A DNA stretch of 14,010 nt from Ignavibacteria bacterium. Its GTDB lineage: Bacteria > Elusimicrobiota > Endomicrobiia > PHAN01. The stretch's first letter is position 1. Each line of letters starts with the position of its first letter. The position numbers were made by a program, and so were the translations under genes. Below, piece after piece: positions 1-14,010 of the stretch. Location: assembly GCA_041694835.1 (NCBI GenBank), contig JBGFRZ010000024.1, positions 1 through 14,010 of the forward strand, in the 5' to 3' direction. The notes under the pieces were generated by a model. The model made no database searches, was not told the DNA's origin, and was given only the letters and a program-made list of their open reading frames with translations.

Positions 1-143
1 CCTAAAAAATGCATAACTTTTCCGAGTGCTGTTCGCTATAGCGTACGGTTTTTGTATTTTCACTCGGAAAACATTATATAAAAATGTCTATTTTTAGTCC
101 AAATCTTACTTAATTACCTAATTTTTGAGCGTGAATAAAATTT

Positions 144-249
144 ACCCCGCACCACAGAAAGCCCCGTCTGTAAAGACGGGGATGACCGGGAACAGTTTTC
201 CCGCAGGGTTCTTCCCCCAAGCCACGCCTCTAAAGGCGTGGTGCGGGGT
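144..249. mobile_element. MITE/REP-like palindromic element with 12-bp terminal inverted repeats and three internal hairpins
   Basis: ACCCCGCACCAC (144-155) is the exact reverse complement of GTGGTGCGGGGT (238-249). Internal hairpins are CCCCGTCT-GTAA-AGACGGGG, CGGGAA-CAGTT-TTCCCG and CCACGCCT-CTAA-AGGCGTGG. It abuts the rpmB stop codon. Confidence 0.65.
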
Positions 250-441
250 TTACACAGCTTTTTTTACGATGCCGCTTCTCAAACATCTTGAACAGACGTA
301 AACCTTTTGGACAACGCCGTCGATAACTACCTTTTGATGGCTTAAGTTAGGCTTAAACTTTCTGTTGGATGCTTTGTGAGAGTGGCTGATTGATTTGCCG
401 CTTTTGGGTGCTTTGCCGCAGATTTCGCATTTGAATGCCAT
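250..441 (-). CDS. rpmB: 50S ribosomal protein bL28 (zinc-binding CxxC..CxxC form)
   Basis: 63-aa basic protein with CEICGK, SHSH..S.RKFKPNL and YVCSRCLRSG; AAGGAG SD-like sequence at 455-460 (minus strand). Confidence 0.97.
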   Translation of the reverse strand: MAFKCEICGKAPKSGKSISHSHKASNRKFKPNLSHQKVVIDGVVQKVYVCSRCLRSGIVKKAV

Positions 442-538
442 TTTTTTGGAATCGCTCCTTTGAAAATCTGTCTATCTATGGTTTCATTTTTTCTTGTTTT
501 TGAGAAAGTGTGTATAAAATAAAAGTTGCACTCCGCTC

Positions 539-567
539 ATTATACTAAAAACTTTTTTAAAAATCAA
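539..567 (-). promoter_or_regulatory. Putative sigma70 promoter for rpmB
   Basis: Minus strand TTGATT (567-562), 17 bp, TATAAT (544-539). Confidence 0.5.
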
Positions 568-569
568 AA

Positions 570-2642
570 ATGATGGATTCCCCTGTTCAATATCTGAAAG
601 GCGTTGGCCCAGCCCTTGCTAAAAAACTCGCAGCGATGGGAATAAACAACATATCCGATCTTCTCAACTACTATCCTTCGGCGTATCAGGACAGAAGTAG
701 GGCAAAGAAATTTGCGGAGTTAATTGATGGAGAGGACTGCCTTGTATTTGGGAAAGTTGTTGTGAGTGGAATGGTCGAGACCAGATATAACCTTTCAATA
801 TTCAAATGCGCCTTAACCGACGGACATACTTATATATGGATAAATGTTTTCAGATATGTAAATCCGTATAAAAAATTTAACATCTTCCAGAGATACCAGA
901 TGGATTTCAAAAAGGGCAACGAACTTTACGTGTGGGGAACGGTTCAAAAAAAATTCGGCGAAACAAACATAATTTTGAAAGAATACGAACTTATAACAAC
1001 CGAAAGGTCTAAAAATCCGGAAAGAATAACCCCGGTTTATCGTTTAACATCGGGCATTACTCAAAAATGGATAAGGGAAAAGATAGGGATGGCTATTGAG
1101 AAATACGCAGGCAATCTCTCCGAGGTCTGGCCCCAAAAAGGCGACGACTACCTGACACTATACTCCGCGATAAAAAATATCCACTTCCCGGAAAGTTTTG
1201 AAACCCTTGAAAAGGCTCGCAGAACTCTTGCCTTCGATGAATTTATGATTTTTCAGACGACGCTCAAGATGTCGAGGAGCTTCTACAGGGAGAGCGTAAA
1301 AACTCACGGATATCAGATAAAGGGAAACTTACTTTCACCTTTTAGAAAAAACTTAGGATTCGATTTTACATCCTCTCAAAAAAGGGCCATAAACGAGATT
1401 TTCAACGATATGCGTTCGCCGATGCCTATGAACAGAATTCTTATAGGAGATGTTGGATGCGGTAAAACAGCGGTAGCCGTATCGGCGATGTTATTGGCGG
1501 TGGAAAACGGCTATCAAGCCGTTATCATGGCTCCCACGGAAATACTTGCCCAGCAGCATTTCGCCACGCTTAAGAAATATCTTGGTCATCTTGATGTCAA
1601 AGTGGAACTCCTAACTTCATCTGTTCGTGCGAAGAGAAGAAAATATGGGGAAATCCTTCGAAGAATTTCAGAAGGAGAAGTTGATATCGTCGCTGGGACG
1701 CACTCGTTGGCTGAGCCGTCGCCACACTTCGCCAAAGTCAAACTTTTCGTCATAGACGAACAGCATAAATTTGGCGTAAATCAAAGGTTGCGATTGAGGG
1801 AAAAATCACCAACCGCAGATGTGCTTCTTATGTCGGCTACCCCCATCCCGCGGACGCTCGCGCTTACAATTTACGGTGATCTGGCTTTATCCTTCATTAA
1901 AGAAATGCCGCCGGGCAGACTTCCGGTAAAGACATTTTACATGAGGGATACAGAGGCATATGATTTTGTAAAAGATGAATTAAGGAAGGGCAACCAGGCT
2001 TTTATAGTATATCCACTCGTGGAAAACTCTGAAAAACCTGAACTCAAATCGGCGTTCTCCGAAGCTGATAATCTTGCAAAAAACGTATTTAACGAATTCA
2101 AGGTCGGACTTATTTACGGAAAGATGAAATCCGATGAGAAACAAAAAATGATGGAAGATTTCAGGGCAGGTGTTGTCGATGTCCTGATAGCCACAAGCGT
2201 AGTCGAGGTGGGGATAGACATACCTGGTGCAACCGTTCTTGTCGTCGAGCATGCCGAGAGATTTGGTCTTGCGACCCTTCATCAGTTAAGGGGACGCGTT
2301 GCGAGAAGCGACAGTCAGTCATACTGCATTATTGTTGGCGATCCCAAGACGGAAATCGCTCGTGAAAGAATGGAGATACTGCTTAAATACTCGGATGGTT
2401 TCGAAGTGGCGAAGGCCGATTTGAAACAAAGGGGACCGGGTGATATCATAGGCACTTATCAGCATGGTGAGCTTAAGTTCAAAGTCGGCGACATACTGAA
2501 AGATGCCGATCTGGTGGAACTCTCAAACAGTCTTGCGGAAAAAATTGTGGCGGCGGACGGAAATTTAACCGGTTATCCTGCGCTTAAAAGAAAGATATCC
2601 GAAATTTACGGCGGAAGAGTATTTCTCCCGCAGATCGGTTGA
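570..2642 (+). CDS. recG: ATP-dependent DNA helicase RecG
   Basis: N-terminal LKGVGP and OB/wedge region; helicase motifs GDVGCGKT, MAPTEILAQQH, IDEQHKFGV, MSATPIPRTL, ERFGLATLHQLRGRV; TRG motif DLKQRGPGD. Confidence 0.98.
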   Translation: MMDSPVQYLKGVGPALAKKLAAMGINNISDLLNYYPSAYQDRSRAKKFAELIDGEDCLVFGKVVVSGMVETRYNLSIFKCALTDGHTYIWINVFRYVNPYKKFNIFQRYQMDFKKGNELYVWGTVQKKFGETNIILKEYELITTERSKNPERITPVYRLTSGITQKWIREKIGMAIEKYAGNLSEVWPQKGDDYLTLYSAIKNIHFPESFETLEKARRTLAFDEFMIFQTTLKMSRSFYRESVKTHGYQIKGNLLSPFRKNLGFDFTSSQKRAINEIFNDMRSPMPMNRILIGDVGCGKTAVAVSAMLLAVENGYQAVIMAPTEILAQQHFATLKKYLGHLDVKVELLTSSVRAKRRKYGEILRRISEGEVDIVAGTHSLAEPSPHFAKVKLFVIDEQHKFGVNQRLRLREKSPTADVLLMSATPIPRTLALTIYGDLALSFIKEMPPGRLPVKTFYMRDTEAYDFVKDELRKGNQAFIVYPLVENSEKPELKSAFSEADNLAKNVFNEFKVGLIYGKMKSDEKQKMMEDFRAGVVDVLIATSVVEVGIDIPGATVLVVEHAERFGLATLHQLRGRVARSDSQSYCIIVGDPKTEIARERMEILLKYSDGFEVAKADLKQRGPGDIIGTYQHGELKFKVGDILKDADLVELSNSLAEKIVAADGNLTGYPALKRKISEIYGGRVFLPQIG

Positions 2643-2755
2643 CCCCGTACCAATCCTATTAACAACTTTACCTCTAATTGTTGATTTGCGACAAAAGTCG
2701 TTTCGCATTACACCTTACAATAAAAGTAAAGTTATCAGAGGAATTGGTGCGGGGT
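2642..2755. mobile_element. MITE-like long hairpin element of the ACCCCGCACCA family
   Basis: ACCCCGTACCAAT (2642-2654) pairs with ATTGGTGCGGGGT (2743-2755) with 1 mismatch, and complementarity extends inward (AACTTTAC/GTAAAGTT). The CCCCG..CGGGG core is flanked by TGA on both sides (2640-2642, 2755-2757). Confidence 0.65.
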
Positions 2756-2760
2756 GAATT

Positions 2761-2788
2761 TTGAAATTTCGATAAAATTTTGTAATAT
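2761..2788 (+). promoter_or_regulatory. Possible sigma70 promoter upstream of coaD
   Basis: TTGAAA (2761-2766), 16 bp, TAATAT (2783-2788); an imperfect match. Confidence 0.3.
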
Positions 2789-2964
2789 GAGAGTGTTGAA
2801 AAACCTTAATTTTTTGAACGATTTGGCAGTTTTAGGTTAAAAGTTGAAATCGTTTAGACCGCAATGTCCGACGAGCAAAGCGAGGAGTTTTGCGGTCTGA
2901 TTGAAACTTTTAACCGTTAAGAAACTGCTCTTTAAGTGAAAAAGATGGGTTTTTCAATAATCTC
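2789..2964. mobile_element. 176-bp MITE with 17-bp terminal inverted repeats and 5-bp target-site duplication
   Basis: GAGAGTGTTGAAAAACC (2789-2805) versus GGTTTTTCAATAATCTC (2948-2964), 2 mismatches. AATAT flanks both ends (2784-2788, 2965-2969). Nested inner arms are GGTTAAAAGTT/AACTTTTAACC and AGACCGCAA/TTGCGGTCT. Confidence 0.75.
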
Positions 2965-2978
2965 AATATAAAACCGGT

Positions 2979-3458
2979 ATGAAAGTTAAGACAATAACGG
3001 CAGTTTATCCTGGGAGTTTCGACCCTCCGACCAACGGACATATAGATCTTGTCGTGCGCGCTTCGAAGCTGTTTTGCGGCTTGATTGTGGCAGTTACGGA
3101 TAACCAGAACAAAATGCCGAGCTTCCCTCTGGAAAAAAGAATAGAAGTTTTGAAGAGGGCTACGAGAAATATAAGGGGCGTTAAAGTTGAAAGGTTTTCC
3201 GGCCTGCTTGTTAGATATCTCAGAAAAAAAGGCGCGAAAGTGATAATAAGAGGGCTAAGAGCCGTGAGCGACTTTGAGTATGAGTTCCAGCTTGCCCTTA
3301 TGAACAGAAAACTCTACAAGGACATTGAAACGGTTTTTCTGATGCCGGACGAGAAATACGTTTATCTCTCGTCGAGCCTTGTGAGGGAAGTTGCCCGCCT
3401 TGGCGGGGCAATAGATTGTCTCGTGCCCCGAGATGTGAAAAAACTTTTGCGCGGATAA
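2979..3458 (+). CDS. coaD: Phosphopantetheine adenylyltransferase
   Basis: YPGSFDPPTNGH, IIRGLRAVSDFEYEFQLALMNR, YLSSSLVREVA; 159 aa. Confidence 0.98.
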   Translation: MKVKTITAVYPGSFDPPTNGHIDLVVRASKLFCGLIVAVTDNQNKMPSFPLEKRIEVLKRATRNIRGVKVERFSGLLVRYLRKKGAKVIIRGLRAVSDFEYEFQLALMNRKLYKDIETVFLMPDEKYVYLSSSLVREVARLGGAIDCLVPRDVKKLLRG

Positions 3459-3463
3459 TAGTT

Positions 3464-4936
3464 ATGCAAGCTTTTCAACCCATAAAAAAACGTTTAGGCG
3501 ATTTGCTTGTCGAAACAAATCTTATTTCGCGTGAGCAGCTTGCGCAGGCGCTGGAACTTCATAATAAAAAGGGAATCAAACTTGGAAGAGCCCTCCTTGA
3601 ACTTCATTTTGTAACGGAAGATTTGCTTTTGGCTTTTCTCGGAAGGCAGTGCGGAATATCTTATGTATCGCTTAAGGAATGCGGCGAAATACCGGAAAAA
3701 GTGATTCGTGCTATTCCCGAGCATATAGCGAGGCAGTGGGAGATTTTTCCGATAATGCTCAAAGAAAACGAACTCACCATAGCCGTATACGATCCGTTCA
3801 ACGTTTTTGCGCTTGACGACTTGAGACTTCTTACAGGCTATGAAGTCAAAACAGTGATTGCGCCGGTCGATGAGATTAATGCATACATAGACAAATATTA
3901 CATTCAAAGAGGTGTCCCCACCGCAAACTTTCCCGAAAATTTTCTTCATAAAATTGCTTCGTACGGCATAGACATTGGAGCGACTGAGATTTATTTTAGC
4001 GCTAACACGCTCAGATACTTCTTCAACCTCATATATCTCAAAACTGTCGAATTGAGCGACAAAGAAACCGAAATTTTGAATGAAAAAATAGCGGCAATAT
4101 CCGAAAACCCAGGCGAAAAATTCTTTTCTTATCGCGCTCCTTTTTGTAAAACTGAATCGATGAACAAATATTCGCTTGCTCCACGAAATTTCGATAAAAC
4201 ATCTCTCATCAAGATAAAAGACACAACTACTATTCACAAACTTCAGGAGTCAGGTTTCCAGCCGGACGACATACTGATTTTAAACAAACATCTTAACTCA
4301 AGCGATGGCATTATCATAATTTCGGGCGAACCAGGTTCTGCAAAAACAACCACTATGATTTCCATATCGTCCTTGGTGGCCTCAAATCAGGAAATAATCT
4401 ATTTTATTGGCGATGAGGCATCATGTGACATAATACAGAATAAATTCATCATTTTATCGGGTAAGAGTATGGTCGCATTGAACGAGAAGTTCGATTTCAG
4501 CGCGCATTATGTTTTTATAGACGCTCTCGGACGCAATGAAATCGGAATGCTCGACCTGTGGGCCCAGAATTCATGCGTGGTTGTTTCGACTTCCGACGAA
4601 ACGATGAAGATAAAATCGCCACGTCTATACATAAGGCAAAAACTCGTAAGACGCCTTTGTCCCAGGTGCAAGGAAAATTATGTAATATCCAGGGATTATC
4701 TTGTCAACTCCGGGATTCTTCTTGACGTTCAAAGCGATGAAATAATACTTTCAAAAGCGTCGGGCTGCGAGTTCTGCAACTTTACGGGATATTGTGGTAA
4801 AACGCTCGTTTATTTTATGACGGAGGAATACGATAAACTTAAGCATGACCAGATAAAAACAAATATGCTCAAAGTCATGTGGAACAAAGTGCTCGTCGGA
4901 GAAATAACTCTCGAGGAGGTTCTTCTTTACAGATAA
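3464..4936 (+). CDS. PilB/GspE-like protein with MshEN-type N-terminus and degenerate ATPase domain
   Basis: ATG 3464 chosen because it follows the coaD stop. N-terminal tandem RLGDLLV..KLGRALL..LGRQ motif, DPFNVFALDDL, altered Walker A GEPGSAKTT, QKLVRRLCPRC..GCEFC Zn-finger, C-terminal GEITLEEV. It occupies the pilB position of a pilB-pilT-pilC cluster. Confidence 0.85.
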   Translation: MQAFQPIKKRLGDLLVETNLISREQLAQALELHNKKGIKLGRALLELHFVTEDLLLAFLGRQCGISYVSLKECGEIPEKVIRAIPEHIARQWEIFPIMLKENELTIAVYDPFNVFALDDLRLLTGYEVKTVIAPVDEINAYIDKYYIQRGVPTANFPENFLHKIASYGIDIGATEIYFSANTLRYFFNLIYLKTVELSDKETEILNEKIAAISENPGEKFFSYRAPFCKTESMNKYSLAPRNFDKTSLIKIKDTTTIHKLQESGFQPDDILILNKHLNSSDGIIIISGEPGSAKTTTMISISSLVASNQEIIYFIGDEASCDIIQNKFIILSGKSMVALNEKFDFSAHYVFIDALGRNEIGMLDLWAQNSCVVVSTSDETMKIKSPRLYIRQKLVRRLCPRCKENYVISRDYLVNSGILLDVQSDEIILSKASGCEFCNFTGYCGKTLVYFMTEEYDKLKHDQIKTNMLKVMWNKVLVGEITLEEVLLYR

Positions 4937-4938
4937 CT

Positions 4939-6003
4939 ATGCTAAACATGAACGATTTATTGATTCTCATGATAGAAAAAAAAGCATCAGATCTTCACAT
5001 AACGTCCGGCGCGCCCCCTGTTTTGAGAATAGATGGGCAGATGATACCGACAAATTACGAGAAACTGACCCCCGATGTATGTCAGCGCCTGATATACTCG
5101 CTTCTTACTGACGCTCAGAAGGAAAAATTCGAAGCCGTAAATGAGCTGGATTTGTCTTTCGGAATAAAAGGAGTGGGGAGGGTCAGGATGAATGTTTTCA
5201 GGCAGCGCGGCGCCGTCGGCGCGGCATTAAGGTCGATTCCTCAGAAGATAATGACCTTTGAAGAGCTAAATCTTCCGGCGGCGGTTTACGAGATGATGAA
5301 GATACCGAAAGGACTTATACTTGTCACCGGTCCGACGGGTTCCGGAAAATCTACTACCCTTGCGTCCATGATAGATTACCTTAACGAGCATCGCCACGGG
5401 CATATAGTAACGATAGAAGACCCCATTGAATACGTCCACAGCCACAAAAACTGTGTCGTTAATCAAAGGGAGATAGGCTCAGATACGGGAAGTTTTACAG
5501 CCGCCCTGAAATACATCCTCAGGCAGGACCCCAACATAATACTTATCGGCGAGATGAGGGATCTTGAGACGGTACGTGCGGCGTTGACCATAGCTGAAAC
5601 CGGTCACCTCGTTTTGGGCACCCTTCATACAACAGACGCTGTGTCGTCGATAAACAGGATAGTAGACGTTTTCCCGCCACACCAGCAGTCTCAGGTAAGA
5701 AGCCAACTTTCATTCACTCTCCATGCGGTCTTTGCCCAGCAGCTTCTGCCATTGGCCTCGGGTGTTGGAAGGATTCTGGCCTGCGAGGTAATGGTGGTGA
5801 CGCCGGCCATTCAAAACCTGATAAGAGATATGAAAACAGAGCAAATTTATCTCAGCCTTCAGACGGGGGCGAAGTTTGGAATGCAGACAATGAACCAATC
5901 TCTATACGACCTATATAACAAGAAAAAGATAACTTATAATCAAGCCATAGATTCTTCAACGGGACCGGAAGAGCTCAAAAAAATTATACAAAAAACGCTA
6001 TAA
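4939..6003 (+). CDS. pilT: Type IV pilus retraction ATPase PilT
   Basis: ASDLHI, GPTGSGKST, TIEDPIE, RQDPNIILIGEMRD, TGHLVLGTLH, AIQNLIRD (AIRNLIRE motif). Start is 4939 or 4948 rather than 4879. Confidence 0.95.
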   Translation: MLNMNDLLILMIEKKASDLHITSGAPPVLRIDGQMIPTNYEKLTPDVCQRLIYSLLTDAQKEKFEAVNELDLSFGIKGVGRVRMNVFRQRGAVGAALRSIPQKIMTFEELNLPAAVYEMMKIPKGLILVTGPTGSGKSTTLASMIDYLNEHRHGHIVTIEDPIEYVHSHKNCVVNQREIGSDTGSFTAALKYILRQDPNIILIGEMRDLETVRAALTIAETGHLVLGTLHTTDAVSSINRIVDVFPPHQQSQVRSQLSFTLHAVFAQQLLPLASGVGRILACEVMVVTPAIQNLIRDMKTEQIYLSLQTGAKFGMQTMNQSLYDLYNKKKITYNQAIDSSTGPEELKKIIQKTL

Positions 6004-6039
6004 ATCTCTCGTATTTTCGGTGAGGGATAAAGAGGTGCC

Positions 6040-7263
6040 ATGCCGCAATTCAACTATAAAGCAAGGCCGCCATCGGGGGCCGTAGTAACTGGAGCGATAG
6101 AAGCCGGCGACATAAGGTCAGCCATGGACAAACTAAAGTCGCAGCGGCTCATTCCCATAGAAGTAAACGAGGCGAAGACTGGTGGAATTTCTGCTTTCAT
6201 AGGAAAAATTAACCCGTTTAAGCCCAGAGTGAAAACAGGCGATGTCGTGCTTTTCTCAAGACAGCTTTCGACGATGGTTTCGGCAGGCGTCCCAATAGTT
6301 CAGGGTCTCAATATCTTATCCGAACAGTTAGAAAACCCGCCTTTCAGGACCGTTGTCGGAGCTGTCAAGGAAGACATAGAGGCCGGAGTTTCTATGCCCG
6401 ATGCAATGAAGAAGCACCCCGATGCTTTTTCGGATCTGTATGTTTCAATGATAAAAGCGGGAGACGAAGGCGGCATACTTGACGCTATCTTGCAGAGGCT
6501 TTCACAGTATATGGAGGCGTCCGAAGAGTTGAAGGCTAAGATAAAAAGCGCGATGACGTATCCAGTTGTCATAGGCGTTATAGCGTTTGCCGTTGTTATA
6601 TTTTTGATGGTTTTTGTTATACCTACTTTCAAAAACATTTTCGCAAGTTTTGGCGCTGAACTTCCGCTCCCTACAAAAATTCTTCTCGCGCTCTCGGCCC
6701 TCACACAAAAAATATTTCCTCTTTTCATAGTTGGCCCTATCGCAGGTTTCTGGGGTTTCAAAAGGCTTAACAAAATCCCGAAGGTAAGGTTTAAGATAGA
6801 CGCTCTCAAACTTAAAGCTCCGATGTTCGGACTTATGCTCAGAAAAGTTGCGATAGCCAAATTTTCAAGAACCCTCGGGACTCTTATAAAAAGCGGCGTG
6901 CCTATAATGCACGCTCTCGACACCGTCGCGAAAACATCGGGCAATATGGTTATAGAAAAGGCGATTTTTGAGGCGCGCGACGAGGTGAAAAAGGGAGAGC
7001 ACATGGTCAATCCTCTTAAGAAAAGCGGCCAGTTCCCACCTATGGTGATACAGATGATATCCGTAGGGGAGCAGACAGGAAACCTCGACACAATGCTTGT
7101 TAAAATTGCCGAGTTTTATGATTCTGAGGTAGATGTGGCTGTTAAAGGTCTTACGAGCATGATAGAACCACTCGTCATGGCCTTTATGGGCATCGTCATA
7201 GGGGGAATAGTCATAGCGATGTTCCTGCCTATGTTTGAAATGAGCCAGCTTGTTTCTAAATAA
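6040..7263 (+). CDS. pilC: Type IV pilus inner-membrane platform protein PilC (GspF family)
   Basis: FSRQLSTMVSAGVP, KIKSAMTYP, FSRTLGTLIKSGVP, GEQTGNLD, MIEP..FLPMF; SD GAGG upstream. Confidence 0.95.
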   Translation: MPQFNYKARPPSGAVVTGAIEAGDIRSAMDKLKSQRLIPIEVNEAKTGGISAFIGKINPFKPRVKTGDVVLFSRQLSTMVSAGVPIVQGLNILSEQLENPPFRTVVGAVKEDIEAGVSMPDAMKKHPDAFSDLYVSMIKAGDEGGILDAILQRLSQYMEASEELKAKIKSAMTYPVVIGVIAFAVVIFLMVFVIPTFKNIFASFGAELPLPTKILLALSALTQKIFPLFIVGPIAGFWGFKRLNKIPKVRFKIDALKLKAPMFGLMLRKVAIAKFSRTLGTLIKSGVPIMHALDTVAKTSGNMVIEKAIFEARDEVKKGEHMVNPLKKSGQFPPMVIQMISVGEQTGNLDTMLVKIAEFYDSEVDVAVKGLTSMIEPLVMAFMGIVIGGIVIAMFLPMFEMSQLVSK

Positions 7264-7277
7264 CGATATCAAAGGTG

Positions 7278-7293
7278 TGTGATTTTTGTCACT
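7278..7293. promoter_or_regulatory. CRP/FNR-family-like operator upstream of the pilin promoter
   Basis: TGTGA-TTTTTG-TCACT matches TGTGA-N6-TCACA at 9 of 10 positions. Confidence 0.5.
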
Positions 7294-7306
7294 TAGAAAA
7301 AAGGAC

Positions 7307-7335
7307 TTGACAAATGTTCAAAAAAATGGTATAAG
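7307..7335 (+). promoter_or_regulatory. Strong sigma70-type promoter for the pilin gene
   Basis: TTGACA (7307-7312), 17 bp, TATAAG (7330-7335), with an extended TG at 7327-7328. Confidence 0.75.
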
Positions 7336-7413
7336 TTGTAGATATGCGGCGCATGATAGCGTCGCGATTTCAAAAAAAGCCCCCCGCTTAACGGGGGAAG
7401 GAGGTGATAAGGT

Positions 7414-7866
7414 ATGAGAAAATCGAAAGGTTTTACACTCATTGAACTTATGATAGTTGTTGCCATCATCGGTATTCTGTCGGCCATAGCCATTCCCAGA
7501 TTCGCCGATCTGATAAGGAAATCTAACGAGGGAGCCACAAGGGGAAACCTTGCAACGATCAGGAGCTCTCTCTCCATCTACTACTCGGAAAACGAGGGCG
7601 TGTATCCTTCAAATCCAGTGTCGTTGGCGACTCCCTCCGTCGGCGGTGTAGCAGGTAAGTATTTAAAAGAGATACCAAGAGTCAACATACCGCCTTACGG
7701 TGGCACAAACACGTTTAACCTGGCGGCGTCTTCAAACACCAATGGGTTGGGCTGGGGTTATAACCCGAATGTGACTTTCCCGATAGGTATGTCGAGGTCG
7801 CAGGGAGAGGTTTGGGTTGACTCTACGTCCACAGATTCGAAAGGCACGATTTGGAATACCTATTAA
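7414..7866 (+). CDS. pilA: Type IV pilin, probably the major pilin
   Basis: Class III signal MRKSKG|FTLIELMIVVAIIGILSAIAIP. Strong SD AAGGAGGTGA, own promoter and own terminator suggest high expression. Confidence 0.88.
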   Translation: MRKSKGFTLIELMIVVAIIGILSAIAIPRFADLIRKSNEGATRGNLATIRSSLSIYYSENEGVYPSNPVSLATPSVGGVAGKYLKEIPRVNIPPYGGTNTFNLAASSNTNGLGWGYNPNVTFPIGMSRSQGEVWVDSTSTDSKGTIWNTY

Positions 7867-7887
7867 TCTCCAATCGTGTTTATGTTT

Positions 7888-7923
7888 GAAAGGGAGGAGT
7901 TTCACTCCTCCCTTTCTTTTTTT
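7888..7923 (+). terminator. Intrinsic terminator after the pilin gene
   Basis: GAAAGGGAGGAGT-TTC-ACTCCTCCCTTTC (13-bp perfect stem) followed by T7. Confidence 0.9.
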
Positions 7924-7938
7924 GGAATATCTTTAACT

Positions 7939-8706
7939 ATGGAGTTTTTTATTTTTATCTTGGGCTTGGTTTTCGGGTCATTTGCCAATGTCTGTATTTA
8001 CAGGATTCCGAACAACATTTCGATTTTGTCGCCGGCTTCGTCCTGCCCTGGTTGCGCTAACAAGATAAAATGGCACGATAACATACCCATTGTAAGCTAT
8101 GTCATTCTCGCCGGGAAGTGCAGAGTATGCAAAAATAAAATCCCGCTCATATATCCTTTGGTCGAACTCATTACCGCTATCGTTTTTCTATCGGTCTACA
8201 GAAAATTTATTTATTCAGATTTCTCCAATCAAACAATCGGAATAATTTTTTTTCTGCTGTTTACATGGACTCTCATAGTCATTTCAGGCATCGACTTTTA
8301 TCACAGGATAATACCCGATTTTTTTACATATCTTCTTATAGGTGTCGGAGTCCTGTTTTCGCCTTTGAACGACTTTCTCGGACACTCGGTAATCGGAAGA
8401 ATTATCGCTTCGACTTCCGGGGCTTTTGCTGGTCTTTTGTTCGGCATTTCAGTGTCTTTCATAGGCGAAAAGGCATTCAAAAAAGAAGCTTTCGGCGGCG
8501 GTGATGTGAAGCTTATGGCGGCCATCGGAGCATTTTTGGGTTGGTTAGCCGTTTTTAAGACGTTGTTTGTCGCCTCGATGGTGGGAAGTTTTATTTCTAT
8601 CTTCTTGATACTTCTTAAAAGAATAAAGAAGAGCGATTACATACCTTTCGGTCCGCTCCTGTCAGCCGGCGCTTTTTTTGTTTTTTTATTTTTAAAACCC
8701 GCTTGA
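7939..8706 (+). CDS. pilD: Prepilin peptidase/N-methyltransferase PilD
   Basis: GSFANVCIYRIP, CPGC..W.DNIP..SY..L.GKCRVC, catalytic Asp motifs IDFYHRIIPD and GGGDVKL, IPFGP. ATG 7939 chosen because the longer ORF runs through the terminator. Confidence 0.95.
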   Translation: MEFFIFILGLVFGSFANVCIYRIPNNISILSPASSCPGCANKIKWHDNIPIVSYVILAGKCRVCKNKIPLIYPLVELITAIVFLSVYRKFIYSDFSNQTIGIIFFLLFTWTLIVISGIDFYHRIIPDFFTYLLIGVGVLFSPLNDFLGHSVIGRIIASTSGAFAGLLFGISVSFIGEKAFKKEAFGGGDVKLMAAIGAFLGWLAVFKTLFVASMVGSFISIFLILLKRIKKSDYIPFGPLLSAGAFFVFLFLKPA

Positions 8707-8719
8707 AATTTGATAAAAT
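8691..8719 (+). promoter_or_regulatory. Putative promoter for tRNA-Arg/tadA
   Basis: TTTAAA (8691-8696), 17 bp, TAAAAT (8714-8719), with an extended TG at 8711-8712. Confidence 0.5.
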
Positions 8720-8797
8720 ATATGCGCCCATAGCTCGGCGGCGTCCTGCTCTTATATCGCTCAGTCGACGTGTCTGACGGAGATTATCCTGCAAAAA

Positions 8798-8871
8798 GCG
8801 CCGTTAGCTCAACTGGATAGAGCGTTTGCCTACGAAGCAAAAGGTTACAGGTTCAAGTCCTGTACGGCGCA
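8798..8871 (+). tRNA. tRNA-Arg (anticodon ACG), CCA not encoded
   Basis: Acceptor GCGCCGT/ACGGCGC, D arm GCTC..GAGC, anticodon arm TTTGC-CTACGAA-GCAAA, T arm ACAGG-TTCAAGT-CCTGT. Confidence 0.97.
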
Positions 8872-8928
8872 GTTTTCGGGAAATCAAAATGCCGACTCTT
8901 CTTTGGCGCGATTTTTCTTGAATATTAA

Positions 8929-9399
8929 GTGGAAAAACATAGAAGATTTATAGAAATAGCGATAAAGGAAGCAAGGAAGGCTCAAAGTTGTGGCGAAGTG
9001 CCGGTCGGCGCCCTCGTTGTTAAAGACGGGAAAATCATCTCAAAGGCACACAACCAATCCATCTTGAAGTCGGATCCGTCCGCCCATGCCGAGATAATAG
9101 CTTTGAAGAAAGCCTCAAGAAAGTTAAAAAATTATCGTCTTATAGGAACAAGCGTTTATGTTACAAAAGAGCCTTGCGTTATGTGTGTCGGCGCTTTGAT
9201 AACAGCCAGGGTCGAAGAAGTTGTCTTCGGTTGTTATGACAAAAGATTCGGCGCTTGCGTTTCAGTTTTTAACATAGCGGACAGCAAAAAATTGAACCAT
9301 AGAATAAAAATAATTGGTGGGGTTTTTGAGGAAAAGTGCCGCACCTTGCTCCAAAATTTTTTTAAGTGCCGTCGTAATAAATCAGCAAATAGCGAATAG
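8929..9399 (+). CDS. tadA: tRNA adenosine(34) deaminase
   Basis: GEVPVGA, AHN, DPSAHAEI, NYRL, YVTKEPCVMC, LNHR, FF near the C-terminus; GTG start. Confidence 0.95.
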   Translation: MEKHRRFIEIAIKEARKAQSCGEVPVGALVVKDGKIISKAHNQSILKSDPSAHAEIIALKKASRKLKNYRLIGTSVYVTKEPCVMCVGALITARVEEVVFGCYDKRFGACVSVFNIADSKKLNHRIKIIGGVFEEKCRTLLQNFFKCRRNKSANSE

Positions 9400-9450
9400 C
9401 GAATAGCAAATAGTAATAAGTTTTTTTACTAATCACTAATCACCAATCAT
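9384..9450. repeat. Two short heptamer tandem repeat tracts
   Basis: AGC(A/G)AAT x4 (9384-9411) overlaps the tadA stop; AC(T/C)AATC x3 at 9428-9448. Confidence 0.8.
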
Positions 9451-9461
9451 TGCTTTTATAT

Positions 9462-9817
9462 GGGGGCAAACAGGGTTCGACAGGGGTTTTGAACCTGAAT
9501 GGCAGCAGGCACGGTGTTGGTCGAGGGGCACCGTCAAAAAAATCGACCAAATACAAACGCCAATACAGAAATGGCGATGGCCGCTTAAAATCGGTCACGC
9601 GCTCCTTCCGACACCTGATAGGAGGGGATGCGCGACAAAATCAGGTTAGTTTGTATTCCGCTTGTTCCGTCGGATACAGATGAAATCAAAACGGGGCTGG
9701 CTCGAAGGCGGTTTTAGTCCGGGGACAGTTTTCGAGCGAGAATAATTCCGGAATAAGCCTGTAGAGACCGTTGGGTTGGACTTCTGGACGCGGGTTCGAT
9801 TCCCGCTGCCTCCACCA
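9462..9817 (+). ncRNA. ssrA: tmRNA
   Basis: Acceptor GGGGGCA/TGCCTCC with G3:U wobble and ACCA end; 5' TTCGAC; T arm GCGGG-TTCGATT-CCCGC; tag frame at 9559-9588 reads ANTEMAMAA-stop; 356 nt. Confidence 0.96.
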
Positions 9818-9922
9818 GGTTAGAAATAAACCGCCGACGGCGGGTTGACCTCACCTATGACGAAAACTGCCGATGTAGATATCTGTTAGACGCATTACAC
9901 GGCGTTCGTTGGAGTTTTTTGT

Positions 9923-10720
9923 ATGTCTGTTGTTTTTTTTGTAAATATCCTTGTGCCTTTAATAGCGGGGCTTACTTATTTCATAATGGCCGCAGAGATT
10001 AAGCGGGTGAGCAAAATCCGAAAGATTATGTTCGGAGAGCTTGGCTACAACAAGGCATTCAACGCTTTTCTTCTTTTCGGGATATATTTTGTAACCAGAC
10101 CTTTGCAGAATTTATTAGGGCATTATCCGTGGCCAATGATAGTAAACTCAGCCCGTCAGTTTTTTTTGATGGCCATAATATCACCTTCGATACTCGTCGG
10201 CATATTCCACTGGGTTCCTCTCGAAAAAGGAACGCCGAGGTCAGCCATTTTAGCTTCATATGTAGTTGGATTTATGATGGCTGTTATTTTCATACTGATA
10301 AATTCCATAGCTGTTGATGGCTCGAAAATTTTGACCACCTTTTGGGGAATAAACATACACGACGCCAAGTGGTTTTCAGAAGGCCCGGTTAACGTTCATC
10401 TCGTTGTGGTCCATTTGATTTCCCAGCTTGTCTCTCCCGTAGGTTTTTTTCTTCTTGCCGCAGCCTATGTTCGTCACCGTCGATATAACTATCCCACGGA
10501 TTCCATATACAATCTGATGCCATTGAAATGGAAATATCTGGAGACGGGCCTTCTGATTTTTGCTGTTTCGATGATTTTCGCTGGTCTTGCCGCGTTTTTG
10601 GGTCAGTACTACACTTATTTGTGGGTGATATATTTTGTCGGAGCCACCATCTCCGGAATAGTTGAATTGTTAGGTGTCAAAATCCCCCCGAGGCAACCCC
10701 CACCGGAACTTAGAACATAA
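9923..10720 (+). CDS. Hypothetical integral membrane protein, about 7 TM helices
   Basis: 265-aa ORF with GGAG 8 nt upstream and seven hydrophobic segments by eye. No family recognised. Confidence 0.85.
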   Translation: MSVVFFVNILVPLIAGLTYFIMAAEIKRVSKIRKIMFGELGYNKAFNAFLLFGIYFVTRPLQNLLGHYPWPMIVNSARQFFLMAIISPSILVGIFHWVPLEKGTPRSAILASYVVGFMMAVIFILINSIAVDGSKILTTFWGINIHDAKWFSEGPVNVHLVVVHLISQLVSPVGFFLLAAAYVRHRRYNYPTDSIYNLMPLKWKYLETGLLIFAVSMIFAGLAAFLGQYYTYLWVIYFVGATISGIVELLGVKIPPRQPPPELRT

Positions 10721-10838
10721 AACTATATCCTGAAAATTGGTATAAATATCAGGGCCAGATATGAAATAAGCATTGCGACAATACCGACGACATCGCCTAT
10801 TCTCAGCCAGCTTTTGAAGGCGATTTTAATATTTAAGG

Positions 10839-11010
10839 TCTGCTGATCCCGCCAAGGCGGGACTAAAATGCTAAAAATTCGAGCACTACAACTTAAACCT
10901 TTTACCCCGTTAGAAAAATCCTTTCTAACGGGGCACAGCAGAGACACTGGGAAAAATGAGGTAATTCAAGAACTACCCCGATTGTCATCGGGACAGGCTC
11001 CGAAATTACC
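10839..11010. repeat. Cluster of REP-like palindromes
   Basis: TCCCGCC-AA-GGCGGGA (10847-10862), CCCCGTTAGAAA-AATCC-TTTCTAACGGGG (10905-10933), CCCGAT-TGTC-ATCGGG (10977-10992). Enclosing pairs are TCTGCTG/CAGCAGA and GGTAATT/AATTACC. Confidence 0.7.
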
Positions 11011-11019
11011 GACGGAGAT

Positions 11020-11048
11020 TTGCAGAAAACGGCGATTTGTTGTATAAT
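11020..11048 (+). promoter_or_regulatory. Sigma70 promoter for tRNA-Ser
   Basis: TTGCAG (11020-11025), 17 bp, TATAAT (11043-11048), 11 nt before the tRNA. Confidence 0.7.
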
Positions 11049-11059
11049 TTAAAACAAAA

Positions 11060-11151
11060 GGAGAGGTCGCCTAGCGGCTTAGGGCGGCGGTTTGCTAAAC
11101 CGCTATCTCGATAAATCGGGATCGGGGGTTCGAATCCCCCCCTCTCCGCCA
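11060..11151 (+). tRNA. tRNA-Ser (anticodon GCT)
   Basis: Acceptor GGAGAGG/CCTCTCC plus GCCA; anticodon arm GCGGT-TTGCTAA-ACCGC; long variable arm; T arm GGGGG-TTCGAAT-CCCCC. Confidence 0.97.
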
Positions 11152-11335
11152 AGACCGACAAAGTAATAGAATGAAGTTTTTCGTCGATATCTTCCAAAAA
11201 CAATATTAAATTGTCAATTTTTATTTCCCACGGAGTTCCGAGCGAAGTATCATCATATTGAAATTAAAAGTACTGAAAAAAGTCATTAGCCATCGAAATC
11301 ATGAATGCTCGCTGAAATTTACAAAACCATATTTA

Positions 11336-11550
11336 TTTAGGACGCAGATTTACAGGATTGTCGCAGATAAAAAACCTCTTAACCACTCGGATTAAGTGGT
11401 GAGAATTAAGAAAAAAAACTTGGTTCTTAATTCTGTTTTTTCTGCGTATATCTGCGTTCAATTAGTTTTTAGGACGCAGATTTACAAGATGAACGCAAAT
11501 AATTCTTAAATCCTGTTGTTTCTGCGTTCATCTGCGTCCCATCAGTTTTT
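11336..11550. repeat. Two tandem self-complementary units built from ACGCAGAT-type nonamers
   Basis: TTTAGGACGCAGATTTACA is identical at 11336-11354 and 11468-11486. Each unit closes with ATCTGCGT(T/C)C (11450-11459, 11530-11539), complementary to its GGACGCAGAT start. Confidence 0.85.
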
Positions 11551-11648
11551 GTCGGGACAAATTTTGTGGCAATGTTTTTTTGTTCGTGTTAATTCGTAGT
11601 TACTGATGGTTCCAATTTTTTTACGGAGAGATGTGTAATCTAAATGAT

Positions 11649-12785
11649 ATGCACCAATTCAAATTAAACGAAACTTTTAAGAAAAAGTGTCTGAAATTTT
11701 TGACGACACTCATCTCAACAAAAAGTTTATCAAATGGCGAAAAATCCGCCGCGAAACTCGTCGCCGGAGAAATGAAGAAACTCGGCTACGACAGTGTGGC
11801 AATCGATGAGTGTCACAATGTGGTGGGAAAAATAGGAAACGGAAAAACAAAGCTCCTCTATGACGCTCACACGGATACCGTGGGCGTAGGCGATGAAAAT
11901 CTATGGAAAACTGACCCGTTCAAAGCAGTTATCAAAAATGGCAAAGTTTACGGCAGGGGCGCTTCCGACGACAAGGGTTGTGTCGCAGCGATGCTCTATG
12001 CGGGCGCTCTGCTCAAAAAACAAGAGCAGCCCGGCGATTTCACTTTGCTTGTTTCTGCGTCGGCGAAAGAGGAAATCGGCGGCAGAGAGTGGCTCAGATT
12101 TATAGTCAAGGATTTGAAGTTCAAACCGGACTTCGTCGTCATCGGCGAGCCGTCGGCGTTAAAAATAATTTACGGACACAAAGGCAGAGCGGAATTTAAA
12201 ATCAATGTAAAAGGCAAAGCGGTTCATGCAAGTATTCCACAAGAAGGTGAGAATGCAATTTATAAATCAATTCCAATTATCGAAAAAATTAAAAAACTAA
12301 ATTTATCTCTCAAAACAGGAAAACTCGGCAAAGGGGTTATTACCGTCACAAAAATAGAAACCAATTCGCCGTCAATCAACTCAATTCCTGAAAGTTGTTC
12401 GTTTTACATAGACAGAAGAACGATTGAGGGGGAAAACAAAAAATATGTCGTCAAACAAATTAAAAAACTTTTGGATAAAAATGGAAAAATTGAATATGGA
12501 AAATATTATACCCCCTGGCTTATGGATAAAAAATCTCAACTTCTCATAGCCGCCCAAAAAACATTTATTGAGTCGTTTGGCAAAAAACCAAAAATGGTCG
12601 TCTGGCCTTTTTGCACCAATGGGTCATTTACCATGGGGGACAAAAAAATTCCAACAATAGGTTTTGGTCCGGGTTCAGAAAAACAGGCACATACAGCAAA
12701 CGAGTCGATTGAAATTTCCGAACTTTTTGACGCAATAAAATTTTATTCATATCTTCCTCCAGTGCTTTGTGACAGAAATAGTTGA
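11649..12785 (+). CDS. M20-family metallohydrolase, YgeY-like
   Basis: YDAHTDTV, GRGASDDKG, KEE, GEPS, VHAS, FCTNG, IPTIGFGPG.E..AH. Start is 11631 or 11649. Confidence 0.88.
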   Translation: MHQFKLNETFKKKCLKFLTTLISTKSLSNGEKSAAKLVAGEMKKLGYDSVAIDECHNVVGKIGNGKTKLLYDAHTDTVGVGDENLWKTDPFKAVIKNGKVYGRGASDDKGCVAAMLYAGALLKKQEQPGDFTLLVSASAKEEIGGREWLRFIVKDLKFKPDFVVIGEPSALKIIYGHKGRAEFKINVKGKAVHASIPQEGENAIYKSIPIIEKIKKLNLSLKTGKLGKGVITVTKIETNSPSINSIPESCSFYIDRRTIEGENKKYVVKQIKKLLDKNGKIEYGKYYTPWLMDKKSQLLIAAQKTFIESFGKKPKMVVWPFCTNGSFTMGDKKIPTIGFGPGSEKQAHTANESIEISELFDAIKFYSYLPPVLCDRNS

Positions 12786-12834
12786 GCATTTTGGTTCGTT
12801 AAATTGTAGCCGCAACGCTCTCCCTTCCCAATGG

Positions 12835-13733
12835 TGTAAGAAATCGTCGCGTTGTTTACAGTTCTGATGAAGTGGTATAATAACCACAAGGAGGTCTGTA
12901 AACAGCGATATGGTAATACACAAAAGGGCACGCCTGACACCCTTACAACGTCAGGAGATCTTTGACAAATACAAGCAAGGCGCTCGTATCTGCGAACTTG
13001 CCGCAACTACAATGTCAGCCGTCCAACGATTTACAAAATAGTTTATCGTGGACGAAGTGGTGACTTTTATCACCACAAAAGCATTAACAAACGTTATCGG
13101 TGTCTAAAATATGGCATCAAGCGTTTAGCAAAGATAGAAGTAGTTCTTGAAGCCAAACTAAAAGCCGAAGCGCTCAGATACAACAAAAGTTATCCGGGCG
13201 AAATGTTTCACGGCGATATAGTTGCTCTGCCGTTACTTGCTGGAGAATCGTCAACGACAAAGCCCGAATACCTTTACATTGCCGTGGATGATTATTCCCG
13301 GGAACTCTATGCTCAGGTACTACATGAGAAAAGTCAACACTGCTCCGCCGAGTTTCTAAAACAAGTTCTTGACGAATGCCCTTACACGATAGAATGCTAC
13401 TACACTGACAACGGCAGGGAGTATCAAGGCAATCCGTCAAAGCATGAGTTTATGAAGCTCTGTCAGGAAAACCGCATAGAGCAAACGTTCACCATGCCCA
13501 AAACACCTCGCACAAACGGGAAGGCCGAACGTACAATTAGAACTATCAAAGAACTTTGTCATCGTAGAACGAGATTCAACAGCCGTGCGCACAGAAAAAC
13601 AGAACTTGTGCGTTTTGTTAATTATTACAACTCTGTCAAACCCCACAAAGGTATCGATGGTTTGACACCCACAGAGAAACTTTTAGAGTACTTTTATCCC
13701 GAAAAACTGTAAACAACGCGACGATTTCTCACA
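12835..13733 (+). mobile_element. IS481-family insertion sequence, 899 bp
   Basis: 29-bp terminal inverted repeats TGTAAGAAATCGTCGCGTTGTTTACAGTT (12835-12863) and AACTGTAAACAACGCGACGATTTCTCACA (13705-13733), 1 mismatch, TGT..ACA ends; encloses an rve-type transposase. Confidence 0.9.
12910..13712 (+). pseudogene. IS481-family DDE transposase with a -1 frameshift near 13001
   Basis: MVIHKRARLTP..RICELA from 12910 continues in the -1 frame as RNYNVSRPTIYK (HTH)..YPGEMFHGD..AVDDYSR..YTDNGREY..PRTNGKAER..YYN. The stop codon lies inside the right terminal repeat. Confidence 0.85.
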
Positions 13734-13842
13734 CATTAAACCATATAAAACGCCCTTCTGCCCTTGGCTTTCTCTTTCGGGATATAGAAGGAAACAAACC
13801 TGAAAATATTAAGGATAGCAATAAGTGATATTATTGTTTTAA

Positions 13843-13870
13843 TGTTCATAAAACGCGCGTTTAGAAAACA
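13843..13870. promoter_or_regulatory. Putative res/crossover-type recombination site
   Basis: 28-bp imperfect palindrome TGTT-CATA-AAACGCGCGTTT-AGAA-AACA just beyond the stop of the recombinase-like gene. Confidence 0.4.
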
Positions 13871-13889
13871 CACAAACGCATTGCCGGTT

Positions 13890-14009
13890 TCAGACGGAAG
13901 CGATTTCCTCTTTTTTGCCACCCCTTTTTTGAACACCCAACACATACCCCGGACTTACTTTCAGGCGTCGGGCTGTCTTGCGAATCCCGGTGCCTTTGCC
14001 CAGCAACTT
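13890..14009 (-). CDS. C-terminal HTH end of a probable serine recombinase/resolvase (partial, continues beyond the window)
   Basis: My translation of the minus strand gives KLLGKGTGIRKTARRLKVSPGYVLGVQKRGGKKEEIASV-stop, which resembles resolvase C-terminal HTHs. It is absent from the ORF track and only 39 aa are visible. Confidence 0.55.
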   Translation of the reverse strand, partial: KLLGKGTGIRKTARRLKVSPGYVLGVQKRGGKKEEIASV

Positions 14010-14010
14010 T

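Follow-up and report, generated by a model that had tools for sequence, protein, structure and literature searches.

In the type IVa pilus, PilB is regarded as an extension motor that cannot be dispensed with, and conservation within the protein usually peaks in the ATPase core (87% identity among the canonical relatives compared). In the window, that is, the whole stretch of 14,010 nucleotides analysed here, the pilus operon with PilT, the platform protein, the pilin and the prepilin peptidase is kept, while the protein in the pilB slot (P0001) appears to have lost catalysis and retains its sensor and zinc modules. The P0001 lineage raises the question of whether a type IVa pilus machine can run when no ATPase is devoted to extension. 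The operon and its upstream neighbours comprise the following genes.

570–2642, forward strand: recG, upstream neighbour (profile match; synteny in seven of 18 loci)
2979–3458, forward strand: coaD, the upstream neighbour of pilB in the phylum (TIGR01510, 188.4 bits; synteny in nine of 18 loci)
3464–4936, forward strand: P0001, a pilB-derived gene for a putative pseudo-ATPase (intact open reading frame, pilB-slot synteny, low PilB equivalog score)
4939–6003, forward strand: pilT, canonical retraction ATPase (TIGR01420, 497.7 bits)
6040–7263, forward strand: pilC, platform protein (PilC/GspF models, Pfam T2SSF)
7414–7866, forward strand: pilA, type IV pilin (N_methyl motif)
7876–8706, forward strand: pilD, prepilin peptidase (Pfam A24_N_bact and Peptidase_A24)

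The order recG-coaD-pilB-pilT-pilC-pilA-pilD recurs in Elusimicrobiota (L001, L005, L011, L014, L015 and others), with pilT directly after pilB in 13 of the 18 loci examined, and the PilT of the window is 62–77% identical to that of related loci. Because P0001 lies within this conserved Elusimicrobiota operon, it is by position the ortholog of canonical PilB and not an extra paralog. The gap between the coaD stop and the P0001 start is 5 nt and that between the P0001 stop and the pilT ATG (4939) is 2 nt; P0001 is apparently co-expressed with pilT, pilC, pilA and pilD.

Translation of 3464–4936 on the forward strand gave 490 residues followed by TAA, with no internal stop, in agreement with the uninterrupted 490-residue frame described in an earlier note on this DNA. 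The start at ATG 3464 occupies the same N-terminal position in seven homologs. A TTG at 3416 was considered as the start and rejected, as the homolog N-termini favour ATG 3464. Over the 236 codons of the degenerate core, no stop occurs in the P0001 frame, compared with 16 and 14 in the other forward frames, and the first-codon-position purine bias of the core resembles that of the neighbouring genes; the open frame of the core is not due to chance. A frameshift from sequencing or assembly was rejected as the cause of the degeneracy, since the frame is unchanged and seven independent relatives show the same pattern. In the alignment P0001 falls about 90 residues short of the canonical PilB length. 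Its domains were assigned as follows.

3491–3649, forward strand: N1a, tandem 24-residue MshEN c-di-GMP motifs (residues 10–33 and 39–62; NF053729 match)
3650–3910, forward strand: N1b, second half of the MshEN/GSPII domain (residues 63–149; Pfam MshEN at 65–149, E 2.9e-17)
3911–4249, forward strand: N2-like domain without the arginine-finger segment (residues 150–262; alignments, predicted fold)
4250–4618, forward strand: degenerate ATPase core (residues 263–385; motif alignment)
4325–4348, forward strand: Walker-A-like GEPGSAKT (residues 288–295; motif search, alignment)
4619–4819, forward strand: tetracysteine zinc module (residues 386–452; invariant C399, C402, C435 and C438)
4820–4933, forward strand: shortened C-terminal helices (residues 453–490; deletion of about 13 residues versus canonical PilBs)

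Besides MshEN (PF05157), Pfam gave a weak match to T2SSE (59 bits, best stretch 254–334). In comparisons with solved structures, residues 9–149 reached about 93 bits with PilB of Geobacter and Myxococcus, the core about 10 bits and the region of the zinc module about 25 bits (PilB/GspE). The four cysteines of the zinc module are invariant in all 42 aligned sequences, and W473, G479, E480, E484 and E485 in the C-terminal helices are invariant within the P0001 family (P0001–P0008).

Loss of the catalytic apparatus was assessed on the PilB equivalog model TIGR02538 (cutoff 675.65), on which P0001 scored 117.8 bits and its seven relatives 82–139 bits, compared with 699 and 723 bits for the canonical P0009 and P0023. 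The motif strings quoted in the earlier note were all present in P0001 where it had placed them: besides the two MshEN-like motifs (10–33 and 39–62) and GEPGSAKT, these are FIGDEAS (314–320), AHYVFIDALG (347–356), QNSCVVVSTSD (368–378), CPRC (399–402) and CEFC (435–438). The strings from GEPGSAKT onwards align opposite the Walker A, Asp box, Walker B, His box and zinc motifs of canonical Elusimicrobiota PilBs. The family motif table was taken from a MAFFT alignment; hmmalign to a canonical PilB profile left the cores of P0004–P0006 and P0008 unaligned, and their scores of 0 are artefacts.

The alignment bore out the claim that the catalytic motifs are not conserved: the Asp box, Walker B with the catalytic Glu, the His box and the arginine segment are missing. 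At the first three of these sites P0001 has FIGDEAS, (S)AHYVFIDALG(R) and QNSCVVVSTSD, without the acidic pair, GE.RD and His, respectively. Its Walker A carries Ala for Gly before the Lys and so departs from GxxxxGK[ST]; the site is variable across the eight members, with K[ST] kept in seven and the Lys absent from one. The N2 arginine segment (RLPQDGR-type) is deleted in P0001–P0006 and unalignable in P0007 and P0008. The RIDG region had been called unrecognisable, which holds for this missing segment and not for the whole region, as LRYFF can be recognized opposite canonical RVRYR. With these residues absent, ATP hydrolysis by P0001 is very probably not possible. The Lys-Thr of its Walker A (K[ST] in seven of eight members) would leave room for nucleotide binding or an unconventional activity.

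The N-terminal sensor has fared differently from the core. The c-di-GMP motif model NF053729 (cutoff 38) was passed by all eight members, at 58.4 bits for P0001 and 55.7–62 bits for the relatives. Like Vibrio cholerae MshE (5HTL), P0001 has tandem 24-residue motifs joined by a 5-residue linker (residues 10–62) and keeps the equivalents of R9, L10, G11, D12, L25, L29, L39, G40, L54, L58 and Q61; unlike MshE, it has N19/H48 for G18/G47, His33 for Q32 and Lys39 for R38. The published relaxed 24-residue motif, as printed in a portion of PMC5013675, reads [RKPN]hGxxhhxx[GAS]hhxxxxhxxxhxx[QNKRYWST]. P0001 fails it in both half-sites (N19 and H33; H48) and each of the eight members fails it in one half-site or both, in every case at the turn position; it is passed by the canonical orthologs and by partly degenerate PilBs.

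The replacement of conserved glycines in this motif by N and H, already remarked on, was confirmed for N19 and H48, and the positions correspond to the two helix-turn glycines (VcMshE G18/G47), which are without ligand contact according to passages of Wang et al. (2016; PMC5013675). All eight members have other residues in place of the turn glycines. A His at the ligand-contacting Gln position (VcMshE Q32) is present in P0001 and P0002. Ten of the 12 contact residues (VcMshE R9, L10, G11, L25, L29 and Q32; R38, L39, G40, L54, L58 and Q61) are identical in P0001; the two changed are Q32, to His, and R38, to Lys, the latter being allowed by the published pattern. Of the substitutions described for XpsE, a non-binding protein, P0001 has none. 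With the contact residues mostly kept but the turn glycines replaced, c-di-GMP binding by P0001 is plausible but uncertain.

The seven relatives (P0002–P0008) are 37–57% identical and have the same degenerate pattern; all eight members are intact, with lengths of 481–596 residues. The related Elusimicrobiota loci are about 30% identical in protein and their synonymous sites are saturated; per-domain protein identity and frame statistics were used to assess selection. Mean identity within the P0001 family versus that among canonical PilBs was 75.7% versus 74.6% for N1a, 65.1% versus 71.4% for N1b, 55.0% versus 61.0% for the zinc module and 31.8% versus 86.9% for the CTD core. The ATPase core, the most conserved part in canonical PilB, is thus the least conserved in this family. 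The N2-like domain is 32% identical within the family and 12% identical to canonical PilBs. Invariant residues of the family number 15 in the core (150–385) and 22 in 386–490, and the family-invariant strings YLKT, IKI and RLY.R are absent from the aligned canonical sequences. These conservation patterns indicate that P0001 is maintained as a protein under selection and is not decaying. The earlier interpretation of P0001 is borne out in part: that it is a maintained PilB derivative lacking the catalytic apparatus is upheld by the eight intact members, the conserved N1 and zinc modules and the family-specific invariant residues. The response to c-di-GMP, the docking on PilC or mixing into hexamers and the real PilB elsewhere that were also proposed may apply. 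By operon synteny the gene is the pilB ortholog and not an accessory copy.

The family is rare. Four of its representatives above 680 bits were found among 1.84 billion, all members come from metagenomes and none of P0001–P0008 was among the at least 599 stretches listed in species-representative genomes. No fragments of the family were present among 142 other listed representatives compared.

A RecG + CoaD + PilT + PilC tree grouped the window with L011, L013, L014 and L015 (support 99/98), an Endomicrobiales-type clade whose PilBs all show partial or strong degeneracy. The PilBs of L011 and L013–L017 occupy the same slot as P0001, have likewise lost, to differing extents, the arginine segment and the histidines of the His box, and keep the zinc module. 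Unlike P0001, they are full length (542–573 residues), with Walker A intact in most and the Walker B Glu in several; P0032, from L015, reached 421.6 bits with the PilB model, where the P0001 family lies at 82–139 bits. Compared in this way, P0001 is the extreme of a clade-wide, stepwise erosion series rather than a lone pseudogene.

The AF2 model of P0001 (pLDDT 84.1; about 90 in the P-loop region, residues 280–300) matched PilB 5tsh (TM 0.52/0.64) and GspE 4pht. The alignment used for this first model included canonical PilBs, so that it leans towards their fold. A family-only model gave the same secondary structure for residues 1–376, and its N1 superposed on MshE with c-di-GMP (5htl) with TM 0.86 and an r.m.s.d. 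of 2.2 Å at 36% identity; its zinc module was poorly predicted (pLDDT 29–45). The N2-like fold is present in both models. Atlas features of residues 150–490 returned T2SSE clusters at 0.94 and no alternative family. P0001 is therefore predicted to keep the PilB/GspE fold. It shares with canonical PilB (5TSH/6OLJ, M. xanthus PilB, P0009 and P0023) the domain order MshEN, N2, CTD and zinc module, as well as the operon position, the four zinc cysteines and the predicted 5tsh-like fold.

As the catalytic motifs are lost from an intact gene in which the sensor and zinc parts are conserved, P0001 is probably a PilB-descended pseudo-ATPase, very probably non-hydrolysing, that has been selected as a non-catalytic scaffold or regulator. 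It would dock to the pilus machine from the cytoplasmic side, with N1 turned to the alignment/stator proteins and the core to PilC, and may be gated there by c-di-GMP through the N1a motifs. Docked in this way, it may control the access of a working motor, either PilT or an extension ATPase encoded elsewhere; alternatively, it may relay a pilus or c-di-GMP signal. The energy for pilus extension would come from another ATPase. Published work offers precedents for a non-catalytic role of PilB: an M. xanthus PilB deficient in ATPase activity continues to signal for EPS production (PMC5544727), PilB couples its c-di-GMP and ADP sites allosterically (PMC6957770), and, according to PMC11656802, N1D is considered to touch the stator complex and PilB cannot do without the zinc motif.

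In other PilB/GspE ATPases the N2 arginine segment acts across subunits. This bears on a second explanation, which we regard as unlikely although it deserves weighing: that P0001 is an accessory, dominant-negative or mixed-hexamer subunit, co-assembling or competing at PilC under tuning by c-di-GMP while a canonical PilB elsewhere powers extension. With the segment deleted from P0001, a mixed ring would be defective wherever it contained P0001, if the segment works across subunits here also. The PilB-like fold predicted for P0001 would permit co-assembly, and sections of PMC11656802 describe interactions of T4P ATPases in two-hybrid assays and the cooperation of two extension ATPases in Acinetobacter baylyi. 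Tad systems are reported in Elusimicrobia in part of PMC6668835, which makes additional secretion-type ATPases plausible in such genomes. P0001, however, occupies the position that pilB held ancestrally and did not arise as a further copy. A scan that detects only PilBs with the N1 motif (80 loci kept from at least 599 stretches) listed no second locus for the six assemblies L011 and L013–L017. With the L006 PilB core as query, the best 120 of 8000 hits were all canonical PilB clusters of the Elusimicrobia type with sparse, generic names; none was named for Endomicrobiia, Endomicrobiales or the MAG of P0004, and none of these 120 could be assigned to a MAG that carries a family member. A single Tad ATPase, CpaF, powers both extension and retraction. 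By a reading that we consider rather doubtful, the Endomicrobiales-type T4aP similarly runs without a PilB motor: PilT would power movement in both directions and the pseudo-ATPase would be an adaptor, perhaps c-di-GMP-gated, for direction or PilT–PilC engagement. The failure to see a second PilB for the six related assemblies among the 80 loci listed fits this reading, as do the compromised pilB-slot proteins throughout the clade and the conservation of pilT, pilC, pilA and pilD.

It is comparably improbable that P0001 has left the pilus machine and serves solely as a c-di-GMP receptor relaying ligand or conformation to EPS or biofilm control. The precedent is again the ATPase-deficient PilB of Myxococcus xanthus (PMC5544727), with which EPS signalling proceeds without pili and the nucleotide-free protein is proposed as the signalling state. 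This engineered PilB, as is proposed for P0001, fails to drive assembly yet has a regulatory output, and it shares the N-terminal c-di-GMP motif; unlike P0001, which is natural, long diverged and subject to wholesale loss of the active site, it was made in the laboratory by a point mutation in a functional motor. N1a is also the best-conserved part of the family and passes NF053729 in every member. The gene nevertheless remains tightly packed in the pilus operon just before pilT, N1b and the zinc module, which are pilus-machine parts of PilB, are conserved as well, the turn-glycine changes may cast doubt on c-di-GMP binding and a Dif-like partner is absent from the window. That P0001 still works as an ATPase with non-canonical catalytic residues is very improbable. 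The retained Walker A Lys-Thr and the confidently modelled P-loop speak for it; against it stand the missing Asp box, Walker B acid and catalytic Glu, both His-box histidines and arginine segment, together with replacement residues that vary among the eight members, one of them without the Walker A Lys, and a core identity of 32%, compared with 87% in true PilBs. There is as little to recommend a non-functional relic, a pseudogene that has yet to acquire a stop. The lost motifs, the shortening by about 90 residues, the rarity of the family and the loss of pilT from the operon at the related locus L016 are in its favour, but eight orthologs at 37–57% identity are intact, conservation depends strongly on the domain, with N1a at the canonical level, the core is free of stops where other frames have 14–16, and some invariant residues are specific to the family.

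A search of the literature, made without most subscription journals, found no published natural catalytically dead PilB and no PilB-specific work on pili or c-di-GMP in Endomicrobia or Elusimicrobia; sections 11–12 of a 2024 PilB review (PMC11656802) do not mention a natural dead PilB. In Endomicrobiaceae, pilins are given as the sole appendage genes in part of PMC11257099. With P0001 read as a probable scaffold or regulator, the retention of the operon alongside the loss of PilB catalysis would amount to a natural experiment on PilB docking, signalling and c-di-GMP sensing, and the graded series of partly degenerate orthologs traces an evolutionary route whose steps are open to testing on the individual proteins. 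The P0001 family carries both PilB-type Pfam domains, so that domain-based pipelines could miscount it as a working pilus motor.

P0001, the PilB-derived protein under study, is encoded at 3464-4936 (+) by 490 codons without interruption, ending in TAA. The start ATG 3464 lies 5 nt 3' of the coaD stop and agrees with the N-termini of all seven close homologues; an upstream TTG (3416) was rejected as the start because of its overlap with coaD and the N-termini of the homologues. The P0001 stop is spaced 2 nt from the pilT ATG. The neighbouring features in the window are as follows.

570-2642 (+), recG
2979-3458 (+), coaD
4939-6003 (+), pilT
6040-7263 (+), pilC
7414-7866 (+), pilin gene
7876-8706 (+), prepilin peptidase
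8798-8871 (+), tRNA-Arg(ACG), after the pilus operon and directly 5' of tadA
between tRNA-Arg and tmRNA (+), tadA
9462-9817 (+), tmRNA with tag ANTEMAMAA, 3' of the pilus operon
9923-10720 (+), predicted membrane protein, 265 aa
11060-11151 (+), tRNA-Ser(GCT), 3' of the pilus operon
between tRNA-Ser and the transposase ORF (+), M20/YgeY hydrolase gene
13203-13712 (+), 5'-truncated IS481-family transposase ORF, close to the window end

The TadA deaminase edits the anticodon of tRNA-Arg(ACG). The predicted membrane protein had no matches in Pfam or NCBIfam. The transposase ORF covers only positions 131-282 of its 284-position profile and is therefore a 5'-truncated integrase core, which suggests an IS remnant. 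A 247-aa ORF antisense within the P0001 gene (3494-4237, -), long for a region of 41-44% GC, is probably a shadow ORF.

An earlier note had described P0001 as an apparent pseudo-ATPase retaining an MshEN-like sensor and a zinc finger. All of the strings that it quoted were found at the positions given, and in an alignment with canonical Elusimicrobiota PilBs each stood opposite its assigned motif.

Motifs in the canonical PilB of locus L001 and in P0001
Walker A: L001, GPTGSGKS; P0001, GEPGSAKT
Asp box: L001, TIEDPVE; P0001, FIGDEAS
Walker B: L001, DPNIIMVGEIRD; P0001, SAHYVFIDALGR
His box: L001, GHLVFSTLHTN; P0001, NSCVVVSTSDE
N2 arginine segment: L001, ERRLPQDGRIK; P0001, deleted
Zinc motifs: L001, CxxC...CxxC; P0001, retained

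The HMM comparison proposed in that note gave a match to MshEN (E = 2.9e-17) and only 59 bits to T2SSE (Pfam). With NCBIfam models, the c-di-GMP motif domain (53 residues) scored 58.4 bits (cutoff 38) and the PilB equivalog 117.8 bits (cutoff 675.65). Compared with sequences in the PDB, the first 140 residues matched Geobacter and Myxococcus PilB at about 93 bits; the core reached about 10 bits and the zinc region about 25. The degenerate core is coding sequence rather than noise: its 236 codons contain no in-frame stops, whereas the two alternative forward frames have 16 and 14, and first-position purine bias is normal.

When 5.8 billion protein clusters were searched, seven full-length relatives (P0002-P0008; 37-57% identity, 481-596 aa) were retrieved, two of them with source names (one Elusimicrobia MAG and one Endomicrobiia MAG); the next matches were canonical 582-aa PilBs of about 30% identity. 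The family is narrow: of the 1.84 billion 50%-identity representatives covered by an exhaustive profile search, only four exceeded 680 bits, the next match scoring 346 bits. All eight members are intact and have lost the catalytic motifs in common. Fragmented relatives, in the earlier note the mark of a simple pseudogene, were not seen among the 142 other listed representatives compared: none resembles a family fragment, and their maximum N1 identity is 53%.

Mean pairwise identity by domain in the eight P0001-family members and nine canonical orthologues
N1a (c-di-GMP motif region): family, 75.7%; canonical, 74.6%
N1b: family, 65.1%; canonical, 71.4%
N2-like: family, 32.2%; canonical, 71.4%
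CTD core: family, 31.8%; canonical, 86.9%
Zinc module: family, 55.0%; canonical, 61.0%
C-terminus: family, 42.6%; canonical, 66.0%

The order of constraint is inverted in the family, the best-kept part of the motor being the worst kept here, and the sensor and zinc modules are conserved at canonical levels. There are 15 invariant residues in the core and 22 in residues 386-490; the invariant strings YLKT, IKI, RLY.R, Y.VS.DY..N and W.K...GE...EE are absent from the aligned canonical sequences. Judged by these invariant residues, the core is still under constraint and not free-running.

In VcMshE the ligand is contacted by R9, L10, G11, D12, L25, L29 and Q32 and by the second-half equivalents R38, L39, G40, D41, L54, L58 and Q61; G18 and G47 are assigned a helix-turn role only, and in XpsE substitutions of contact residues have led to loss of binding (Wang et al., 2016; PMC5013675, in part). 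P0001 (numbering VcMshE + 1) keeps ten of the 12 side-chain contacts, with R38 changed to Lys, which the authors' pattern allows, and Q32 to His, and has none of the XpsE-type changes. The turn glycines do deviate, as the earlier note cautioned, to N19 and H48. Applied as a regular expression, the authors' relaxed pattern was failed in at least one half-site by all eight family members, in every case with N, K or H at the turn, and was passed by canonical and partly degenerate orthologues wherever the motif was located. The NCBIfam c-di-GMP motif model was passed by all eight (55.7-62 bits versus 68.7-74.1 for canonical PilBs). Binding of c-di-GMP by P0001 is plausible, the chances being roughly even or a little better; a protein contact might account equally well for how strongly N1a is conserved.

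The AlphaFold2 model of P0001 based on a 42-sequence alignment that included canonical PilBs (pLDDT 84.1, pTM 0.79) resembles GspE (4pht) and PilB (5tsh; TM 0.52/0.64, 17% identity). A control prediction restricted to sequences of the eight-member family (pLDDT 70.9) left the secondary structure of residues 1-376 unchanged; its N1 matched the MshE-c-di-GMP crystal structure 5htl (TM 0.86, r.m.s.d. 2.2 Å, 36% identity) and its core still retrieved GspE, PilB and DotB, with the zinc module poorly predicted. Language-model features of residues 150-490 fell in T2SSE clusters only.

Gene order was compared in 18 related loci (L001-L018) from species-representative genomes. pilT is immediately 3' of pilB in 13 of them, coaD is 5' in nine and recG is upstream in seven, the loci outside these counts being mostly contigs cut short; PilT identity is 62-77%. 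Since gene order around the pilB slot is conserved, P0001 is a positional orthologue of PilB. The proteins in this slot are graded as follows.

Canonical: L001-L007, L009, L010, L012 (the L008 PilB is cut short by the contig end)
Partly degenerate: L013, L014, L015, L017 (Walker A intact, Asp box weakened, His-box histidines lost, arginine segment altered)
Strongly degenerate: L011, L016
Fully degenerate and shortened: P0001 family

When RecG, CoaD, PilT and PilC were concatenated for a maximum-likelihood tree, the window grouped with L011, L013, L014 and L015 (bootstrap/SH-aLRT 99/98); within this clade, erosion is therefore older than the P0001 family, and P0001 stands at the end of a clade-wide series. 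L016 pairs separately with L017 (100/100), and PilB erosion may have happened twice. At L016:9956-12973 (CAYZXT010000045.1, Elusimicrobia) pilC comes next after the strongly degenerate gene in the pilB slot, without an intervening pilT, an operon lacking both a working extension motor and a retraction motor. At L018:9929-11772 (CAWKAR010000027.1, from candidate division FCPU426) two overlapping frames (9929-10612 and 10315-11772) share the PilB match, which points to a frameshift, or an error in assembly, within a pilB that is otherwise canonical. L012 (JAUXBS010000065.1), labelled 'Clostridia bacterium', has a pilB-pilT-pilC-pilA block very near those of Elusimicrobiota (PilT 67% and PilC 54% identity to the window); the mismatch may reflect a binning or labelling problem, or gene transfer.

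P0001 is thus an orthologue that has lost the catalytic site, with selection on the retained N1 and zinc module and new core constraints, and the rest of the pilus operon is conserved beside it. That it is a 'dead enzyme, living protein' we regard as very likely. In ATPases of the PilB type, N1 is presumed to touch the stator/alignment complex, and the zinc motif is indispensable (PMC11656802, in part). In Myxococcus xanthus, exopolysaccharide signalling persists with ATPase-deficient PilB, and the nucleotide-free protein is the proposed signalling form (PMC5544727, in part). The PilB sites for c-di-GMP and for ADP affect one another (PMC6957770, in part). P0001 would dock at the cytoplasmic face of the pilus machine and serve there, without catalysis, as scaffold or gate, perhaps in response to c-di-GMP, with energy supplied by another ATPase; taken whole, this reading is somewhat favoured. 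An active ATPase of an unconventional kind, for which the retained Walker A Lys-Thr might speak and the motif table does not, is very improbable, as is a relic, a reading that the lost motifs would suit and the intact, constrained family would not.

The pseudo-ATPase observation of the earlier note is confirmed, and its interpretation is partly supported and made more precise: P0001 is orthologous to PilB and under selection. The accessory role of the note, with P0001 mixing or competing with a real PilB encoded elsewhere, stands as a rival that we consider unlikely. Among the matches listed in a canonical-core search, in which source names are sparse, none was attributable to P0001-family organisms. 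A receptor that has left the pilus and only signals would recall the M. xanthus PilB; beside a conserved pilus operon we find it distinctly improbable. By analogy with the Tad ATPase CpaF, which works in both directions (PMC11656802, section 12), the clade's type IVa pilus might run without any PilB motor, PilT being bidirectional and the pseudo-PilB a switch, a conjecture to which we give little weight.

No description of a naturally catalytically dead PilB orthologue was found in the literature within scope, which left out most subscription journals and took in sections 11-12 of a 2024 review (PMC11656802). Degenerate PilBs may be far more widespread than the P0001 family: the best 150 family-profile matches, a list skewed by the query towards degenerate proteins and with the most degenerate members outside the usable alignment, include many more 50%-identity clusters that lack several catalytic residues and retain the zinc motifs. 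MshEN-bearing examples with both zinc CxxC motifs include P0122, P0125, P0127, P0134, P0155, P0171, P0233 and P0262.
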